From Methanocellales archaeon (lineage in GTDB: Archaea; Halobacteriota; UBA148), in NCBI GenBank assembly GCA_028715985.1, contig JAQUQR010000001.1, positions 267,905 through 331,904 on the forward strand: a DNA stretch of 64,000 nt, read 5' to 3'. The notes below the pieces were generated by a model that searched no databases, was not told the origin of the DNA, and saw only the letters and a list, made by a program, of their open reading frames with translations. This document shows positions 1 to 64,000 of the stretch, one piece after another; within the stretch, counting starts at the first letter, position 1, and each line of letters begins with the position of its first letter. The translations under genes and the position numbers were made by a program.

Positions 1-575
1 CCGTTCAGATCGCTGAGATTGCAGGGGTGGAGCCCATATCCCTAACACCCGCAAAGATCACAAGGGTTAAAGCGGTTGGAATGGGCGATCGTGTATGTGT
101 AGACACATGCTCGCTTTTGAGCAAGGGTGAAGGCATGCTGATAGGCTCACAGTCCAATGGCTTGTTCTTGGTTCATGGAGAAACCGAGGAAAGCCCGTAT
201 GTTTCGCCACGTCCTTTCCGCGTAAATGCCGGTGCAGTTCATGCCTACGTGTATGTGAGCGGCAAGACAAAATATCTGTCTGAACTGCAGAGCGGGGATG
301 ACGTAACTATCGTAGATCGCCAAGGACTGTCGAGAAAAGCGACGATAGGGCGGATAAAGATCGAGCGTAGGCCTCTAATGCTCGTTGAAGCACAGGTTAA
401 GGGTGATAACATCAAGACCACTCTTCAGAATGCAGAGACCATCAAGCTGGTGACCCAAGACGGAACTCCCAGAGCTGTCACAGAGCTGAAAGAGGGTGAC
501 GAAGTCCTGGTTCATTATGAGGAAGGCGGTAGACACTTTGGAATGAAGATCGAAGAGACAATCATTGAGAGATAG
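1..575 (+). CDS. 3-dehydroquinate synthase II (archaeal type), C-terminal part; 5' end lies outside the window
   Basis: ORF is open to the window edge. Sits directly upstream of aroD and aroE, the usual position of archaeal aroB'. Family assignment comes from operon context and overall sequence character. Confidence 0.5.
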
Positions 576-1269
576 GAGTACATCTATGCGCATAGGTGAT
601 GTCGAACTTGATACGCCAAAAATAGTCGGGGTGATCAATAGCATCGATGAAGTCGAGACGGCTGAAAAAGCCGGGGCAGACTTACTTGAGATCCGAATGG
701 ATTTACTCCGCAAGAATGAGGATGTGATAGGGTTCTTTGAAGACGTCACTGATGCCACATCTCTACCGATCATCGCGACCGATCGCCCGAAGAGTGAGGG
801 CGGGTCTTTTGTCGGTTCCGAAGTTCAAAGGATTTCAATGCTGATGTCCATTATGGAATATGCTGATGCAGTGGACATCGAGCTTAGGTCAGCAGAGAAG
901 GATGTTGTGGTAGAAGGAGCGAGAAAGAGAGAGAAGGTTGCAATCATCTCCTATCATGATTTCTCTGGAACGCCTCCTAAAGAAAAAATGTTGAGAATAT
1001 TGAAGGAGGCTCGTCAAATAGGCGATATTCCGAAGCTTGCTGTCATGGCTAACTCTCTCAGTGATGTCATCTCCTTGCTGGAAGTCACGCTTCAGGCGCA
1101 AAAGCCCTTTTGCACTATAGCGATGGGCTCTCTTGGAAAACATTCAAGAGTGATAGCACCGCTATACGGCTCTTCGTTGACCTATGGTCATGTCGTCGGC
1201 GAGGCAAAAGCACCAGGACAATTATCTGTAGGGGAGCTAAGAAATGTGCTTAATATCTTGGTGGGGTAG
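565..1269 (+). CDS. aroD: 3-dehydroquinate dehydratase, type I
   Basis: Contains LEIRMDLL and the conserved Lys-containing core typical of type I DHQase. Lies in the aro operon. Confidence 0.85.
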
Positions 1270-2097
1270 ATGAAAAAGATATATGGGGTGATCGGAGACC
1301 CAATCGAGCACAGTCTATCGCCAATTATGCATAATGCAGCCTTTCAAAAATTGGGAATAAACGGGGTATACCATGCCTTTAGAGTTAGCTCGGAAAATGC
1401 GGCCAGTGCGATCTTGGGAGCAAAAGCGCTTGGTTTTGGTGGACTGAACGTAACAATACCTCTTAAGGAAAGGGCATTGGATGTGGTGGATGCTGATCCT
1501 ATTGCCAAAAAAATAGGTGCAGTTAACACCCTTGATTTTAAGGATGGAATACTTGGCTACAATACCGATGGTATCGGCGCAAAACGTGCTCTGGGGAAGC
1601 GCAACATCGATGTAGCGGATAAGGGCGTTTTAATCCTTGGCTCTGGCGGTGCAGCTAGGGCCATTGCATTTCAGTTCGCACAGGATGGGGCAACACTGGC
1701 CATCGCCAATCGAACTGTATCCAGGGCAGTTAGGCTCGCACAAGAGATCAGAGCTATAGGCGAAGGCGATGCAATCGGCATTGGTCTGGAGACCCTTCCA
1801 TCACTCCTAAAAAAAGTTGACATATTGGTCAACTCAACTTCGGTCGGGATGCCTCCTCGCACCGATGAAACGCTGGTGACTGCAGACCAGATGCACTCTG
1901 GTTTGGTCGTATTTGACGTTGTGTACAATCCCATCAAGACCAGATTGCTGAGGGAAGCCAAAAAGGCAGGTGCAATTACTATAGATGGGGTCGACATGCT
2001 TGTGCACCAAGGGGCGGAATCGTTCAAGATATGGACGTCCAGGAATGCGCCAATAGATGTGATGGGGGATGCTGTGAGATGTGCTCTAAAGCGTTGA
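1270..2097 (+). CDS. aroE: shikimate dehydrogenase
   Basis: N-terminal GVIGDPIEHSLSP motif and a Rossmann GSGGAARA motif. Operon context. Confidence 0.9.
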   Translation: MKKIYGVIGDPIEHSLSPIMHNAAFQKLGINGVYHAFRVSSENAASAILGAKALGFGGLNVTIPLKERALDVVDADPIAKKIGAVNTLDFKDGILGYNTDGIGAKRALGKRNIDVADKGVLILGSGGAARAIAFQFAQDGATLAIANRTVSRAVRLAQEIRAIGEGDAIGIGLETLPSLLKKVDILVNSTSVGMPPRTDETLVTADQMHSGLVVFDVVYNPIKTRLLREAKKAGAITIDGVDMLVHQGAESFKIWTSRNAPIDVMGDAVRCALKR

Positions 2098-3395
2098 TCA
2101 TCGGCGGGGCGGGAAACATGGGGCAGTGGTTTGCACGAACTCTCAAGAGACAGGACTATGCAGTCAGCATAGCGGACATCGATCCTCAGGCCCAAGAAGT
2201 GGCTAGTGAGCTTGGTATCGGTTTTGTAAAAGACGAAGACGTACCAAAAGCAGTTGTCGATTTTGACATCGTGCTGATCTCCGTACCGATAAATGTCACC
2301 GAAGAGGTGATAAGTAAAGTAGCACCCCACATGCGTCCCGGCAGCTTGCTCATGGACGTCACATCGGTCAAGAAAGGTCCTATGAAAGCGATGAGAAAGG
2401 CGCCAAAAGGCGTTGAGATAATAGGCACGCATCCAATGTTCGGTCCCACGATGTCAGAACCCTTAGGTCAGACCGTGATTCTGGTGGCGGTGGAAGGGCG
2501 GTGCGAGAATTGGCTCCCGAAGATCGTCGCCCTTTTTGAGGATGAGGGCGCACATGTGGAATTTCTTTCTGCTGAGGAGCATGACCAGATGATGGCAGTT
2601 GTCCAGGGATTAACCCATTTTGCATACATAGCTGTCGGTGCTACGATGGATGCCCTTGAGTTCGATCTCAACAAATCAAGGCGATTTATGAGTCCTGTGT
2701 ACGAAGTAATGGTCGACTTCGTGGGTAGGATTCTGGCTCAAAATCCCCACCTATATGCCATGATCCAGGCAAGTCCAGATGTGAAAAAAGTGCATGATGC
2801 CTTCATTACGCAGTGTTTAGAGCTGTCGAAGAGCGCTGAGTTTGGAGAAACTGAAAAATTTGTCAGATTGATGAGGAACGCCGCAAGTCACTTTGGCGAC
2901 ACCGAGTCCGCCTTAAGGAGGTCTGACAAGCTCGTTAACGCAAAAATAACAGAGCTTGAGACACTGGCCAACTCCATCGGAGAGGAAAGGGGGCTCAGGC
3001 ACATATATTCCGGTGTTGTGCATGTTGGTATCGTTAGGAAAGTTACACATCAGGAGGTTTTGCTGGAGAAGGGGGGAAAAAGGACGGAGCTGAAGATAGA
3101 GAACGTCAGTCTGCTTAGTGCAGATGAGCTTCTCCAGTGGAAGATGGATAACTTGGTGCACCATAGGAGGGACATATCTGTGGCTTTGTCGGAGAGCGTA
3201 AAGCCAGATATCATCGCTGGAATCCTGGGTGGCGTGGACGGCGTCATTTCAGTGGATCAAATCGACACCTATGGGATTAAAAAAGGTCATGTCAGCCTTA
3301 CCTACCGAATAACGATAAGGGGGGACAAAGACCCCAATGAGGTTCAACATAAGGTGGAAGAATTGTTAAAGGGAATTGGTGGGGAGATACGATAG
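2079..3395 (+). CDS. tyrA: prephenate dehydrogenase with C-terminal extension (possibly a regulatory domain)
   Basis: LIIGGAGNMGQWF Rossmann motif and TyrA-like core. Start moved to the internal ATG at 2079, which overlaps the aroE stop. Confidence 0.8.
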   Translation: MCSKALIIGGAGNMGQWFARTLKRQDYAVSIADIDPQAQEVASELGIGFVKDEDVPKAVVDFDIVLISVPINVTEEVISKVAPHMRPGSLLMDVTSVKKGPMKAMRKAPKGVEIIGTHPMFGPTMSEPLGQTVILVAVEGRCENWLPKIVALFEDEGAHVEFLSAEEHDQMMAVVQGLTHFAYIAVGATMDALEFDLNKSRRFMSPVYEVMVDFVGRILAQNPHLYAMIQASPDVKKVHDAFITQCLELSKSAEFGETEKFVRLMRNAASHFGDTESALRRSDKLVNAKITELETLANSIGEERGLRHIYSGVVHVGIVRKVTHQEVLLEKGGKRTELKIENVSLLSADELLQWKMDNLVHHRRDISVALSESVKPDIIAGILGGVDGVISVDQIDTYGIKKGHVSLTYRITIRGDKDPNEVQHKVEELLKGIGGEIR

Positions 3396-3848
3396 TTAGT
3401 TATCTATCAGTCGTATCAAATTATTTTCCACTAACAAAGCCTCAGGGGAAAAAATATGGATAAAGTAGACCGAATAATATCGGCAGCAGGTATCATTGGC
3501 GGCATCGGGCTTGGGATGTTGTTGGGAAGTGAATAAATATTCCGGGAACCTCTTTTGGGAGCTGGCTTAATATCGATATTCATTGTTGTTCTGGGTGTAC
3601 TGTCCTACCCAAAGTAAGAAGAAGTTAGGGGAATAGAATAAATAAAAGGCTAATTAAAGGGATAGTGGGCGCCAGATTCAATTAAAATAGGCTATGCTTA
3701 AATTTCGCTTGGTGCGTCTTTGACAATCAAGTAATGAATTAACTCAGGGTTAAACGAATAAAAAGTGCGTTTGATAATAGTTATGTACAATCTTACTCGG
3801 AGCCTTTTTATACAAAAGAATTAAATACTTTATAACTAATCTAATATC

Positions 3849-4121
3849 ATGAATCCCCCATATATTATAATTTTAATATTAGCCTTGTTAATACTTTTGA
3901 TTGTAGTCTATTTTGTGATAGGTAAAAAGAGACATTTAAAAGATAATCCATGGAAAAACCTAAATAATGTTCAATTTATAGCGGGAATTTGTATTGCGCT
4001 AATTGGGGCTGGAATAATGTTTCATGGAAATGTCTTTGGAGAACGGAACTCAGGCATTGCCACAATTATAGGAATAATTGGTATAGGATTGATCGCTACA
4101 TCTTTTAGAATGCCAAAATGA
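3849..4121 (+). CDS. hypothetical small membrane protein (2 predicted TM)
   Basis: Two hydrophobic segments. AT-rich. No recognisable family. Confidence 0.3.
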   Translation: MNPPYIIILILALLILLIVVYFVIGKKRHLKDNPWKNLNNVQFIAGICIALIGAGIMFHGNVFGERNSGIATIIGIIGIGLIATSFRMPK

Positions 4122-4233
4122 AAAAGGCTCCTGCATCATACTGTCGGTCGCTTCGCTCAGAAACTTCTCATAAGCCGATACTTTATGTTCAATTCGGTCT
4201 CCTTTAAGTGGAATTCACCAGAAACGTTTATTA

Positions 4234-4648
4234 ATGGGTTTGTATTCGAAAACTCAGTATGAGTATCAATCACGACGCATCCGTGAAAAAGAAAGGAAAA
4301 TCAAAACCAAAGGACTATCTGGCGCGCAACTCACGCTATCACAGAAAGTTCGCGATCATGGTGGCAAAAAGTCCTCCCTATTTTTGAAAAAGAACGTCCA
4401 GATGATGATCGCCCGCGTAAAGCGATACAAGCGATCAGGGCTTGGGCGCAGGGAAAGCGGGAGCTGGGGTGCGGAAACTCTCGCTTGACTCGCATGCGGC
4501 TGCACGCGAATCTAAATCGGACGCAGCAAGATTCGCGGCTCGCGCAGCCGGACATGCCGTCGCAACTTGGCATGTGCCGACTCATGCCATGGGCGCGCCC
4601 ATATATGCTTGCAAAGCTATTGTCGCGAGCAAAGACAAAATACCCTAA
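4234..4648 (+). pseudogene. GC-rich bacterial-like gene fragment split across two overlapping frames (probable frameshifted remnant)
   Basis: A roughly 60% GC patch sits inside a roughly 30% GC intergenic region. Two overlapping ORFs (4234-4488 and 4442-4648) lie in different frames. Ala/Arg-rich product of the kind seen in high-GC bacteria. Confidence 0.25.
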
Positions 4649-4950
4649 CGAGGTAGGCTGAAAAAAATGCGGGCCGTGTTATGTCAGGCCTTTGCTAGGG
4701 AAGAACAAAGAAGTAAAGTCAGCTAGAACTCAAAAGGAAAGTTGCACTAAATTTTTGTCCTTCGGAGGATATAACGCGCATTAATCTCAGTTGCACCCCG
4801 TTGCGTCCAAATATGCCCCGCTACGCTCTGCGGTTAATGCGATATGTTAGTTGCTATTCGCTGCGAAAAACGAACTGAGGTCCTGCTACTCACTTTCGAT
4901 ACGATACAAAAAACATTTATCAATGTTAATACAACTAAAATAAAATAAAT

Positions 4951-5835
4951 ATGATTCAAAGAGATGTATTACAAAAGAGATTCAGGATTTTCATCTTGCT
5001 ATCTTTATTTATTTTGTTGATGGAGGTAGCGGGAGGTGTATTTACAAACAGCTTGGCATTGTTAAGTGATGCCGGGCACGTTCTCCTTGATTTACTGGCC
5101 CTTCTATTGGCTTATTTTTCAATACGGCTTTCGCAAAAGGTCGCGACCAAAAAATTTACATTTGGATTTTATAGGGCAGAAATCCTGATAGCAACTATAA
5201 ACGGTGCTATGCTCCTTTTTGTTACCCTCTATATTTTTTATGAATCTTATATTCGATTTTTGTCTCCTCAGCCGATAAGAGGGCCTGAAATGCTTATAAT
5301 TTCGGCTGTTGGGTTTTTAGCTAATTTATATGTTGTAGTAAAAATGCAGGGCTATGAAAAACAAAATCTGAATGTAAGGGGAGCGTATCTTCATGTATTG
5401 AGCGATACTCTGTCATCGGTAGGTGTTGTCATTGCAAGCATATTGATTGTCATTACAGGCAATTATGTTTTTGATCCCATAATAAGTGCAGTAATAGGGT
5501 TATTTATTTTAACAGGCTCTCTGCGATTGATAAGGGAATCTGCCCATATACTCATGGAAGCAACGCCCAAGAACATTGACTTAGAGAAATTGTCGAGAGA
5601 CATCCAAAAAATAAATGGTGTTAAAGAAATTCACGACCTGCATGTTTGGAGCATATCCTCAGATGTATACGCGCTTAGTTCTCATGTCTTGATAGATGCA
5701 GACAACATAAAATCCATGAACAAGATAGTTTCTAACATAAATGAGATGGTTAAATCAAAATATAACATAACCCATACTACGATACAATCTGAATGTGAGA
5801 CTTGTGTTGATGGCGACAATAAGCACGATCATTGA
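4951..5835 (+). CDS. cation diffusion facilitator family transporter (Co/Zn/Cd efflux)
   Basis: CDF membrane core (HVLLDLLALLLAY...FGFYRAEIL) and a C-terminal cytoplasmic domain with a His/Asp/Cys-rich tail. Confidence 0.85.
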   Translation: MIQRDVLQKRFRIFILLSLFILLMEVAGGVFTNSLALLSDAGHVLLDLLALLLAYFSIRLSQKVATKKFTFGFYRAEILIATINGAMLLFVTLYIFYESYIRFLSPQPIRGPEMLIISAVGFLANLYVVVKMQGYEKQNLNVRGAYLHVLSDTLSSVGVVIASILIVITGNYVFDPIISAVIGLFILTGSLRLIRESAHILMEATPKNIDLEKLSRDIQKINGVKEIHDLHVWSISSDVYALSSHVLIDADNIKSMNKIVSNINEMVKSKYNITHTTIQSECETCVDGDNKHDH

Positions 5836-5917
5836 TTACTTTTAAGGCAGGGCTTCCAACGCAACTTTTATTAGAAAATTATTTAAATAACCTAAATTAC
5901 GATTAGTCACACGGAAA

Positions 5918-6223
5918 ATGGAACAAAAATTTAATGCAATTACAATTATATTATTAATAATGCTTGTTATTAGACTTATCGTCCAGGTAATTCTATCTTT
6001 TAACAATTTGATTTCCCTTTCATTCGCTGCTTTATACCTTGCTGCTGTGGTAGGTGTGGTTTTGAAGCAAAAAAGTGGCTCAATATTGGCAGGAGTCATT
6101 GTAATAATTGATATACTTGCATCAGCGATATTTACAACTGGAGCGTATGCCTTTGGGGCAGTTTCCTATGATTTAATCTTGGGATTTTTGGCATATAAGG
6201 AATTTAAGCAGATTTCTGATTGA
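5918..6223 (+). CDS. hypothetical small membrane protein
   Basis: Three hydrophobic segments. No recognisable family. Confidence 0.3.
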   Translation: MEQKFNAITIILLIMLVIRLIVQVILSFNNLISLSFAALYLAAVVGVVLKQKSGSILAGVIVIIDILASAIFTTGAYAFGAVSYDLILGFLAYKEFKQISD

Positions 6224-6343
6224 TTTTTGTTTGAGGTGTATTGTATAACAGCGGATAAATAGAGTTCAAGGTCGATTAATTGATTTTGGGGGTATTATTT
6301 GAAAACACCAGAGATTCGAACGAAAAAGTGCTTTTAATTGGAT

Positions 6344-6919
6344 TTATGCTGTAATTTCAGAAGAAATTATTTCTTGTATTTGAAACCAATAGGTCAACAA
6401 TTCCTTTTCTTTCTTTTCGTAATCGGGAAATTTCTTGGAAATTGTTTTCCAGAAGTGTTCATTGTGCCTTTTTTCTTTTAAGTGTATTAGTTCATGATAG
6501 ACGATGTAGTCGATCATTTTTTGGGGGAGGTATCTCATTAGTGTGTTGAATGTCATATTTTTCTTACTACTACAGCTTCCCCAATTTGAATTCATTTTTC
6601 GGAAATATATGTGATTTATATGAAAATCGCCTTCTTCAGAATAGTTACTCGCTATCGAGTTCACAAGTTGTTTGAATTTATCCTCTGATCTCTCCACGAG
6701 ATTTTTCTTTTTTGAATCCCTGAGTGCAGCCTGAATTATCCGGTTTTTTTCATGAATCCAGTCTTTGTGTTTTTCAATAATTTCAGCAGGGTTTTTTTGG
6801 TGTTCGGGTAAAACAAGGAGCAATCTACCTGTCTTGAATTCCAGTCGAGGATACTTTACCCTTCTCCTGGCTACAGTGTATTCAATTTTTGTATCATTTA
6901 GGCTATGCTTTTTGGCCAT
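6344..6919 (-). CDS. DUF45/YgjP-like (M48/WLM-like) zinc metallohydrolase
   Basis: HELIHLKEKRHNEHFW contains an HExxH zincin motif at the position typical of YgjP/SprT-like hydrolases. Confidence 0.7.
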   Translation of the reverse strand: MAKKHSLNDTKIEYTVARRRVKYPRLEFKTGRLLLVLPEHQKNPAEIIEKHKDWIHEKNRIIQAALRDSKKKNLVERSEDKFKQLVNSIASNYSEEGDFHINHIYFRKMNSNWGSCSSKKNMTFNTLMRYLPQKMIDYIVYHELIHLKEKRHNEHFWKTISKKFPDYEKKEKELLTYWFQIQEIISSEITA

Positions 6920-6998
6920 AATTTTTAATCTTCTCTATAAGGTCGTAGTATATCGCGTCTAAATCCTCTATCCTTAGTTTGTTTTTTCACAAATCTTC

Positions 6999-7316
6999 TT
7001 ACATATCTTCGTAGTTCCCTCTCAAAATTCCGCGGTATTTTTTTATTTGCTGGTTGGTGAGTTTCTCGTTGCAGTCCAGTAGGGTTGCGTTGAATGTTTC
7101 GGCTTTGTGTATCAGTGCTTGGGTTTCGTTTCTGGTGATCGTAAAATCGACATAATATTGCTTGTCTACGCGTTCTTTTTTGGCGTCCATTAAGGGCGTG
7201 TTGTCGATTCCATAGAGTTCTTTGAGAAGGACTATTGTTGCAGTGTGGTTTTCGCTTTTTACGCCTGTCCTGTGCAGAAGTGCTAGGGCAGCATAATACA
7301 TGCTGTAGTAGCTCAT
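6999..7316 (-). CDS. HEPN domain protein (toxin partner of the MNT gene)
   Basis: About 100 aa and helical. Lies directly downstream of the nucleotidyltransferase gene on the same strand, the usual MNT-HEPN arrangement. Confidence 0.55.
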   Translation of the reverse strand: MSYYSMYYAALALLHRTGVKSENHTATIVLLKELYGIDNTPLMDAKKERVDKQYYVDFTITRNETQALIHKAETFNATLLDCNEKLTNQQIKKYRGILRGNYEDM

Positions 7317-7403
7317 GCTTACGGATTCCTCGAGTTTGTCGTGTTCAAGAAGTAGTTTGGCTGATGAGAGGTAGCTTCGGCTTTTATCGATGTATGCGTT
7401 TTT

Positions 7404-8006
7404 TTATGGCATCGCTTGCTCATCCAAGCGGAGTTTCCCTTCCTTGGCCAGTTTATTGAAGAATCTTGTTTTTTCATAGTACTCCTCGACTCCCTTGATC
7501 AGGACGTGGTTTTTCATTATCTCCTGTATGAGGGGGTTTTGGGCGTTCCATCCTCCGATTTTCACGCTCAGGCGGGTATTTATTTGCTCGAGTTGTTTTT
7601 TCAGTTCAGGGTCTTGCGTTTCAATGTAGACATCTATGTCGCTTTCAGGGGTTGCCGTGTTTTTCGCGTGGCTTCCGTAGAGCACTGCCAGTTTTATGTC
7701 TGGGTTTTTCTGGATTTCCTGCATTATGCCCCTCAAATGCGGGTATGTGGCGAGGGTTTCTCCCAATTTGTAGTGCTCCGCCATGACTGCAGCGTTTTTT
7801 GTCTCTAAGGTGTCTTTGAGGCGGTAGGTCTTATTTTTGCCGTCCTGCGTGTAGTCTACGACATTGTCTTCCAGGAGTTTTTGTAGCCTGCGGTTTACGG
7901 TAGCATGGCTGGCGTCAAGTCTTCTCGCAAGCTCCCTACTATGGCATCCACCCCTGAGCAACTCCAAAACGATCCTATTGGTCAATTCATGTTCCACATG
8001 TATCAT
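7404..8006 (-). CDS. minimal nucleotidyltransferase (Pol-beta superfamily) with N-terminal wHTH
   Basis: LYGSHAKNTATPESDIDVYIE is the GS...DxD motif of MNT-type nucleotidyltransferases. The N-terminus has an HTH. Confidence 0.75.
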   Translation of the reverse strand: MIHVEHELTNRIVLELLRGGCHSRELARRLDASHATVNRRLQKLLEDNVVDYTQDGKNKTYRLKDTLETKNAAVMAEHYKLGETLATYPHLRGIMQEIQKNPDIKLAVLYGSHAKNTATPESDIDVYIETQDPELKKQLEQINTRLSVKIGGWNAQNPLIQEIMKNHVLIKGVEEYYEKTRFFNKLAKEGKLRLDEQAMP

Positions 8007-8273
8007 ATTTGAACCAGCCTATATATTAACTCTCCTTAACCCGCATCCTCCTGGTCAACAAGTCGTCCATCAAGCCCTTCTTGATCCTTTCCAGCGCCGT
8101 TCGCGCTCCAGCCCAAGTTTATGGTCTTATCTATAATTTAGGTATCTCCAATCTATTATGATAATTATAAACGGACAACGCTCTAAGGAGTCCTCGTTAA
8201 ATTTTTTTCGCGCAAAAATACTTGGTAAAATTTATATAAATCATTTTGTTTAATGTTTTATGGGTGATGTATC

Positions 8274-8456
8274 ATGGCAAAAGAAATTCACGAAGGTGGC
8301 CCTTCGGGTGCCATCTATGGCTTGGGTTTTATCGGTGCGGCAGTGTATTTTATCGGGCAGGCAACGACATTTTGGATGGGCGTGCTCGGACTTTTGAAAG
8401 CAATCGTTTGGCCGGCTTTTCTGGTCTATGCCTTGCTTAAATACCTGGGTGTCTAG
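8274..8456 (+). CDS. hypothetical small membrane protein
   Basis: 60 aa with two hydrophobic helices. Start-stop coupled to the next ORF. Confidence 0.3.
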   Translation: MAKEIHEGGPSGAIYGLGFIGAAVYFIGQATTFWMGVLGLLKAIVWPAFLVYALLKYLGV

Positions 8457-8458
8457 TC

Positions 8459-8776
8459 ATGGCTGAAAACAATACGAGATATCCCGAAGGCCATTTTGTA
8501 GGAAAGTGGATGGCAATAGGCATTGTCATCTTTTCAGTATTTGGGGTTCCCATCAGCATTGTCTCTGGAAACCCGGGATTAATTGCGATAGGGCCTGCAG
8601 TGGGTGTTGCTTTTGGGCTGGCAATCGGCTCTTCAATTGAATCCAAATATAAAAAAGAGGGGAAAATAAGGCCCCTCACAGAAGATGAAAAAAAGCAAAG
8701 AAAAATGCTATTGATCGCAGGCATAGCACTTTTCCTACTGGGACTTGCAATATTTCTTTTACGATTGTTTTCATAA
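8459..8776 (+). CDS. hypothetical small membrane protein
   Basis: Three hydrophobic segments plus a Lys/Glu-rich loop. Confidence 0.35.
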   Translation: MAENNTRYPEGHFVGKWMAIGIVIFSVFGVPISIVSGNPGLIAIGPAVGVAFGLAIGSSIESKYKKEGKIRPLTEDEKKQRKMLLIAGIALFLLGLAIFLLRLFS

Positions 8777-8847
8777 TTGCTATTGAAAGTGCAAAACTAA
8801 ACATAACATAAAAGGAAAATGGAAATAAACCAAGATCTCTAAAAAAC

Positions 8848-13126
<4,279 letters not shown>

Positions 13127-13317
13127 TTACTTTTCCTCTGCTTTACTCTACCCTAAAATCTCAGAAAACTCTAAGAAGACCAGTTTTATGCCCCTAATGC
13201 ATATTGCTAGCACGGAATTTAAGCCTATCGGTTTATAAAAATCGCTTACGATGAGTGCTATTGACCTTAAAATATGATACAAAATTTTTGGATATATCTA
13301 TATATGAATATATACTT

Positions 13318-14340
13318 TTAGGGATGCAGGTTTATACTCCAGCCGCATTTAGGGCAACTGTTCTTTGTGAGATTTTTTATCACGTTGTATCCATGCCGTT
13401 CGATGAGGAGATTATCACAGTTCGGGCAGTATGTATTCTCATAGCGATGCCCATGCACATTTCCAAGGTACACGTACTGTATGCCGCACTCTTTGGCAAT
13501 TTGATGTGCCTCTTCCAAGGTTTTGATGGGCGTTGGGGATTTTTCTGTCATCAGATATTGCGGATAAAAACGGGAGAAATGGACTGGGGTATCTGCTCCG
13601 ATGTCTAGGACCCATTCTGAAAACTGCCTGATTTCATTGGGGTCGTCATTCCATCCAGGAATCACCAGGTATGTGATCTCCAGGTGAATCCCATACTGTT
13701 TCATGCGTTCACACGTTCTGAGGACTGGGCTTAATCTGGCGTTACAGGTTTGCTTATAATGCTCATCATCAAATGCCTTGACGTCCACATTGGCTGCATC
13801 CAGGTAAGGTGCTATCTTATGCAGTGCCTTCTCACTCATATAGCCGTTGGTAACATAGACCGTGTATAGCTCGGCTTGCTTGGCTAATTGAGCGGAATCA
13901 TAGGTGTACTCAAACCAGATGGTGGGCTCATTATAAGTCCACGCTATGCCGCCACAATTATATTGCCTCGCAAGCTCTACAGATCTCTCTGGCGTAATCT
14001 CCTGTGTTGACACTTCACCTACATCTGCAGTTGCAATCATGTAGTTCTGACAGTGCTTGCACCTAAAATTGCAGCCCACCGTTCCAAGCGAGAACGCGTT
14101 GGACCCCGGGTGAAAGTGAAATAATGGTTTTTTCTCGATGGGGTCGACGTTCTTTGAGGATACGCTGTTGTATATCAGCGTGTATAGCGCACCATTTTGA
14201 TTCTCTCTGACGCGGCATACCCCTCTTTCACCCTCTGAGATCGTGCACTGATGGGCGCACACTCGGCATTTTACTTTCCCCTCCTCCAGGGGCTCCCACA
14301 GCATAGCCTCTTTTCTCATCTCATACTCTGAAGTATTCAT
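13318..14340 (-). CDS. AmmeMemoRadiSam-system radical SAM enzyme (PFL-activase-like)
   Basis: CNFRCKHCQN is a CxxxCxxC radical SAM cluster motif. An N-terminal Cys cluster is typical of this family. Confidence 0.8.
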   Translation of the reverse strand: MNTSEYEMRKEAMLWEPLEEGKVKCRVCAHQCTISEGERGVCRVRENQNGALYTLIYNSVSSKNVDPIEKKPLFHFHPGSNAFSLGTVGCNFRCKHCQNYMIATADVGEVSTQEITPERSVELARQYNCGGIAWTYNEPTIWFEYTYDSAQLAKQAELYTVYVTNGYMSEKALHKIAPYLDAANVDVKAFDDEHYKQTCNARLSPVLRTCERMKQYGIHLEITYLVIPGWNDDPNEIRQFSEWVLDIGADTPVHFSRFYPQYLMTEKSPTPIKTLEEAHQIAKECGIQYVYLGNVHGHRYENTYCPNCDNLLIERHGYNVIKNLTKNSCPKCGWSINLHP

Positions 14341-15268
14341 GTCCTTTTGCCTTTATCTTGGAGATAAAGCCGTTTCCTTTGATCAAAATGTCGCTAGAAG
14401 TCACCTCTCCGATGACGGTTAGGTTGCATGCCTTTTGTGCTTTTTCGATGCCCTCAGGCTCGACTGTGAAGAGGAGTTCAAAGTCACCGCCACCATATAA
14501 TGGCAACTCCAGATCTGGGAAAACGATTCTGGTTTTATCCAGGATCGGTATCTTATCTCCATAAATCCTGAAGCCTACCTTGCTTGATGCACTCAGGTCG
14601 TATAATGAGAGCGCCAGACCATCGCTGATATCCATCATGGATGTCACCACGCCGGATTTGGCAAGTGCAATGCCTTCACTAACCCTGGGTTGCGGCTCGA
14701 ACAACTTCTTGGTCAGCACCATCCTGACATCCTCCGGAAGATTCATGTTAATTGCCTGGAGACCCGCCTCTGCTGTCCCCAGCTCGCCAGTGACGCAGAC
14801 CAGATCGCCTATTTGGGCTCCGCTGCGCCTCAGTAACTCATCTTTTTTAACGCATCCTAACGCGGTGCCAACGACCGTTAGTTCGTTATGTTCATCGGTG
14901 TCCCCACCAACGAGGTTGGTGCTGAATTTTCTTGCGCAGAAATTCATCCCCTCAATCATTTCATCGACAAAAGAGACCTCTGTATCAGCTGGAAAGCCCA
15001 ATGCGGTGACGATAGCGAGCGGACGAGCGCCCATCGCAGCGATATCGCTTAGATTAACGGCCACGGACATCCAACCGATCTGCCAAGGTGCCATCTTATC
15101 TGGAAAATCCGTGCTTCGATGAAGCATGTCCGTAGTGAGTAGGAGATAGTCATCCCCCCAATCCAGGACAGCGCAGTCATCCTCTCCAGCACTAAGCACC
15201 ACATTATGCGGCAATGACTTTGAGATTCTAGCTACGAGGGCTCTTTCCCCCATATCCCGAATTTTCAT
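14321..15268 (-). CDS. thiL: thiamine-monophosphate kinase
   Basis: AIR-synthase-like fold motifs (GEDDCAVL, GGDT). Start placed at the internal ATG at 15268, which is preceded by GGAGTGA 3 nt upstream, rather than at 15382. Confidence 0.8.
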   Translation of the reverse strand: MKIRDMGERALVARISKSLPHNVVLSAGEDDCAVLDWGDDYLLLTTDMLHRSTDFPDKMAPWQIGWMSVAVNLSDIAAMGARPLAIVTALGFPADTEVSFVDEMIEGMNFCARKFSTNLVGGDTDEHNELTVVGTALGCVKKDELLRRSGAQIGDLVCVTGELGTAEAGLQAINMNLPEDVRMVLTKKLFEPQPRVSEGIALAKSGVVTSMMDISDGLALSLYDLSASSKVGFRIYGDKIPILDKTRIVFPDLELPLYGGGDFELLFTVEPEGIEKAQKACNLTVIGEVTSSDILIKGNGFISKIKAKGHEYFRV

Positions 15269-15782
15269 GTTCACTCCTTGGATTAGATAATCGACGATAA
15301 AGACCTTATATATGTCGTTAGTGGGGGTAAAAGCTAAGAGGACAGCGAAGCTCTCATCTCCCTTCAAATAACTTAGCTTCAACCTATTCTCAGGCGAATC
15401 CTAATCTCCCCCTGAGGGTTCTTCAGTTTTGTCTTCTTGTCATATTATAAGGGTAGTGTTTAAAATTATCGGAATGTTGAATTCCCATTTTATTTATCTA
15501 TCTACTTCTACGCTTGAAATGGTCCTCCTCCACTTTCGTTTCCATATCGTTTTTATATTTTCTCTTCTGGGAGCACACCATTTAAACCGAGCAGACCGTA
15601 TATGCTTCACTTCATTGGGTCGTTTGGGCTAATTGGCCAAAAATGTCCTAAATTAACTTTCGTTCTGATTGGTCCCTTCTTGAATTTAAATTTCTGCGAT
15701 TCGCTCATGTAGTTTTCGCTCCAATATTCTGTTTTATTTATCAATTTAGGTATTAATGGGCAGAAATCGCTTAGGTTTGGTG

Positions 15783-15800
15783 CAAAAGTTATATAGTAGA
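15783..15800 (+). promoter_or_regulatory. TATA box (AAGTTATATAGT) roughly 45 nt upstream of MC1, with AGGGAGG as RBS
   Basis: TTATATA is an archaeal TATA-consensus match at the right distance from the start codon. Confidence 0.4.
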
Positions 15801-15839
15801 ATAGTAAATTAAATCATATTCAGTTTAGGGAGGCAAAAC

Positions 15840-16151
15840 ATGGCAGAAAGAGTAAGAAATAATTTTGGTTTGATAGAGAATGGGGAAGAAGTTGGCACAT
15901 TCAGTGGACATCAACCACGAGATGCTGCTTTGAAGTGCGCATCAAGAGGGAAGACAAAGATAGTTCTCAGGGAGAAGGGTACTAAAAGGCTTCATCTGTT
16001 CACAGGCTCGAGAGAGAAGGTTACAGCCCCGGCCAGAAAACCAAGTTGGTTGCCCGGCATGGTATGGAAGCCCAATGTCAAGAAGGTCGGAGTAAGACAC
16101 CTGAAATACAACGAGCTATCAAGGAATTCACCGGATATCTTCAGGTTTTAA
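15840..16151 (+). CDS. chromosomal protein MC1
   Basis: About 100 aa and basic. FSGHQPRDAALKCASRG...KIVLREKGTKRLHLF matches the MC1 family, which is restricted to Methanosarcinales, Halobacteria and relatives. Confidence 0.85.
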   Translation: MAERVRNNFGLIENGEEVGTFSGHQPRDAALKCASRGKTKIVLREKGTKRLHLFTGSREKVTAPARKPSWLPGMVWKPNVKKVGVRHLKYNELSRNSPDIFRF

Positions 16152-16205
16152 GTTAGGTTATATAACCTCTCTTTTTTTTCTTTTTTTATTTTCTTTTATT
16201 TTATT
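16152..16205 (+). terminator. oligo-T tract terminator downstream of MC1
   Basis: Multiple T6-T9 runs lie immediately after the stop codon, the archaeal intrinsic termination signal. Confidence 0.4.
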
Positions 16206-16362
16206 TATTATTGCTCCACTTTGAGAGAAAAAAAATCACACCAGTAGGCTCTACAATTGATTCTACTGCTTCGTTTTCCGATGGGTTTGCAGTTTCCAGC
16301 TTAGCGAAAAACATACCTAAGCGTTTAAAAGAGACTTTAAAAGGTAAAAAAACTCTCAAGAT

Positions 16363-16788
16363 TCATCTTGATCTGACAACCCCCTTAGAGTCTTGATACT
16401 TTCCTTCATACGTTTCAGCAGGTGACTTCACCAGTAGGAAGAGCATCTGAACTATTCGCTCACCATGATCCAGCCTTATCTCTTCATCGCTCATGTTTGT
16501 TAGGCAAAGGGTCAAGTTGCCTCTAAATCCGGGATCTACGATGCCTCCGCCTAGTAGGAGACCTTTTCTGGCGTACGAAGACCTAGTGCGTAGGATCCCT
16601 GCAGCATCAGGTGGCATTTCAACCCTCTCAAGTGAAGATACTAATCTCATCGCTTTCGATGGTATGCATATGCCATCCTTAATCGTAAGATCATACGAAG
16701 CAGGTTGAAGCGATTGCTCTCTAAATGGCTCGATGATTAAGCTCCCTGTTTTTAGCCTATCCCTGATCTCTTTGGCTGATAATAACAT
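16363..16788 (-). CDS. dcd: dCTP deaminase/dUTPase family protein
   Basis: GIVDPGFRG motif and LIIEPF. Somewhat short at 141 aa. Confidence 0.7.
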   Translation of the reverse strand: MLLSAKEIRDRLKTGSLIIEPFREQSLQPASYDLTIKDGICIPSKAMRLVSSLERVEMPPDAAGILRTRSSYARKGLLLGGGIVDPGFRGNLTLCLTNMSDEEIRLDHGERIVQMLFLLVKSPAETYEGKYQDSKGVVRSR

Positions 16789-16841
16789 AATAACTACCTT
16801 TGTTAGGAAAGATTTAATATCTTTTGAACGAGGTTTCCTAT

Positions 16842-16954
16842 GGACTTGTGGGGTAGTGGACTATCCTCTTGGGCTTCGGACACGAAGTTATCTACTCACT
16901 TTGAAAACTCAAGGAAGATACTCAAGGACCTGGGTTCAAATCCCAGCAGGTCCG
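16842..16954 (+). tRNA. probable intron-containing tRNA (anticodon uncertain; TCG for Arg if the loop is CTTCGG)
   Basis: Acceptor 5' GGACTTG pairs with 3' CAGGTCC (one G-U wobble). T8 is present. D-arm is GGGT/AGTGGACT/ATCC with GG in the loop. A perfect T-arm CTGGG-TTCAAAT-CCCAG is followed by the acceptor 3' strand and discriminator G. The span is about 113 nt, which implies an intron of about 40 nt. Confidence 0.4.
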
Positions 16955-17028
16955 ATCACGAAGGGGGAATTTCATCTGTTGACTTTCCTCATCGAACCGT
17001 TCAAATCCCAGCAGGTCCGATCACGAAG
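16934..17028 (+). repeat. two perfect 30-bp direct repeats (GTTCAAATCCCAGCAGGTCCGATCACGAAG) separated by 35 bp
   Basis: Copy 1 (16934-16963) covers the T-loop through the 3' end of the putative tRNA plus 9 nt of trailer. Copy 2 (16999-17028) lacks a matching 5' T-stem partner. A degenerate third relative lies at about 16869-16888 (..TCGGACACGAAG). Confidence 0.6.
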
Positions 17029-17073
17029 CCCCTAATCTCGAATAATTATAATATCTAATACCGCCCTTTCTGT

Positions 17074-17979
17074 TTGATGGTCAAAAAGGTGCTAAAAAAC
17101 ACGAGTTTCATGTTCTTGTTTGCTACCGTACTTGCATTTGTCTATCCTAATGTGGCTATATACCTGGAAAAGTACATGGTCCCAGCTCTAATCTTTCTCA
17201 TGACATTTTCTCTGACAGAGGTTAGGCTGAGAGGACTGGACGTAAAAGCAGAGCTGAATTCCATCGCTGTGGCACTTATGCTGAACTATGTCTTTCTTTC
17301 TGGCATAATCCTGGTGCTGACGATCCTGCTGATCCGAGATGTATCCCTTTTCAGAGGATTTGTCGTTATGGCTGCAATCCCTCCTGCAATTGCGACCGTG
17401 CCATTGAGCACGCTTTTGAAGGGGGATACACGTCTTGCGCTGATGGCGAATGCATCGATCTATGTTTTATCCATCCTTTTGGTGCCGGTTATCCTCCTCC
17501 TTTCCATAGGAACGAGCACCGTTGAACCCCTTCAGATGATGGTGGTCTTAATGGAACTCATCATACTCCCGTTGATCATCTCAAGGGCCATCATCAGAAC
17601 TCCTTACTACGAACTACTGAAGAGGGACCAAAGCATACCAATCAATCTGGGATTTTTTATAGTTACCTACGTGGTCATCGGTCTCAATCGTGACATACTG
17701 TTGCATGAATCAAGCATGCTGTTACTCGTATCGATCATAGCTTTCATGAGGACGTTTTTCTCTGGCACGCTCGTGCATAAAATCTGCGGAATATTTAACG
17801 TACCATTTGAGAGAAAGGTCACATACACATTATTTAGCTCCTATAAAAATCTGGGTCTTGCTGCAACGATCGCTCTACTACTGTTTGGGGTTAGGGCAAC
17901 CATACCCTCGGCGGTTTGCATCTTATTCGAGGTATCCATGTTCACCTATTTCTCGGTTTTGTTCAGAGAAAACAGATAA
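17074..17979 (+). CDS. polytopic membrane protein, AEC/BASS-like permease (family uncertain)
   Basis: About 10 hydrophobic segments across 301 aa. No soluble domain. Confidence 0.4.
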   Translation: MMVKKVLKNTSFMFLFATVLAFVYPNVAIYLEKYMVPALIFLMTFSLTEVRLRGLDVKAELNSIAVALMLNYVFLSGIILVLTILLIRDVSLFRGFVVMAAIPPAIATVPLSTLLKGDTRLALMANASIYVLSILLVPVILLLSIGTSTVEPLQMMVVLMELIILPLIISRAIIRTPYYELLKRDQSIPINLGFFIVTYVVIGLNRDILLHESSMLLLVSIIAFMRTFFSGTLVHKICGIFNVPFERKVTYTLFSSYKNLGLAATIALLLFGVRATIPSAVCILFEVSMFTYFSVLFRENR

Positions 17980-18083
17980 TCCTCGCTTTTATTTATTTTA
18001 TCGAGGTCATCGCCTGTGTTATCATTGTGACATGCCACCAGTTCTGTCAAATAAAGGTAGAAAGGGAAGATATTTAAGGAGTT

Positions 18084-18157
18084 AATCGCCAATATTCAAT
18101 CGTCAATATCTCACAAAACATTTTTTTTGGAAAACATCAAAAATAAAAAAGAGAGGA
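18084..18157. repeat. cassette 3'-flank repeat, copy 1 (second copy at 18664-18726)
   Basis: ATCGCCAATATCTCACAA(A/G)ACATTTTTTTTGGAAAACATCAAAAATAAAAAA(G/T)AGAGGAT is shared by both copies. Its oligo-T runs form a minus-strand terminator. Copy 1 ends in the hairpin GAGAGG-ATATAC-CTCTCC. Confidence 0.7.
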
Positions 18158-18202
18158 TATACCTCTCCCTATGTCTTGATTGGTGTTTTGTTGGGGTTTA
18201 CA

Positions 18203-18454
18203 TTAGCCTTCTTCTTCCCCAACTGGTTCTGACCCACTGTACAGGAAATCGGCAGATGTGTCATAGACTAACGGTTTTTCGTTTCTTAAGATGTCTACCA
18301 AACCGTGATAGTCAGCCTCGCTTACAGAGAAGTTACTGTACCCTCCTTCTTGGAAGAATACACGTATCCAACCATATCCTGCGTTGCTTATATCGTCTCC
18401 CTTTCGCCATCCAACTTGGTAGTTTGTTACATGCTTAATTGCCATTTTATTCAC
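18203..18454 (-). CDS. hypothetical protein, cassette A cargo (83 aa, acidic C-terminus)
   Basis: Strong RBS AAGGAGGTGA lies 5 nt before the ATG. No recognisable family. Confidence 0.5.
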   Translation of the reverse strand: MNKMAIKHVTNYQVGWRKGDDISNAGYGWIRVFFQEGGYSNFSVSEADYHGLVDILRNEKPLVYDTSADFLYSGSEPVGEEEG

Positions 18455-18640
18455 CTCCTTTTATTTGGGTATTTATCTTTTTGCAAGGCTTCACCTTGTA
18501 AAGCGCCTGTCACTCTTTATGGGGTTTCATTGTCACTAACAGGTGGTAAGGGTAGATAGATTTATAGATTTATATAGTTAATTATTTAAAATATTGCTCA
18601 ATTTAGGCAATTTTTTTAAGCAATTTTAATAAAAAATATC
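18455..18640 (-). promoter_or_regulatory. cassette A promoter and about 100-nt conserved 5' leader; palindromic operator TTGCTCAATTTAGGCAA (18594-18610) next to a TATA-like AACTATATAAATC
   Basis: About 85% identical to 19298-19530. The same palindrome recurs at the HD-TIR promoter. Confidence 0.55.
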
Positions 18641-18663
18641 AAAAAGAAGAAGGTGTTGGAATT

Positions 18664-18726
18664 TATCGCCAATATCTCACAAGACATTTTTTTTGGAAAA
18701 CATCAAAAATAAAAAATAGAGGATGG
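18664..18726. repeat. cassette 3'-flank repeat, copy 2
   Basis: See 18084-18157. Confidence 0.7.
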
Positions 18727-18778
18727 AAGGAATGCCCCACCCCCTGTCTCTTAATCGCTGTTTCAGTTGTTGCTATTT

Positions 18779-19297
18779 TCAGAACTTTATCTTCTTGCAA
18801 AACTCCTTTATGCCCTTAACGATTTTTAAGTGCTCCTTTTCCTCAACCTCTTCGGCATCTTTGAAATCATTGATTCTAAGGTCCACTTTTTTAAGGATCT
18901 CGGCAGGAGGTAGCTCAGCAGCTTTTGCAAGCACACCTATGGCCCCACCTATCTTATCATCGGGTATCTTAAGTCGTCGTGCATTATCAACCAATGGCTG
19001 GATAATGGATTTAACGCAGTGAGCAAATGTAGGAACTAAAAGATTCACACACATTTCCTCGCCGCAGCGAACAATCACCATGCATCTATCACTTTCGTAG
19101 TTTCCTTGGCCCACAATGCATCCGTGTGCTCGTACGATATAGCATCCTGGAGGAACTTTTAATTCTCTTGGCAGTTCTGCCCAAGGAGCAGATGCGATTA
19201 GTCTACCATGGCAATCAACAACTGTTACTGCTGCCTTGGTAACAAGCGCACAGTCCAAGGTCCTAACCCACACATTAAGTTTTCCATACCCCATCAT
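18779..19297 (-). CDS. hypothetical Cys-rich protein, cassette B cargo (172 aa)
   Basis: Product has about 10 Cys and His (CHGRL, HGC, CMVIVRCGEEMC), suggesting metal or Fe-S binding. No recognisable family. RBS is GGGGTGA. Confidence 0.5.
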   Translation of the reverse strand: MMGYGKLNVWVRTLDCALVTKAAVTVVDCHGRLIASAPWAELPRELKVPPGCYIVRAHGCIVGQGNYESDRCMVIVRCGEEMCVNLLVPTFAHCVKSIIQPLVDNARRLKIPDDKIGGAIGVLAKAAELPPAEILKKVDLRINDFKDAEEVEEKEHLKIVKGIKEFCKKIKF

Positions 19298-19530
19298 TCT
19301 TCACCCCATTTTTTATTCGTGTATTTGCCTTTTGGCAAGGCTCCACCTTGTATAGCGCCCCTCACTCGGCACTCTTTATGGAATTTCATTGTCACTAACG
19401 GGTGGTAGAGATAAATCGATTTATAGATTTATATAGTTAATTAATGATAGTATTGCTTAATTTAAGCAATTTTTATAAATATATTAAAAAATGGGAAGGA
19501 ATTGAAATATTGCTCAATCTAGGCAATTAA
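19298..19530 (-). promoter_or_regulatory. cassette B promoter and leader; two palindromic operators (19454-19470 TTGCTTAATTTAAGCAA and 19510-19526 TTGCTCAATCTAGGCAA) with a TATA-like element
   Basis: Homologous to the cassette A promoter and leader. Confidence 0.55.
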
Positions 19531-19697
19531 CAAAAATACTAAAAAGAAAAGAAAGCACCTTAGCAAGAAAAATTTAACATCCTAGATGAGGGATGCCACC
19601 ACCAGATTTTAGCTATCAGCCTGACCAAAAACCTTTTCATGGAAGTCCAAGTCTGTAGAGCTTTACATGGCGATTTCAACAGAACCTATCTAGTTTA

Positions 19698-19979
19698 TTA
19701 TCTTTCATAGATCGTTTGTCCTTCATACGTGATTCGAAAGATCCTATGGTACGGTATCATTACCGAAGGAGCCCTTCCTTCAGAATCAGGAGGAATATTA
19801 TTAAAGGTGAGGAAGGACTTTCCTATCTCCCCTATCTTATCTCCATGAAGGACCTTGGTATCCTTGGGTGCGCCCCTGTGAATATAGTAAATGTCGCATC
19901 TTGAGAGGTCTAGATCACGCCATTTTATTTCGTTCAATAATTCCCTCGGATGTTTTGATCTGAACATTTTAGGATGCAT
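19698..19979 (-). CDS. conserved archaeal small protein (DUF504-like; assignment tentative)
   Basis: 93 aa. Resembles small archaeal proteins of unknown function. Confidence 0.35.
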   Translation of the reverse strand: MHPKMFRSKHPRELLNEIKWRDLDLSRCDIYYIHRGAPKDTKVLHGDKIGEIGKSFLTFNNIPPDSEGRAPSVMIPYHRIFRITYEGQTIYER

Positions 19980-20142
19980 TTTTTGGATATTACTGTCTAT
20001 TTATTCAGTATCTAATTAATATGCGTGATGCTGTGCTCCATCTCCTATATAGTGTTGCCAACACGTCTTTGGTGAAGAGGCTTAGAACCTAGTGAAAAGA
20101 TACGAATCGTGATAACGTGACTTTGTGTTGTATGGAGCGCCA

Positions 20143-21516
20143 TCATGCAAGCCTTTTTAATTGTGTGCCGATCTTTGCATCCAATATTGTCAGGAATTCC
20201 CCTTCAGCCCCCTTGGGAATAGTTGCCCCTGCTGCTATGTCATGCCCTCCCCCAACGCCCCCCACCTCTTTAGCAGACTCGTGGAGCGCAACTGCCAGAT
20301 TCAATCCTTGATGAACCAGGTCCTGTGTTCCTCGGGCTGATACTTTTATGCCCTCCTCAGAATCAGCAAATGCTATTATGGGCAGATTGCGGTTTATCCC
20401 CTCCATATTGCCACTCATGCCCGCAATAATCCCAATGATGGTCTCACGTATGTTATCTCCTGCATGGAAATATTGAAGATTTTGAAGTGCTAGGACCCTC
20501 TGCTCCTTGACCAGTTTCAACCCCTCTGTCAAGTTCTGTCTATGTTGGGCCAGTAAACTGCGCGCATGTGCATATGCCAGTCCCCGGTCCCCCATGCAAA
20601 CCGCAAGTCCGACATCTGCATTATCATAGCGTGCTGTGGCGTTCAATAACGTGGAATATTCTGATGCATCCCGCAGCTCTGTCCCCTCTGCCTCTTTTAG
20701 CAGCGTATATACCTCCCCTACTAGGTGCTGTACTTTGTATGCAGGTACACCTCTCTTCAAGCATAGCTGCATTATTTCTGAAACGATCAGTTTTTTTTCA
20801 TCTCTGCATAGATCGATCCACCTGCGCCAATCCTCATCTTTTAGGCTGATTCCTAGGTTGTGCAAGAATTTGATGCAATTATCCTTATCGCCGGTTATGC
20901 CTGGTATGTAGGGATACTCACAATACTCCAGCAGTTTGTAGATCGGTCTGGTCTGGCGTCCAAAAAGCCGAATATCAGTTTCAAAGGAAAGCACGCCGGC
21001 ATCGACGCCTTCGAGCATTATGCTGCGGTTCAGCCCCACCAATCTTCCGCCCCTCATGTCCTGCATGTCTCCAATAGCGCCTACGATCGCTAAGTCGGCA
21101 AGATCACTATTGGGCCCCATCTTTTGGGCGATCAAGTAAACAGCTCCAGCACCGCTCAGTTCATTGGTGCCGTTTATGCCAAATAAATGGGGGTTGAGGT
21201 GGTATTTGTGTTGTCCTTTTTTTGGCTGATGATGATCAGCGATTATGACCTCAGAATCCAGTTTAATAGTCTCATCCGCCATACTGGACCCAAGATCGGT
21301 AAAGATTATCAACTCTGCACCAAGATCCGCAATTTCACTCAGTGTCGGCAAATCCAGCTTCTTCAAAAATCTGACCCCATGTTCCATTCCACATCTGTCC
21401 AGGGCTTTGCACATAACCGCTGCAGCTGTCAAGCCATCGGCATCTATGTGTGAAATCACGAGTGCAGTAGTGTGCCTTTTGATCGCTTCAGCGCATTCTG
21501 CTGCCTTTTGCATCAT
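20143..21516 (-). CDS. DHH-family phosphoesterase, archaeal RecJ/GAN-like exonuclease
   Basis: ISHIDADG, IIADHHQP (the DHH motif) and a DHHA1-like C-terminus. Start moved to the internal Met at 21516. The upstream 50 codons look like a spurious extension. Confidence 0.8.
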   Translation of the reverse strand: MMQKAAECAEAIKRHTTALVISHIDADGLTAAAVMCKALDRCGMEHGVRFLKKLDLPTLSEIADLGAELIIFTDLGSSMADETIKLDSEVIIADHHQPKKGQHKYHLNPHLFGINGTNELSGAGAVYLIAQKMGPNSDLADLAIVGAIGDMQDMRGGRLVGLNRSIMLEGVDAGVLSFETDIRLFGRQTRPIYKLLEYCEYPYIPGITGDKDNCIKFLHNLGISLKDEDWRRWIDLCRDEKKLIVSEIMQLCLKRGVPAYKVQHLVGEVYTLLKEAEGTELRDASEYSTLLNATARYDNADVGLAVCMGDRGLAYAHARSLLAQHRQNLTEGLKLVKEQRVLALQNLQYFHAGDNIRETIIGIIAGMSGNMEGINRNLPIIAFADSEEGIKVSARGTQDLVHQGLNLAVALHESAKEVGGVGGGHDIAAGATIPKGAEGEFLTILDAKIGTQLKRLA

Positions 21517-21588
21517 CCTTGATAATTTGGTTCTGATTGCACAATAAAATTTTGCTACAACGAAACATCTTTTATATCGTTGGTATAA

Positions 21589-22599
21589 GTGATACACATG
21601 AAAATCGGGATCATCGGAGGGGCAGGTTATACCGGCGGGGAATTGCTTCGCCTGCTGGCAAATCACCCCGATGCTGAAATAGTGGCAGTGACATCACGAC
21701 GCTTCCAAGGCAAGCCCGTTTCTGTGGTGCATCCACATCTTTCGGAAGTATTGGATATATCCTTTGGGGACCTTTCCACAAGTGAAGTTGCGAGAAGCTC
21801 TGATCTGGTTTTCACGGCAGTACCGCACAAGGCTGCAATGGGCTACATCCCTGACTTGCTGGCGCAGAACGTCAAAGTTGTCGATCTAAGTGCCGATTAC
21901 CGATTGGCCCCCGAGGTCTATGAGTCCACATACATGACAACTCACACCGATCGTGATAGAAGGGCAACATATGGCTTGCCAGAGCTTCACAGAGCAGAGA
22001 TCAAAACATCAAACTTAGTGGCAAACCCAGGCTGCTTTTCTACCGGGGCAATATTGGCAGCTGCCCCCTTGGTGGCCAAAGCAGAAAGAATCGTGTTCGA
22101 TTCAAAGACAGGCATCTCTGGTGCTGGTATGGAGCCTTCAGAGATCACACATTATCCGAATATAGCAGAGAATGTGGTGCCCTATCGCATAACCACGCAT
22201 CGACATCTGCCGGAAATCAGGCAAGAACTGAGGCTATTAGGTAAATGCAAAATCAGTTTTACACCGCACATCATTCCTTCTGTGCGGGGAATTTTGACGA
22301 CAGCCCACATATTTGTGAGAGAGACGCTTACAAGCGAGTACATATCTGGTCTCTATGAAGAGATGTATGCTAGCGAGCCATTCATAAGGATTCTAAAGAC
22401 AATGCCCTCGCTGAGCGCAGTTCGAGGCTCCAATTTCTGTGATATCGGTTGCTTTGAGGTGGAGGGGGACAGAGTCGTGGTGATCTCTGCCATAGACAAT
22501 CTGACAAAGGGTGCATCAGGTCAAGCCGTTCAGAATATGAATCTGATGTTTGGCCTCGATGAAAAAAGTGGGCTATGGGTGCCGGGGATGGCGCCATGA
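21589..22599 (+). CDS. argC: N-acetyl-gamma-glutamyl-phosphate reductase
   Basis: GIIGGAGYTGGELLRLL and the catalytic Cys region (NPGCFSTG). The likely true start is the ATG at 21598. Confidence 0.9.
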   Translation: MIHMKIGIIGGAGYTGGELLRLLANHPDAEIVAVTSRRFQGKPVSVVHPHLSEVLDISFGDLSTSEVARSSDLVFTAVPHKAAMGYIPDLLAQNVKVVDLSADYRLAPEVYESTYMTTHTDRDRRATYGLPELHRAEIKTSNLVANPGCFSTGAILAAAPLVAKAERIVFDSKTGISGAGMEPSEITHYPNIAENVVPYRITTHRHLPEIRQELRLLGKCKISFTPHIIPSVRGILTTAHIFVRETLTSEYISGLYEEMYASEPFIRILKTMPSLSAVRGSNFCDIGCFEVEGDRVVVISAIDNLTKGASGQAVQNMNLMFGLDEKSGLWVPGMAP

Positions 22600-23078
22600 A
22601 CTCTCTGCAAGTTAAGGATATCATGGAGAGAAAGGTAGTGGCGTGCATCGTCACTGACCCTGTCAGTCTCGTCGCAAAAAAGTTGAGGAAGAATGGCATA
22701 AGCGGCATGCCTGTAATGGATGGCGACAGATTGGTGGGCATAATTACCGAAAGCGATGTTCTTCGCCTTCTGCGCGCTCCCGAATATTCCAGAGAACTCT
22801 GGCTGCCCAGCCCGTTAGAGTTCATCGAGGTGCCGATACGTGAATTGGTGGGCTGGGTTGAGATGAAAAAAGCGCTAGAGGACATTGGTAACATGCCTGT
22901 GAGGGATATCATGACCAAGCAGGTGTACACGATTCCACCCAGCGATAGTATTGAAAGAGCAGCAGAGATGATGACCAAGCACGATGTCAACAGACTTCCA
23001 GTAATCGAGGATGGCAAATTGGTTGGGATCGTCACAAGAGGCGACATCATAGCTGGGCTTGGGAGGGTAAAAAAATGA
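22575..23078 (+). CDS. CBS-pair domain protein
   Basis: Two tandem CBS motifs (MPV.D...GIITESD and LPVIEDGKLVGIVTRGD). Confidence 0.75.
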   Translation: MGAGDGAMNSLQVKDIMERKVVACIVTDPVSLVAKKLRKNGISGMPVMDGDRLVGIITESDVLRLLRAPEYSRELWLPSPLEFIEVPIRELVGWVEMKKALEDIGNMPVRDIMTKQVYTIPPSDSIERAAEMMTKHDVNRLPVIEDGKLVGIVTRGDIIAGLGRVKK

Positions 23079-24232
23079 AAATTCTGAGCGGAGGGGTATG
23101 CGCTGTACCTGCTGTTAAGGCTTATGGCATAAAAGAAAGTAAGCAGGGTCTTGCGGTCATAACAGGGAAAGGTAATACCGTCGGTGTTTTTACCCTAAAC
23201 AAAATCAGGGCTGCACCTGTTGTCGCTACAAGCAGACGCTTGCCAGGCATCATGAATGCTGTTGTCGCATATAGTGGTAGCGCCAACGCGTTTACTGGCA
23301 AAAAGGGTATCCAAGATGCGGAAAGGATGGCCCTACTGGTGGCCAGTGCACTGGGCATTGATCCTGAATCCGTGGGGGTTGCCTCGACGGGCATCATCGG
23401 ACGCCCAATCAATATGGGTTGGGTCGAGGATCACGTGGAAAGTGTGATAGAAAGGCTAACATCAGAGCCAAGCGGTAGCGAGGCGGCAACAAGGGCAATC
23501 ATGACAACCGACACGATACTCAAACAAATGGCAGTCGAGATCGACGGTGTACACATAGGGGGAATAGCAAAGGGCTCTGGCATGATAGAGCCAGACATGG
23601 CGACAATGCTTTCTTTCATCTACACTGATGTTGAGATGCCCCCAGAATCGCTGCACAAATGCCTGAAGGGGTCGGTAGACAAGAGCTTTAACATGCTCGT
23701 CGTGGATGGTGACACCAGTACGAATGACATGGTCCTTCTGACCGCGACTGGCGCCAAGAGAATATCTGAGGAAAGATTCCAGGAAGGTTTGGATTTTGTA
23801 TGCATGCAACTGGCAAAGATGATAGCAAGAGATGGTGAAGGCTCAACTAAACTTATCGAAGCTTGCATCAAGGGTGCAAGGTCAGAAGACGATGCAAGAA
23901 AAGCGGCAAAGGCAGTTGTGCGCTCTCCTTTAGTGAAGGCCGCCGTCTTTGGTGAGGACCCTAACTGGGGGCGCATCGTAGCTGCTATAGGGCGATCTGG
24001 CGCTGAGGTTCAAGAGGGTAAAATCACTCTAGAGTTCTCGGATGGTGCTAAAACCGTGATAATAGTCAAAGAAGGAAATATCCTCGATAGCGGCAAGAAA
24101 GCAAAAGAGGTCCTGGCTGGCAATGAGCTTATCATCATCGCTGATCTGGGACTTGGAAAGCACGAGGCAACAGCTTGGGGCTGCGATCTAACATATGATT
24201 ATGTCAAGATCAATTCGGCGTATATGACTTGA
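23075..24232 (+). CDS. argJ: bifunctional ornithine acetyltransferase / N-acetylglutamate synthase
   Basis: ATMLSFIYTD autoprocessing-site motif with Thr. Confidence 0.9.
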   Translation: MKILSGGVCAVPAVKAYGIKESKQGLAVITGKGNTVGVFTLNKIRAAPVVATSRRLPGIMNAVVAYSGSANAFTGKKGIQDAERMALLVASALGIDPESVGVASTGIIGRPINMGWVEDHVESVIERLTSEPSGSEAATRAIMTTDTILKQMAVEIDGVHIGGIAKGSGMIEPDMATMLSFIYTDVEMPPESLHKCLKGSVDKSFNMLVVDGDTSTNDMVLLTATGAKRISEERFQEGLDFVCMQLAKMIARDGEGSTKLIEACIKGARSEDDARKAAKAVVRSPLVKAAVFGEDPNWGRIVAAIGRSGAEVQEGKITLEFSDGAKTVIIVKEGNILDSGKKAKEVLAGNELIIIADLGLGKHEATAWGCDLTYDYVKINSAYMT

Positions 24233-24784
24233 ATTTTTTAGTTCGTGGAAGGCGACAAAACGTTCGGAAGCTAGTTTATAAAGAAGGCTTATCGTTGTTT
24301 TAGTTGGTAATGTTGCTAAATATGTAGAAAATGATTTGAGATACAAATTAAAAAAATCAGATAAACCTGCTGTTTTTGAATTACAGAGATTTAGGATCAA
24401 ATTGATTAATAAATCGGATAGTAAATCAAAAAATATTTTAGGTTTAGATATTCTAAATCTATTTAGATCAAGCTCATCTTCACAATATACACTGAAAGGC
24501 GGACTTCTACTTAAAATCAAAGATTTTACTCAAAAACATGATTTTCAGTTTAGCTTATTGAAAAAATAGTCTCTCTTATTGTAAAAAAAATTAAAAACGA
24601 GCGGTCATCTATTCAGTTGAACACAATGCTGTAGCTCTTCTTTAGCATGCGACCGCTCTTCTTTAGTACGCTTCTTTAGTATGCGAGCCCGATTTTAACA
24701 TTTATTATAACAGATATACTAGTTAGTTAAAAAATAAACAAAAACTATGCATATGCTGATATAATTACTATATTAATATCGACT

Positions 24785-24961
24785 TTAATACCGCTTTGGT
24801 CTATTTTTCTGGTAGCATTCCCTACAATATACAGGTCTTGTACCATCCGGCTTGAAAGGAACTTCGGTTTCCACACCACACTCGGCGCATGTTACACTAT
24901 GCATCTCTCGTGGTCCTCTGTCGAATCTCCTAGGGCCGAAATCTCTACCTCTATCACTCAT
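24785..24961 (-). CDS. small CxxC...CxxC zinc-ribbon protein (58 aa)
   Basis: Two CxxC pairs (CAECG...CRECY). Basic N-terminus with RGRDFGPRRFDRGPR repeats. The ORF-track ORF 24785-25045 is trimmed to the internal Met. Confidence 0.45.
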   Translation of the reverse strand: MSDRGRDFGPRRFDRGPREMHSVTCAECGVETEVPFKPDGTRPVYCRECYQKNRPKRY

Positions 24962-25159
24962 TTTATTTTTTTCTCCTTTTTTTATAACCCATTTGGAAGT
25001 AACTTGGAAGTAAATTCCTCTTGGGTAACAGGCAATCAGTCTCATGGTATATAGATTTATGGGTGGTTTGAGGTATTTTCACCGGTGATTTGAGGTATTC
25101 TCACTCACCACTCATCGGTAAAAGGGTTTTTAAGCTGGAGGGCAATAATAGGTGATCAT

Positions 25160-26038
25160 ATGCTCAAAAGGGAGAATGTCTTGATTGAGGCGCTTCCTTA
25201 CATCAGGGAGTTACAGGACTCTATCACCGTGATCAAGATCGGTGGGCATGCGATGCTAGATCGAAATGTCATGGAGGATATAGTCAGAGATGTGGTGCTT
25301 TTACGCTATGTGGGAGTGCGTCCTATAGTGGTGCATGGGGGAGGACCCGAGATAACCAGAAAGGCGGAGAAAATGGGGAAGAAGCCAGCTTTCGTAGCAG
25401 GGCTCAGAATTACGGATGATGAGACTTTAGAGATCGCGCAAATGGTGCTGGTTGGGAATGTTAATACACGCATCGTCTCCTTGATCGGCAAGCATGGCGC
25501 GAAAGGAATGGGGCTCTCTGGAAAAGATGGACGCTTGATCGTTGCGAGGAAGAAATCGCCCCAAAAAGTTCTCATAGATGGCGTTGAGCAAGAGGTGGAC
25601 CTTGGGTGGGTGGGTGAAACCGAGAGGATAAATCCGGAGATACTTGTGTTGGCAGTCGAGAAGGGCTATATACCTGTGATATCGCCCATAGCAGTGGATA
25701 CTGAGGGGAATAGCCTGAATATAAACGCAGACAGTGTTGCAGGCGACATAGCTTCATCGATAAAGTCCAAGAAGCTGATAATGCTGACGGATGTACCTGG
25801 CATTCTGCGTGACCCTTCAGACCCAAAATCCCTCATATCGCAGATCTCATTGGAAGAGGTCAAGAAACTGGTCTCTAGCGAAACGGTCCAAGAAGGAATG
25901 ATTCCCAAGATAAAGGCATGCATAAAAGCAATTGAGGGCTCCGTAGAGAAAGCGCACATAATTGATGGAAATATGCCTCATGCGCTTTTGCTGGAACTTT
26001 TAACTGATAAAGGAATAGGAACTATGGTGTATAGATAG
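25160..26038 (+). CDS. argB: acetylglutamate kinase
   Basis: Amino-acid kinase fold motifs (VIKIGGHAM, VVHGGGPEI). Confidence 0.9.
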   Translation: MLKRENVLIEALPYIRELQDSITVIKIGGHAMLDRNVMEDIVRDVVLLRYVGVRPIVVHGGGPEITRKAEKMGKKPAFVAGLRITDDETLEIAQMVLVGNVNTRIVSLIGKHGAKGMGLSGKDGRLIVARKKSPQKVLIDGVEQEVDLGWVGETERINPEILVLAVEKGYIPVISPIAVDTEGNSLNINADSVAGDIASSIKSKKLIMLTDVPGILRDPSDPKSLISQISLEEVKKLVSSETVQEGMIPKIKACIKAIEGSVEKAHIIDGNMPHALLLELLTDKGIGTMVYR

Positions 26039-26048
26039 GTGAGAAATC

Positions 26049-27272
26049 ATGGGAGCGATGCGAGAAATCGAGCTTGAAGGTCATATTATCGATTCGATGG
26101 TCCTGACGAAGGTATTCGATAAGGTAATGGACATGGATGGCGAGTTTGAAATCCTGGAGTTCAGGATTGGAAAACGCAAGACTGAGCATAGCTATGCTCG
26201 CCTCATGATCGTCGGCGAGGATGATGCACATGTGGACAGAATCCTAAGCGAATTACATCGATTGGGTGCACGATTGCCAGAAATGGAGGATGCCATCTTG
26301 GAGAGAACGCCAGCTGACAAAGTCATCCCGAAGGGCTTTTACTCCACTACTAATCATCCGACCTATGTCAGGCATAACGGCAAATGGCTGACCGTCGAAG
26401 GCATAGGGATGGATTGTTTGATTCAGGTAGATGGTAATAGGGCCATATGCAAGCCGCTTTCACATGTTCGCAAGGGCGATTTGGTCGTGATCGGGCAAAG
26501 GGGGGTGCGTGTGATCCCGCCCGAGCGCCCAAGAAAAAGATCGATTTTCGAGTTCATGGGCAATGCCACCTCTTCTGAGAGGCCCTCAGAGACGTTGATT
26601 CATCAGATTGCCGAAGAAATAATTGACGTCAAAAATAAGGGCGGCAAGATCGCAGTGGTGTGTGGGCCCGCAATAGTTCACACTGGGGCGTCAGGTGCAC
26701 TCGCAGAGATGATCAAGAAAGGCTATGTGAGCGTCTTGTTGGCAGGAAATGCCTTGGCTGTTCATGATATCGAGTACAATCTGTATGGTACATCCCTCGG
26801 AATGGACATGGGGAAAGCGGAACCCGTGTCAGGAGGGCACAGACACCACATCTATGCGATCAGTGAAATCATGCGAGCTGGCTCCATAAGGGCTGCAGTG
26901 GAGCAGGGCATCATATCGGGAGGGATCATGTACGAATGCATTAAAAACGATACGCCCTTCGTGCTTGCCGGATCCATCAGGGATGATGGGCCCCTGCCAG
27001 ACGTCATAACGGATGTGATGGTGGCACAGGACAAGATGAGGGCTGCGGTAAAAGACGTCGATCTGGTGCTGATGATGGCTACGATGCTGCACTCCATAGC
27101 TGTCGGCAATCGTCTCCCATCCTATGTGAAGACCATTTTTATCGATATCAACCCTGCCACCGTGACGAAGATCATGGACAGGGGAACAGCTCAGGCAATG
27201 GGCATCGTGACAGATGTGGGAACGTTCCTGCCAATGTTGGTTGAAGAGCTGGGTAAGTTAGAGAATATGTGA
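26049..27272 (+). CDS. LOR/SDH-domain protein, TIGR00300 family (archaeal-type ornithine cyclodeaminase-like)
   Basis: About 400 aa conserved across archaea. Sits in the arg gene neighbourhood. Confidence 0.55.
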
Positions 27273-27630
27273 CGTTACTTTTATACAATTCAAGCATGGG
27301 AACATAGGACATTTATGTAGCATATAAACGAGGTAGGCGATATTTATTCCCAATGGAGATAGGCAATGTAGGAAGGACAAACTATCTATAAAAGATGACA
27401 ATTACAATGATTCTATTGTAAAATCAACTTTTTTCAATCATCACAGCCCTACTCAAATTCTATTTGAACCGTCATGTAAAACCACCTTTTCTGCTAGCCT
27501 GAGATTCTCATAGGTTTTTGGTTAGGTTAATAAATAAAATCTAAAGACAGTGCCCCTTATTTCTACAAGAGTGTGGCTAGATTTTTATTGATACGATGCT
27601 GTGTGTTTTTTGTCAATATTACTCAAAAAA

Positions 27631-27686
27631 TTGCTTAAATTAAGCAATATTCTAACTAATTAACTATATCAATAGTGACAATAACA
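27631..27686 (+). promoter_or_regulatory. promoter of the HD-TIR operon: palindromic operator TTGCTTAAATTAAGCAA (27631-27647), then TATA-like TTAACTATATCA and the conserved block TAGTGACAATA
   Basis: Same palindrome, TATA and TAGTGACAAT block as the promoters of cassette genes A and B. Confidence 0.55.
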
Positions 27687-27717
27687 TTTTAATACATAAG
27701 CGAGGGACACGTGCAAA

Positions 27718-29688
27718 ATGCAAGATGAACAAAAAGATCGTTGGGTAGGATGGATTAAAACTCCAGAATATAGAGAACGCCTGCAGACAATAGAGAACCG
27801 TGTTATACAACTGTCATCTAATGAAATCAACACTAGTGGTTATACACCCCACGATGCCAGTCACTGTTTGGCAGTTGAAAATATGGTAAAAACTTTAATT
27901 CAAAAAAGCGAAGCCAAACTTAGCGATTTAGAACAATTTATTCTTTTTGGTGCCGTATGGACGCATGACTTGGGAATGTTCATGGACATACGAGAGGCTT
28001 TTTTCGAGGACCAAAAACAAGAGGTTAAAAAAGGAGAGTATAAACTGCGAGTTGCTAGAGAGATACATGACAAGATTTCAGCATGGTACTTATCTTCTAA
28101 CTACAGTGAGATTCTAAAAATCCAGAGTGATGAAGATGGCCAATCAAAAACTATTATTGACAACTTGTTAAGAAACTATACCTACACTATAAATGTGATA
28201 AGTTGATTTCACCGTATAAGGGAAGACATAAAGGATTGTCCTAAAGAGAGATTACTAAAGGATGAGAAGATACGCACACGCCTATTAGCGTGTTTACTAA
28301 GATTAGGAGATACTTTGCATATTGACTCCAGTAGATTCGATGAAAAACTCTATGATGTCTTAGAAATAGGGCAACTACTGGATAGGAGTGCAAGACTTCA
28401 TTGGCTGAGGTCATATGTTGTGTCTGGTGTATATTTGGATCCTAAAAGTGAAACCATTTTTGTCAACATTGACTTGCCGATATCCTTGAAATCTCCCCAG
28501 AACAACGAATTAGATAGAACGGAGGAGATCAGAAATCTAGTGTCTGTGATTATTAATGACCTTTCCGAAGACGTGCTGGTTGTTAGAGGGACATTTAAGG
28601 ATTATGGTTTTCCCGCCTACGATAGAGTAGAACCCAATATATCTTTCATTCCAGGATATTCGGGAAAGGATGAGAAAGAAATAGAGGGTATGGTGAGTGA
28701 CCTTGGAGTTGTCCTTTTTCCTAATACATCTAGAGTCATAGAGAAAGCCCTTGATAGCATCACCGCTATATGTAATATCTATTTTGGAATTGAAGGTCAG
28801 AGATTTGATAGTCAGATGGATGAATTGTTGTCATATCTCGAAAGTGTACACGAGACTCGGCCCTGTCACGTTGGACTCCGCAAGATAATTGATGAAGCAC
28901 GTGATGTGTTTAATAATAGATCCTATCAGAATAAGAATAGGGGAGATGTATCAAGTCAGGATATAAAGAAATGTCAAGATAATATCTGCGCAAAACTCAA
29001 TGAAATCAAAGATAAAAGAGAAGGATATCTAAAAAGCCTGTATAAAAAATGTGAAGACAACTTGCTGGATGACTTCGAAAACATAATTCTTTTTGCATAC
29101 AGTGAAACAGTAACTCAATTTCTTGAAAAGTATGGTGAACACCACCCTTCATGGAAAGATCGAGTTAAACTCTATGTATTAGAGTGTGGTGGGAAAAGAC
29201 GTTTTACGCGCAACAATAACATAGACTACAATGATGGTATATATTACGCGTTCCAGCTATCAAAGCACGGTTTCAAGAAAAAAGATCAAATCATGTTGTT
29301 GCCAGACACATCCTTTGGTTCTCTTGCATACAACCTGAAGAATCAAAATATGGCAAAAAAGTCTTTGGTCCTATTTGGGGTTAATGGCATCGATAAAGAG
29401 AGCCATGACTGCGGGCACACATCTGGGCATCGCATGGTAGCAATCGTGGCACAAGAATCCAGAATCCAAGTCAAGGTTATTGCAGATAGTTTCAAGGTAG
29501 GGAAAATAGAGTGGAGCCCCATGCTTGAGAGACCCGCTCACTGGCTAACAGGCAAACGGGACATGTATAGTGACATAAAAAAACACAACATCAAACTGAC
29601 AAACTATTTAGAAGATAGAATTCCAATAGATCTAATAAATGAGATAATCAAAGATGGGGATAACATACCTGGAAAGGCTAAAAAATAA
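27718..29688 (+). CDS. HD-domain phosphohydrolase or nuclease fused to a large uncharacterised C-terminal region (about 656 codons); one in-frame TGA at 28204-28206 (candidate pseudogene or recoding)
   Basis: HD motifs are SHCLAV (His), WTHDLGM (His-Asp), REIHDKIS and LLRLGDTLHID. The last motif lies after the TGA in the same frame, so ORFs 27718-28206 and 28315-29688 form one reading frame. The C-terminal part includes a Gly-rich VLFGVNGIDKESHDCGHTSGH segment reminiscent of Rossmann-like ligand-binding folds. Confidence 0.6.
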
Positions 29689-30537
29689 ATGTCTGCAACT
29701 CGATTTAATCTTTCGCCTAATGATGTTGATGTATCCGATACAAAAATTTTTATTTCTTACAAAACGAAGGAATGGGAATACGCTAAAAAACTTAGCGAAG
29801 AACTGAGAAATTTAGGCTTTGGTATTATAATTGTTCCTCCACAACCATCAAGTTCTCCAAAAAAGAAGAATGAAGATATTAAAACATACCTTTCTGAACT
29901 AATAGATGATGCTGATTACATATGTATAATAGTCTCCGAAATGTCTCTCATGTCAGCTTGGGTTCAATACGAATTTAAGGAAGCTGCTAGTTTGATTGGT
30001 CGAGTTGTTTTCGTTAATAAAGATAATACGCAACTTTTTTCAGGATATGAAGCAGTTGATTACCTTCAAAAGGGATTTATATGGCGGAATTTATATGTAA
30101 AACATTCCACTCTTACATTACCGGAAATTACAAATGAGGGTGTAAATGAACTTGCTATACAATTACTAAATGATCCAGACGAAGGTTGGTATGATGGTCG
30201 AGTATCGGTTGGTCGAAGATGCCCAGCAAAAGGATTGCGTTATCAAAATAGGATGAAAAAATATGCCAGAGAGTGTGTTTTGGTAGATCCCAAATATGAG
30301 CATAAGTATGTTCTAGAGGTAATTCCATTTAATTGGAGCCAAATAGAATGCGATAAAGAAGATATGGAAGCTGTCTTAAAATCAATTATTCTGGATCGAG
30401 GACTCCTAAATCTTGAAAGATCTTTTCTTAATGATGAAGTAGACATTTTTCAAACTTGGTACTTCGTAACGGAATTTGAAGAATTTTTAGAAAAAGATGA
30501 TTTTGGTCTTAACGTTTTTGTTGTGTTAGAGCGCTGA
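29689..30537 (+). CDS. TIR-domain protein (N-terminal TIR of about 130 aa plus a C-terminal domain of unknown function)
   Basis: KIFISYKTKEWEYAKKLSEELRNLGFGIIIV matches the TIR betaA-alphaA-betaB segment. ADYICIIVSEMSLMSAWVQYEF matches the SxWCxxEL region that carries the putative catalytic Glu. The ATG directly abuts the HD gene's TAA. Confidence 0.65.
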   Translation: MSATRFNLSPNDVDVSDTKIFISYKTKEWEYAKKLSEELRNLGFGIIIVPPQPSSSPKKKNEDIKTYLSELIDDADYICIIVSEMSLMSAWVQYEFKEAASLIGRVVFVNKDNTQLFSGYEAVDYLQKGFIWRNLYVKHSTLTLPEITNEGVNELAIQLLNDPDEGWYDGRVSVGRRCPAKGLRYQNRMKKYARECVLVDPKYEHKYVLEVIPFNWSQIECDKEDMEAVLKSIILDRGLLNLERSFLNDEVDIFQTWYFVTEFEEFLEKDDFGLNVFVVLER

Positions 30538-30624
30538 TGGAACTTGATTTATATAAATATGGGGTGGAAGACTGTTCTATTTAAAGACTGCCTGCAATGG
30601 ACGGCTAACAGCGAACAAACGAAA

Positions 30625-30685
30625 TATAATATTTACAAATTGCTTTTCAACTTCGTTTGTTTTTTCGCAAAACGTTATTCCCCTA
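30625..30685 (+). terminator. hairpin with a 10-bp stem (AACAAACGAA...TTCGTTTGTT) followed by TTTTTCGC, downstream of the TIR gene
   Basis: Perfect inverted repeat with a loop of about 33 nt and a T-run. Confidence 0.35.
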
Positions 30686-30706
30686 ACCTCAACCACTACT
30701 CCACAA

Positions 30707-30762
30707 ACATCAAGGGATAGTCCAGCTTCTCATCATATCTCATAATTCCCGCGACCTTGGCA
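30707..30762. repeat. 56-bp perfect direct repeat, distal copy (duplicate of the mptD 3' end)
   Basis: Identical to 32662-32717. Confidence 0.9.
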
Positions 30763-30851
30763 ACTTGATTTAGGATACAAGCAGTTATGTGCAATTGAAA
30801 AAGTTCGCCTTTAGAATGTTTTATAAATTTCAAGTCGTTATTTAAAGAAAT

Positions 30852-31415
30852 ATGGAGCTGGGAAAAAAGCTATATGTAACCAATAGAAACGATTGGCGTT
30901 CATGGCTTGCTAAAAATTATGATAAAGAAAAAGAAATTTGGCTAATTTATTATAGAAAATCATCTGGCAAACAAAGAATACCATACAACGATGCTGTTGA
31001 AGAAGCACTCTGCTATGGATGGATAGATAGCAATCTCAAAGGTATTGATGAAGAAAAATTTGCCCAAAGATTTACTCCAAGAAAACCGAAAAGTAAGCTT
31101 TCAGAGATGAATAAAGAACGTGTTCTTCGCCTTATAGAACAAGATAAAATGACTTTCATTGGTCTTGCTTCCATAGAACACGTATTTGATACAAACCAAA
31201 AAAATAAAAAATTAACAATTGCTCCTGATATTTTGAAAACCCTTAAACAAGACAATGAAGTTTGGAAAAACTTCCAGAAATTTCCTGACCCATACAAACG
31301 TATTCGTATCGGTTGGGTAGAAGGAGCTAGAACTCGCCCGAAACTTTTTAACCAGAGATTAAATTATTTTCTTAAGATGACAGCAAAGGATAAAAAATAT
31401 GGGAAGGTACAGTAA
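30852..31415 (+). CDS. YdeI/OmpD-associated family protein
   Basis: N-terminal WRSWL...EIWLIYY and CYGWIDS motifs characteristic of this family. Confidence 0.65.
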   Translation: MELGKKLYVTNRNDWRSWLAKNYDKEKEIWLIYYRKSSGKQRIPYNDAVEEALCYGWIDSNLKGIDEEKFAQRFTPRKPKSKLSEMNKERVLRLIEQDKMTFIGLASIEHVFDTNQKNKKLTIAPDILKTLKQDNEVWKNFQKFPDPYKRIRIGWVEGARTRPKLFNQRLNYFLKMTAKDKKYGKVQ

Positions 31416-31705
31416 TAAAATGACGGCGCACTTCTTCGCAACTTCGTTGCTCGACCATGTTGCACTCTCGCCTTCGGCTCGGGGCACATAACAGCGATTA
31501 ACAGGTTCAGCTCTTAGAGAGCCTCAACCCAAATTTACTTCGCAAACTTCTATTAATCGTATAGGTTAGGCGACATGCCTTCTTTATCTTTTAAGTAGTT
31601 TTCCAGCTAAACTTTAAGGATAAAGGGGCAAAACAAAATTTTTGATATAATGAAGTCAATTCAAGTCAAAAGACATTTAAATACTTATTAACCAAATTTA
31701 AACCT

Positions 31706-32104
31706 ATGAAAGGATTTACCACAAACATCGAAAAAGACACCTTAAAAAACGAAAATTTCCGCAAGGTACTATACACCTCAAAACACAGCCAACTGGTTCT
31801 GATGAGTTTAAAGCCCAATGAGGACATCGGTATGGAAGTTCATTGGGAAAACGATCAATTCTTCCGCTTTGAAAAAGGGCAGGGAAAGTGCATCATTGAC
31901 GGCAACGAATATAAAATTGGTGATGGTATAGCCGTTGTTGTGCCTGCCGGGGCGAAACACAATATTATTAACACATCGGATAAAGAAGAATTGAAGCTTT
32001 ATACAATATATTCTCCTGCTCACCATAAAGATGGTATTGTCAGGGCTACTAAAAAAGAAGCAGAGGCTAGGGAAGCAGAATTTGATGGTGTAACGACTGA
32101 ATAG
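31706..32104 (+). CDS. cupin domain protein
   Basis: Cupin motifs G(x)5HxH-like (MEVHWEND) and a GxxxxxPxGxxH-like motif (VVVPAGAKHNIIN). Confidence 0.7.
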   Translation: MKGFTTNIEKDTLKNENFRKVLYTSKHSQLVLMSLKPNEDIGMEVHWENDQFFRFEKGQGKCIIDGNEYKIGDGIAVVVPAGAKHNIINTSDKEELKLYTIYSPAHHKDGIVRATKKEAEAREAEFDGVTTE

Positions 32105-32282
32105 AATAATTTCTTGAAAAGATTTTTGCAAGCGGCAAAGTAAAATGAAAGATAAAAAATGTGACAACAGCAGATAACAAGTGGATAAAGGGGAAATCAA
32201 AGATTTCCCGGATTGCCTTCAACAACCTCTTTTATCTGCAAATCGTTATACGCCATTAACTCGTTCAAGGAGAAGATAAAAT

Positions 32283-32645
32283 ATGATTGACATCATTTTA
32301 TACTTATTAATCGGTTTATTTGCAGGGTTTGTCAGCGGGTTAATCGGCATCGGCGGTGGAGTCATTATCGTGCCGATATTGATTTATCTGTTGGGTCTAA
32401 CACAGCACCAAGCACAAGGGACAACCTTGGCTTTGTTAATTCCCCCAATCGGTTTGTTAGCTGCTTGGACCTACTACAAGCATGGTTATGTAAATTTCAC
32501 TATAGCGGTTTTTGTTTGCTTGGGTTTTTTTATCGGAGGATTGTTTGGTGCAAAGTTAGCTGTGGGATTGTCAAATGAAACACTGCGAAAGGTCTTTGGG
32601 GTTGCATTGCTGTTAGTAGCTTTATACATGATTTTTAAGAGATGA
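32283..32645 (+). CDS. TSUP (TauE/SafE) family half-size membrane transporter
   Basis: Four TM helices with GLIGIGGGVI.VPIL motifs. Confidence 0.7.
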   Translation: MIDIILYLLIGLFAGFVSGLIGIGGGVIIVPILIYLLGLTQHQAQGTTLALLIPPIGLLAAWTYYKHGYVNFTIAVFVCLGFFIGGLFGAKLAVGLSNETLRKVFGVALLLVALYMIFKR

Positions 32646-32650
32646 GCCCC

Positions 32651-32983
32651 CTACTCTATAGACATCAAGGGATAGTCCAGCTTCTCATCATATCTCATAA
32701 TTCCCGCGACCTTGGCAGAGCCATATTGCACCTCTATGTGCACGTCCAGCATCCTGCCCTCCAGCTCGCAATAGCCGAATTTATTCAGCTTTTCCTGGAC
32801 CCTGTCGCGGTCTATCAAGACCTTTGCGCTTAACACGTATGGCTGAGCTGAGACGCTCTTCTCGATGGCGCGCTCTAAGCTGTCCAGCGTCTCCATGTTG
32901 AGGGGTGCGCCCGTATACTGGTGATACAGCGCCCCCAGCTTGATGCCAAGCTCGAATAACGCGCGCTCTCTATCCGATCGCAT
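32651..32983 (-). CDS. dihydroneopterin aldolase, archaeal MptD-like (assignment tentative)
   Basis: About 110 aa. Resembles the COG2098 family. Its 3'-terminal 56 bp are duplicated at 30707-30762. Confidence 0.45.
   Translation of the reverse strand: MRSDRERALFELGIKLGALYHQYTGAPLNMETLDSLERAIEKSVSAQPYVLSAKVLIDRDRVQEKLNKFGYCELEGRMLDVHIEVQYGSAKVAGIMRYDEKLDYPLMSIE
32662..32717. repeat. 56-bp perfect direct repeat, proximal copy (within the 3' end of mptD)
   Basis: Identical to 30707-30762. Confidence 0.9.
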
Positions 32984-33632
32984 ATTTCACCTTCCACACT
33001 AACGGGCTTAATATGTAGCCCGTGACCATCATGAGGGGGATCAGGTTAATAAAGTGCACATTTTGGACGGAGTATATGATGATGCTGAAGATGAGTACAA
33101 TGCCAACGGGCATCAGAATTTTTCTATCCTGAATTTTTGGATAGCTGATGCTGCTTACCATTAATGCTGAGAGAATCAGGTAGGAACCTGCCAATATCCG
33201 TGGATCTGCTTGGATGGTGATGAGCAGTGCCATACAGATTCCACTTGCGGTGATGGGTAACCCAACGAACTCCTTGCTTTTTGAACTTATGTTGAATCTC
33301 GCCAATCTCAGCATTCCACATGTCAGATAGGCTGCCGTAAAACCCGATGCAATATAGGGGTTTATCTCATTGATAAGCATGTAACCTGCTATAGCAGGCA
33401 CGATGCCAAAAGATACGAAATCCGCAAAAGAGTCCAGGTTCACGCCGAAAACTCCGTTCTCTATGTTTCTTGCGATGAATCCATCTAAGCCATCTACAAG
33501 TGCTGCAACCAGGATTAATACAGAAGCGCTTCTAATCTCTCCCCTTGCCACCATCAAAAGGGCGACGAATCCGAGTAGCGCATTCACGATCGTCACCAAA
33601 TCCGGTAACTTGATTAGCTTAAGAATGTTCAT
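32970..33632 (-). CDS. pssA: CDP-alcohol phosphatidyltransferase; archaetidylserine synthase
   Basis: D-G-x2-A-R...G...D-x3-D motif (DGLDGFIARN...GVNLDSFAD). Adjacent to psd and the archaeosortase. Confidence 0.8.
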   Translation of the reverse strand: MNILKLIKLPDLVTIVNALLGFVALLMVARGEIRSASVLILVAALVDGLDGFIARNIENGVFGVNLDSFADFVSFGIVPAIAGYMLINEINPYIASGFTAAYLTCGMLRLARFNISSKSKEFVGLPITASGICMALLITIQADPRILAGSYLILSALMVSSISYPKIQDRKILMPVGIVLIFSIIIYSVQNVHFINLIPLMMVTGYILSPLVWKVKYAIG

Positions 33633-33633
33633 T

Positions 33634-34221
33634 TCATTTATCTCTCCCTCGCCTCGCTATCACCGTCTCTCCTGCTTTGACCCTGTCACCGGGTTTTACG
33701 GTGAGTTCATACTCAGGTGGGATGGTCACTTCCACTCTGGATCCCAATAATATCGCTCCAAGCCTTTGCCCCGCCTCCACTTTATCCCCTTCCTTCACAT
33801 AGCAAACAATTCTCCTCGCCAGGATGCCTGCGATTTGAATTACGCTGACATCACCCTGCATCGTCTCGATCGTGATATGATTTTGCTCATTTTGATTCGT
33901 ATTTAGGAACGCAGGCCTGTGCATTCCTTTCAAATATTTGATCTCTTTGATGATGCCCGGCAAAGGGGCTCTGTTGACATGCACATCGCGAAGCCTCATA
34001 AATATGGTCACTTTGCTCCCAGCATGCATGACCACTCCATCAGCTGGAGATATGAAGCCCGATCCCTTTGGTGTTCGGTTCGGATCCCTGAAGAACAGCA
34101 TAAAAAAAATTACCAACGCAGCTCCAAGGATTGCGATCGGATACGTCTTAAGCAATATGGCGCCCATGGTTAACACCAGCGGAATCGCTATCCAACCCGC
34201 AGAGCCCTTGAACATCACCAT
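33634..34221 (-). CDS. psd: archaetidylserine decarboxylase proenzyme (PSD-related)
   Basis: Small PSD family. The G-S-T self-cleavage region lies near the C-terminus (ILLGSRV). Context next to pssA. Confidence 0.8.
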   Translation of the reverse strand: MVMFKGSAGWIAIPLVLTMGAILLKTYPIAILGAALVIFFMLFFRDPNRTPKGSGFISPADGVVMHAGSKVTIFMRLRDVHVNRAPLPGIIKEIKYLKGMHRPAFLNTNQNEQNHITIETMQGDVSVIQIAGILARRIVCYVKEGDKVEAGQRLGAILLGSRVEVTIPPEYELTVKPGDRVKAGETVIARRGRDK

Positions 34222-34958
34222 CTCCTTAACATCCCTGTTAAATCTTCTATCATGTCTACAACTTCTGGCAAGATAAGAAAGACGATATAAGCTATCAGAA
34301 ATAGCGCAATCGTGGACCCCATCTTCGCGAGTCCATGGTGTGCTATGTAAAAACTATGCTCACCGAACCATTGGTATCCATAAGCTGCCATGATGAACAT
34401 GTTTCGGATTATGTTGAGGACGTATATCAATGGAACCGATGCCAGGAACGCCTTGAATCTTCGCATGGGGGGTGCGTCAACTGCAAAAGTAACCCCGGTA
34501 AACAGTGCCATGCTTTCGATTCCCGTGCAGGCAAGGATGATCTTGATTTTGTATTCATTCAGGAAGATGTAACTTCCCAGTTTTGTGGCGGGAGCACCCA
34601 ACAAATTCAATCCCCAGACAGTCTGGGAGGTTACAGTCTCTATCAGCAAATCCCCTAAAAAAGACATTTCAGCAAACGGAAAGTAAAGGAACCCGCCGAT
34701 CACCGCTGCGCAGGTTATCGTTAGCAGCGTGTCTGATTCAGGTGATCGGAGGTTTAAAAATACCATGCAAATGCAAAACAAGCTTACCAAAATCATCAGT
34801 ACCGCGTTAAAAAAGTCTGAATTTTCGAGATAATGGGGCGGTTGTAGAGCCCAATGCGCTGCAAAAAACATCCATCCTGAGGCACCGATAAGGTTTTTAT
34901 TTCTGGGTATGATTATTGCTACCAGAAACAATATAAGTGAGATCCAGAGAATTATCAT
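34215..34958 (-). CDS. artA: archaeosortase (ArtA-like)
   Basis: Polytopic membrane protein with an ACTGIESMALF active-site Cys motif and conserved Arg residues (IIRNMF). Confidence 0.65.
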   Translation of the reverse strand: MIILWISLILFLVAIIIPRNKNLIGASGWMFFAAHWALQPPHYLENSDFFNAVLMILVSLFCICMVFLNLRSPESDTLLTITCAAVIGGFLYFPFAEMSFLGDLLIETVTSQTVWGLNLLGAPATKLGSYIFLNEYKIKIILACTGIESMALFTGVTFAVDAPPMRRFKAFLASVPLIYVLNIIRNMFIMAAYGYQWFGEHSFYIAHHGLAKMGSTIALFLIAYIVFLILPEVVDMIEDLTGMLRRW

Positions 34959-35030
34959 GGTGCAACACCGTTATGAATCATGACCCCAATTATGATTTAG
35001 GCGTTTATAAAAGTTGATGAGAGAAGTAAA

Positions 35031-35441
35031 ATGATATATGATTTAACGGTCGATGCAATAATCCTATGTAATCACAAGATCGTTTTGATCAAAAGAAAAA
35101 ATCCGCCGTATGAAAATTATTACGCATTGCCAGGCGGCTTCGTTGAAAAAGGTGAGACAGTGGAGCAGGCTTTGATACGTGAAGCAAAGGAAGAAACTGG
35201 ACTCGATGTAGAGATTCTAAAACTTGTGGGCGTTTATTCCGATCCCAACAGAGACCCACGTGGTAGGGTGGTGTCTTTGTGCTATCTGACAAAGGGGATT
35301 GGTAAGCTCGCTTTCGGCTCGGATTCAATTGAAGCTGCACTGTTTGATATTTCTGAGTTGCCGGAGCTCGCTTTTGATCATGCAAAGATGATTGCTGATG
35401 CAAGGGAGTATATAGATGGATTTTTGTCCAAAGTGCGGTAG
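35031..35441 (+). CDS. NUDIX hydrolase
   Basis: Nudix box GGFVEKGETVEQALIREAKEETG. Confidence 0.85.
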   Translation: MIYDLTVDAIILCNHKIVLIKRKNPPYENYYALPGGFVEKGETVEQALIREAKEETGLDVEILKLVGVYSDPNRDPRGRVVSLCYLTKGIGKLAFGSDSIEAALFDISELPELAFDHAKMIADAREYIDGFLSKVR

Positions 35442-35718
35442 CATACTGCTTCCTTCTGCTGACATGTTGAAATGTCGAAAATGTGGGCATGTTCAGATAA
35501 AGGAAGGGGGATTTGTCTCAAGGGAGCGCAGACAGGAAAGAGAGATGACGATACTCGAAAAAAAGGAAACAGGTTTGCCCACCACAAATGTGCGTTGCCC
35601 GGAGTGTGGCAATGGTACTGCATATTGGTGGCTTCGCCAGCTGCGCTCTGCAGACGAGAGCGAGGTGCGATTCTTCAAGTGCACGAAATGCGAAAAGACG
35701 TGGAGAGAGTACAATTAG
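35416..35718 (+). CDS. tfs: transcription factor S
   Basis: N-terminal Zn ribbon (CPKCGS...CRKCGH) and C-terminal TFIIS-type ribbon (RCPECGN...FFKCTKCEKTW). Confidence 0.8.
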   Translation: MDFCPKCGSILLPSADMLKCRKCGHVQIKEGGFVSRERRQEREMTILEKKETGLPTTNVRCPECGNGTAYWWLRQLRSADESEVRFFKCTKCEKTWREYN

Positions 35719-35828
35719 TCGAACTTATTTTTCTTGAAATATCCTAAGTTCCATAAAGGATGAAACTTTTGTTTGTTATCAAAATGATTATAAGCTAAAA
35801 GTTGGTATCTTTAGGCGGGTGTGGAAAA

Positions 35829-36569
35829 ATGGTATTCAGAGCAGTTATAGATGCAGACATATTGAAAGACTCGATAGAGGCGATATCCGCTCTTGTGGAT
35901 GAAGCAAAGTTCAAGCTTGGTCCAGAGGGAATAAGTCTCACGGCAGTAGATCCAGCAAATGTTGCGATGGTATCTTTTGAGTTGGGCTCTAATGCGTTTG
36001 ATTCTTATGAGTCTACAGAGGGTGAGATCGGGTTAGACCTGATTAAGCTGGTCAATGTCTTAGGAATGGCTAAGAGTTCTGATAAGGTCGGGCTTGAACT
36101 AAATGAAAAGACGCACAAGTTGTCGATCTCGATGGGTGGACTTTCATACACGCTTTCACTTCTAGATCCCTCCTCCATCAGAAAGGAGCCGAAAGTACCC
36201 TCTCTCGATCTGCCGGTAAAGGCCACGTTAAATGGAAATGACTTGAGAAAAGCAGTCAAAGCGGCAGAGACGGTGAGCGATCATATAACTCTTGGGGTGG
36301 ACGGAGACGTCCTATTCATGGAAGCTAAGGGCGATACCGATCAAGTCAGGCTGGGGCTGACCAAGGATGAATTGATCGATCTGACTGCATCTGGTCCTGC
36401 CAGATCTTTGTTTTCGCTTGACTATCTAATTGATATGAGTAAATCCTTAAAAAAGGTAAATGAAATAACGATTCACCTGGGTAAGGATTACCCGATTAAG
36501 ATCAATTTCATGATCGCTAATGGAAATGGTAAGGTTGGATATTTGCTCGCTCCTAGGATAGAGTCTTAA
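35829..36569 (+). CDS. pcn: DNA polymerase sliding clamp PCNA
   Basis: MVFRAVIDADILKDSIEAISALVDEAKF start, typical length, and a C-terminal interdomain pattern. Confidence 0.9.
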   Translation: MVFRAVIDADILKDSIEAISALVDEAKFKLGPEGISLTAVDPANVAMVSFELGSNAFDSYESTEGEIGLDLIKLVNVLGMAKSSDKVGLELNEKTHKLSISMGGLSYTLSLLDPSSIRKEPKVPSLDLPVKATLNGNDLRKAVKAAETVSDHITLGVDGDVLFMEAKGDTDQVRLGLTKDELIDLTASGPARSLFSLDYLIDMSKSLKKVNEITIHLGKDYPIKINFMIANGNGKVGYLLAPRIES

Positions 36570-36574
36570 TAATT

Positions 36575-37648
36575 ATGGATATAGACCTAAAATATGCTTA
36601 TTATCCCTTTACCTCTTGTGCTTCTGATTATGTGAAGCGTTCGGGCAAATCCATAGAAAGTTTGCTGGATGGCGAGTTTGGCAAGGCTGTCATTAACAGG
36701 GCTAAAGAGAGAGTTATCCAGGCCATCAGGGGCAGTATCAAAAATGCATTTGACGGGAAGAGCATTCCCATGGATGTAGACCTAGAAAAGGAGTTATTTT
36801 CATATCCTATTGCCCGAATTTTTGTGTCTTGTATTGGGGACCCCTATCTCATTAAACGCTATGCTTTGGCCGAGGCAGAGGCAGCGCATGTTCACATGAA
36901 AGCTGAAGAGCCAGAATTTCTGGAAAAACTTGCTAGGGAATTCAACATCCAATGTGTGCTCGGTAGGCACGATTTCCAAATCCATTTTGCGGATTATCTC
37001 AGGTTTGCGTCCAGGATGCATGATCTGGAGTGGAAGCTGGTGAATCGCCGCCTGGAGAATGGCTATGTGCCTGTAAACAAGAGGGATTTTGTTAGGCTGC
37101 TTCAGGAAGCTATACGTGATAGAATACAAAGCTCTCTTCCTCTAGATCTCCCACCTGCCTTGAAGAGTTCATTTTCACCCCATATAGCGGATATCAGCAG
37201 GCATTTCGAGGAATTAAAGGCAGAATTCCGCTCGGATGATTTTGGGGAGGTCGATTCGGAGTGTTTTCCTCCCTGTATTAAACATATGCTCGCTCTCGTA
37301 CAGGCTGGTCAGAATTTAGCTCATTCTGCGCGTTTCGCGCTAACATCCTTTCTGGCAAACATTGGGATGAGCGCTGAGGAAATAATCGATATCTATCGCG
37401 TTTCGCCTGATTTTGATGAGGGACAGACAAGTTATCAGGTAAAACACATCCTGGGATCCTCTGGAAAGGCCTACACTGCACCCAATTGTGCCACGATGGC
37501 CACCTATGGGAATTGTTTTGGAAAAGAACGAATTTGTGATTGGGTCTCACATCCTTTAAGCTTCTATCGGAAGAAGCTGGATTATGATGGCAAGGCTCGA
37601 CAAGAGGAAAGTGCGGGAGCTTCTGTTGAATCTACTATCGATGAGTAG
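36575..37648 (+). CDS. priL: DNA primase large subunit
   Basis: PriL helical N-terminus and a C-terminal 4Fe-4S Cys cluster (CFPPC...C...C). Confidence 0.8.
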   Translation: MDIDLKYAYYPFTSCASDYVKRSGKSIESLLDGEFGKAVINRAKERVIQAIRGSIKNAFDGKSIPMDVDLEKELFSYPIARIFVSCIGDPYLIKRYALAEAEAAHVHMKAEEPEFLEKLAREFNIQCVLGRHDFQIHFADYLRFASRMHDLEWKLVNRRLENGYVPVNKRDFVRLLQEAIRDRIQSSLPLDLPPALKSSFSPHIADISRHFEELKAEFRSDDFGEVDSECFPPCIKHMLALVQAGQNLAHSARFALTSFLANIGMSAEEIIDIYRVSPDFDEGQTSYQVKHILGSSGKAYTAPNCATMATYGNCFGKERICDWVSHPLSFYRKKLDYDGKARQEESAGASVESTIDE

Positions 37649-37697
37649 TCTAAAATTTTCTATTACTTTTTCGATTGAGCCTCCATATAGGTCAAGG

Positions 37698-38120
37698 CTA
37701 AAGCCCCTCTCCAGGGCTGGTGGTCGTCAGTTTAACATGCTTCACACCCTTTAACGCCATCATCTTCTCCACGATATTCTTGACCTCTTGCGATTCACCC
37801 CTCACTAGTATGACTTCCAGACAATTTCTCTCATCCAAATGAACGTGAAGCGAAGATTCTATAAGGTTTGAATAGTCATGCTCTATGTCAGTAAGCTCGT
37901 CAACCAATCCTCTCTGGCTATGGTCAAAGATGAGTGTGATTGTTCCGACTCGATCCCCTTTTTGCTGGCTCATCCACTCATAGTCAACGATGTAGTTCCT
38001 TATCGCATCCCTGATGCCCTCTGATCGGGAAGAGTATCCTCTTAGCGATATAATTTCATCGAATCTACCCAGCAAATTGGCCGGGAGAGATACTCCAATT
38101 CTCATTAGGCCCTTCTTCAT
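37698..38120 (-). CDS. nikR: nickel-responsive transcriptional regulator NikR
   Basis: RHH N-terminus ([19 protein letters not shown]) and an ACT-like C-terminus with His and Cys ligands. Confidence 0.8.
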
Positions 38121-38409
38121 ATTATCATCTTTTTATCTTATATAGCTCGTAGCAATAAATAACACTTTCGAGGTACGATAACGTCATTTTTTGATGTTAA
38201 GATTGATGTTTCCTACCAACTAATTATCTCGATTCAAAAATAGGGGCACCTCTGTTTAAGCACTTTATTTTTTCAGAAGTGTTGTGATGGACTAAAATTT
38301 GGATAAAGGAGAAAACGTAAACCCTTACGGACAAATAAATGTTGACTGTTGGTATTTTGGATCTGTTTGGTAGTATTGGAGTTTGGGAATTTCTCAGAGA
38401 TACTCTGGA

Positions 38410-39219
38410 CTAATACTGAACGAGAGTTCCATCCACCTTCGCTTTTTTTACCGCATACGTAAATGCCAGTAAACCCAGCGGCACCAGCACAACTGTGAAT
38501 ACTGCCAACGCGATTATATCAGGAGCAAGAGCACGCAGCGAGTATCCTTGTAGAAGCGCATGTCTCATCCCGCTTAGCGAATATGTAATTGGCAAAAGAT
38601 GCGAGACAGTTTGCAGCCACTCTGGTAAAACTGTAATCGGAAAAAGCACGCCGCCAAAGAGTTCGGATGTGCTCATAAATAACATGTTTATCGGATCACC
38701 TCGTTTGAGTATCATAATGAAACTTGCAGAGATTATGCCAATGCTGCTGAAGCATATTATTGTCAGAATGAGAATAAGCATAGCAGCAAACAGATTTGCA
38801 TTACTCATGTCCACACCCAGCAAGAAGGCACCAATCAAAAGATATATCAGAACTCTAAGAGAAGTGAAGATAAAACTCCAGAGAGAAGATAAAGTTATTA
38901 TTGTTGAGGTATTAGTTGGGGTTACAAGCATTGCTTCTAATGTGCCCATCATCTGCTCACCTCTAATACTTTCTGAAAAACCCCTCAGCGCCGTCGTTAG
39001 ATATCCTGAAAAGGCTATGCCTATCAGCACGAAGGAGAAATAATCTCCACCGTATGGCTCAAGATATTGCAATCCCGTACCTCCTATTAGTTTGGCAATA
39101 AAATAGAAGGTCAAAATCGAAAAAAGCATGAAGAACAGTCGCAAGAAGAGCTCGAATTTATAACTCGTTTGAAGTACAAAGTCTCTTATTATAAAAGAAA
39201 ATGCTTTTTTGTGTATCAA
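38410..39219 (-). CDS. ABC-2 type transporter permease
   Basis: Six TM helices with an ABC-2 signature. Coupled to the upstream ATPase. Confidence 0.7.
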   Translation of the reverse strand: MIHKKAFSFIIRDFVLQTSYKFELFLRLFFMLFSILTFYFIAKLIGGTGLQYLEPYGGDYFSFVLIGIAFSGYLTTALRGFSESIRGEQMMGTLEAMLVTPTNTSTIITLSSLWSFIFTSLRVLIYLLIGAFLLGVDMSNANLFAAMLILILTIICFSSIGIISASFIMILKRGDPINMLFMSTSELFGGVLFPITVLPEWLQTVSHLLPITYSLSGMRHALLQGYSLRALAPDIIALAVFTVVLVPLGLLAFTYAVKKAKVDGTLVQY

Positions 39220-40073
39220 AATCTTCTTATCCCCCCTATTCTTCCCCCATGCATCATCCCTCTTCTACCTTCACGCATCATCCTTTTACGTTCAGAGTAA
39301 GGGTGCATTGGTGTCCCCTCTTTTTTGAACTCCTTGCCTGTGTAATATAAAAACGCATCATCTAATGTGGGATTGGGTTTTTCCAACTCACTTTTCAGTT
39401 CTTCTGGACTTCCAATCACCTTTATTTCGCCTTCATCCATAATTGCAATTCTTTGGCATAATTGCTCTGCCTCGCCAAGGTGATGTGTCGATAGAAAAAC
39501 GGTTTTTCCCTGTTCCTTTACAATATGCTCTTTAATAAATCCTCTTAAATTTTGCGCCGCGCCGGGGTCCAAACCCTTGGTTGGCTCGTCCATAAACACA
39601 ACTTTCGGGTCGTTCAGCAACCCACGTGCAATAGCCATTCGTTGTTTCATTCCCGCGGAATAACTTAAAAACCTATCATCCGCTCTATTTTCTAAACCAA
39701 CAAGATTCAATAGTTCGTCTACCCTTTTTTGTGCATCATAAGAATAAAAGTTATGAAGAGAAGCGAAAAATTTCAGATTCTGCCGCCCGGTAAGTCTCCA
39801 GTAAAAACTTCGTTCATCGGTAGTGATAAAACCAGTAGATTCCCTGACCTTTCCACTCTCTTCCACCATGTTATATCCGTTTACGTATGCTGTTCCTTCT
39901 GTGGGTAAAATTAGTGTGCATAGCATCTTTATGAGCGTGGTCTTGCCCGCTCCGTTTGGTCCGAGAATACCAAACAATTCCCCTTTTCCAATCGTTATGT
40001 TCACCTTCTCTACTGCTGTTATCTCATCTTTTCTGAAGGGGTGTATGAGAACCTCGGTAAATCCTTTTTGCAA
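39216..40073 (-). CDS. ABC transporter ATP-binding protein
   Basis: Walker A GPNGAGKTT, signature LSYSAGMKQR and Walker B VVFMDEPT. Confidence 0.9.
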   Translation of the reverse strand: MQKGFTEVLIHPFRKDEITAVEKVNITIGKGELFGILGPNGAGKTTLIKMLCTLILPTEGTAYVNGYNMVEESGKVRESTGFITTDERSFYWRLTGRQNLKFFASLHNFYSYDAQKRVDELLNLVGLENRADDRFLSYSAGMKQRMAIARGLLNDPKVVFMDEPTKGLDPGAAQNLRGFIKEHIVKEQGKTVFLSTHHLGEAEQLCQRIAIMDEGEIKVIGSPEELKSELEKPNPTLDDAFLYYTGKEFKKEGTPMHPYSERKRMMREGRRGMMHGGRIGGIRRF

Positions 40074-40273
40074 TGCGAACTTCTTCGTTAGGTCATACGT
40101 TTCAATAGAATATTCTAATTACTTCATCCTCCTATTGTTTCAACATTTACAAATTGAATTTTAGGTACATACACATTATAAACCGTCTATCTCTTCTAAT
40201 AAGTTTGATATTTTATCTCAACAAATATTCTGTCCACAGCGGTTTATGATTTCTCCTAAGATTGATAACCTAA

Positions 40274-41095
40274 TCAGCCATACATCCGCTCCCTAACCAA
40301 ATGAGTCCTCCTTTTTTCCATCTTGATCTGTCTTAAAGGCATGACATAAGGTGTTTCGGATTGTGTTCTTACAGCAGCTTCAACGCCGTAAACCGAAGCT
40401 ATGTTCTCTGCGGTTAATACCGAAGAAGGATCACCAGCAGCAACAATTGTGCCTCTTTTCATCATTATTATTCTATCCGAGTACTTCGATGCGATGTTCA
40501 GATCATGAATTGCCATCAGAGCCGTAATCACCTTTTTCTTCACAAGACTTTTGATTACATGCATTACATCAAGTTGATGCCATATATCGAGATTGCTGGT
40601 GGGCTCATCTAAGAGCATAACCTTAGCTTCCTGAACAAGTGCGCGTGCGATGAGTACCTTCTGTTGTTGCCCACCGCTGAGTTCGTTGAAGCTATTCATT
40701 CCAAGCTCCTCAATCCCAAGTAATTTTAGTACTTCCCATACCTTCTCCTCGTCTTCCTCACTACTGAGCCACCCGAGATGTGGACGTCTACCCATGAGAA
40801 CGGTATCAAAGACATTATTGGGAAAGATGCGTAGTGAACCCTGTGGCACATAGGCCAGGTTCCTGGCGACATCCATCCGCTTCATCTTGGTTACATCATT
40901 TCTATCGATGAGAATGCTGCCTCTTTCAGGTGTCAATATCCTGTCTATGCATTTGATAAGCGTGGATTTGCCAGAACCATTTGGACCCACGATACTCACA
41001 AGTTTCGCTGGAGCTATCTCAAAACTCACGTTTTTGAGGACTGGCGAGCTATCGTAGCTAAACACAATATCCGTTGCTTGGAGCTTTATCATCAT
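40274..41095 (-). CDS. iron-siderophore/cobalamin-type ABC ATPase (FepC/BtuD-like)
   Basis: Walker A GPNGSGKST, signature LSGGQQQ and Walker B MLLDEPTS. Confidence 0.9.
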   Translation of the reverse strand: MMIKLQATDIVFSYDSSPVLKNVSFEIAPAKLVSIVGPNGSGKSTLIKCIDRILTPERGSILIDRNDVTKMKRMDVARNLAYVPQGSLRIFPNNVFDTVLMGRRPHLGWLSSEEDEEKVWEVLKLLGIEELGMNSFNELSGGQQQKVLIARALVQEAKVMLLDEPTSNLDIWHQLDVMHVIKSLVKKKVITALMAIHDLNIASKYSDRIIMMKRGTIVAAGDPSSVLTAENIASVYGVEAAVRTQSETPYVMPLRQIKMEKRRTHLVRERMYG

Positions 41096-42192
41096 GCCCA
41101 GAACTCCCTCCTCCTTCCTTTCAGTATCAGATACATGAAGAACGGAACCCCGAGGATAGATGTCATGATCCCTGTGGGAATGATAGTAGGCGCTATGATA
41201 TTCATCGCTGTGGCATCGGCCAAAATAAGTACAAATGCGCCGAGAATACCCGATGCAGGAATCAGGAATCTGTGATCACCGCCGATAACCATGCGTGCCA
41301 TATGCGGAGCGACCAATCCTATGAACCCAATGGTTCCGGTAAAACACACAATAGTTGCTACTACCAAACTTGAGACCACCATGATGAACATCCTGATGTT
41401 GTTGGCATTTACACCAATGCTCTTTGCGGTCTCGTCTCCAACAGTCATGATGTTGAGGTCCCACGCCTTCATCATAAGAAGAGGAATGCAGATCACAAAC
41501 ACGGTAAGGATAAGCGGGAATTTGTTCCACGAGAACGCGGCGAGATCACCCATTCCCCAGCTTGTCATCAGTCGTAGTTGCTCGTCTGTGGCGAAATACT
41601 TGAACAATTGGCTCATCGCACTGAAGAAATAGTTCACGGCAATCCCGGCAAGTATCAGGGTCTCGGAGGTCGCTCCTTTAATGGCAGACAGTGCGATGAT
41701 AAAACCCGAACATAGCAAAGCGAATACGAAGGCGTTTCCTATAAGAAGATACGGTCCTCCGAAGACAGAAACGCCGATAACTGCCGCAAGAGCTATGCCA
41801 AATTGCGAACCCGCAGAAATTCCAAGCGTAAAAGGACTTGCCAATGGATTCTTTAGTACCGCCTGCATCACGCATCCACATATGCCAAAACCAAAGCCAG
41901 CCATGATGCCTCCTATGATGCGGGGGAATCTTATATTCCATATAACCTGTCCTGTAAGCTTCTCTACATTGAAATAATCGGGATAGAATCTATCAAGAAG
42001 TGCACAATATACCTCCACGACTGAGATATCCAGCGGTCCAAGCGTTATGACTATGCCAATTAAGAGTATAATCAAGAGTGAGATAGCGACCATAAAAAAG
42101 GTCTTTTTGAAAATAAACTTGTCGTATGCTTCTTGCACTGCGCTTCTTTTTCCTTTGCGCGTTACTCTGCGTCTTACTATTTTTGTTGCCAT
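41092..42192 (-). CDS. FecCD-family ABC permease
   Basis: Ten TM helices with FecCD/BtuC core motifs. Confidence 0.9.
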   Translation of the reverse strand: MATKIVRRRVTRKGKRSAVQEAYDKFIFKKTFFMVAISLLIILLIGIVITLGPLDISVVEVYCALLDRFYPDYFNVEKLTGQVIWNIRFPRIIGGIMAGFGFGICGCVMQAVLKNPLASPFTLGISAGSQFGIALAAVIGVSVFGGPYLLIGNAFVFALLCSGFIIALSAIKGATSETLILAGIAVNYFFSAMSQLFKYFATDEQLRLMTSWGMGDLAAFSWNKFPLILTVFVICIPLLMMKAWDLNIMTVGDETAKSIGVNANNIRMFIMVVSSLVVATIVCFTGTIGFIGLVAPHMARMVIGGDHRFLIPASGILGAFVLILADATAMNIIAPTIIPTGIMTSILGVPFFMYLILKGRRREFWA

Positions 42193-42205
42193 TTCTTATT
42201 TTGTT

Positions 42206-42979
42206 CTATCGTTCAGTAAAAGCTTTGGTTAAACCAGCGGTTGCACCAATTTCTCCGGGTGCTACCGCTCCAGCGCCAGTTGAGATGACAATTAAATTCT
42301 TCTCCTTCGCTATCTCAGTGAGTGTCTGGAATTCCCTTAGCTTCAACGCAATGGGTCTTTTCTCGTATAAGGCTGCAGCTTCATTCATCCTCTCTGATGC
42401 TTGGAATTCAGCCTCGGCGAGGATTATTCTAGCTCTCTTCTCTCGTTCTGCCTCTGCCTGCCTTGCAATGGCTCTGAGCATGTTTTCAGGTAAAGCCACA
42501 TCCCTCATGGTGACCACAACGACCTGCATCCCCCAAGGGTCTGTTGCAGCGTCCAGAATTTCCTGGACTTTCTGATTGAGTTTATCCCTCTCGGAAAGGA
42601 TAGTATCAAGCTCGTTCTGACCCAAAACATCCCTGAGCGTTGTCTGGGCAAGGAGCGAAGTTGCAGCCTCATAATCTTCCACTTCCACTATCGCTTTACA
42701 TGAATCCCTAACCTTATAATAAATAACGGCATCCACATCAAGGCTAACATTGTCGCGACTTATGATGGTCTGCCTGGGCACGTCGAGTTCCCTTACCCGC
42801 AAGTCAACTTTCACAAGTCTGTCTACAAAAGGAATTATCACAAATATTCCTGGTCCTTTTTCGCCTAACAATTTCCCAAATCGAAAGATTACAGCCCGCT
42901 CGTATTGCCTTACAATTTTTACTGCTAACACTAGGATAGCGACCGCCACAAACGTTCCCACTAACAAAGATATGTTCAT
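42206..42979 (-). CDS. SPFH/band-7 (stomatin-like) protein
   Basis: N-terminal TM helix followed by an SPFH core (VVVVTMRDVALPENMLRAIARQAEAEREKRARII). Confidence 0.85.
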   Translation of the reverse strand: MNISLLVGTFVAVAILVLAVKIVRQYERAVIFRFGKLLGEKGPGIFVIIPFVDRLVKVDLRVRELDVPRQTIISRDNVSLDVDAVIYYKVRDSCKAIVEVEDYEAATSLLAQTTLRDVLGQNELDTILSERDKLNQKVQEILDAATDPWGMQVVVVTMRDVALPENMLRAIARQAEAEREKRARIILAEAEFQASERMNEAAALYEKRPIALKLREFQTLTEIAKEKNLIVISTGAGAVAPGEIGATAGLTKAFTER

Positions 42980-42980
42980 T

Positions 42981-43748
42981 TCAAACTCTCACTTCTAAAA
43001 TCTTATTGGTAAGCTCTTCAATCTCTCTTAGGTCCACCTTAATTTCTTCGCCAGCCAAACAAGCCTTAAACAAATCCTTGTTCGCTGGGATAATCCCTGC
43101 AACGTTGACTTTGCTCCTGTTCAGTGACTTGAGCATCATATCCCTGCTATCTTCATCAACCTTGTTGAGAACAAAATAGATCATCTTTCCGATGCCCTTT
43201 GCCATCTCTTCAATCTTTTTAGCGAGTTTCAGCGATTCGTAGGATGGTTCAACGACTGCGAGGATGACATCACATCCCTGTTCAACTCCTCTGCCGAAAT
43301 GCTCGATTCCAGCATCGGTATCAACGATTACTACCTCTTTATCTGTTACATCCAAATTGTCGAGCAGACTTTTTGCAAGAGCGCCCATTGGACAAGCACA
43401 GCCCTCTCTAAACTCGTGGATTTTTCCAATGGCAAGAAGTTTTATTCCATTCTTTTCAACTATGTATTCCCGTGGTAGATCACTGATCCCCCATCTTTTA
43501 TCAAAGATACTAATCGATTCTCCTTTTTTAAAGAGCTCCATCATCCTCTTGCCTAGCTCCTTCTTTCCGCCAAAGAAGTTCATAAAGTCATCCGGTAGTT
43601 CCATGCCTAATTGACAATGCAATCCATAGTTCGATTCGTCGCTGTCAATTACAAGGATATTAAATCCCTTCTCTGCAATTGATTTCGCAAGCAACGACGA
43701 TATTGTGCTCTTTCCACTACCTCCTTTACCGCATATCAGTACCTTCAT
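42981..43748 (-). CDS. CooC-type MinD-family ATPase (putative Ni-insertion maturation ATPase)
   Basis: Deviant Walker A CGKGGSGKST and an EGCACPMGAL CxC metal-binding motif characteristic of CooC/AcsF. Confidence 0.65.
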   Translation of the reverse strand: MKVLICGKGGSGKSTISSLLAKSIAEKGFNILVIDSDESNYGLHCQLGMELPDDFMNFFGGKKELGKRMMELFKKGESISIFDKRWGISDLPREYIVEKNGIKLLAIGKIHEFREGCACPMGALAKSLLDNLDVTDKEVVIVDTDAGIEHFGRGVEQGCDVILAVVEPSYESLKLAKKIEEMAKGIGKMIYFVLNKVDEDSRDMMLKSLNRSKVNVAGIIPANKDLFKACLAGEEIKVDLREIEELTNKILEVRV

Positions 43749-43769
43749 TTTTTTATTATCCCCTAATTT

Positions 43770-44612
43770 TTACTCTTCATGCTCGTTCTTCTGCCACCAA
43801 ATCGTAGCGTTTTTAGATCTATGCTTAAAGCAGAGCTTTCCATCATGTTCTACCAAGGTTTTGGATAAATGCTCTCTCAAAACCTCCTCCTTTTCTGGTG
43901 GTATATCACGCATTTCTTTCCATTTGGTCACCGCATCAGTCAGGCTCTCGTAGTGCTGTTCAAACTCTATGTCTCTGATGTCAACATTCGCATAGATTTT
44001 CATGTCGTGCAGAAGGTTGCAAAAGAAAATATAATCCGGCGGCTCCCATGCTCGATGTTCTTCGCCATAAATCGCTTTCCAGAGTTTGCCTTCTTCCCCG
44101 TCGCCCCTCCATCTGCCAGCATGTGTAATGATATAAACATACTTTTTAGATACAGCATCCATCTTTGCTATTGCTTCCTGTATATCATACATGCCAAGCG
44201 AGCGACAAGCAATCACGACATCGTGTTGCTCTATATCCACGCCCAGCTCGATGTCTTCCCATCTTTTGTTTATGCACACGATGTTTGTTGTGGCCTCTTT
44301 TTTTATGTTCTCCTGTAAGCATGTCAGCATGCCTTCGGATTGGTCTATCGCAGTCACATTCTTTACGCGCTTTGCGATGGGAATGGCAAGTCTTCCGGTG
44401 CCGGCACCCACGTCCAGAACCGTGTATTCTGGCTTCAATTTGAGGTTTGCTATCTGTTTTTCAGCACGCTCGCGGTTCTGCATCATGAATCCATTGAATT
44501 GTTTTGCCCGTTTATCCCATATGCTGCCGGGGTCCTCTCCGTGAGCCCTTCCCCGAGGATGACCTGCCCTTATCGATCTCCACAACTCATTCCAATTTAT
44601 TATTCCTGTCAT
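43770..44612 (-). CDS. class I SAM-dependent methyltransferase
   Basis: Motif I VLDVGAGTGRLAIPIA. Confidence 0.8.
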   Translation of the reverse strand: MTGIINWNELWRSIRAGHPRGRAHGEDPGSIWDKRAKQFNGFMMQNRERAEKQIANLKLKPEYTVLDVGAGTGRLAIPIAKRVKNVTAIDQSEGMLTCLQENIKKEATTNIVCINKRWEDIELGVDIEQHDVVIACRSLGMYDIQEAIAKMDAVSKKYVYIITHAGRWRGDGEEGKLWKAIYGEEHRAWEPPDYIFFCNLLHDMKIYANVDIRDIEFEQHYESLTDAVTKWKEMRDIPPEKEEVLREHLSKTLVEHDGKLCFKHRSKNATIWWQKNEHEE

Positions 44613-44703
44613 GTTCGTCGTTCCTTTGTTCCTATCATTTCATAAATAGTCGGAAGGGGGATACAAGACCCTCCTCTAACGTCTCATCTCACGGTTTAGG
44701 AGT

Positions 44704-45987
44704 TTATTGCGTATCTAAGTATTCACGTGGCCAGATCAAATAATCGGCATAATCTGTGAAGACACCGTCAACTCCAAGAAATGCCTCAAATATTTCGTTA
44801 CCCTCTTTCTCCAAATCCAAATCCTTGAATTCATCTGGATGGAGCAATTTAGCCATATACATCATGTTAAAAAGGTTTCTGTCCGGAGGCTGGCCTCTGC
44901 AATGGGGATAAAAGCAATTGTAGACGGTATCGTTCTGTATGGCGGATATTGATTGTAAAAATGCGGCGTTTCGTATATTATCAATATCGTCCACAGCATC
45001 TGGATCGCTGCAAGAAATGAAAATATACTCTGGATTCCATGTGATGATCTGCTCTATTCCAACATTGATTGTGGCGCCTGGCTCATCTTTTGCTACATTT
45101 ATTCCACCGGCTATGTCCAAAGGCGGGTATTTAGGTTCGGTGCGTGTGAAATCACGTCCTTCCTTTGGATCGTAGAAACCCTTGCCAGCGCCGCGGGGTG
45201 CGAAGTACACCGTTGGCTTTTCGCTCTCATTTAAAGTTTCTGTAACTGATCTCACCATATTGACTTTAGATTCAATGAAATCGATCAGCTCTTGTGCATC
45301 ATCCTCCTTATCTAACGCCTTCCCCACGACTTCGATCTGCCCATATACACCGTCTTTATAGTCAAATACCCACCCGCTACCCTCAGCAACTACACAAGGG
45401 ACGCCTACTTTGGTTTCAAAGTCTGCGGCATTTGTAATACTTGATGTAAAGATCACATCTGGACGAAGCGAAGCCATCAGCTCGTAATATATGTCATACC
45501 TCGTGCTCGTCTCGGGAAGGTCAGGCATTCTTCCATCGAGTATGGTATAATAGCAATCCAGACATCCTTCTCCAAACGTTTCGAAAGTCGTAGGGCAAAG
45601 ACACGACTTAGTTGCCTGCTCTGATGCTACGAGTTTATCGCCTGCACCAACAGCAATGACTGATCTGGCGGTGTCTGGTTCTCTGGTAATCACCCGTTCA
45701 ACTGGTCTACAAAAAGTCACTTCGCGCCCTGCAGTATCTACAATCTTTTTCGGCTCTCCGCCCCAGTACGCATATACCCACGCAGCATCTCCAATCTCAT
45801 CTAATGAGTGCTCTCCTTCATCAAGCATGTATGGGAGGATTGCGTTCACAAGCTCCTCCTTTGTTAATATATTATCCCCGTCATCACATGGTATTTTCAT
45901 TTCGTATGCAGCCGCAGGCGTGACTGCCAGCGGCATCGCGGATGAAAGGAGCAATATTACCAATACAAGGGATAACATCCTTCTCAT
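44704..45987 (-). CDS. ABC transporter substrate-binding protein (iron-siderophore/cobalamin class) with a signal peptide
   Basis: N-terminal signal peptide and a class III SBP core. Linked to the FecCD and ATPase genes nearby. Confidence 0.65.
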   Translation of the reverse strand: MRRMLSLVLVILLLSSAMPLAVTPAAAYEMKIPCDDGDNILTKEELVNAILPYMLDEGEHSLDEIGDAAWVYAYWGGEPKKIVDTAGREVTFCRPVERVITREPDTARSVIAVGAGDKLVASEQATKSCLCPTTFETFGEGCLDCYYTILDGRMPDLPETSTRYDIYYELMASLRPDVIFTSSITNAADFETKVGVPCVVAEGSGWVFDYKDGVYGQIEVVGKALDKEDDAQELIDFIESKVNMVRSVTETLNESEKPTVYFAPRGAGKGFYDPKEGRDFTRTEPKYPPLDIAGGINVAKDEPGATINVGIEQIITWNPEYIFISCSDPDAVDDIDNIRNAAFLQSISAIQNDTVYNCFYPHCRGQPPDRNLFNMMYMAKLLHPDEFKDLDLEKEGNEIFEAFLGVDGVFTDYADYLIWPREYLDTQ

Positions 45988-46117
45988 TCTGCGTCACCTC
46001 TTATTTTTTTTTACTCCGCAGGGATGATCTTCAACTTTAATCTCGCCATGGTACTCTTTTATCTCTGGCGTGCACTCCTTTGGGGCGTGTTCATAATCCT
46101 TCGAGTATTCCTCTTGT

Positions 46118-46750
46118 TTACACATCTTTCGTGTTTCCCCCTCCTCTCTTTCTACAAACAACCAAACACGCTATTGCCAATGATGCCACTGCGAAAATCG
46201 CATCGAAGCCCGGCACATCAGATGTAGATATTGGCGTTGGACTTGGTATTGGCGGAGTTGTAGGTGTAGTGGCTGCTACTGGCTTTGGAGTTGCTAGTGT
46301 GGGCGTAGGTGTTGCTACCGTAGGTGTTGCCGACTTCACTACCACCATAGCATCTGCTATCGTCTCCCATCTTTCTTTACCCTCTTCTAGTTCTGGACTT
46401 AGCACTAGCAGGTCTACCCACTTACCGGTGAACGTGCCTTCGCCTGAAGAAGGTGCCTTCACCTTATATGTGATCTCCGTCTCGTTTATCACCGCAAATG
46501 CAATCTTCTGCCCTGAAATGCTGACCTGATTTGAGGGGTGCATCGTGCTGACATAGGAGAATCCTTCTGGAAGAGTTTCCACGATGCCGCCGATATTAAG
46601 ATCAGATATGGTCAGCATAACATTGAACTCTGAATTTGGAGACGGAGATGTCGTTGAAAAACTTCTGGTAACGTTTATTTCCTCCGCCATTACTGGTGTT
46701 GCCCATAAGAAAAGACAAGCGGACACTAGCAAGAGCGCTACCACCTTCAT
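46118..46750 (-). CDS. PGF-CTERM surface protein (predicted archaeosortase A substrate)
   Basis: Signal peptide, a Thr/Pro-rich linker, and a C-terminal PGFDAIFAVASLAIACLVVCRKRGG, which is PGF followed by a TM helix and a basic tail. Start trimmed to Met11. Confidence 0.7.
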   Translation of the reverse strand: MKVVALLLVSACLFLWATPVMAEEINVTRSFSTTSPSPNSEFNVMLTISDLNIGGIVETLPEGFSYVSTMHPSNQVSISGQKIAFAVINETEITYKVKAPSSGEGTFTGKWVDLLVLSPELEEGKERWETIADAMVVVKSATPTVATPTPTLATPKPVAATTPTTPPIPSPTPISTSDVPGFDAIFAVASLAIACLVVCRKRGGGNTKDV

Positions 46751-46886
46751 TTTCACCTTTTTGCTACCTCCATCTGGCATTAATCTCCTTTACTACCATA
46801 GGTATGCTCCCTCATGTAATAAATATGTTTTGGTTAGTAATATTCTAAACATACAAAAAATATTATTAGTAATAACACTTTTCAGT

Positions 46887-46986
46887 TTTCAGGAATTTTA
46901 ACATAAAAATGAATATTGTTAAAACCTAGTGTTATCTTTAGGAAAAAATTTATTACCAATGGCGACAATTAACTCGTTGAGAGTTA
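46887..46986 (+). promoter_or_regulatory. two inverted repeats upstream of cbiM: TTTTAACA-N13-TGTTAAAA (46887-46915) and TTAACTC-gttga-GAGTTAA (46968-46986)
   Basis: Perfect palindromes in the divergent promoter region between the PGF-CTERM gene and cbiM. Confidence 0.35.
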
Positions 46987-47034
46987 AATGATCATGAATT
47001 TATCATCACTACGCTCGTTAACTCTCCATGAAAT

Positions 47035-47700
47035 GTGAAAAAAGTTATCAATAAGGTGATAAAATTGCACATACCAGACGGATTTTTAAGCACGCCGATA
47101 TGGGTGTCTATGTGGGTCATAGCTATATTGATCGTTGGTTACGCTGTCAGGAGAACAAATGAAAAGCTCGGCGAAAGGCACGTGCCCATGATGGGCGTTC
47201 TGGCCGCATTCATATTTGCAGCGCAGATGCTGAACACGCCAGTTGCAGGTGGCACATCAGGACACATGCTCGGCGGCGTTCTATCAGCCATATTCCTTGG
47301 GCCTTTTGCTGCTACGATAGTCATGTCAACCGTTTTTGCCGTCCAAGCCATATTCTTTCAGGACGGAGGAATCACCGCCTTGGGAGCGAACATAATCAAC
47401 ATGGGATTGATAGGGACAATTGTGGGATATTACATGTATCGAGGAATACAAAAGGCAGTTGGGGGTGAAAAAGGGATTTTGATCGGTGCAGGGGTGGCTG
47501 CATGGATAGCTTTGGTGCTTGGAGCAATATCTTGTGCGCTAATGCTTTGGTCCTCTGGAGTTGTTCCTTTAGGAGTTGCATTGCCAGCGATGGCTGGTAT
47601 ACATATGTTTATCGGACTCATCGAGGCGGGCATCACGGTAGTAGTCGTGGGAATGGTGTTAAAGTCTAGGCCAGATTTACTGGAATTGCAAAAAATATAG
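47035..47700 (+). CDS. cbiM: ECF transporter S component CbiM (cobalt/nickel)
   Basis: An N-terminal HIPDGFL motif is the hallmark of CbiM/NikM. Confidence 0.9.
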   Translation: MKKVINKVIKLHIPDGFLSTPIWVSMWVIAILIVGYAVRRTNEKLGERHVPMMGVLAAFIFAAQMLNTPVAGGTSGHMLGGVLSAIFLGPFAATIVMSTVFAVQAIFFQDGGITALGANIINMGLIGTIVGYYMYRGIQKAVGGEKGILIGAGVAAWIALVLGAISCALMLWSSGVVPLGVALPAMAGIHMFIGLIEAGITVVVVGMVLKSRPDLLELQKI

Positions 47701-47727
47701 GTAATATAATATATAGGGGTGATATAA

Positions 47728-48036
47728 ATGATGAATATGAAATGGTGGCATATTGGTCTTATCGTAGCGTTGGTTCTTGCTGGGGGAGTCTCTCTATTTG
47801 CTTCCTCGTCCCCGGATGGTTTGGAGAGAGTTGCAATAGACCATGACTTCATAGAACTGGGTGAAGGGCATGAAGTGATGCATTCACCGATGCCTGATTA
47901 TGTCATGCCAGGCATAAGTAATGAAACCTTGGCAGCCTCGCTTGCAGGCTTGATAGGGACCCTGATGATGTTTGGACTCGTATATGGACTGGGAAAAGTG
48001 TTGAAGGGGAGTTCCGAGGGGAGTTCAGAGAAGTAA
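47728..48036 (+). CDS. PDGLE-domain small membrane protein (CbiN-like)
   Basis: Signal or TM segment followed by SSPDGLERVA. Confidence 0.6.
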   Translation: MMNMKWWHIGLIVALVLAGGVSLFASSSPDGLERVAIDHDFIELGEGHEVMHSPMPDYVMPGISNETLAASLAGLIGTLMMFGLVYGLGKVLKGSSEGSSEK

Positions 48037-48284
48037 ACTCCCCTCTTAACACTTTTTTCCCTCTTATCACTTTTTTCTGTGTTTTTTTACCAAGGTGATT
48101 GGTTGGGCGAAAATCTGATGAAGGTTTAGTTATTTTTAGCTACAAAAAGTATAACATGGTGGAGACAAAAATTAAAGTTTTTGTTGGGGCGCTGGAGAGC
48201 AGGTGCATGAAAAAAGTTATCGAAATGCCGAAAAGATGCCACGAGAACTTTAGGGCAAGGGTAGAAACAAAAGGGTGTTGAAAG

Positions 48285-49052
48285 ATGAAACACGACTTCC
48301 TAGACAAGTATGCTGAGCTTGATAGCGTAATACATCGCTTAGATCCACGTATAAAGATAATCTCCTTCTTTTCTTTCATATTCTTAGTGATATCCACCCA
48401 GCCAACCAAATTCTTAAATTTTGTGTTGTATTTCTTGTTGATATTTGGCGTCATTCTGGTCTCGAAAGTTCCGCTGAGGTTTGTATTTAAAAGATCACTG
48501 GTTATAATCCCATTTGTTTTGCTTATAGCGATTTTCATTCCATTCCTCAAGGAGGGGGAGATCGCAGGTTCATACAACTTTGCATCTCTGCATTTGACCG
48601 TAACTTATGATGGACTAATAATTCTGTTCAACGTGCTATCAAAATCATGGCTATCGGTATTAAGTATGCTCGCTCTTGCATCCACGACGAAGTTCCCAGA
48701 GCTCTTAAAGGGCTTTGAAAAGCTTGGTCTGCCAAGAGTGATGGTGATGATACTCTCCTTCATGTACCGCTACGTTTTCGTTCTGGGGGATGAGTTGATG
48801 CGGATGAAATGTGCTAGAGATGCGAGAAGTTTCGGTGGAAACAGCAAATGGCATATAAAAACGATCGGAAACATAATTGGAATGTTGTTCATCAGAACCT
48901 ATGAAAGAGGTGAGCGAGTTTATATTGCGATGGTTTCAAGGGGCTTCAGTGGTAAGATAAAAATATTGGATGATCTGCACGTGAAAAGACTTGACCTCTG
49001 TTTCATGGTCTTCTTCCTTGCATTCCTCACGGTTATTTGGGCGGTGTTATAA
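48285..49052 (+). CDS. cbiQ: ECF transporter T component CbiQ
   Basis: EcfT-like membrane protein with a C-terminal ARxxRG motif region. Confidence 0.8.
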   Translation: MKHDFLDKYAELDSVIHRLDPRIKIISFFSFIFLVISTQPTKFLNFVLYFLLIFGVILVSKVPLRFVFKRSLVIIPFVLLIAIFIPFLKEGEIAGSYNFASLHLTVTYDGLIILFNVLSKSWLSVLSMLALASTTKFPELLKGFEKLGLPRVMVMILSFMYRYVFVLGDELMRMKCARDARSFGGNSKWHIKTIGNIIGMLFIRTYERGERVYIAMVSRGFSGKIKILDDLHVKRLDLCFMVFFLAFLTVIWAVL

Positions 49053-49859
49053 TTGGCGAAAAAAGTGGTTGAGATAAAAGGATTGGAATATGCGTATCCG
49101 GATGGCATTAGGGCGCTGAAGGGGATTAGCTTAGACATTTTTGAGGGAGAATCTATTGCACTAATAGGGCTTAATGGGGCTGGAAAGTCAACGCTGCTAT
49201 TGCATTTGAACGGCATTCTTCAAAGCGATATAGGCACTGTCGAAGTTTTGGGGATGAAGGTGAATGGGAATATCCAGGAGATTAGGAGCAAAGTCGGCCT
49301 GGTCTTTCAAGACCCAGATGACCAACTTTTCATGCCAACTGTATTTGATGATGTTGCATTTGGGCCAATAAACATGGGTTTTTCTGAGGAGAAGGTAAAA
49401 GAAAAAGTCAGGATGGCGTTAGAACTGGTGAACATGTCAGGCTGTGAGGCAAGGGGCCCCCATCACATGAGTTTTGGTGAAAAGAAAAGAATTGCCATTG
49501 CCACTGTTTTGTCGATGGAGCCGGAAATACTGGTATTGGATGAGCCGACTAGTAACGTTGACCCAAATGCACGAAAGCATCTGATAGAACTTCTGAATGA
49601 ACTCGACATAACCAAAATAATGGCAACCCATGACATAGAGATGGTCTCAGATACCTGTGACAGAGCTATCGTGATGTCCGAAGGAAAAATAGCTGCGAAT
49701 GGGGCTGTAAGGGAGGTGTTAACCAACTCCGAACTCCTGGAATCGCAGGGATTGGAGGCCCCAATATTGGTTAAACTTTTCAGAGATGTTCTGCATAGGG
49801 AAAATATTCCCATAAGGCTGAATGATGTGATAGAAAAGCCAAATATGTATAAAATCTAA
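49053..49859 (+). CDS. cbiO: ECF transporter ATPase CbiO
   Basis: Walker A GLNGAGKST, signature MSFGEKKR and Walker B LVLDEPTS. Confidence 0.9.
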   Translation: MAKKVVEIKGLEYAYPDGIRALKGISLDIFEGESIALIGLNGAGKSTLLLHLNGILQSDIGTVEVLGMKVNGNIQEIRSKVGLVFQDPDDQLFMPTVFDDVAFGPINMGFSEEKVKEKVRMALELVNMSGCEARGPHHMSFGEKKRIAIATVLSMEPEILVLDEPTSNVDPNARKHLIELLNELDITKIMATHDIEMVSDTCDRAIVMSEGKIAANGAVREVLTNSELLESQGLEAPILVKLFRDVLHRENIPIRLNDVIEKPNMYKI

Positions 49860-49869
49860 CTATTAACCT

Positions 49870-51090
49870 GTGAACGAACGAACAAAAGAATTTATCCGGG
49901 ACCGATTTAGGAAATATTACCACTCCACATCCATCCAGCTTCCATCTAGGTTTGAGCAGCGAGAGTGGGGGTTCATATTCTTCGATGAGTCTTTTCCAGA
50001 CATCGTGATGAGGAGACACAAGTCATTTATGACCGCGTGGGAGGCGATCGATTATCTCAGAACTATGGTTCCAGCTCATGCATTTCATTCGGCAGCATAT
50101 TATATGTCTCCTGGCGCTCCTAGCATGGAGGAAAAGGGATGGCAAGGTGCAGACTTGATTTTCGATATAGATGCAGATCATCTTCCTATAAAATGGACGA
50201 CCTACGGGGAAATGCTTCAGAGAACGAAAGAAGAGCTACTCAAGCTCCTAGGTTTTCTTAGAGAGGACTTTGCGATCGCTGAGGATGACATTGAGATAGT
50301 GTTTTCGGGTGGGAGGGGTTACCATATCCATGTGCGGGATTCAAGGTTGATAGGGTTAGGGAGTCCAGAGCGCAGGGAAATTGTGGACTACGTTAAAGGT
50401 CCGGACATGGGTCAATTTTTTGAGAAGAAAAAAGGAAGCGAAGAAGGGGCAAACGGTCGCAAGAAGGCTTACAAACGCTTTGAGGTAAAATATGGGGGAG
50501 GGGGTTGGGACGGAAGGATTAACAAATCAATTGTTGGTTTTGTGGATGCTATAAGGCAGATGCCTAAAGATAAAGCGCTGGAGTTTTTGATGAGCTACGA
50601 GAGCTTTAAAAAAAGAAGAAGTGCGGAAGAGTTTTTTGACATGTTTCAAGACGAGAGAAGAATTCAGTTGATTAAGGAAAGGGGAACTATTGACATCCTT
50701 AGGGGCTCTGAAAAATTTTGGCGGTCGTTGATCGAAGAATCCATAAAAAGGGAAAGTATAAGCATGGATATGCCTAGTATCGATATAGGTAAGGGTACTC
50801 CAGATGAACCTGTCACAGCGGATGTCAAGCGGCTGATCCGCCTACCTACCTCCATTCACGGGGGGTATGGTTTTCGAGTAACGCCACTGACGCCGGAGGA
50901 GCTGGGAGTGTTTAATCCATTAAGCGATGCCATCGTATTTGGAGACGACCTGATTAGAGTTAATGTGACCAAAAAGAGCGATGTTGAGATAAAGGATAAT
51001 AGATATGTGCTAAAAAGAGGAAAAAAAAGCCTTCCTGAGCATCTGGCAATATTTTTGATGTGTAGGGGTGCAGCAGAGTATGAACCTTGA
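49870..51090 (+). CDS. priS: DNA primase small (catalytic) subunit
   Basis: LIFDIDADHL catalytic Asp triad motif and GGRGYHIHV. Confidence 0.85.
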   Translation: MNERTKEFIRDRFRKYYHSTSIQLPSRFEQREWGFIFFDESFPDIVMRRHKSFMTAWEAIDYLRTMVPAHAFHSAAYYMSPGAPSMEEKGWQGADLIFDIDADHLPIKWTTYGEMLQRTKEELLKLLGFLREDFAIAEDDIEIVFSGGRGYHIHVRDSRLIGLGSPERREIVDYVKGPDMGQFFEKKKGSEEGANGRKKAYKRFEVKYGGGGWDGRINKSIVGFVDAIRQMPKDKALEFLMSYESFKKRRSAEEFFDMFQDERRIQLIKERGTIDILRGSEKFWRSLIEESIKRESISMDMPSIDIGKGTPDEPVTADVKRLIRLPTSIHGGYGFRVTPLTPEELGVFNPLSDAIVFGDDLIRVNVTKKSDVEIKDNRYVLKRGKKSLPEHLAIFLMCRGAAEYEP

Positions 51091-51679
51091 TGATTTACGT
51101 CTGATTCAGGTAAAAGAACGCCGGTCTGAGGGATTGCAAGAGCTCGAGCGAGATTTTTATGGACAGGTTAGGACATACATACAAGCGTTAGAGGCTGATA
51201 AACATAAGGCCCCTCAGGCGATGAAAATTGATGATGAGCTGCGGAGCGTGCGTAGCGTTATCGAGGGCATATTCAACCGACGCATTGGCAAGATCGTTAA
51301 GATGGCATCCTCTAGGGCAGGTGGGCTGCAAGAATCCCCTAAAGGTGCGACACCAGAAGAATTGGATTTATTCGAGCAATTGACCGATTTGATCTCAAGG
51401 AGTAGGACAATTATAATAGATCCCGTCATTAAGCCAAAGTTGTCCAAGAGCGAAAGTTCTTTAACACCCCAGCTCCCTACAAACGTGAAAATAAGGAAGG
51501 AGTGCAGGATGTTGAGAGTATTAGAAAATATCCCTATGTTTGTGGGTGCTGATGGTCGCAATTATCAGTTATCAAAAGAAGATTTGATCGTTTTACCAAA
51601 AGTAAATTCGAAGGTATTATGTGATCATCATGTAGCAATACCAGTTAAAATGGGGGGCAAAGAATATGAAGATGCCTAA
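51068..51679 (+). CDS. GINS subunit (Gins51/Gins15-type)
   Basis: Helical A-domain then a small beta B-domain. Operon position directly after priS, as in other archaea. Confidence 0.5.
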
Positions 51680-51944
51680 GGATTTGAGGACACATTGTCC
51701 TTATTGCAATAAGCATACCATGCATGAGGTGGAAAGAGTCAAGAAAGGGAGAATTTCGACGTTAACTTGGATTACGCGGCAGAAGAAAAGGGCAAAAGGC
51801 ATAGGTAATCTGGGGAAGTTTTCCAAGGTTCCCGGTGGAGATAAACCTACGAAAAGGGTAGCATTAAGGTATCGATGCACTGAGTGCAAGAAAGCACATC
51901 AGAGGCCTTGTTTTAGAGCCTCAAGATTTGAGTTGGTGGAATGA
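51666..51944 (+). CDS. rpl44e: ribosomal protein L44e
   Basis: CPYCNKHT...CTECKKAH zinc ribbon in a basic protein of about 92 aa. Confidence 0.9.
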
Positions 51945-52120
51945 ATATGAATATGGACTCAAAATTTGTTAGGGTGAAATGTGATGATTGTGAGAATGAG
52001 CAAGTGGTCTTTAACAAGGCCAGTTCTATCGTAAAATGTCTAGTTTGTGGTCGCACACTTGCAGAGCCAAGAGGTGGTAAGGCGGAAATTAAAACGCAGG
52101 TATTGGAAGTTTTAGGGTGA
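51941..52120 (+). CDS. rps27e: ribosomal protein S27e (59 aa; absent from the ORF track)
   Basis: Translation reads [59 protein letters not shown] with a C4 zinc finger. Overlaps the L44e stop. Confidence 0.85.
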
Positions 52121-52911
52121 TGATCATTCACAAAGAGTGGCCAGACCAGGGAGAATTGGTCGTATGCACTGTAAAAAAGGTGGTTGATTTTGGGGCATTT
52201 GTCGGTCTAGATGAATATGAGGGCAAAGAAGGATTGATTCATGTCTCAGAAGTTGCCTCTGGTTGGATAAAATATATTCGCGATCATATCAGGGAGGGGC
52301 AGAAGATCGTTTGCAAAGTTCTAAACGTAGTGCCATCTAGAGGCCATATCGATTTATCGCTGAAAGATGTGAATGAACATCAGAGAAAGGAGAAGATACA
52401 TGCATGGAAGAATGAGCAAAAAGCTGAAAAAATGTTGCATTTTGTCGCTTCAGCAGCAGGTGTAGATGTTGACCAGCTGTATGCTGAGATCGGCGATAAG
52501 TTGATAAAAAAGTTTGGCAGTCTCTACGCGGCATTTGAGGATGTAGTGGTTGGTGATTGCAGTGTGTTGACCGATATCGGGGTAAGCAAGGAATATGCCG
52601 ATATAATCGTGAGAGTTGCGAGGGAGAACGTTAAACCCCCTATAGTCGATATCGCTGGTTATGTTAGTCTCACATGCCCCCTACCTAATGGTGTTGAAGT
52701 GATCAAGGAGGCATTGGATAAAGCCTCTAAAGTTGAGATACCAGAGGTCGACATCGGAGTCAGTTACGTCGGTGCACCTCACTATCTCATTCGAATTACT
52801 GCTCCGGATTATAAGAGAGCCGAGGTCGCACTTAGAAAAGTAGCAGAAGCAGCCATTCAAATAGTGGAAAAATCGGAAGGTATTGGGAAGTTTCATAGGG
52901 AACGGGCATGA
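52117..52911 (+). CDS. eif2a: translation initiation factor 2 subunit alpha
   Basis: S1 domain ([18 protein letters not shown]) plus helical and alpha-beta domains. Confidence 0.9.
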
Positions 52912-52912
52912 A

Positions 52913-53098
52913 ATGAAATCCAAAATGCGAAGATGCGCATGTGGCATATACACTCTCCAAAAAATTTGTCCGGTTTGTGGGAGCGATACAAAAAATCCAT
53001 TGCCTCCCAGGTTCTCCCCTGTTGATCCCTATGGTAAGTATCGGAGACAGATGAAAAAAAAGAGGTGTGAGGGTGGAAACCAGCATTGTTCAAATTAA
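52913..53098 (+). CDS. nop10: H/ACA RNP protein Nop10
   Basis: MKSKMRRCACGIYTLQKICPVCG zinc ribbon and PPRFSPVDPYGKYRR. Confidence 0.8.
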   Translation: MKSKMRRCACGIYTLQKICPVCGSDTKNPLPPRFSPVDPYGKYRRQMKKKRCEGGNQHCSN

Positions 53099-53828
53099 AG
53101 ACGTGATCTTAAAAAATCCGATCATGATTGAGGGTCTGCCAGGTATTGGCCATGTAGGAAAGTTGGTTGCAGAACACATGGTGGAAGAGCTAGGCGCCGA
53201 AAAGATAATAGAGATATATTCCTCTCACTTTCCCCCACAGGTTTTAGTGATGAAGGATGGTACGGTAGAATTGGCAAAGAATGAAGTATACGCGTGGTCT
53301 GGTGGTAAACATGATCTCCTCTTGCTTGTGGGGGCCTATCAGAGCACTACCAATGTTGGTCACTATGAGTTAACTGGGGTATATCTGGACATCGCTCAAA
53401 AGTATGGTGTGAAGAGAATTTACACATTGGGGGGTTATGGCGTAGGTCATTTGGTCGAAAGGCCAAGAGTGTTAGGCGCAGTAAACAATATAGCTCTGGT
53501 GGATGAGATGAAGAAATATGGGGTATCCTTTGAAGAAGACGAGCCCGGCGGCGGCATAATAGGTGCATCGGGATTACTTCTTGGCATGGGGAGGCAAAGA
53601 GGCATAGATGCCATCTGCTTAATGGGTGAGACCTCTGGATATTTAGTGGACCCCGAAAGCGCGCAAGCTGTACTAAAAAGCTTATCCAAGGCTCTCGGAA
53701 TGAAAATCGACATGAGGGCTCTAGAGGACAGGGCCAAAGAGATGGAGAAGATAATCGCCAGGCTAAGGGAAATGGAGCAAGGTCCTGCAATAGAGCCCAT
53801 CGAGGAAGACCTGAGTTATATTGGATGA
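53067..53828 (+). CDS. PAC2-family proteasome assembly chaperone
   Basis: MIEGLPGIGHVGKLVAEHMV N-terminal motif. Conserved position after nop10. Confidence 0.7.
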   Translation: MRVETSIVQIKDVILKNPIMIEGLPGIGHVGKLVAEHMVEELGAEKIIEIYSSHFPPQVLVMKDGTVELAKNEVYAWSGGKHDLLLLVGAYQSTTNVGHYELTGVYLDIAQKYGVKRIYTLGGYGVGHLVERPRVLGAVNNIALVDEMKKYGVSFEEDEPGGGIIGASGLLLGMGRQRGIDAICLMGETSGYLVDPESAQAVLKSLSKALGMKIDMRALEDRAKEMEKIIARLREMEQGPAIEPIEEDLSYIG

Positions 53829-55045
53829 TTTTGATGGAAGTCAACTCAGATCTACATATACACTCTCGCTACTCTGCAGCCACATCTACCCAGATGAATT
53901 TTCCTGTTTTAGCTGAGTGGGCGTCAAAGAAGGGCATAGAGCTTATTGGGACGGGGGATTGTTTACACCCAAAATGGTTGGATGAAATCAAGGCATTGGA
54001 GCGCATAGATGACGGCACGTTTGTCATTGGCAATACGCATTTTGTCTTGACATGCGAGGTTGAGGATTCAAACAGGGTTCATCACCTTTTGATTTTACCT
54101 TCCATCTCCAAGGCTGAGGAGCTTCACGACAAATTTGCGAATTACTCTCTTAACATCAATTCAGAAGGCAGGCCCAAGATAAATTTGGATGGTGAACAAA
54201 TAGCGGAGCATGCAAAAGACGCAGGCGCTTTGTTCGGCCCTTGCCATGCATTCACGCCCTGGACTTCGATGTATGCTTATTTTGACAGTATTGAGGAATG
54301 TTATGGTTCAATGGCCTCTAACGCATCCTTCATTGAGTTGGGGCTGAGCGCAGACTCTGACTATGCTGACAGAATAGAAGAGCTGAAAGATCTGACATTT
54401 CTGACCAATTCGGATGCCCACAGTCCATGGCCAATCCGTTTTGCAAGGGAGTTTAACAGGTTTGAGCTGGAGTCCATCTCATATGCGGAACTCAAAAAAG
54501 CGATCTTGCGTGTGCAGGGCAGGAGACCGCTATTGAACGTGGGCATTCCGCCAGAAGAAGGAAAATACAACGAGAGTGCATGCATACGATGCTATAAACA
54601 CTACACCCTTAAAGAGTGCCTCATGAATAACTGGAAATGTCGGTGTGGAGGAACGATCAAAAAGGGCGTTCGAGATAGGGTGAATGAGCTGGCAGATTAC
54701 GCAGAGCCAAAGCACCCCTTGCATAGGCCGGCATATCTCAAATTGATCCCTCTGATAGAGATCATTGCCTTGGCGCTCAATGCTAACGTGAACTCTAGGG
54801 TTGTGATGGATGCATGGAACGCCCTCATGACAAAATTCGGCAACGAAGTAAAGGTTTTAGTTGACGCCAAAATAACAAAATCAGATGTGATAAACCCATC
54901 TATATACGATGCCATAATGGCTTTTAGAAATGGGCAGATACTTCTTTCTCCCGGAGGCGGTGGACGCTATGGGTGCGTGGAATTACCTGGGAGAGAGAGC
55001 ATGCCAAAAAATATAGCGGCCCAGAGTTCCTTATTTGATTTTTGA
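53825..55045 (+). CDS. endonuclease Q-like PHP-domain protein with a C-terminal Zn finger
   Basis: DLHIHSRYS, GTGDCLHPKW, FVLTCEVED, NSDAHSPWPIRFAREFNRFE, a C4 finger (CIRCY...CRCGG) and C-terminal PGGGGRYG. Confidence 0.6.
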   Translation: MILMEVNSDLHIHSRYSAATSTQMNFPVLAEWASKKGIELIGTGDCLHPKWLDEIKALERIDDGTFVIGNTHFVLTCEVEDSNRVHHLLILPSISKAEELHDKFANYSLNINSEGRPKINLDGEQIAEHAKDAGALFGPCHAFTPWTSMYAYFDSIEECYGSMASNASFIELGLSADSDYADRIEELKDLTFLTNSDAHSPWPIRFAREFNRFELESISYAELKKAILRVQGRRPLLNVGIPPEEGKYNESACIRCYKHYTLKECLMNNWKCRCGGTIKKGVRDRVNELADYAEPKHPLHRPAYLKLIPLIEIIALALNANVNSRVVMDAWNALMTKFGNEVKVLVDAKITKSDVINPSIYDAIMAFRNGQILLSPGGGGRYGCVELPGRESMPKNIAAQSSLFDF

Positions 55046-55280
55046 AGGCGAATATTTTTATAGCAGGGGTTACCTATGAAAAGGGGAACATTGACATGGT
55101 CATCATGGAAGCGACAATATTGGAAATTATGCTTAGCGTAAAGAAGATCTGGGATTTTATCTTGCTTGTGTGCCAAAATGGCATAAGAAATATGGCAGAT
55201 TCTCCTGTTTCCAGGATATTATCTTTTGCTTGATAGGTTTCAGCACTATGACAAATTTTAATGGTTAGGGTAGGTAAAAG

Positions 55281-57209
55281 ATGGATCAAAAAGCTATAAA
55301 CATACTCAAAACCAGATTGGATGAAAAATCTTACCAGAAATTAATCAGAATAGATAACCCCAAGCTTCATCAATTCATTGCCAAGTACGTAGAGCTATGT
55401 AACCCGACTAAAGTTTTTGTTTGTACAGATTCTGCAGAGGATATCCAGTACATCAGAGAAGCGGCAATAAAAAACAGAGAGGAAGCGGAACTTGCCATAA
55501 AGGGGCATACTGTACATTTTGATGGGTATTATGATCAGGCTCGGGATAAAGAAAAAACCAAATTCCTTTTACCTAAGGGTGTGGACTTGGGACAAGGGAT
55601 AAATGCCATAGATAGGGACGAAGGCATCAAAGAGATTAATACTATTCTAAAAAACATTATGCACGGGCATGAGTTATATGTCAAATTTTTCTGCTTGGGA
55701 CCCATCAATTCTGAATTCGTTATACCCTGTGTCCAACTCACCGATTCCAGCTATGTAGCACATAATGAGGATTTATTGTACAGGCAAGGTTACGGAGAGT
55801 TCCTTAGGATGAACGATGATGAGCAGTTTTTCAAGTTTGTACACTCTCAAGGAGAGTTGGAGGAAACAGGGCTAGGATTGTGCGTCAGTAAAAACATTGA
55901 GAAGCGGAGGGTGTACATTGATCTCCAGGATGAGATCGTATATAGCACGAACACACAATATGGCGGCAACACCATCGGACTTAAAAAACTAGCAATGCGT
56001 CTGGCAATAAACAGGGCTTCAAAAGAAGGCTGGCTGACAGAACATGTGTTCATCATGGGAGTTCATGGTCCAAGGGGAAGGGTAAGTTACTTCACAGGAG
56101 CCTTTCCATCTATGTGTGGAAAGACTTCTACGACCATGGTGGAAGGGGAGACTATAATTGGGGATGATATAGCCTATCTCAGAAAAATAGGCGGAAAAAT
56201 CCGTGCAGTGAACGTGGAAAAGGGAATATTTGGAATAATAGAAGGCATAAACTCCATCGATGATCCGTTGCCATGGAAGGCTCTTCACGGTACCGGTGAG
56301 ATCATATTTTCAAATGTATTGGTTACGGAAGACAAGGATGTTTACTGGACCGGTAAAGATGTGGAGTGTCCCAAAAAAGGTGTCAATTACTCCGGCGAGT
56401 GGTTTCTGGGCCAGAGAGATGCAGACGGCAAGGAAATACCGCCTTCACATAAAAATGCCAGGTTTACATTTGACCTGAATATTTTAGATAATGTAGACCC
56501 TAAACTCAATGATCCTGAAGGTGTTGTAGTGAGTGGCATAATCTACGGCGGTCGGGATTCTGATACTTTGGTTCCGGTGGAGGAATCTTTTAATTGGGTC
56601 CATGGTGTTGTAACTAAAGGTGCAGCGTTGGAATCTGAAACTACCGCTGCCAGCTTTGGAGAAGAAGGTCGAAGGGTATTCAATCCCATGTCGAATCTGG
56701 AATTCCTATCCATACCTATGGGTAAATATATAAAGGATCATCTAAATTTTGGATTCGGTTTAAATAAACCGCCCAAAATCTTCTCTGTGAACTACTTCTT
56801 GAAAGATTTGAATGAAAAATTCATGAATCATAAAAATGATAAAAGGGTCTGGCTTAAATGGATGGAACTGCGCTCGTACGGGGATGTGGGGGCAGTGAAA
56901 ACTCCAACGGGATTGATCCCTCGGTATGGGGACCTAAAGAAGCTGTTCAAGCAGGTGATCAACAAGGATTATTCAGAAGAAGAGTACTCTGATCAGTTTG
57001 CCCTGAGGGTTCAGGAACACTTGGCAAAGATTGACAGGATAGTTGAAATTTACAGGACCAAGGTTCCGGATACACCCAGCGTCATCTTTGAAGTTTTGGA
57101 GGAGCAGAAAAAAAGGTTAATCGCCGCAAAGGAAAAATTCGGTAATTATATCTCCCCAGAGAAATTTCCTCCCGTCCCGGCAGAGAGCCAGAAACTGGGA
57201 AGAATCTAA
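55281..57209 (+). CDS. pckG: phosphoenolpyruvate carboxykinase (GTP)
   Basis: P-loop FPSMCGKTSTTM and overall GTP-PEPCK architecture. Confidence 0.9.
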   Translation: MDQKAINILKTRLDEKSYQKLIRIDNPKLHQFIAKYVELCNPTKVFVCTDSAEDIQYIREAAIKNREEAELAIKGHTVHFDGYYDQARDKEKTKFLLPKGVDLGQGINAIDRDEGIKEINTILKNIMHGHELYVKFFCLGPINSEFVIPCVQLTDSSYVAHNEDLLYRQGYGEFLRMNDDEQFFKFVHSQGELEETGLGLCVSKNIEKRRVYIDLQDEIVYSTNTQYGGNTIGLKKLAMRLAINRASKEGWLTEHVFIMGVHGPRGRVSYFTGAFPSMCGKTSTTMVEGETIIGDDIAYLRKIGGKIRAVNVEKGIFGIIEGINSIDDPLPWKALHGTGEIIFSNVLVTEDKDVYWTGKDVECPKKGVNYSGEWFLGQRDADGKEIPPSHKNARFTFDLNILDNVDPKLNDPEGVVVSGIIYGGRDSDTLVPVEESFNWVHGVVTKGAALESETTAASFGEEGRRVFNPMSNLEFLSIPMGKYIKDHLNFGFGLNKPPKIFSVNYFLKDLNEKFMNHKNDKRVWLKWMELRSYGDVGAVKTPTGLIPRYGDLKKLFKQVINKDYSEEEYSDQFALRVQEHLAKIDRIVEIYRTKVPDTPSVIFEVLEEQKKRLIAAKEKFGNYISPEKFPPVPAESQKLGRI

Positions 57210-57799
57210 GCTGTGCGTCCTATTAAGAAGGTCGGTCCATAGCCTTGGTATCACGGCAAAAGCGAAGAGGAGAGAGATGTGATGTTCGAGATCACCTTGG
57301 TCAACCACTAAGAACTTCTTAGATGGCATGTTTACTGGTAATAAGAGAAGAGAGGTGTAATCTGGGATCTAGGTATGAGCGCATTCGTCTCAACACAGGT
57401 CTGCCCTTTTTGCAGGATCTTGGGGGTGATGACCATGTTAATCACTACAGGTGGCATCGTCTTTCACATAGTCTCAAAATCAACTCCTGAGCCGTACGCA
57501 GTACAATCGAAAAACCACATCTGGCGCTCAGTCCGAGATCAGATATGGTTGCCGGAGGTAACGCAAAAATTGAAATAAGAATCCTATTTTGGTGTTCAGG
57601 CGTCGAAAAGGGTGGAAGAAGTAGTTACAGAGTTTGGCATAGCTGAATTTTATTCCTAGGAGCAGCCGGTTGATACGCGAAAGGATGGACCATATTGGGT
57701 AATGCCCACACTTGGATGTTACCATTGATACCATTATATTAAGAGTTAATCCTTTCCTACTTCAAAAAACTTAAATATCGACATGATGTACTCGGAGAT

Positions 57800-57964
57800 G
57801 TGATTGTCAATAAAAATAAATGCTTTTACTGTGGGGCATGCGTTGCAGTCTGTCCCATGGGTGCAATAGAGTTGATCGAGACGTGGATTGAGATCAATGA
57901 AGATTGTAATGATTGCGGCATTTGCGCTAAGATATGCCCTGTTGGTGCCCTGGGGGTAAAATGA
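57800..57964 (+). CDS. 2x[4Fe-4S] ferredoxin (55 aa, GTG start; absent from the ORF track)
   Basis: CFYCGACVAVCP and CNDCGICAKICP motifs. The stop overlaps the ATG of the geranylgeranyl reductase gene. Confidence 0.55.
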   Translation: MIVNKNKCFYCGACVAVCPMGAIELIETWIEINEDCNDCGICAKICPVGALGVK

Positions 57965-59127
57965 GAGACCGCTATGATGTCATCGTCGTGGGTGCAGGCC
58001 CAGCAGGATCTATGGCAGCAAAGACTGCAGCTGAGCACGATTTAGAAACACTCTTGCTGGAAAAGAGGGTGGAAATAGGCGATCCGGTTAGATGCGCAGA
58101 AGGGGTGGGCAAAGAAGGATTAAAGCAATTCATCAAACCCGATAAGCGTTGGATTGCTGCAGATGTCCAAGGAGCGAGGATATGCTTTCCCGGAGGCATA
58201 AAGATCGAGATGTCAGAGGTCGGTCCTGAAGTGGGCTATGTTCTCGAACGAAAGATATTTGACCGAGAGCTTGCAAAGCAGGCGGCAAAAGCCGGTGCAG
58301 AAGTAATGGTAAAAACAAGGGCAGTTGATTTGATTAAAGAGGACGGCTTCGTTAGAGGCGTCAAAGCAGAACATCTCGGAGATTCATTTGATATTCATGC
58401 GGACGTCGTGATTGGTGCTGATGGCGTTGAAAGCAAGGTTGGACGGTGGGCAGGCATCAATACGACCCTTAAACCAAAGGACATCGAAACCTGTGCTCAG
58501 TTTCTGATGACTGATGTTGACATTGATCCATGTTATTGTGAGTTCTATATAGGTAACCAAATTGCACCTGGGGGTTATGCATGGGTTTTTCCCAAAGGGA
58601 ATAACGAGGCTAATGTTGGCCTTGGAATATCCGGAAGCAGATCAGAGGTGCGTCCTATCGAACATCTAAAACGTTTCGTAGAGAAAAAATATCCCGAAGG
58701 GCAGATCATCGAAATGATCATGGGGGGGGTGCCTGTAACGGTTCCTACCAAGACTACCACAAACGGGCTAATGCTCGTGGGTGATGCAGCTAGGATGTCA
58801 GACCCTCTTACGGGCGGAGGTATTATCCATGCGATGAAGTCGGGAACTATGGCTAGTGAAATTGCATCGAAGGCGGTACAATCAGGAGATTCGTCAGTTG
58901 AGTGCCTTAACGAGTATGAAAGACGCTGGCGACCAACCATTGGTGCAACACTACAGAAATCCTACAAGGCCAAAGAATGGCTTTTAAAACTGAATGACGC
59001 AGAATGGAATTCCATAGCCTCTTCTATAGTGGGAATTAACTTCAAGGAGCTTACAGCGTTTGGGTTGTTGAAAGAATTGACACTGCGCAATCCCAAGTTA
59101 CTTTGGGATCTAAGGTCCCTATTATGA
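57961..59127 (+). CDS. geranylgeranyl reductase (digeranylgeranylglycerophospholipid reductase)
   Basis: FAD motif YDVIVVGAGPAGSMAA. GGR family length and core. Confidence 0.9.
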   Translation: MRDRYDVIVVGAGPAGSMAAKTAAEHDLETLLLEKRVEIGDPVRCAEGVGKEGLKQFIKPDKRWIAADVQGARICFPGGIKIEMSEVGPEVGYVLERKIFDRELAKQAAKAGAEVMVKTRAVDLIKEDGFVRGVKAEHLGDSFDIHADVVIGADGVESKVGRWAGINTTLKPKDIETCAQFLMTDVDIDPCYCEFYIGNQIAPGGYAWVFPKGNNEANVGLGISGSRSEVRPIEHLKRFVEKKYPEGQIIEMIMGGVPVTVPTKTTTNGLMLVGDAARMSDPLTGGGIIHAMKSGTMASEIASKAVQSGDSSVECLNEYERRWRPTIGATLQKSYKAKEWLLKLNDAEWNSIASSIVGINFKELTAFGLLKELTLRNPKLLWDLRSLL

Positions 59128-59145
59128 ATGACTATCTAAGGTGAA

Positions 59146-59802
59146 TTGGTCATGTACGCGATAATAGTTGGGTGTGGAAAGATTGGCAGTCGTCTTGCTC
59201 AGTTATTATCGTCTAATGAAAATAATGTCGTCGTCTTGGACAGAGATTTGACGAAGTTCGAAGAGATCGACAAAAGTTTTGATGGGTTGACAATCGAAGG
59301 AGATGGGACCGATCAAGACGTTCTGAAAAAGGCTGGAGTGGATAAAGCTGACGTTTTTATTGCGACGACAGAGGATGACAACACGAACTTGATGGCTTGC
59401 CAGATTGCAAAGCAGGTGTTTAACGTAAGCAGAGTCATAGCTCGGGTTAATGACCCCAAAAGGGAACCCCTCTTTAAGGAGCTGAAAATAGATGCCATTG
59501 TCTGTCCTACAACAATAGCTGCGGCTCATCTCAGGAATGCCGTTATGTATCCCAATTTGGCTACAATACTGACGGTGAATGGCGGGAATATTGAGATCAG
59601 TGAGATACGGGTCCAAGGTTCAGCCAGCGGAAAGGCACTTAAAGACCTAAATTTGCCAAAGGAATCCACCATAGCAGCAATTATAAGGGACAGAAAGACG
59701 TTGATCCCTTCGGGAGATACGATAATCCAAGAAGGTGATGTTGCAGTCGTGGTAAATTTGGCTGCTATCTCTGATGAAGTCAGGAATATTTTAAGTAGGT
59801 GA
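59146..59802 (+). CDS. trkA: Trk K+ transport NAD-binding subunit
   Basis: Rossmann GCGKIGSRLA plus a TrkA-C domain. Confidence 0.85.
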   Translation: MVMYAIIVGCGKIGSRLAQLLSSNENNVVVLDRDLTKFEEIDKSFDGLTIEGDGTDQDVLKKAGVDKADVFIATTEDDNTNLMACQIAKQVFNVSRVIARVNDPKREPLFKELKIDAIVCPTTIAAAHLRNAVMYPNLATILTVNGGNIEISEIRVQGSASGKALKDLNLPKESTIAAIIRDRKTLIPSGDTIIQEGDVAVVVNLAAISDEVRNILSR

Positions 59803-59812
59803 AATATCCTCA

Positions 59813-61255
59813 TTGAATGATGATCGAATGATAAAGGGCGATCTAGGGACTATATTACATTATATCGGGCTAATGTTACAGCTTTTTGGCGTGCTTGTAG
59901 CTGTCCCTATACTTGTAGCTCTATGTTTTAAAGACGGATTCTATGTGATCCTGTCGTTTGTTACAGTCGCTGTACTCTCTTTATTGATAGGCTATATACT
60001 ACGAAGAATTACGTCACCAGGGGATTTGAGCCTTAGAATAGCAATGGTGATTTCTGCCCTCACTTGGATTACCTTGGCAGCTTTTGGTGCTCTGCCCTAT
60101 GTCCTATGTGGAATCCTCTCATTAGAAGACGCATTGTTTGAGGGTATGTCTGGATTTACAGGAACAGGTCTAACGATGTTTTCATCTACAATGGGGGTTG
60201 AATGGCTATCATCCGGGTACCAATCCATTTTGTTCTGGCGTAGCTTAACGCAGTGGATAGGAGGAGTAGGTGTTATCGTCCTATTCATTGCGATAATGGT
60301 TCACGGAGTTGGTGGGGCTGCTAGGGGATTATATGCTGCAGAGGGCCGGGCCGAAAGAATCGAACCCAGCATCATCAATACAGCGCGTTGGATATGGAAA
60401 GTCTACGTCGCCTACACCTTCATAGGAGTAATATTGCTTTGTATCGTAGGCATGCCGTTATGGGACTCCATAAATCACACTATGACTGCATTAGCAACAG
60501 GCGGTTTCTCGATAAAAAACTTAAGCATTGCGTCCTATGATAGCGTTGCAGTGGAGCTTATGTTAATCCCAATTATGGTTTTTGGTGCCATCAGCTTTGC
60601 TCTTCATAAAAAATTGATCGAGCTGAAATTTCGTGAGATCATCCGAAGCCCGGAGATAATATTGATGGCCTTGACGTTGTTGGCGTTGACGCTCTTACTG
60701 ACATTGGAGCTAGGAAACTTTAGGATGGCATCGTTCAACGTGATCTCTGCGTTGACTGGTACGGGGCTTACCAATGCAGAAAACATGGGGCAATGGACTG
60801 ACTTCTCAAAAATATTGCTCATCATTCCCATGATTATGGGCGGGGGCTATGGGTCTACATCCTCTGCTCTGAAGCTCATTAGGTGCGCCATACTTTTAAA
60901 GTCGATCATATGGTTGGTAAAAAAAGATTTCCTGCCACGCTCAGCTATCGTTCCGTTTAAAGTCGGCAGAACAGTCATAAAGGAGGAAGAGATAACGATG
61001 GCTGGATTATACGCATTTGTTTATCTGTTCGTCCTCACACTCTGTTCAATGGTATTTATGGCACATGGTCATTCTATGGTGAACTCCTTTTTTGAGGTCG
61101 CCTCTGCACAGGGCAATGTCGGGCTGTCGGTTGGGCTGGTCACTCCTAGTATGATGCTTGGTGAAAAGATCACTTTGATCCTTGTCATGTGGATGGGTAG
61201 GCTTGAAGTATTTCCAGTATTGATGCTGTTGGCCAATATGGTTAAGCGTTCTTAA
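59813..61255 (+). CDS. trkH: Trk-type K+ uptake membrane subunit
   Basis: Polytopic membrane protein with GFTGTGL and TGTGLT selectivity-filter-like motifs. Confidence 0.85.
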   Translation: MNDDRMIKGDLGTILHYIGLMLQLFGVLVAVPILVALCFKDGFYVILSFVTVAVLSLLIGYILRRITSPGDLSLRIAMVISALTWITLAAFGALPYVLCGILSLEDALFEGMSGFTGTGLTMFSSTMGVEWLSSGYQSILFWRSLTQWIGGVGVIVLFIAIMVHGVGGAARGLYAAEGRAERIEPSIINTARWIWKVYVAYTFIGVILLCIVGMPLWDSINHTMTALATGGFSIKNLSIASYDSVAVELMLIPIMVFGAISFALHKKLIELKFREIIRSPEIILMALTLLALTLLLTLELGNFRMASFNVISALTGTGLTNAENMGQWTDFSKILLIIPMIMGGGYGSTSSALKLIRCAILLKSIIWLVKKDFLPRSAIVPFKVGRTVIKEEEITMAGLYAFVYLFVLTLCSMVFMAHGHSMVNSFFEVASAQGNVGLSVGLVTPSMMLGEKITLILVMWMGRLEVFPVLMLLANMVKRS

Positions 61256-61270
61256 TTCCATAGGTGGTAT

Positions 61271-61939
61271 TTGACCATGTATATCGTGATAGTTGGCGGA
61301 GGAAGAATTGGTACTTTTCTCGCCAGCACGCTTTCGAAGGAAGGGGAAGAAGTTGCCCTGATCGAATCCGACAGAGATATTTGCCAGAATTTAGCTGAAA
61401 AACTCAACATTTTGGTAATCAATGGTGACGGAACGGATGCAAAATATCTGGAGGATGCTGGAGTGAAAAAAGCAGATGTATTTGTTGCCGTCACTGGAGA
61501 GGACAAGGTGAATCTCGTTTCTTGCCAAATGGCCAAAAAGAACTTCAATGTTCCTCTCACCATAGCGAGGGTCAATGAGCCGAAAAATGAATCTGTTTTC
61601 GAGGGGTTAGGCATCGATGTTGCGATCAGTTCCGTAACAGCGGTATCGATGATTATAAAGAATGCCGTTACTTCTGGAAAATTAACCACGCTTTTGACCC
61701 TGAAAGAGGGCAATGTTGAGTTGGTGGAGCTTCATGTACCTGAAGACTCACCTGCGATCAATAGAACGATCAAAGACCTCGGTCTACCAGATGAATGTAT
61801 CCTTACTGCAATTATCAGGCAGGGTCACTTGATTTTTCCAAAGGGCAAAATTATGATAGAAGTGGGCGATCTCATTGTGGCTCTCACCACCGCTGAGCAC
61901 GTTGATGATTTAAAAAAGACGATCTTAGAGACAAAATAA
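61271..61939 (+). CDS. trkA: Trk K+ transport NAD-binding subunit (second copy)
   Basis: Rossmann GGGRIGTFLA plus a TrkA-C domain. Confidence 0.85.
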   Translation: MTMYIVIVGGGRIGTFLASTLSKEGEEVALIESDRDICQNLAEKLNILVINGDGTDAKYLEDAGVKKADVFVAVTGEDKVNLVSCQMAKKNFNVPLTIARVNEPKNESVFEGLGIDVAISSVTAVSMIIKNAVTSGKLTTLLTLKEGNVELVELHVPEDSPAINRTIKDLGLPDECILTAIIRQGHLIFPKGKIMIEVGDLIVALTTAEHVDDLKKTILETK

Positions 61940-62584
61940 ATGAAAATTGCTGGGGTTGATGAAGCGGGTAAAGGACCAGTAATAGGATCCATGATCGTTG
62001 CGGGAGTCATGGTGCAAGAGGACATGCTTCCAATGTTGGAAAGAATGGGGGTTAGAGACTCTAAAGCGATTTCACCAAAAAAACGAGAGTTTTTAGCGGG
62101 TAAGATCAAAGAAGTCGGGGTTTGTTATACATTAGAGCTGTCCGCTAGTGAGATCGATGCTCTTCGTAAGAAGACAACTCTGAACGAAATCGTCGTGGAA
62201 AGCCAAGTGAGAGTGCTCAAACAGTTAAAACCTGATGAAGCGTTCTTGGATGCAGCTGATGTGGACGCTGATAGGTTTGCACAGAAAGTGCTGGCCGGGT
62301 ATGGCAAAAACATCAAGATCACTTCAGAGCATAATGCGGATGTAAAATACCCTCTCGTCTCTGCAGCTTCGATTATTGCAAAAGTAAGGCGGGATGAGAC
62401 TATTCGAGAACTGGAACGCCTATTAGGAAAAAATATCGGGTCCGGATATCCATCTGATATTCGTACAATGCATTTTCTGGACGACTGGATAAAAGAGCAT
62501 GATTCATTGCCATCTTTTGTGCGACATTCATGGAAGACTGCCAAGAACGCATTGAAAAGGCATGAGCGATCACGTATGATTTAA
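61940..62584 (+). CDS. rnhB: ribonuclease HII
   Basis: GVDEAGKGPVIGSMIVAGV catalytic DEDD N-terminus. Confidence 0.9.
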   Translation: MKIAGVDEAGKGPVIGSMIVAGVMVQEDMLPMLERMGVRDSKAISPKKREFLAGKIKEVGVCYTLELSASEIDALRKKTTLNEIVVESQVRVLKQLKPDEAFLDAADVDADRFAQKVLAGYGKNIKITSEHNADVKYPLVSAASIIAKVRRDETIRELERLLGKNIGSGYPSDIRTMHFLDDWIKEHDSLPSFVRHSWKTAKNALKRHERSRMI

Positions 62585-62614
62585 ATAGGTTAAGGGCCAC
62601 TATCTAATGGTGAT

Positions 62615-62992
62615 GTGATGATAGGAACAACAGAATTAATGATAATTTTGGGTATCGCTGCCCTTATATTTGGCAGTAGCAAACTTCCTAGCATCGCCAG
62701 AGATGTTGGAAAAGCGCTTGGTGAGGTTAACAAGGCTGAAAAGGAGCTGGATAGGCTTAAAAGTGATTTTACATCAGAGATTCAATCTTCCATACAGGGT
62801 CCTATTCAGTCCACCATGGAATCTGCTGAACCTACCATGCAGTCAGAACCGGTACCAGAACAAGTACCAGAGAAGAAATCTGATGATACCGATAACATCG
62901 AAGAGCCCCATGAGCCTGATATCGAAGGGAGGATAAAAGACGAGGCATTTAAGTACATCGGCTCCAGGTTCAAGTCAAAGATTTTCAAATAA
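62615..62992 (+). CDS. tatA: Sec-independent translocase TatA/E-like protein
   Basis: N-terminal TM helix then an amphipathic helix (GxxELxIILGIAALIFGSSKLPSIARDVGKA). Confidence 0.7.
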   Translation: MMIGTTELMIILGIAALIFGSSKLPSIARDVGKALGEVNKAEKELDRLKSDFTSEIQSSIQGPIQSTMESAEPTMQSEPVPEQVPEKKSDDTDNIEEPHEPDIEGRIKDEAFKYIGSRFKSKIFK

Positions 62993-63183
62993 AATCGATT
63001 TTTCTCGATACACAGTTAGGTGGTAGGATTATAACTCCCGCTCTTTTGTGCAGTTTGCATGAGAGATCTTTTTATCCTTGATGCGGTTTTAGAATCTGCA
63101 ATCAATATGCATATATGATATAATATCGAAATGTTTCGGCAGGACTTGATAATATGGTGTGGCGAATTAATGTGTCTCATCTA

Positions 63184-64000
63184 TCAATGGCCAAGGTACT
63201 GCTCCATGATCTTTAGTGCACAAAAATCTCCACACATCGTGCAGGTCTCCCCAGGTGAATGGATCTGTCTTGCTCTCTTTCCATCAAGGGCAAATCTAAA
63301 CTGCCCCTCCCAGTTGCGGTGACGTCGCATTTTAGCTAAGTTGAAGTCCTGATCAGAGAGACCATATTTCATCGAGTCTCCGATATGGGCGGCAATGCGA
63401 CAAGCGATCGTGCCCTCACGAACGTGATCTATGTTGGGAAGAGCAAGATGCTCGGATGGAGTTATGGCGCAAAGATAATCAGCACCCGCTCCACTGGCAA
63501 GGCTGGCGCCAATACAGGCAGCTATGTGATCGTAGCCAACTGCGATGTCAGTAGGGAGTGGGCCTGAAACAAAAAGCGGTCTATTGCCAGTGATCTTCTT
63601 ATGGTGTCTAACGTATGCAACGATATCTTTGGCAGGAACATGGCCCCCCATGCCTTCGACGATAGTCTGCACGCCAACCTCATTGGCACGTCTTGCCAGC
63701 TCTGCGTTCTTTTGAATCTCTGATAGCTGGGGTTTATCGCTCATGTCATGGACGCATCCACTTCTCATGGCATTGCCCAATGAAAGAACGATATCCCTTC
63801 TCAGGAGTATTTCTAAGATCTCCTCATACCTTTCGAGAAAAGGATTCTCTTTCTTATGCGCGATCATCCATGCAGCAGTAAATGCCCCGCCTTTAGATAC
63901 CATCCCCATGATGCGAGTTGCCTTTTTCAATGAGGTGAGCGTGTCCAAGGTGAAACCCGCATGGATGACTACTGAACTCACGCCCTCTTGAACTTGCTTT
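63184..64000 (-). CDS. thiC: phosphomethylpyrimidine synthase, C-terminal part; 5' end lies outside the window
   Basis: C-terminal CTMCGDFCA radical-SAM-type Cys motif characteristic of ThiC. ORF is open at the window edge. Confidence 0.85.
   Translation of the reverse strand, partial: KQVQEGVSSVVIHAGFTLDTLTSLKKATRIMGMVSKGGAFTAAWMIAHKKENPFLERYEEILEILLRRDIVLSLGNAMRSGCVHDMSDKPQLSEIQKNAELARRANEVGVQTIVEGMGGHVPAKDIVAYVRHHKKITGNRPLFVSGPLPTDIAVGYDHIAACIGASLASGAGADYLCAITPSEHLALPNIDHVREGTIACRIAAHIGDSMKYGLSDQDFNLAKMRRHRNWEGQFRFALDGKRARQIHSPGETCTMCGDFCALKIMEQYLGH

Follow-up and report, generated by a model that had tools for sequence, protein, structure and literature searches.

A predicted palindromic operator upstream of a TIR-domain operon and two small genes in a Methanocellales archaeon, and its probable link to an Msr/FilR1-type regulator

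Background

Archaeal transcription factors that bind upstream of the BRE usually act positively. Ptr2, and the Lrp-type Ss-LrpB on its own promoter, act from a site just upstream of the BRE/TATA element; sites of this kind are palindromes bound by a dimer, lie at the regulator's own gene and are often duplicated upstream.

Msr proteins are made of an HTH domain and a DUF1724 domain, and are reported to be activators of methyltransferase gene transcription (bioRxiv 10.1101/2021.03.04.434021; 10.1101/2025.05.05.652248). In the literature searched, no operator sequence is reported for Msr or for FilR1, and the palindrome described below is not mentioned.

Here we analyse a 64,000-nucleotide stretch of a Methanocellales archaeon genome (hereafter, the window). 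A sequence-only reading had noted that the promoter of an operon encoding HD and TIR domains (the HD–TIR unit) carries a 17-bp palindrome that recurs at two small genes, here g172 and g83, and had proposed that one regulator controls all three, as in a defence island with a dedicated repressor. Comparison with other archaeal genomes leads us to a different assignment. We give a probability of about 0.6 to the reading that the palindrome is the operator of an Msr/FilR1-type regulator, that the module containing it was copied onto accessory genes, and that the resulting units are co-regulated.

Genomic setting

The window is archaeal in content, with the chromatin protein MC1 (15840–16151) and archaeal replication and transcription genes; a sigma-70 promoter scan was uninformative, the host being an archaeon. 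An intron-containing tRNA lies at 16842–16954 (found with Rfam, missed by ARAGORN). The last 30 nt of the tRNA (16934–16963) are repeated exactly 65 nt downstream (16999–17028), like the scar of an att site. No integrase was found near the repeated end, and the ORF considered as a candidate for one (17074–17979) encodes an ACR3-like membrane protein. Elsewhere, a 70-nt direct repeat of 94% identity (30693–30762 and 32648–32717, the second copy being the 3′ end of a DHNA gene at 32651–32983, minus strand) brackets 1.9 kb with OmdA/DUF8412, cupin and truncated TauE genes, which suggests an insertion or duplication junction.

Predicted operator sites and promoter geometry

The palindrome TTGCTTAAATTAAGCAA at 27631–27647 is perfect (8+1+8), as originally described. 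Allowing up to three mismatches, it has seven strand-matches in the 64 kb, corresponding to four sites at three promoters; shuffled versions of the window have a mean of 0.5 matches, and none of 100 shuffles reached seven. The recurrences described before, one at g83 and two at g172, were all recovered, the g172 proximal core lying at 19453–19469 and not, as given earlier, at 19454–19470. This proximal core has the same sequence as that of the HD–TIR unit, and the g172 distal operator lies 57 nt upstream of it. The operators and the elements that accompany them are as follows.

27628–27650, plus strand: HD–TIR operator, extended palindrome AAATTGCTTAAATTAAGCAATAT, core 27631–27647, 35.6 of 37.7 bits with the matrix of foreign sites
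27660–27671, plus strand: BRE/TATA-like element TTAACTATATCA of the HD–TIR unit, starting 12 nt past the palindrome core
27673–27682, plus strand: TAGTGACAAT block of the HD–TIR unit, a homology relic
19507–19529, minus strand: g172 distal operator, core 19510–19526 (TTGCCTAGATTGAGCAA), three mismatches, 25.0 bits
19450–19472, minus strand: g172 proximal operator, core 19453–19469, 29.3 bits
19431–19440, minus strand: TATA-like element TTAACTATAT of g172, 12 nt past the proximal palindrome
18591–18613, minus strand: g83 operator, core 18594–18610 (TTGCCTAAATTGAGCAA), two mismatches, 31.5 bits
18572–18581, minus strand: TATA-like element TTAACTATAT of g83, 12 nt past the palindrome

The bit scores come from a position matrix built from 12 regulator-proximal sites (described below), all of them in other genomes. 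This matrix finds exactly these four sites in the window (25.0–35.6 bits, for a maximum of 37.7) and none elsewhere in the 64 kb. On shuffled sequence it gives 0.24 hits of 8 bits or more, with a best score of 20.7. Six further loci, each containing an orthologue of either the regulator or g172 (L234, L238, L242, L243, L245 and L255), have one or two sites per 7–13 kb; across the 16-kb locus L246 the matrix finds none. The window has about 69 ORFs of 90 aa or more and the operator marks only three promoters, so that it is not a general archaeal core-promoter element. Within the 64 kb, the palindrome is thus not the common promoter element that would have spoken against a small regulon.

The distance from the proximal palindrome to the TATA-like element is invariant. 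In all three promoters, the terminal GCAA of the palindrome is followed by exactly 12 nt and then by TTAACTATAT, a sequence that occurs only three times in the window (27660–27669, plus strand; 19431–19440 and 18572–18581, minus strand) and on average 0.3 times in shuffled sequence. The block TAGTGACAAT, which had been described as a third part of the promoter architecture, also has exactly three copies in the window, one per operator-bearing promoter. However, it follows the TATA-like element by 3 nt at the HD–TIR unit and by 33 nt at g172 and g83, and it is absent from the relative L245 and from all regulator promoters compared. Its variable position identifies it as a relic of common ancestry and not as a fixed promoter element. 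We therefore reject it as a third promoter element.

The putatively regulated genes

The palindrome precedes three units with unrelated products, listed here with their terminators.

27718–29688, plus strand: gene of 656 codons with HD-CE and IF-2B-like regions, split by an in-frame TGA at 28207–28209
29689–30537, plus strand: TIR-domain gene (TIR_2/ThsB-like; Pfam, and PADLOC ThsB E = 8e-6), last of the HD–TIR unit
18779–19297, minus strand: g172, a cysteine-rich protein of 172 aa, modelled with AF2 as a beta-sandwich plus four helices (pLDDT 73)
18718–18745, minus strand: terminator-like hairpin and T-run of g172, inside the conserved cassette end (18665–18724)
18203–18448, minus strand: g83, a protein of 81 aa, with start ATG at 18448–18446
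18148–18170, minus strand: terminator-like hairpin and T-run of g83, overlapped and passed by the repeat D6 copy at 18099–18158

On either side of the in-frame TGA lie ORFs of 162 aa and 457 aa. When the stop is read through, the HD-CE score climbs from 48 to 107 bits and the match covers model positions 3–228 of 263. Every assembly that carries the gene has this identical TGA, namely four NCBI MAGs and three Logan assemblies. The gene is either a pseudogene or the subject of a recoding event, and the HD–TIR unit may, given this stop, be decaying or inactive. The TIR protein scores 27.9 bits against PF08937 (cut-off 21.2) and 37.6 bits against TIR_2, and 18.7 bits against NCBIfam ThcB4 (cut-off 220). 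In pairing a ThsB-like TIR protein with a putative effector, the unit resembles Thoeris (TIR protein ThsB and ThsA). However, the effector is an HD-CE and IF-2B-like fusion and not SIR2 or TM–SLOG, and family scores are weak; a search of the unit for a ThsA-type effector (SIR2, or TM plus SLOG) returned HD-CE and a weak IF-2B-like match only, and PADLOC gives no hit for the fusion protein. The unit is thus a Thoeris-like candidate without a recognizable ThsA.

Neither g172 nor g83 has a match in protein-family searches. Eight homologues of g172 were found, and its AF2 model yields generic beta-sandwich fold matches only, from which no function could be assigned. The role of antitoxins or co-induced accessory factors once suggested for the two small genes is unsupported, and their proteins carry no hallmark of a toxin or an antitoxin.

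The g172-family leader (19298–19397 and 18449–18538 in the window) is conserved down to homologues of 57% identity. In two of these loci it overlaps a short lysine/arginine-rich ORF (L246:5380–5475 and L247:1388–1517; 40 aa in L247), and the window g172 leader could encode MKFHKECRVRGAIQGG... A structured RNA leader common to g172 and g83 was considered and set aside, as the RNAalifold consensus reaches only −1.9 kcal/mol and lacks convincing covariation; Rfam has no match at the leader.

Duplicated blocks and the history of the cassettes

The copies of the palindrome in the window sit within homologous blocks of 65–300 bp, which also contain leader and terminator sequence and the remnant of an upstream gene. 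The promoter of g83 (18568–18635) and that of the HD–TIR unit (27606–27673) align over 68 nt with 79% identity; the g172 promoter (19427–19491) and that of the HD–TIR unit (27609–27673) align over 65 nt with 82% identity. The promoter and leader of g83 (18511–18632) and g172 (19370–19491) are 83% identical over 122 nt, and their terminator blocks 95% identical over 60 nt (repeat D6, 18099–18158 and 18665–18724). Promoter, leader and terminator of g83 are thus copies of those of g172. The upstream region of the HD–TIR unit (27368–27717) is an inverted copy of about 300 bp of the g172 upstream region, of which one segment is listed here.

27368–27627, plus strand: duplicated segment upstream of the HD–TIR unit, matching 19470–19728 in inverted orientation (inverted repeats I3 and I5)

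An MJ1316-domain gene precedes g172, and a relic of the 3′ end of that gene is found upstream of the HD–TIR unit (27368–27401, corresponding to 19695–19728), where the frame reads 'EGQTIYKR*' as opposed to 'YEGQTIYER*'. The three window copies are thus not independent and are largely explained as recent paralogues of one promoter cassette, so that their mutual similarity by itself proves little.

More can be learned from which parts of the module have diverged. Among six modules of the lineage, pairwise identity is 92% in the palindrome and 100% in TTAACTATAT, compared with 73% in the 12-nt spacer, 59% in the 20 nt upstream and 49% in the 20 nt downstream. This pattern indicates that the palindrome is under selection within the duplicated modules.

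Relatives show the cassettes in other arrangements. In the syntenic L252, g172 is 87% identical and has both palindromes with the same 57-nt spacing, but the g83 cassette is missing and g172 directly abuts the ACR3-like gene (L252:1–1100 compared with window 18099–19530). In L245, g172 is 81% identical and lies in another genomic context, with the whole 830-bp cassette kept (equivalent to window 19489–18659). L245 has a second module, composed of TTGCTTAAATTAATCAA, 12 nt and TTAACTATATAA, which appears to drive an operon made of a DUF2589 gene and two genes without family matches (L245:12098–13056); a g172-like C-terminal fragment precedes this module. The palindrome is absent from g172 homologues of 57–68% identity (L246, L247 and L257), which suggests that the link between g172 and the operator is young and lineage-specific. 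An integron-like nature of the cassettes was considered and rejected: there is no integrase in 16.4–20 kb, the palindrome is at the 5′ side together with a TATA element, and the 3′ ends are hairpin/T-run terminators.

The inverted duplication of about 300 bp (19427–19728 and 27368–27673) brackets 7.6 kb with MJ1316-domain, DHH/RecJ-like, argC, CBS, argJ, argB and ArgZ-like genes, and could mediate inversion of this segment. In relatives and in Logan runs, the assemblies are broken close to the repeat copies.

The palindrome at regulator genes of other archaea

Pattern scans of public genomes and metagenomes list mostly chance matches (bacterial ones in the 17-mer genome scan), but one archaeal context recurs. 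In it, the palindrome lies directly upstream of a gene for a protein of 260–300 aa, in which a winged helix (PF25213/HTH_5) is combined with a FilR1_middle/DUF1724 domain (PF08350), the make-up of the Msr family. Next to the regulator gene, the palindrome is often extended to ATATTGCTTAAATTRAGCAATAT and often paired. This arrangement was found by motif in four genome loci (L022, L064, L076 and L087) and at least 14 metagenome loci, and occurs in Methanoperedens, other Methanosarcinales, ANME-1 and Methanomicrobiaceae.

Loci found by motif are biased towards the motif, and we thus used as a control six regulator loci picked by protein identity alone: L234, L238, L242 and L243 (Methanoperedens-type), L253 (ANME-1/Methanophagales) and L255/L256 (Methanomicrobiaceae). 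In each of the six, a TTGC-N9-GCAA-type palindrome precedes a TATA element (TTAACTATATA, TTAAGTATATA or TTAGATATATAA) directly upstream of the regulator gene. The gap between the two is 12 nt, or 11–12 nt in L255, depending on how the divergent TTAGATATATAA is delimited; in L234, L238, L242, L243 and L253, the 12-nt spacing is to TTAACTATAT or TTAAGTATAT. The palindrome lies 68–120 nt from the start codon of the regulator gene. Thus, the geometry seen in the window is also that of regulator promoters in distant orders.

The neighbours of the regulator gene vary while the palindrome stays. The upstream neighbour is Roadblock/KaiC in Methanoperedens-type loci and a PAS/GAF kinase in L253 and L255; the regulator gene is usually followed by that of a UbiA prenyltransferase. 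In Methanoperedens-type loci, one strand encodes a sensor kinase, two small ORFs, a double-domain KaiC and a Roadblock/LC7 protein, and the other the Msr-type regulator, UbiA and then LeuRS (L064, L076, L234, L238 and L242; L243 ends at the regulator gene, and the UbiA/LeuRS order rests on the remaining loci). The distal palindrome of these loci faces the Roadblock–KaiC operon. Between 437 and 548 close homologues of the regulator were found.

The motif also occurs in other archaeal contexts: at KaiC-like ATPases, at small HTH_45 proteins followed by response regulators or KaiC, at response-regulator and kinase genes, at a PAS kinase, and at two secreted ANME-1 proteins (one with DUF4114, one without a family match). 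Taken together, these contexts look like those of a signalling regulon. In the ANME-1 locus L017, the palindrome is just downstream of the TATA box, a repressor-type position. From the palindrome to the TATATA core there are 23 and 26 nt in other contexts, as opposed to 17 nt in the 12-nt class; these values show no consistent helical phasing of operator and TATA element, about which we make no claim. A 31-bp perfect palindrome with the same core, CCTATAATTGCTTAGATTAAGCAATTATAGG, is found in IMG/VR viral and metagenome contigs (twice in L127, at 1834–1852 and 2343–2361; in L129 at 7299–7317; in L151 and L209) and is probably unrelated.

The sequence-only reading had advised looking for the regulator gene, for example an HTH protein, beside other copies of the palindrome. 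In the window, no regulator or HTH gene adjoins any operator copy, and neither tblastn nor the regulator-family profile finds an Msr/FilR1-type regulator in the 64 kb. The best 120 matches of the family profile, together with a name look-up, include no member of the Methanocellales, and the regulator orthologues P0009, P0043, P0068 and P0014 are all in MAGs other than the source. With the regulator gene outside the window, control would be in trans. Two HTH-type proteins were seen among the scanned ORFs (mostly up to about 40.5 kb): NikR (37698–38120) and a fusion of a winged helix (HTH_24) with a Pol-beta-type nucleotidyltransferase (7404–8006, minus strand), which is not of the Msr type.

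Alternative explanations

The comparative data show that the palindrome precedes the regulator gene, and do not by themselves identify the protein that binds it. Control of the Msr-type regulator gene, and of the window units with it, by a different factor would account for the comparative data just as well. In addition, some copies of the motif lie at KaiC-like, HTH_45, response-regulator/kinase and secreted-protein genes where the stretch retrieved contains no Msr gene. We nevertheless regard this as unlikely: over at least four orders the palindrome stays with the regulator gene although its neighbours vary, as is typical of autoregulation, and no alternative factor consistently co-occurs with the palindrome. 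A second possibility is that the palindrome merely hitch-hikes, kept only because the copies are young, with no shared regulation. The blocks do include non-promoter material (gene relic, leader and terminator), but within them the palindrome and TATA element stand out from flanks of 49–59% identity, and identical geometry is found in distant orders without such duplication. We consider the chance of hitch-hiking to be small.

Recombination offers yet another reading, in which the palindrome is the 5′ boundary of mobile cassettes and is used by a recombinase. In three comparisons, the cassette homology sets in some 20 nt before the palindrome (19489–19491 in the window), relatives differ in whether they have the g83 cassette, and modules carry relics of former upstream neighbours. 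However, there is no integrase or transposase near the window cassettes, and the fixed 12-nt distance to the TATA element at a conserved single-copy regulator gene fits transcription, making such a site very improbable. The proposal of a defence-island repressor with co-induced accessory or antitoxin genes draws on the one unit that encodes TIR and HD-CE effector-like proteins. Against it stand the absence of any adjoining regulator gene, the housekeeping neighbours (tRNA, MC1, DHH/RecJ-like, argC/J/B and ArgZ-like genes), small proteins that resemble neither toxins nor antitoxins, an HD–TIR promoter copied locally from the region upstream of g172, and an operator held in common with a non-defence regulator locus (KaiC, Roadblock, UbiA and LeuRS) in many archaea. 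This proposal is accordingly disfavoured, and we consider it very improbable. Instead, the three units are probably switched together by an Msr/FilR1-type factor.

Discussion

We propose that the palindrome (17 bp, or 23 bp with flanks) would be the site of a dimeric Msr/FilR1-type regulator made of an ArsR-like winged HTH and a FilR1_middle/DUF1724 domain. The operator–TATA unit would form the promoter of the regulator's own gene in many Halobacteriota, implying autoregulation. Within the lineage to which this MAG belongs, local duplication and recombination may have placed copies of the unit before accessory genes: g172, g83 and the HD-CE/IF-2B-like/TIR operon in the window, and the DUF2589 operon in a relative. 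A single regulator, encoded at another locus of the genome and acting in trans, would then control all these recipients. The idea of one regulator for the HD–TIR unit and the two small genes is thus retained, in that the units have a transcription-factor-like common site, selectively conserved and with a geometry found across orders. It is modified in that the shared architecture is largely the product of local cassette duplication, and does not represent three independent operators.

The predicted site is centred about 27 bp upstream of the middle of the TATA element, at about −53 from the expected transcription start, and abuts the BRE. We lean towards activation via recruitment of TFB/TBP, because the site is upstream of the BRE/TATA element and characterized Msr proteins are activators. 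Repression by occlusion of the BRE has a somewhat less than even chance.

Duplication of a promoter cassette would provide a way for accessory genes to gain regulation, and accounts for a promoter common to three unrelated units. More tentatively, a portable module derived from the Msr autoregulatory promoter might wire strain-variable cassettes, including the TIR/HD operon, into a KaiC/Roadblock-linked circuit; we hold this broader view to be rather doubtful. If true, expression of the cargo would be gated by a conserved sensor of cellular state rather than by a regulator specific to the system.

Regulators of the Msr/FilR1 type are widespread among methanogens and methane- or alkane-oxidising archaea, and the present analysis suggests a precise candidate site for this type, ATATTGCTTAAATTAAGCAATAT located 12 nt before TTAACTATATA. 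What is new is a predicted operator for an uncharacterized orthogroup of a known transcription-factor family, together with a first sketch of its regulon: the regulator and UbiA, KaiC-like ATPases and Roadblock proteins, and kinases and response regulators. This is an ordinary case of an operator and its regulon, and not a new kind of defence-island control.

Several known systems share some of these features. As in WYL/BrxR- and CapH/CapP-type systems, a palindromic operator fronts a defence-like operon; however, the window has no adjacent regulator, and the operator is common to unrelated genes and the regulator locus. The sites used by Ptr2 and Ss-LrpB are similar in layout but are bound by a different protein family, and the Ss-LrpB box, TTGYAW-N3-WTRCAA, resembles the window palindrome without being equal to it. 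The nearest comparison is with Msr (MsrA–G of Methanosarcina, MA4375) and FilR1 (Methanothrix harundinacea). The candidate regulator belongs to another orthogroup, encoded beside UbiA (and Roadblock/KaiC in Methanoperedens-type loci); the predicted window targets, unlike those of Msr, are not methyltransferase genes, and binding is here a prediction. With Msr and FilR1, the candidate shares the combination of PF25213/HTH_5 and PF08350, and it is likewise encoded near sensor kinases and signalling proteins.

Follow-up and report, generated by a model that had tools for sequence, protein, structure and literature searches.

Thoeris systems are anti-phage systems composed of ThsA and ThsB, and eukaryotic eIF2B is a ligand-regulated hub of stress and antiviral responses. 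Proteins related to these systems, through an eIF2B-like domain in one and a ThsB-type TIR domain in the other, are encoded by two adjoining genes in the window, the whole 64-kb stretch of a Methanocellales archaeon contig that was analysed. The earlier note had proposed that the two genes form a Thoeris-like module in which an HD enzyme acts as a new type of effector. The most probable reading, given a confidence of about 0.6, is instead that two immune-type genes, each mobile on its own, came together recently and by chance, with no conserved two-gene system behind them.

Architecture of the two genes and their surroundings

The features of the locus are as follows.

27273-27717, plus strand: AT-rich intergenic region upstream of gene 1, 445 nt, G+C 0.33-0.35, no ORF of note
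27718-29688, plus strand: gene 1, a nonsense-disrupted HD-CE/eIF2B-like fusion of 656 codons including one TGA
27718-28653, plus strand: HD-CE phosphohydrolase domain, about aa 1-312, with every metal-binding His/Asp codon present
28204-28206, plus strand: in-frame TGA, codon 163, after the HD motif and before the later His/Asp residues
28663-29685, plus strand: eIF2B/R15P-isomerase-like domain, about aa 316-656, with a helical N-subdomain and a Rossmann-like C-subdomain
29686-29697, plus strand: recombination junction TAAATGTCTGCA, where HD-gene homology stops and TIR-cassette homology starts
29689-30537, plus strand: gene 2, an intact ThsB-type TIR protein of 282 aa, identified by Pfam, PADLOC, Foldseek and family alignment
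29740-30078, plus strand: TIR domain, about aa 18-130, with conserved FISY, D76 and S..S.W...E95
30091-30534, plus strand: C-terminal domain specific to the gene 2 family, about aa 135-282, with conserved KH, NDPDEGW, R..VL.D and VIPF
30693-30762, unstranded: left copy of a 70-nt direct repeat, corresponding to a displaced DHNA 3' end
32648-32717, unstranded: right copy of the repeat, within the DHNA gene's own functional 3' end

Gene 1 occupies a single frame of the length first estimated, interrupted by one in-frame TGA. Its N-terminal part matches the Pfam family HD-CE (PF24391) over aa 41-246 with an E-value of 5e-30 and 105 bits against a cut-off of 27 bits. The HD motif set that had been recognised from the letters is borne out by 39 homologues, in which H83, D84, H117 and D198 never vary, nor do H165, H201 and D203, and H49 hardly does. 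The domain presents the H...HD...H...D metal site and the all-helical character of the HD fold. Literature searches with HD-CE, PF24391 and PRTase-CE returned no experimental or other description of HD-CE proteins.

The sugar-phosphate-type Rossmann-like fold suspected towards the C-terminus of the gene 1 product is supported by a match to IF-2B (PF01008, E 4e-8), and the domain is complete, with the N-terminal helical bundle and the C-terminal Rossmann-like domain of that family. Its PDB neighbours are R15P isomerase, MtnA and sugar-phosphate-bound eIF2B. The isomerase catalytic Cys (THC motif) and Asp (GAD motif) are absent, and the HD-CE/eIF2B family has F(G/A)YSE and G(V/A)NG; a conserved Asn falls on D204 of the P. 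horikoshii R15P isomerase and G/A occupies the Cys position, a mapping drawn from motifs and from profile and chain coordinates (profile 529 = residue 193 of 5yft) rather than from explicit superposition. It rests on profile alignment because the Rossmann-like half, searched against the PDB as a single sequence, gave no match. The eIF2B-like domain is predicted to be non-catalytic, and its Rossmann-like half carries the strongly conserved basic residues K493, R494, H567, H571, K593 and R605. A promiscuous sensor module of the SLOG or SAVED type was also considered and rejected, as a profile of the eIF2B-like domain alone retrieves only HD-CE fusions or fragments.

Gene 2 opens with a TIR domain, as anticipated, with matches to TIR_2 (E 3.5e-9, 37.6 bits, cut-off 28) and ThsB_TIR (E 3e-6, 27.9 bits, cut-off 21.2), both above the gathering scores. 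The region proposed to hold the catalytic Glu is preserved, S86, S89, W91 and E95 being invariant in the 10-member alignment of the gene 2 family. The best Foldseek matches of the TIR domain are B. cereus TIR (8fz9), ThsB-Tad3 (9b7d) and EcThsB (8wcf), and PADLOC adds a weak ThsB match (E 8e-6). The C-terminal domain is conserved in 10 clusters, and its predicted structure has a pLDDT mostly of 80-90; it gave no match in Pfam and no convincing fold match to the PDB with Foldseek. A role in sensing phage or infection is presumed for it.

Both genes lie in the low-GC island noted before, with G+C of 0.33-0.39 across about 27250-32250 against 0.45-0.53 on either side; the intergenic region upstream of gene 1 forms its left edge and is presumed to contain an archaeal promoter. 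The further claim that a duplicated gene 3' end bounds the island does not hold for the pair, since the two repeat copies, 94% identical, bracket a neighbouring 1.95-kb segment, on the right-hand side of the pair, encoding OmdA-like, cupin and TauE proteins. The left copy is the border between the HD/TIR segment and this separate insert, and the DHNA (dihydroneopterin-aldolase) gene lies at 32651-32983 on the minus strand. The idea of the whole island as one integrative element was discarded, as the repeat spans 30693-32717 only and there is no second repeat near 27273. A terminator 3' of gene 2 was likewise rejected: with a z of -1.8 the hairpin at about 30611-30668 is a weak one, and a terminator scan gave none.

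The TAA-ATG junction and the in-frame stop codon

The reported start-stop coupling is exact: the TAA at 29686-29688 is directly followed by the ATG at 29689, which opens a 282-codon ORF running to 30537. Homology breaks within 12 nt of this TAA-ATG, with similarity to HD relatives stopping at about 29685. The tail of the HD protein is 4-7 aa shorter than in its homologues P0001 and P0002, and the native N-terminus of the TIR family, MRIRxNLSP, is replaced in gene 2 by MSATRFNLSP. The closest TIR relative, at locus L038, shares 87% amino acid and about 91% nucleotide identity with gene 2, and the nucleotide homology begins near codon 4, ends shortly after the stop codon and covers nothing else. 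Its upstream 234 nt contain no called gene and show no homology to the HD gene, and its 1.2-kb contig holds no called gene besides the TIR gene. Because the homology breaks so close to the junction, the sequences indicate that the coupling arose by recent single-gene insertion. A single-gene TIR cassette would have landed exactly at the gene 1 stop, creating the TAA-ATG coupling, and gene 2 probably uses gene 1 transcription. Against a chance origin, the new ATG and the perfect coupling could reflect selection for co-expression.

The TGA splits H49, H83, D84 and H117 from H165, D198, H201 and D203, so the HD-CE ORF is not intact, and the deposited annotation calls only the downstream 457-aa ORF (P0003). 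The counterpart of codon 163 is CGA (Arg) in the closest homologues L001, L039 and L004 and CAA in L006, and the alignment column holds K, R or Q across the HD-CE/eIF2B family. Selenocysteine or programmed read-through was considered for the TGA and rejected on the same column, which is Arg, Lys or Gln and not Cys in all homologues. At positions shared by 90% or more of the sequences, gene 1 has been substituted 4 times and its nearest relatives not once; its dN/dS is 0.67 against 0.50 between intact relatives. The TGA, the extra substitutions at conserved sites and the raised dN/dS together mark gene 1, as judged from its sequence, as a nonsense pseudogene, freshly inactivated by a CGA to TGA change at codon 163.

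Genomic neighbourhoods of the two families

The HD-CE/eIF2B-like family comprises at least 310 sequence clusters at 50% identity, and its architecture is fixed, with at least 150 of the representatives listed matching the whole profile. Known defence systems adjoin several of the 26 HD-CE/IF-2B loci, and several others have no recognisable defence genes (L042, L045, L007 and L009). The neighbours include Dsr1 (E=0), PtuA/PtuB of Septu, ShosA of Shosta and type II MTases, as well as pAgo, a SIR2-STAND protein with a dGTPase-like HD protein and an integrase, and Eco57I/MmeI. Some longer family members are fused to Mrr_cat (Mrr nuclease), Metallophos (metallophosphatase) or nSTAND6 (STAND NTPase). 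The idea of a recurrent STAND partner was dropped, as the nSTAND6 extension of P0174 is not detectably similar to the KAP/AAA_16 protein encoded downstream of the homologue in Argoarchaeum.

With its Ca. Argoarchaeum counterpart the HD protein shares 77% identity, whereas PssA and Psd share 39% and 51% between the same hosts. This excess, together with the low G+C of the island, points to horizontal transfer of gene 1, whose family moves between archaea and bacteria. Carriage of the pair on phages or plasmids was rejected, a tblastn search of phage and plasmid collections giving no match for a gene 1 homologue, and IMG/VR contains no relative of either family. No PADLOC v2 model matches gene 1, and no PADLOC v2 system includes an eIF2B-like regulatory domain. 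The qualitative neighbourhoods make it plausible that the HD-CE/eIF2B-like family is an uncharacterised single-protein defence gene.

The relatives of gene 2 occupy a different setting. P0056 adjoins ThsB_TIR and SIR2_2-STALD (SIR2-SLOG ThsA) genes, P0054 lies within a five-TIR array, and P0059 is immediately downstream of a PDC-M50A/B pair; members of the family stand directly beside other ThsB-type TIR genes in three of the four informative contexts. The defence-island association expected of a defence module is therefore seen, in qualitative neighbourhoods, for both families, and on this basis both genes are taken to be immune-type.

Co-location of the two genes, the other expectation, fails in every other locus retrieved. 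A TIR gene of the gene 2 family occurs in 0 of the 26 other non-redundant HD-CE/IF-2B loci with flanks, and an HD-CE/IF-2B gene in 0 of the 4 TIR-family contexts; the pairing is thus confined to 1 of 27 HD loci. These neighbourhoods cover about 26 of the at least 310 HD-CE/IF-2B clusters, and many of the contigs are short. HMMs of both gene 2 domains match nothing in any HD locus, and an all-versus-all BLASTP of the HD-locus neighbours reveals no recurrent family, the HD-CE/IF-2B gene standing alone in the 26 other loci among unrelated, heterogeneous neighbours. At L008 and L005 a TIR or SIR2 gene does adjoin, of other known types (a CBASS/Pycsar-type TIR effector and Dsr1). A Rosetta-stone fusion to TIR was rejected, the nine longest HD-CE/eIF2B members carrying Metallophos, Mrr_cat or nSTAND6 and never TIR.

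Competing explanations and relation to known systems

On the preferred reading of two independent genes, the eIF2B-like domain of intact family members would be a ligand-binding regulator for a phosphosugar or nucleotide-derived molecule, probably also a dimerisation domain, and would gate the HD hydrolase. Once unleashed, the hydrolase would degrade nucleic acid or the nucleotide pool, and the invader would be restricted. Gene 2, by analogy with Thoeris, may convert NAD+ into an ADP-ribose-derived product; here it would be an orphan whose relatives serve as extra TIR paralogues in Thoeris-type loci. It is unlikely that gene 1 has ever responded to the TIR product at this locus.

The proposed two-gene module, restated as a recently assembled functional pair in which an NAD-derived TIR signal binds the eIF2B-like domain and activates the HD effector, draws on several observations. 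The start codon of the coupled gene is newly created, the ThsB-type TIR keeps its catalytic motif, and the HD catalytic residues are all still encoded. With no ThsA-like partner in the 64-kb window, the HD/eIF2B protein is the only nearby candidate effector, and its fold binds ribose and sugar phosphates, chemically close to ADP-ribose-derived TIR signals, with conserved basic residues available in the Rossmann-like half. On this view the TGA would reflect an error of sequencing, variation within the population or a loss that happened very recently. The pair is nevertheless seen at a single HD locus and in no TIR-family context, with a different context around the closest TIR relative, L038. 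The eIF2B-like module never accompanies other effectors, unlike the SLOG, SAVED, CARF and Macro sensors, a TIR fusion is seen in 0 of the 9 longer members scanned, and the nonsense codon comes with further substitutions at conserved sites. The module as first proposed is unsupported, the pair being non-conserved, the junction recent and gene 1 a nonsense pseudogene, and the functional pair is considered unlikely. A more elaborate version, in which HD-CE/eIF2B proteins are undescribed immune effectors that sense a nucleotide-derived alarm through the phosphosugar pocket and so release the HD hydrolase, is quite improbable; here the module would have been newly wired to a ThsB-type TIR protein as signal generator, an emerging type of Thoeris with a new sensor fold, and gene 1 would have succumbed to the nonsense mutation soon afterwards.

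Readings that detach one gene from immunity or from its partner fare worse still. Gene 1 might be a dispensable nucleotide or pentose-phosphate salvage enzyme or regulator, AMP-R15P-related, with the TIR gene unrelated; the most familiar examples of the eIF2B-family fold are MtnA and the R15P isomerase of salvage pathways, PADLOC models do not match gene 1, and some of its loci are free of recognisable defence genes. Against this stand the replacement of both isomerase catalytic positions (Asn; G/A), the sporadic, horizontally transferred distribution in archaea and bacteria, the high dN/dS (0.50) even between intact copies, the recurrence of Dsr1, Septu, Shosta, RM and pAgo as neighbours, and the fusions to Mrr nuclease and STAND NTPase, which leave a salvage role very improbable. 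There is equally little to expect from gene 2 as a self-sufficient NAD-depleting effector, its C-terminal domain sensing and its TIR domain acting as the NADase, with gene 1 and ThsA irrelevant. The conserved catalytic Glu motif, the sensor-plus-TIR layout kept across 10 clusters and the L038 gene standing alone among called genes on its contig agree with it. The adjacency to ThsB-type TIRs in three of four informative contexts, one with SIR2-SLOG ThsA and one with PDC-M50A, speaks against it, being the pattern of signal-generating ThsB paralogues and not of lone effectors.

If the pair were a real system, the eIF2B-like domain would be a new sensor fold and HD-CE a new effector in TIR immune signalling; the evidence argues against this. 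What remains is a sizeable, cross-domain, mobile family of HD and eIF2B-like fusions near defence systems, absent from PADLOC. An immune role, if demonstrated, would make this the first eIF2B-type domain with a part in prokaryotic defence, and any parallel with eukaryotic eIF2B is speculative. The locus offers a clean example of single-gene immune cassettes spliced stop-to-start into existing genes, and a warning that tight coupling by itself does not establish a functional module.

Compared with Thoeris, gene 2 is a ThsB-type TIR by Pfam, by a weak PADLOC match and by ThsB fold matches, and its relatives lie in multi-TIR Thoeris-type loci. It differs in its extra C-terminal domain of about 150 aa and in the absence of a nearby ThsA (SIR2-SLOG, Macro-TM), ThsA models matching none of the 68 other window ORFs at E<=1e-8. 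The HD plus eIF2B-like architecture of the adjoining gene occurs in no PADLOC v2 Thoeris type, the adjacency itself is not conserved, and a full-text literature search did not link eIF2B-type domains with Thoeris or TIR defence. In the PADLOC candidate PDC-M50 (A+B), PDC-M50B is also a ThsB-like TIR that gene 2 matches weakly (E 0.006), but gene 2 belongs to a distinct, longer TIR family and the window has no PDC-M50A homologue. Set against the HD/PDEase superfamily (Ppx/GppA domain III, class I PDEs), the HD domain of gene 1 has the Ppx/GppA HD-like domain and cyclic-nucleotide PDEs as structural neighbours, and differs in carrying a stop codon. The IF-2B family (the alpha, beta and delta regulatory subunits of eIF2B, aIF2B-like proteins, R15P isomerase and MtnA) lacks the N-terminal HD hydrolase and the motifs ECxGKRR, GxNGI, CGHTSGH and FK.G that characterise the gene 1 family, which occurs sporadically, spreads by horizontal transfer and turns up in defence islands, outside translation initiation and salvage operons. 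In behaviour it resembles DSR1/DSR2 SIR2 proteins, Avs/STAND-nucleases and dGTPase-type HD enzymes: while it is, unlike these, a putative defence gene only, it too occurs solo in defence islands, joins a predicted effector to a non-catalytic regulatory domain, evolves rapidly and transfers horizontally.

Layout of the HD/TIR locus and its low-G+C island

The gene encoding the HD protein (gene 1) reads in one frame from ATG 27718 to TAA 29686-29688, interrupted once by a TGA at 28204-28206, and the ATG of the TIR gene (gene 2) at 29689 directly abuts its stop, as the earlier note described.

6347-6919 (-), YgjP-like metallopeptidase
7002-7316 (-), 105-aa ORF, no Pfam match
7407-8006 (-), HTH and Pol-beta-type nucleotidyltransferase
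27718-29688 (+), gene 1, single frame with in-frame TGA at codon 163
29689-30537 (+), gene 2, 282-codon ORF
30693-32717, OmdA/cupin/TauE insert, 70-nt direct repeat at both ends

The G+C content is 0.33-0.39 across ~27250-32250, compared with 0.45-0.53 in the flanks, and the flanking genes are arginine-biosynthesis and lipid genes. The 70-nt direct repeat (30693-30762 and 32648-32717, 94% identical) is the 3' end of a dihydroneopterin-aldolase gene (32651-32983, minus strand). Low G+C and a duplicated gene 3' end, both reported earlier, are thus real, but the repeat brackets the adjacent 1.95-kb OmdA/cupin/TauE stretch and leaves the HD/TIR pair outside; the island is therefore composite. The products of this low-G+C insert are an OmdA/YdeI-like protein, a cupin and a TauE permease of half length. 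Since it lacks an integrase, the insert resembles the remains of a small integrative element aimed at the aldolase 3' end.

Elsewhere, the regional G+C minimum (0.29) lies at 24250-24750, in an intergenic stretch past argJ where a 17-nt repeat occurs three times (24634-24684). Rfam calls a 113-nt tRNA at 16842-16954 (+; 39.9 bits) that is absent from ARAGORN output and presumably carries an intron. The three adjoining minus-strand genes at 6347-8006, about 20 kb from the HD/TIR pair, may include an MNT/HEPN-like toxin-antitoxin pair.

Domain content of the two proteins and disruption of gene 1

Gene 1 belongs to Pfam HD-CE (PF24391, E 5e-30, aa 41-246) and to the IF-2B fold family (PF01008, E 4e-8), outside the isomerase branch, which bears out the HD motif set and the sugar-phosphate/nucleotide-type fold noticed earlier; PADLOC gave no match. 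All 39 aligned homologues keep H83, D84, H117, H165, D198, H201 and D203, and nearly all keep H45 and H49. F(G/A)YSE occupies the place of THAYS in human eIF2B-alpha, G(V/A)NG that of isomerase GAD, and by profile/chain coordinates the conserved Asn falls on D204 of P. horikoshii R15P isomerase, whose inactive crystal forms are mutated at D204 and C135. Because the isomerase motifs are replaced and Asn takes the D204 position, the eIF2B-like domain looks non-catalytic, as in eIF2B regulatory subunits. It strongly conserves a basic/polar set comprising E489, K493, R494, H567, S569, H571, K593 and R605.

Codon 163 corresponds to Arg, Lys or Gln in all aligned homologues. The three nearest relatives have CGA there and a fourth has CAA, so the TGA is one C-to-T nonsense change. 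This stop falls between the two halves of the metal site, and the deposited annotation covers only the downstream 457-aa ORF (P0003). The window copy carries four substitutions at sites at least 90% conserved (Q216E, K231R, L572R, P584Q), compared with none in its nearest relatives, and its dN/dS against those relatives is 0.67, whereas the two intact relatives give 0.50 against each other; these changes are consistent with, though not conclusive for, recent relaxation of constraint.

Gene 2 exceeds the gathering scores of Pfam TIR_2 and ThsB_TIR, and its S86..S89.W91...E95 motif is unchanged throughout its small family (10 clusters), confirming the proposed TIR domain with its SxWCxxEL region. 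PADLOC matches to ThsB and PDC-M50B are weak; the closest structures to the model (pLDDT 80) are a B. cereus TIR protein, ThsB-Tad3 and EcThsB. A conserved domain at residues ~135-282 has neither a Pfam match nor a convincing PDB match.

Genomic contexts and the gene 1/gene 2 junction

HD-CE/IF-2B proteins formed 51 clusters by word-indexed search and at least 310 by exhaustive profile search (E<=1e-30); of the 150 listed, most match the full-length profile. Some family members (P0105, P0144, P0146, P0174, P0041) have added domains: an N-terminal Mrr_cat nuclease, an N-terminal calcineurin-like metallophosphatase (Metallophos) or a C-terminal nSTAND6 NTPase, as seen in longer members, or an inserted 4Fe-4S ferredoxin-like segment. 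A profile search with the eIF2B-like module never found it joined to any other effector; this speaks for a built-in regulatory or oligomerisation component of a single protein machine and against a portable second-messenger sensor. The intact homologue of gene 1 drew no tblastn match from phage or plasmid collections, and IMG/VR contained no relatives of either family.

Flanking genes were compared at 26 non-redundant archaeal and bacterial HD-CE/IF-2B loci, from sources including Ca. Argoarchaeum, a Methanophagales MAG, Geobacteraceae, Magnetococcus and a deltaproteobacterium. A Pfam scan of 50 neighbours shows a heterogeneous set, and all-vs-all BLASTP gives no recurrent family. They include Dsr1 (a full-length SIR2 protein in L005, PADLOC E=0), Septu (PtuA/PtuB), Shosta (ShosA) and type II methyltransferases; HD-CE/IF-2B genes also adjoin a pAgo or an Eco57I/MmeI-type enzyme, and one locus holds a SIR2-STAND protein with a dGTPase-like HD, group II introns and an integrase. 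The family may be associated with defence islands, as the earlier note anticipated. HMMs of either gene-2 domain matched no six-frame ORF at any HD locus; the TIR in Magnetococcus (L008) is of another kind (CBASS/Pycsar-type), fused to a PRK-like kinase. That locus (8145-11055) shows an unusual combination: after the HD-CE/IF-2B gene come this TIR, whose fusion partner is PRK/uridine-kinase-like, then a 365-aa protein and another PRK-like one.

Between the window and Ca. Argoarchaeum, identity is 77% for the HD protein, 39% for PssA and 51% for Psd. In both genomes the HD gene lies a few kb from a CDP-alcohol phosphatidyltransferase/PS-decarboxylase cluster (L001 1383-3472; window 32973-34958), on opposite sides; in L001 an exosortase gene follows the cluster.

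One gene-2 relative adjoins a ThsB_TIR gene, a SIR2_2-STALD ThsA and a type I RM system. P0054 lies within a five-TIR array (L031-L033, e.g. L031 763-7498) with no recognisable ThsA, and P0059 directly 3' of a PDC-M50A/B candidate pair (L034-L037, e.g. L034 2647-7249). Both families are mobile and occur in immune company, and at the other loci compared the partner is missing. A 1161-aa TIR-HEAT protein is among the products of the five-TIR array, after which come response-regulator and histidine-kinase genes. A ~108-aa region of the upstream 423-aa protein at the P0059 locus is 39% identical to one in a 254-aa response-regulator protein of L031 (9408-10172); both copies match the C-terminal part of a PADLOC 'Effector TIR' model, so the region may be a shared effector or partner domain for the gene-2 family.

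Nucleotide homology between the window and the nearest TIR relative, L038 (87% aa, dS 0.17), is confined to the stretch from ~codon 4 of gene 2 to three bases beyond the stop, and the upstream 234 nt of L038 contain no called gene and no HD-gene homology. Similarity to HD-gene relatives stops at ~29685; the junction is thus 12 nt, TAAATGTCTGCA. The gene-2 N-terminus is now MSATRFNLSP (native in the family, MRIRxNLSP), and the HD protein ends 4-7 residues earlier than its homologues P0001/P0002. This structure marks the TAA-ATG coupling as the scar of a recent single-gene insertion and no inherited operon feature. A GC-rich motif, GTTGGTCGCTC(C/G)G, lies on either side of the L038 single-gene TIR cassette (59-72 and 1085-1097), with copies of ATTTTGCC nearby, and may be a recombination or cassette-boundary signal.

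Competing explanations and comparison with known systems

The best-supported reading, with a probability of roughly 0.6, is that two independent immune-type genes stand side by side. Intact HD-CE/eIF2B-like proteins would probably act alone, the non-catalytic eIF2B-type domain binding a phosphorylated sugar or nucleotide-derived ligand, or mediating oligomerisation, and thereby controlling an HD hydrolase directed against nucleic acids or nucleotides. The copy in the window is dead. Gene 2 encodes an orphan ThsB paralogue, probably transcribed from gene 1's promoter, that would process NAD+ once its C-terminal domain detects infection.

The Thoeris-like HD/TIR module proposed in the earlier note is unlikely. 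In its favour are the perfect coupling and the lack of an alternative partner for the TIR protein in the 64-kb window, and on chemical grounds an eIF2B pocket could plausibly bind an ADP-ribose-derived signal, but the pairing is unique in occurrence, the HD-CE/eIF2B architecture is fixed, the families occupy different contexts and gene 1 is a pseudogene. PADLOC found neither ThsA nor another specific defence system in the window, only generic ATPase-type matches. A purely metabolic role for gene 1 is improbable, and it is similarly hard to credit that gene 2 is a self-sufficient NADase.

A search of the available literature turned up nothing about HD-CE, nor about a defence role of eIF2B-like domains in prokaryotes. 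Compared with Thoeris, gene 2 has the characters of ThsB, but the locus has no ThsA and no conserved pair. Taken by itself, the HD/TIR pair is an ordinary product of shuffling in defence islands, while the HD-CE/eIF2B-like proteins represent an uncharacterised variation on a single-protein theme that combines a regulatory domain with a degradative effector.

Follow-up and report, generated by a model that had tools for sequence, protein, structure and literature searches.

A probable young pseudogene in a Methanocellales archaeon: a CGA-to-TGA nonsense mutation in a horizontally acquired HD-CE/eIF2B-like gene

The DNA analyzed here (the window) is a 64-kb stretch from a Methanocellales archaeon. 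On its forward strand, a reading frame of 657 codons extends from an ATG at 27718 to a TAA at 29686-29688, and its sole internal stop is a TGA at 28204-28206. The first 162 codons (27718-28203, +) encode the N-terminal part of an HD-CE domain, as placed by Pfam PF24391 and by alignment, with H45/H49, the H83-D84 pair within WTHDLGM, and H117. The remainder of the frame (28207-29688, +), 493 codons plus the TAA, encodes the end of the HD-CE domain, a helical linker, and a domain resembling eIF2B and ribose-1,5-bisphosphate (R15P) isomerase; these assignments come from PF24391, PF01008, PDB profile matches and Foldseek searches with a model of P0002, an intact orthologue from Ca. Argoarchaeum. 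Directly after the TAA, at 29689-30537 (+), begins the ATG of an intact ThsB-like TIR gene of 282 aa, identified by Pfam and PADLOC. Both genes lie in a low-GC island of about 5 kb (approximately 27273-32300), which has a GC content of 33-39% in the composition profile against 46-53% in its flanks. The island also holds an OmdA-domain gene (30852-31415) and a cupin gene (31706-32104), and it is inserted with arginine-biosynthesis genes on one side and a lipid/exosortase cluster of DHNA, CDP-OH-transferase, PSD and EpsH genes on the other.

Near the island's right edge, a TauE/SafE ORF of 120 aa (32283-32645, +) spans profile positions 2-237 with a large gap, and represents either a TauE gene of half the usual size or a remnant left at the island's edge. 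The 63-aa ORF that follows it has no Pfam match. Elsewhere in the window, Rfam recognizes a 113-nt tRNA at 16842-16954 (+; 39.9 bits) that ARAGORN missed, presumably an archaeal tRNA that contains an intron.

The original prediction held that the ORFs at 27718-28206 and 28315-29688 share one frame, that the 108 nt between them are free of stops, and that the apparent start of the second is a TTG (Leu). All of this was confirmed. The stretch at 28207-28314 has neither a stop nor an in-frame ATG, GTG or TTG, and the first candidate restart downstream of the TGA is the TTG at 28315, which falls within the conserved LLRLGDTLHIDSS motif. The HD-CE profile is matched at positions 3-142 upstream of the TGA (48.4 bits) and at 152-228 downstream of it (52.4 bits), both fragments exceeding the gathering score of 27 bits; intact P0002 scores 118.6 bits against the same profile. 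An IF-2B (PF01008) match follows the HD-CE domain at 34.4 bits against a threshold of 22.4. Because a single HD-CE profile continues across the TGA, the two ORFs are one gene and not a chance adjacency in the same frame. The window copy does not encode its HD-CE domain in a single uninterrupted frame, while all 33 aligned orthologues do, which agrees with the prediction that this is one gene broken by one nonsense codon. Annotation of a separate 457-aa ORF from TTG 28315 is an artefact that the interruption produces.

A protein search found 50 relatives with the same HD-CE plus IF-2B architecture, the best of them 77% identical and one from Ca. Argoarchaeum ethanivorans. We aligned 33 of the 50, and all read through the stop column with R, K or Q followed by an invariant H-R. 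At the nucleotide level, the two nearest orthologues (loci L005 and L008) read AGT/AGC CGA TTT CAC CGT where the window reads AGT TGA TTT CAC CGT. CGA occupies this codon in L005-L011, including all three nearest lineages, and the codon is a sense codon in 30 of the 30 family loci in which the motif was located (AAA/AAG in 12, CGA in 7, CGT in 3, CGG in 1, AGA in 1 and CAA/CAG in 6). With CGA in the nearest lineages and a sense codon in every locus, the TGA is a derived CGA-to-TGA change, reached from an arginine codon by one C-to-T transition. It had been proposed that a sense codon in orthologues would point to a pseudogene, and the nearest orthologues do carry CGA (Arg). The opposite outcome, orthologues that stop here and are followed by a separate gene, is found nowhere among the relatives compared: neither the aligned orthologues nor the loci include one that ends at the TGA position or carries an independent downstream gene.

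Recurrent disruption of this gene among relatives was considered and rejected. L014 and L017 proved to be intact genes with in-frame insertions. Such insertions, of about 90-670 residues, are present in several family members at one site of the eIF2B-like domain just before the LVLFGVNGI strand (L014 7611-7876; L017 1772-3783; P0010), which looks like a tolerated insertion hotspot. Two distant relatives, L034 (around 6864-6893, on the Ca. Formimonas warabiya chromosome) and L041 (around 6684-6719), switch frame in mid-gene at positions unlike that of the window; these are possibly independent pseudogenes or long-read frameshift errors.

The gene is of horizontal origin. Nucleotide identity of 87% to the Ca. 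Argoarchaeum copy (L005) is confined by blastn to window positions 27687-29685, while the CDP-alcohol phosphatidyltransferase, PS decarboxylase and EpsH proteins of the same two genomes are just 39-52% identical. These comparisons, together with the low-GC island around it, show the HD-CE gene to be a recently transferred single-gene cassette, and its family has lately passed from one archaeal order to another. The blastn block starts 31 nt ahead of the gene (27687-27717, +), and this shared segment includes, some 20-30 nt ahead of the ATG, a TATA-like TTTAATACATA (27688-27698). It is likely the cassette's own archaeal promoter, predicted to yield a leaderless or near-leaderless mRNA. A search for flanking repeats that would mark the insertion returned only short matches at chance level. 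In both genomes no more than a few kb separate the HD-CE gene from the CDP-OH-transferase/PS-decarboxylase/EpsH cluster, but the side of the cluster on which the gene stands differs (L005 1383-7977 versus window 27718-34958); this shared proximity could be coincidence or a common integration hotspot.

We assessed the domain architecture of the encoded protein on P0002, whose AlphaFold model has a pLDDT of 85 and a pTM of 0.77. Besides HD-CE, the N-terminal domain gives PDEase_I and HD matches, both below threshold, and its sequence marks it as a putative divergent metal-dependent phosphohydrolase of the HD superfamily, of HD/PDEase type. The C-terminal ~330 residues of the model match eIF2B and R15P isomerase chains in Foldseek with probability 1.0 and target TM-scores of 0.55-0.73, and a PDB profile search matches the same chains (eIF2B alpha/beta/delta and R15P isomerase). 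This domain thus has the fold of eIF2B alpha/beta/delta, ribose-1,5-bisphosphate isomerase and 5-methylthioribose-1-phosphate isomerase (7kmf, 3a11, 5yfs, 2yvk, 1vb5), proteins that bind sugar phosphates, but it shares only 13-18% identity with them and is fused to an HD domain that is absent from all of them. Judging from the modeled fold, the C-terminal half probably binds a sugar phosphate or nucleotide and may serve as a ligand sensor, and the intact protein would most likely be a ligand-regulated phosphohydrolase or nuclease. We found no relevant or experimental literature on HD-CE or PF24391.

The family has a patchy distribution that takes in many archaeal and bacterial phyla. Its gene neighbors are varied and some are defence-like, among them restriction-modification genes, retro-element reverse transcriptases, SIR2-STAND, HEPN and Uma2, and family members act as stand-alone genes, with no conserved partner. 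A form III-like RuBisCO large-subunit gene adjoins distant relatives at L027 (2902-4065) and L033 (7757-8920), both from Methanothrix/Methanosaeta, and at one metagenome neighbor. R15P isomerase, a member of the IF-2B family, feeds RuBisCO in the archaeal AMP pathway. We rejected a metabolic link as a general property of the family, as RuBisCO neighbors are confined to these two genome loci and one metagenome neighbor. Patchy distribution, recent transfer between orders and fast evolution are hallmarks of conflict genes, which suggests that the family functions in conflict or defence and makes an intact member worth functional study.

The TIR gene next door raises the question of whether the two genes work together. 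Its protein is full length, keeps 41 of 41 invariant family columns, and matches TIR_2 (37.6 bits, threshold 28), ThsB_TIR (27.9 bits, threshold 21.2) and the PADLOC ThsB models (E=8e-6). Its homologs occur in Thoeris-like clusters with other ThsB genes, one of them beside a SIR2+STALD ThsA-like gene. Thoeris combines a ThsB TIR signal generator with ThsA or another effector, and the gene abutting the HD-CE gene is likewise a ThsB-like TIR; the pair also resembles the Thoeris layout, a two-gene operon of a TIR and an effector with a ligand-binding domain. The HD-CE/eIF2B-like and TIR genes could then be an undescribed archaeal pair of Thoeris type, in which the eIF2B-like fold would sense an ADP-ribose-derived signal made by the TIR protein and activate the HD phosphohydrolase, and the nonsense mutation would be the recent loss of a costly effector that left an orphan TIR. 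The abutting stop and start, the shared low-GC island and the Thoeris relatives of the TIR protein are compatible with such a pair, all at this locus alone. Unlike Thoeris effectors, however, the HD-CE/IF-2B protein matches no recognized effector family, and the pairing does not recur.

Four approaches looked for a conserved TIR partnership of the HD-CE/IF-2B family and none found one. A tblastn search with the TIR protein had no match in 47 HD-CE loci; a TIR HMM and four phmmer seeds run against all ORFs of about 127 HD-CE/IF-2B loci returned 0 TIR neighbors; Pfam censuses of 101 and 85 neighboring ORFs did not place TIR among the recurrent families; and 0 of 5 gene contexts of TIR homologs included an adjacent HD-CE gene. 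Neither part of the HD-CE/IF-2B protein is matched by a PADLOC model, and NCBIfam likewise gave no match. A 2025 survey of TIR-based systems describes 29 putative effector types, and the portions of its text and supplements that were searched hold no IF-2B/eIF2B term, PF01008 or PF24391 (bioRxiv 10.64898/2025.12.03.692087). We therefore regard a Thoeris-type pair as unlikely, and a functional link between the two genes is possible but unsupported. The suggestion in the original prediction that the HD-CE gene encodes a toxic defence effector stays an inference, given that no PADLOC model matches it and that it has no conserved partner.

We next consider what the interruption would leave of the protein. 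Across the family, the invariant or near-invariant residues are H45/H49, H83-D84 and H117 upstream of the stop and H165, R166, R195, D198, H201 and D203 downstream of it; in 34 sequences the HD-fold residues H49, H83-D84, H117, H165 and D198 are invariant or nearly so, and the last two follow the stop. The alignment thus upholds the earlier claim that essential HD residues lie beyond the TGA. On the P0002 model, the TGA falls midway through the HD domain, where helix 141-163 ends, and the 162-residue product is without the distal half of the active site. The enzyme would be inactive unless the TGA is read through, and low-level natural readthrough may occur.

The gene could instead have been split into two functional products, a 162-aa N-terminal fragment and a 457-aa eIF2B-like protein started at TTG 28315 that acts in a role such as ligand sink or regulator. 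In favor of this, nothing interrupts the downstream frame, NCBI annotates the 457-aa ORF as a protein (P0003), and a Shine-Dalgarno-like AGGAG (28305-28309) stands 5 nt upstream of the TTG. This AGGAG, however, consists of codons of an L-G-D motif conserved in all orthologues, and so does not show that a start evolved. None of the orthologues is divided here or has a free-standing C-terminal gene. Starting at the TTG would place the N-terminus of the product midway along a conserved HD-domain helix and leave out H165, R166, R195 and D198; as the TTG lies beyond these residues, the two fragments could not rebuild the enzyme. A functional split is distinctly unlikely.

A sequencing or assembly error, with a true CGA and an artefactual T, deserves attention because the window derives from a metagenome-assembled genome (MAG), and it was one of the options raised at the outset. 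Contig JAQUXB010000001.1 of a second Methanocellales archaeon MAG (GCA_028692575.1) has the same sequence as the window, and the whole 1,971-nt gene, the T at 28204 included, is 100% identical in the Logan assemblies of SRR22315505, SRR22315507 and SRR22315508; the MAG and the three runs probably stem from one study or community, and so replicate assembly and sequencing, perhaps not independent populations. Two more long contigs with the neighboring TIR gene are indexed. Position 28204 is outside any homopolymer or repeat, and the other lineage-specific oddities of the window copy fit a real decaying gene. The same DNA in the MAG and in three separate per-run assemblies makes an assembly error very unlikely. 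The T is the assembled consensus across several sequencing runs, and the nonsense mutation is real in the population, where a minority intact allele may exist beside it. The three short per-run contigs (L002-L004) begin at 26713, 27152 and 27207 and all end at exactly 30736, 199 nt past the TIR stop, which suggests either a break in coverage or a strain-variable junction at the right side of the island in those samples.

The genetic code of the window is standard. Stop usage among its 66 non-overlapping long ORFs, with TGA in about 25 besides the interrupted one, TAA in 24 and TAG in 16, rules out a TGA-sense code (like tables 4/25). The TGA-T context seen at 28204 terminates 11 of these approximately 25 ORFs. 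The argJ gene, a LOR/SDH-like gene and the TIR gene end in TGA, and their Pfam profiles finish at their stops. No second TGA-interrupted gene occurs within the window; a further candidate for an interrupted gene, at 565-2097 with a TAG between same-frame ORFs, consists of separate aroD and aroE genes, each matching its profile completely.

Selenocysteine had been judged improbable from sequence context, and the orthologues concur: none of the 33 proteins and 30 loci has Cys at the site, which is always R, K or Q, and TGA serves as an ordinary stop in the window. From these residues and the lack of an RNA-family match we rejected selenocysteine; it has no support, and neither has conserved readthrough. 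An Rfam search of 27000-31500 found no family at E<=1, although Rfam may not cover archaeal SECIS elements, and tRNA-Sec is absent from the 64-kb window. The proposed scan of the 3' UTR for a SECIS hairpin had no object, as the TIR gene starts at 29689 and leaves no 3' UTR after 29688. Archaeal selenocysteine use occurs in Methanococcales, Methanopyrus and some Asgard lineages, and is not known from Methanocellales. Recoding of the TGA into a full-length protein, whether as selenocysteine, under a TGA-sense code or by programmed readthrough, is extremely unlikely: the 493 open codons downstream with all invariant residues kept are equally expected of a very young pseudogene, and the site, with Arg, Lys or Gln and never Cys, Sec or a stop in any orthologue, is not a conserved recoding site, quite apart from the ordinary use of TGA in the window.

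With each of these alternatives weighed, we conclude that the locus is very probably a young pseudogene, created by a CGA-to-TGA nonsense mutation in a horizontally acquired HD-CE/eIF2B-like gene. Of the three explanations first offered, inactivating mutation, sequencing error and recoding, the CGA of the nearest orthologues supports the first. In the sequence of events that we propose, a horizontally acquired single-gene cassette would have encoded an HD-CE plus eIF2B-like protein of about 656 aa, until one C-to-T transition turned Arg codon 163 from CGA into TGA. Translation from ATG 27718 would then end after 162 residues, ahead of H165/R166 and of R195/D198/H201/D203, and truncation before those invariant residues would leave no complete HD active site. 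Since then, the copy would have begun to gather unusual substitutions without a frameshift or second stop.

The state of the frame is consistent with a recent lesion. Apart from the TGA it is clean, with no frameshift and no second stop. In the window copy, five columns of at least 90% conservation carry substitutions (Q216E, K231R, E503D, L572R and P584Q), and the IGQ-LDRSARLHW motif contains a unique extra Leu; relatives at 60-77% identity show 0-3 such deviations and no unique insertion. Unusual substitutions without a frameshift or second stop indicate that inactivation was recent. Lineage-unique nonsynonymous and synonymous changes number 90/30 in the window copy against 62/40 in two intact orthologues combined (Fisher p=0.03), and a relative-rate test with eight outgroups assigns 36-37 derived residues to the window copy against 21-23 to the intact copies (p=0.05-0.07). 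These are mild signs of relaxed constraint, and statistically borderline. Between the two intact orthologues (L005 and L008), dN/dS is 0.50 at a dS of only 0.17, which suggests that fast protein evolution is a property of the family independent of pseudogenization.

Several consequences follow for how the locus should be used. The annotation should join its two "hypothetical proteins" (162 and 457 aa) into a single entry marked as a pseudogene, and the locus should not be cited as a case of recoding or of gene splitting. The locus also brings into view a widespread and uncharacterized family of HD-CE/eIF2B-like fusions, for which the Ca. Argoarchaeum copy is a reasonable functional target. That copy, CHKLHMKO_00033 of Ca. 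Argoarchaeum ethanivorans (P0002, 658 aa), has the same two-domain architecture and length as the window gene, is 77% identical to it in amino acids and 87% in nucleotides, and keeps all 28 invariant residues. The window copy differs from it by TGA in place of CGA, by its unique one-residue insertion and by its five substitutions at highly conserved positions, and, unlike the window copy, the Ca. Argoarchaeum gene has no TIR gene after it.

Pseudogenes that arise by CGA-to-TGA mutation are known among prokaryotic accessory and defence genes, and the case in the window is like them in its CGA transition, its otherwise open frame, its place in a low-GC acquired island and its mildly faster evolution. 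Set against known prokaryotic nonsense pseudogenes, nothing about it is unusual. The pseudogene is biologically ordinary, and its modest interest lies in the uncharacterized mobile family to which it belongs and in its one-off juxtaposition with a Thoeris-type TIR gene.

Follow-up and report, generated by a model that had tools for sequence, protein, structure and literature searches.

The DNA analysed here (the window, 64,000 nucleotides at its full length) covers a convergent gene junction in a UBA148-class ('Methanocellales') archaeon, at which an ornithine cyclodeaminase (OCD) gene and mptD face each other across a 5.4-kb low-GC stretch, referred to below as the hotspot. The junction is made up of the following parts:

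26049–27272, + strand: OCD gene, the left anchor (TIGR00300, 4e-195)
27273–27332, + strand: site1, conserved, directly after the OCD stop codon, ending ...AACGAG|GTAGGC
27333–30674, + strand: site1-proximal cargo, comprising an HD-CE/IF-2B-like ORF, a TIR gene and hairpin H0 (from Pfam, PADLOC, translation and hairpin fold)
30675–30695, + strand: hexamer TTATTC and a copy of the native mptD-downstream spacer, CCCTAACCTCAACCA
30696–30762, − strand: mptD′ fragment, a 67-nt copy of the mptD 3′ end that reads ...PLMFVE-stop and contains the distal 56-mer (30707–30762)
30763–30784, + strand: half-site1, ACTTGATTTAGGATACAAGCAG, ending G|TTATGT and homologous to the 3′ half of site1
30785–31565, + strand: cassette Y, a YdeI/OmdA gene with its own promoter (ORF 30852–31415) and hairpin H1 (from donor-like loci and the hairpin)
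31566–32245, + strand: cassette C, a cupin gene (31706–32104) and hairpin H2 (from homology-block breaks)
32246–32650, + strand: unit T, a TSUP/TauE gene (32283–32645), with a leader shared with relatives
32651–32983, − strand: full-length mptD, archaeal dihydroneopterin aldolase, the right anchor (PF04038, 2e-42)

The HD-CE/IF-2B-like ORF of the site1-proximal cargo (27718–29688) contains one in-frame TGA at 28204–28206, and is followed by the TIR gene (29689–30537). PADLOC returned no match for the HD-CE protein and only weak ThsB-like matches for the TIR protein, and this HD-CE/TIR cargo was found in none of the relatives. At the other end of the hotspot, unit T is devoid of a downstream hairpin, and the TSUP gene stops 5 nt from the mptD stop codon.

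The hotspot was compared on the basis of nine versions of the OCD/mptD locus, designated by L numbers, with OCD being syntenic in L002–L005, L025, L040 and L043; a metagenome scan with MptD yielded one further close locus only. From this comparison, it is clear that the site can be either empty or differently filled. In L025 it is empty, and the OCD and mptD stop codons overlap (GCTACTCTATAA), while eight other versions carry different cargo, which bears out the hotspot with serial insertions proposed by the first-pass annotation. That annotation had also expected relatives free of the insert to have mptD directly abutting its upstream neighbour; this holds for L025, but elsewhere the three genes come and go separately. 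Indeed, YdeI, cupin and TSUP occur in five differing subsets across eight related genomes (TSUP alone in L003 and L005, TSUP and cupin in L002, cupin and YdeI in L001 and L004, cupin alone in L043, YdeI in first place behind OCD in L040), always in the order Y>C>T. The unit T leader (TTATAC GCCATT...) stands straight after site1 in L003 and L005 and after H2 in L002 and the window, and unit T is missing from L004, L043, L025 and the mptD-proximal copy of L001. L040 represents an un-duplicated state, consisting of OCD, a complete site1, YdeI, H1 and the cupin leader.

The most variable cassettes are those beside site1. Its neighbour, or that of half-site1, is unit T (L003, L005), a 393-aa gene (L002), a RelA-like gene (L004), TIR′ (L043), HD-CE/TIR (window) or YdeI (L040, half-site), and this cargo is often defence-like: HD-CE and TIR in the window, another TIR in L043 and a PDC-S33 candidate by site1 in L004. 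Most site1/cargo junctions fall at AG|TTA with cargo that differs in each genome; those without GTT are found in the window (GAG|GTA) and L040 (GAG|AGC). Conservation of the 5′ part of site1 with L002, L003 and L005 runs to about 27301–27309. Site1 is thus a candidate primary insertion site, either attI- or attG-like.

Judging from its base composition and its nearest counterparts, the cargo is foreign. GC content is 33–39% in the island and 47–52% in the host, and close DPANN counterparts are found without hairpins: YdeI matches a Woesearchaeota locus (L038; 30810–31428, 89.7% nucleotide identity) and a Pacearchaeota locus (L039; 30784–31417, 82.8%), neither match including the hairpin, and the cupin gene with about 30-nt flanks matches a Nanoarchaeota locus (L044, 82.8%), again without the hairpin.

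In contrast to these donor-like loci, the TIR cargo, YdeI and cupin units each end in one member of a homologous family of ~70–85-nt hairpins. Folding and pattern matching placed H0 at 30606–30677, H1 at 31489–31568 and H2 at 32165–32248, all imperfect hairpins with AAC...GTT termini that lie downstream of the cassette ORF on the same strand. Their spacer geometry is non-canonical, since the distance from the R-like box to the stem is 1–2 nt on the 5′ side and about 5 nt on the 3′ side, differing from the canonical R/L-box layout. The stems differ in sequence yet keep their pairing, and the 3′ halves align as a single family, of which an nhmmer profile detected no further member in 615 kb, meaning that the hairpin is not a dispersed MITE-like element. 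A strict TAAC/GTTA pattern gave five matches against 0.83 expected (P about 0.002), all of them on the + strand downstream of ORFs, and only two weak, non-orthologous matches in the other loci compared (518 kb in all). A second hairpin locus lies elsewhere in the window, at 3.4–6.0 kb. A loose AAC...GTT pattern with 7-nt arms was not enriched (16 matches against 13 expected).

Four genome comparisons show the homology blocks breaking at 32245–32251, and the one with L004 shows a break at 30680, placing the cassette boundaries at G|TT. Two features depart from this pattern: unit T at its right end, and the hairpins upstream of cupin in L002 and L043, which are hybrids that retain 31–75 nt of H1 even though the preceding gene is a different one. 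Such hybrids are not predicted by a pure G|TT crossover, and attC-family homogeneity or homologous recombination would be needed to produce them.

We have also searched the whole window, with filters off, using a covariance model (17 base pairs) derived from five archaeal attCs that had been validated by experiment. With this narrow model, which was run with no positive control, all window matches had E>1 and none fell on H0–H2, so that no CALIN (at least two model-recognised attCs less than 4 kb apart) was called by the five-attC model. Rfam gave no match in the island at gathering thresholds or at E<=1. Two other classes of element were considered and provisionally set aside: IS200/IS605-type elements (PATE), as each unit has one hairpin and not two, and Xer/dif modules, as no 28-bp dif-like core is evident.

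With moderate confidence, we interpret the locus as a small integron-like cassette array lacking a nearby integrase, in which a duplication scar was later converted. The hairpins and shared boundaries may be viewed without any site-specific recombination: the hairpins would then be regulatory or terminator-like repeats, and the differences among genomes would come from deletion, homologous recombination and illegitimate insertion at a permissive spot. The failure of the canonical attC model to find a match, the lack of enrichment of the loose hairpin pattern, the constant cassette order and the absence of a recombinase nearby (~66 kb) are all compatible with this account, and the hybrid hairpins of L002 and L043 resemble homologous exchange within repeats. 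However, it leaves unexplained why breakpoints recur at the same G|TTA, why unrelated cargo lies at one fixed point by site1 in six genomes, why stems of differing sequence still pair between AAC...GTT termini, and why foreign genes carry a repeat that the donor-like loci lack. Moreover, a UBA148 sister genome, GCA_002495885.1 (the source of L003), has been reported by IntegronFinder to contain one IntI, DAHG01000063.1_1, and six attCs, all on other contigs (PMC9668308, Data S1/S3). We regard an origin without a site-specific system as rather unlikely.

Within this presumed array lies the perfect direct repeat to which the first-pass annotation had drawn attention. Its two copies in the window (30707–30762 and 32662–32717 on the + strand) have 0 mismatches, and zero 56-mer repeats are expected from the shuffled window (n=100). 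The proximal copy is the 3′ end of mptD and encodes its C-terminus, and the distal one is a displaced partial copy of that end, with the YdeI/OmdA-like, cupin and TauE/TSUP genes in between, all as the annotation had described. A third copy is absent from the window even when up to 3 mismatches are allowed, and among the 46 loci compared the exact 56-mer was found only in a copy of the same contig. Homology between the copies in fact reaches 70 nt at 94% identity (30693–30762 and 32648–32717), taking in the complement of the mptD stop codon, and the spacing between the direct repeats is 1,955 bp. No inverted repeats were found at the inner edges of the repeat, nor any transposase. No integrase or transposase lies between the copies, as the annotation had noted, and no recombinase, integrase or transposase was found among the Pfam-annotated called genes at contig positions 36.7–102.7 kb (~66 kb).

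The origin of the distal copy can be traced in the relatives. The junction at its edge, TTGGCA|ACTTGA..., is common to the window, L001/L042 and L004, that is, to two other species and three genomes, and orthologous but decayed fragments are present in L001 (11840–11906), L042 and L004 (7967–8036), with 6/56 mismatches in L001, 8/56 in L004, and in-frame stops. All three fragments end in FVE-stop/TAG, whereas the real mptD ends vary by species, which argues for a single origin and against repeated integrations. On the one side of the fragment lies the spacer CCCTAACCTCAACCA, with matching spacers downstream of mptD in L001 and L002. On the other side, the adjacent 22 nt correspond to the 3′ half of the post-OCD site, with 21/27 matches to L003 and the same AG|TTA end, as seen when half-site1 is aligned with site1 of L002, L003 and L005. 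The scar thus joins a point in mptD, 67 nt short of the end of the gene, to the middle of site1, two normally separate chromosomal points with ~1 nt of microhomology, and such a join indicates a partial tandem duplication. An apparent 'cyclic permutation' in L001 had raised the idea of circular multi-cassette intermediates; this was dropped, since duplication followed by differential loss explains the order.

While the scar has decayed in the other species, in the window the two copies show 0/56 mismatches followed by 3/11 (Fisher p=0.003), a sharply bounded tract of identity in one lineage on top of an inherited novel junction, suggesting recent gene conversion. The real gene was probably the donor and the scar the recipient, since the window 56-mer has 5 mismatches to the real ends of the nearest relatives and 7–8 to the other fragments. 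On balance, we therefore favour, as rather more probable than its alternatives, that the perfect repeat goes back to an old partial duplication within the integron-like array, whose scar has recently been homogenised.

The same old scar could instead have gained its identity by homologous excision and re-integration of a circular Y-C-T segment, or by uptake of such a segment from a close relative. The repeats are direct, with a spacing of 1,955 bp, L002 has the same cupin-H2-TSUP-mptD arrangement, as segment exchange would give, and the cassette blocks have 92–93% nucleotide identity against 87–90% for the flanking core DNA. Nonetheless, the 56-mers of donor and recipient would already have to be identical, and the abrupt edge between 0/56 and 3/11 is simpler as a conversion tract, making this route unlikely.

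A much less likely view is the one that the first-pass annotation had put forward, of a YdeI-cupin-TSUP element whose attP mimics the mptD 3′ end and whose integrase acts in trans, the 56-mers being attL and attR. It has in its favour a perfect direct repeat at a gene 3′ end, the reconstitution of that end and the low GC of the insert, but several observations speak against it. The three genes are found in separate subsets and cannot be treated as one element, whether a remnant or mobilised in trans; that is, the segment is not gained or lost as a unit. The junction is shared with other species in which the copies have decayed, and all three fragments keep the same FVE-stop/TAG, unlike the real ends, which vary from species to species. 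What adjoins the distal copy on its element side is a homologue of the 3′ half of chromosomal site1, and hence not an attP arm; no integrase is adjacent or lies within about 66 kb. The annotation had itself named an ancient duplication with diverged copies in related genomes as evidence against integration, and this is what L001/L042 and L004 display. Its second suggestion, a target-site duplication, does not hold either, the repeat being 56–70 bp long and accompanied by neither terminal inverted repeats nor a transposase. Overall, the interpretation given by the annotation is partly supported: the hotspot and the displaced copy hold, the integration footprint of a single mobile element does not. 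An assembly artefact, in which the metagenome assembler equalised the copies or mis-joined a segment, is most improbable, although the genome is a MAG and 56 is near common k-mer sizes. Each copy has its own flanking sequence left and right, which leaves no poppable bubble between the two loci; the repeat ends on the right at a biological junction common to L001 and L004; and MptD, YdeI and cupin are each recorded, as exact proteins, on three contigs.

Taken together, a homogenised duplication scar within a cassette array would have the following history. The array starts at site1 and continues as single-gene, low-GC foreign units. In an ancestor shared, or through exchange, among at least three species, the distal array would have been tandemly duplicated from mid-site1 to 67 nt inside mptD, leaving the spacer copy, the mptD′ fragment and half-site1 as a scar. 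Gain and loss of cassettes would then have differentiated both array copies, which would account for the present position of YdeI, cupin and TSUP, with the scar on one side and the true end of mptD on the other. The scar is decaying in the other species, and here a recent conversion tract would have equalised 56 nt with the functional gene end; the resulting perfect repeat would now allow the 1,955-bp segment to be excised or amplified by homologous recombination. The cassette-moving recombinase would act in trans, the most plausible candidate being an integron-type integrase, and seeding of integrase-less arrays at genomic GWT sites is a published route (10.1101/2022.09.11.507474).

The repeat itself would accordingly be an ordinary duplication and conversion scar, and serves as a warning that a perfect repeat at a gene end need not be an att site. 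The locus offers a compact archaeal cassette array for which sampling is comparatively good, and an integron integrase has already been reported from its lineage; since the hairpins of the array escape a model of validated attCs, surveys using such models may undercount archaeal arrays. It also documents that a host related to methanogens has recently taken up genes, defence genes included, from DPANN-like donors. How integron cassettes arise is a long-standing open question, for which the locus gives concrete test sequences: two cassettes have near-identical non-cassette counterparts in DPANN archaea (about 90% and 83% nucleotide identity), which delimit what cassette formation added. It is conceivable, but doubtful, that the locus represents, instead of a degenerate integron, a separate kind of archaeal cassette platform, whose fixed site receives foreign genes with their own promoters from DPANN/CPR-type donors, each then gaining an array-specific hairpin. 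If so, it would be a rare visible step of a gene becoming a cassette, with the 'before' and 'after' sequences both present, and might use a recombinase with site requirements unlike those of known IntI enzymes.

Sedentary chromosomal integrons have species-specific, homogeneous attC families, such as the Vibrio VCRs. The present locus is similar to them in its homologous, array-specific repeats, in having older conserved cassettes distally and variable ones by the primary site, and in its defence cargo; it differs in having only 3–4 units, no intI or Pc platform and an archaeal host. Its closest archaeal parallels are the cassette arrays described by Ghaly et al. (2022, Sci Adv, PMC9668308), likewise formed of tandem single-ORF cassettes that are each followed by an AAC...GTT hairpin, with G|TT junctions, cargo that includes TIR and cupin genes and, as in most archaeal cases, no adjacent integrase. 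However, the UBA148 contig of this locus is not among the contigs listed there, its hairpins are missed by the model of that paper's validated attCs and differ in spacer geometry, its cassettes carry their own promoters, and its array is anchored by a site after a core gene.

SALINs and small CALINs can arise when IntI inserts cassettes at genomic attG sites (Loot et al., bioRxiv 10.1101/2022.09.11.507474), a process that accounts for an integrase-less array at a non-att GWT site and allows imperfect excisions that alter the flanks. This route has been demonstrated only in E. coli with IntI1–3, and the site here is reused and conserved across species, which makes it more attI-like. With the integrative elements found at gene or tRNA 3′ ends (tyrosine-integrase islands; archaeal pNOB8- and SSV-type elements), the locus shares a direct repeat of a gene's 3′ end that has the whole gene at one end and an incomplete second copy at the other, but here there is no integrase, the content forms no unit, the partner is half-site1, and the copies are old and diverged in other species. 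Finally, a junction inherited in several species and a sharp-edged block of identity in one lineage are just as in segmental tandem duplication with conversion, from the plain form of which the locus differs in that the duplicated segment is a cassette array, and its copies have diverged by cassette turnover.

The 56-bp perfect direct repeat that the first-pass annotation described at the 3' end of mptD was confirmed: the 56-mer has exactly two copies in the window, where zero are expected by chance, and no third copy was found there when up to three mismatches were allowed. Gap-free extension lengthens the repeat to 70 nt at 94% identity (30693-30762 / 32648-32717), taking in the complement of the stop codon, and the C terminus would read ...PLMFVE* in the distal copy versus ...PLMSIE* in the real gene. 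The low-GC tract (33-39% versus 47-52%) is broader than the repeat-bounded segment and covers the entire 5.4 kb between the following two anchor genes:

26049-27272, ornithine cyclodeaminase gene (OCD), left anchor
30707-30762, + strand, distal 56-mer copy (mptD fragment)
Between the two copies, three ORFs: YdeI/OmdA-like, cupin and a half-size TauE/TSUP protein
32662-32717, + strand, proximal copy, the 3' end of mptD
32651-32983, - strand, mptD, right anchor, encoding a full-length archaeal dihydroneopterin aldolase (PF04038, 2e-42)

By MptD scans and cassette-protein look-ups, we recovered this locus in eight related genomes; in the five GTDB relatives, core-protein identity to the window is 78-96%.

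Content of the locus, read from OCD to mptD, in the window and in relatives' loci (L numbers)
L025: empty; the stop codons of OCD and mptD overlap (GCTACTCTATAA)
L003, L005: TSUP
L002: 393-aa gene, cupin, TSUP
L043: TIR gene unlike the window's, cupin
L040: YdeI, then cupin leader, where the contig ends
L004: RelA/SpoT-like gene (PDC-S33 candidate), mptD fragment, YdeI, cupin
L001 and L042: ...TSUP, mptD fragment, YdeI, cupin
Window: HD-CE/IF-2B-like and TIR, mptD fragment, YdeI, cupin, TSUP

Since the arrangements differ across genomes, YdeI, cupin and TSUP must be separate units and not one element; their order is constant in all versions. The unit adjoining site1, the conserved site directly after the OCD stop, is different in almost every genome and often defence-like, and the distal units are shared, which supports the earlier suggestion of a hotspot with serial insertions. 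The OCD C terminus is ...VEELATL* at the empty site versus ...LENM* or ...LESK* at occupied sites (window 27240-27272); the founding insertion replaced the last OCD codons, and the OCD stop codon then no longer overlapped that of mptD. The gap between the mptD and TSUP stop codons is 5 nt in the window (32646-32650; GGGGC in mptD orientation) versus 18-21 nt in relatives (L001-L005 compared), and the window spacer appears to carry a ~14-nt deletion.

The repeat itself is an old duplication scar that was recently homogenised. Its right-hand fragment junction, TTGGCA|ACTTGA..., is identical in the window, L001/L042 and L004, and therefore the fragment arose once. The 22 nt past this junction (30763-30784, ACTTGATTTAGGATACAAGCAG|TTATGT) share homology with the 3' half of the post-OCD site in L002, L003 and L005 (21/27 matches to L003, with the same AG|TTA end), and the left flank of the fragment is a copy of the native mptD-downstream spacer. 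From these flanking homologies, the scar consists of spacer, the last 67 nt of mptD and the second half of site1, the junction expected if the segment between mid-site1 and a point 67 nt inside mptD had been duplicated in tandem, with a microhomology of ~1 nt at the join. L040 retains the undisturbed order of OCD, complete site1 and YdeI. Reading the repeat as the footprint of a three-gene integration is thus unsupported: the genes are separate units, and an attP arm was rejected, the element-side arm being homologous to the site1 3' half. After the duplication, cassette gain and loss would have driven the two array copies apart, which also accounts for the seeming cyclic permutation in L001.

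Against its own real mptD end, the fragment has 6/56 mismatches in the first 56 nt in L001 and 8/56 in L004, each with an in-frame stop; in the window it has 0/56, then 3/11 in the next nucleotides (Fisher p=0.003). A sharp-edged block of identity, in one lineage only and on an old duplication, points to a recent gene-conversion tract. The window 56-mer has five mismatches to the nearest relatives' real ends versus 7-8 to the other fragments, a slight difference that makes the real gene the somewhat likelier donor of the converted tract and the scar its recipient. The perfect identity could instead stem from an excised circle that re-integrated by homologous recombination. An assembly artefact is unlikely, because the two copies have different flanks, other species share the junction that forms the repeat's right edge, and three contigs are on record for each of the exact MptD, YdeI and cupin proteins.

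Three cargo genes in the window are followed by imperfect hairpins of ~70-85 nt:

30606-30677, same strand as the gene, H0, after the TIR gene
31489-31568, same strand as the gene, H1, after YdeI
32165-32248, same strand as the gene, H2, after the cupin

They share one design, (T/C)AAC, 1-2 nt, stem arm, loop, stem arm, ~5 nt and GTTA, and the stems are unlike in sequence yet pair (GCGA/TCGC, CGATTAA/TTAATCG, GCAGATA/TATCTGC; GTGGATA/TATCCAC in relatives). A loose form of this pattern showed no enrichment; the strict form gave five matches versus 0.83 expected (P ~0.002), all on the + strand just 3' of ORFs, with only two weak non-orthologous matches across the remaining fetched loci (518 kb total). 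The 3' halves of all sites align as a single family (...CTTCxxAACTTCTTTTATCxGCAAAxCG|TTAxxC), of which no further members were found across 615 kb. The G|TTA of these sites marks where blocks of inter-genome homology stop, at 32245-32251 in four comparisons and at 30680 in one. One and the same TSUP leader is preceded by site1 in L003 and L005 but by H2 in L002 and the window. H2 also contains two tandem 5' modules, ACAAC-A-GCAGATAA and ATAAC-A-GTGGATAAAA. Since its 3' arm varies among species (TATCTGC, TATCCGC or TATCCAC in the window and orthologues in L001, L002, L004 and L043), H2 pairs with one module or the other, changing by register switch and not by simple compensatory substitutions.

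YdeI with its promoter (30810-31428) is 89.7% identical in nucleotides to a Woesearchaeota contig (L038 5959-6577), and a Pacearchaeota contig matches 30784-31417 at 82.8%; the homology ends 13 nt or 2 nt past the stop codon, respectively, before H1. Nanoarchaeota contigs (L044 349-806) match the cupin and ~30 nt on either side at 82.8%, again lacking H2. Identity of the cupin protein is 83-89% in DPANN archaea, Patescibacteria and other methanogens, and the small-protein family of TSUP is similarly widespread. Because donor-like homology excludes the hairpins, each cassette is a foreign gene plus an array-specific repeat. Small genes of the YdeI and cupin type seem to circulate across phyla and domains (90% and 83% nucleotide links to DPANN chromosomal genes). 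Upstream of TIR, the 'HD-CE' and 'IF-2B-like' ORFs form a single 656-codon frame (27718-29688) broken by one TGA (28204-28206), either a nonsense mutation, giving a pseudogenised defence-like gene, or a sequencing error; with this in-frame TGA the gene is probably inactive.

A second cassette locus is possible at 3396-5970 (+ strand):

3849-4121 and 4234-4488, + strand, small unknown ORFs
4772-4849, + strand, hairpin of H1-like design, TAAC-G-CGCATTAA...TTAATGCG-ATAT-GTTAG
After this hairpin and before a weaker AT-rich match (5862-5969), a cation-efflux gene

The H0-H2 profile did not match the 3' half of the 4772-4849 hairpin. The 12-mer AACGAGGTAGGC, with zero occurrences expected by chance, lies at 27327-27338 (site1 end) and at 4647-4658 in this locus and may be a shared recombination-site core; the equivalent site1 position reads AACGAG|TTAGGT in L004 and GACGAG|TTAAGC in L043. 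Another variable spot may be the ~28% GC patch without a convincing ORF at 24233-24780, between argJ and a small zinc-ribbon gene, where L043 has a 170-aa unknown ORF. A 113-nt Rfam tRNA (16842-16954, 39.9 bits), for which ARAGORN reported none, is consistent with an intron-containing archaeal tRNA.

Taken together, the array behaves in an integron-like manner: it has a primary site with the newest cassettes closest to it, one homogeneous family of attC (integron cassette site) type and G|TT junctions. No integrase, transposase or other recombinase was found (Pfam annotation; all called genes; 36.7-102.7 kb of contig JAQUXB010000001.1, which contains the window, in the 'Methanocellales archaeon' MAG GCA_028692575.1); a covariance model built on five archaeal attCs with experimental validation (PMC9668308 Data S9) found nothing in the window, and Rfam gave no match in the island. 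The R-like box-to-stem spacing departs from the canonical R/L-box layout, and TSUP has no hairpin and a right boundary that is not G|TT. The pre-cupin hairpin in L002 and L043 retains 31-75 nt of H1 even where a gene other than YdeI precedes it, a pattern not predicted by strict crossover at G|TT. This hairpin is a hybrid or degraded H1 (L002 island 1580-1690, after the 393-aa gene; L043 6778-6866, after its TIR gene). Because of these limits, we name the sites attC-like and the array a variant of the CALIN (integrase-less cassette array) kind, not a proven member.

Integrons have been reported in 75 archaeal MAGs, mostly as CALINs (Ghaly et al. 2022, PMC9668308). The UBA148 genome GCA_002495885.1, the source of L003, is listed there with a complete integron (IntI, the integron integrase, plus two attCs; contig DAHG01000063.1) and a four-attC CALIN on DAHG01000023.1; its OCD-mptD contig is absent from those tables. 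It is thus plausible that this clade has an integron integrase that acts in trans. Such integrases have been shown to be capable of inserting cassettes at genomic GWT sites ('attG'), seeding small integrase-less arrays, and of excising them imprecisely (Loot et al., 10.1101/2022.09.11.507474). The array is integron-like and integrase-less, in a lineage already known to carry integrons; the repeat as such is ordinary. In bacterial chromosomal integrons, too, a cassette is inferred to be a foreign gene plus an array-specific repeat, whereas here the donor-like 'before' sequences are known.
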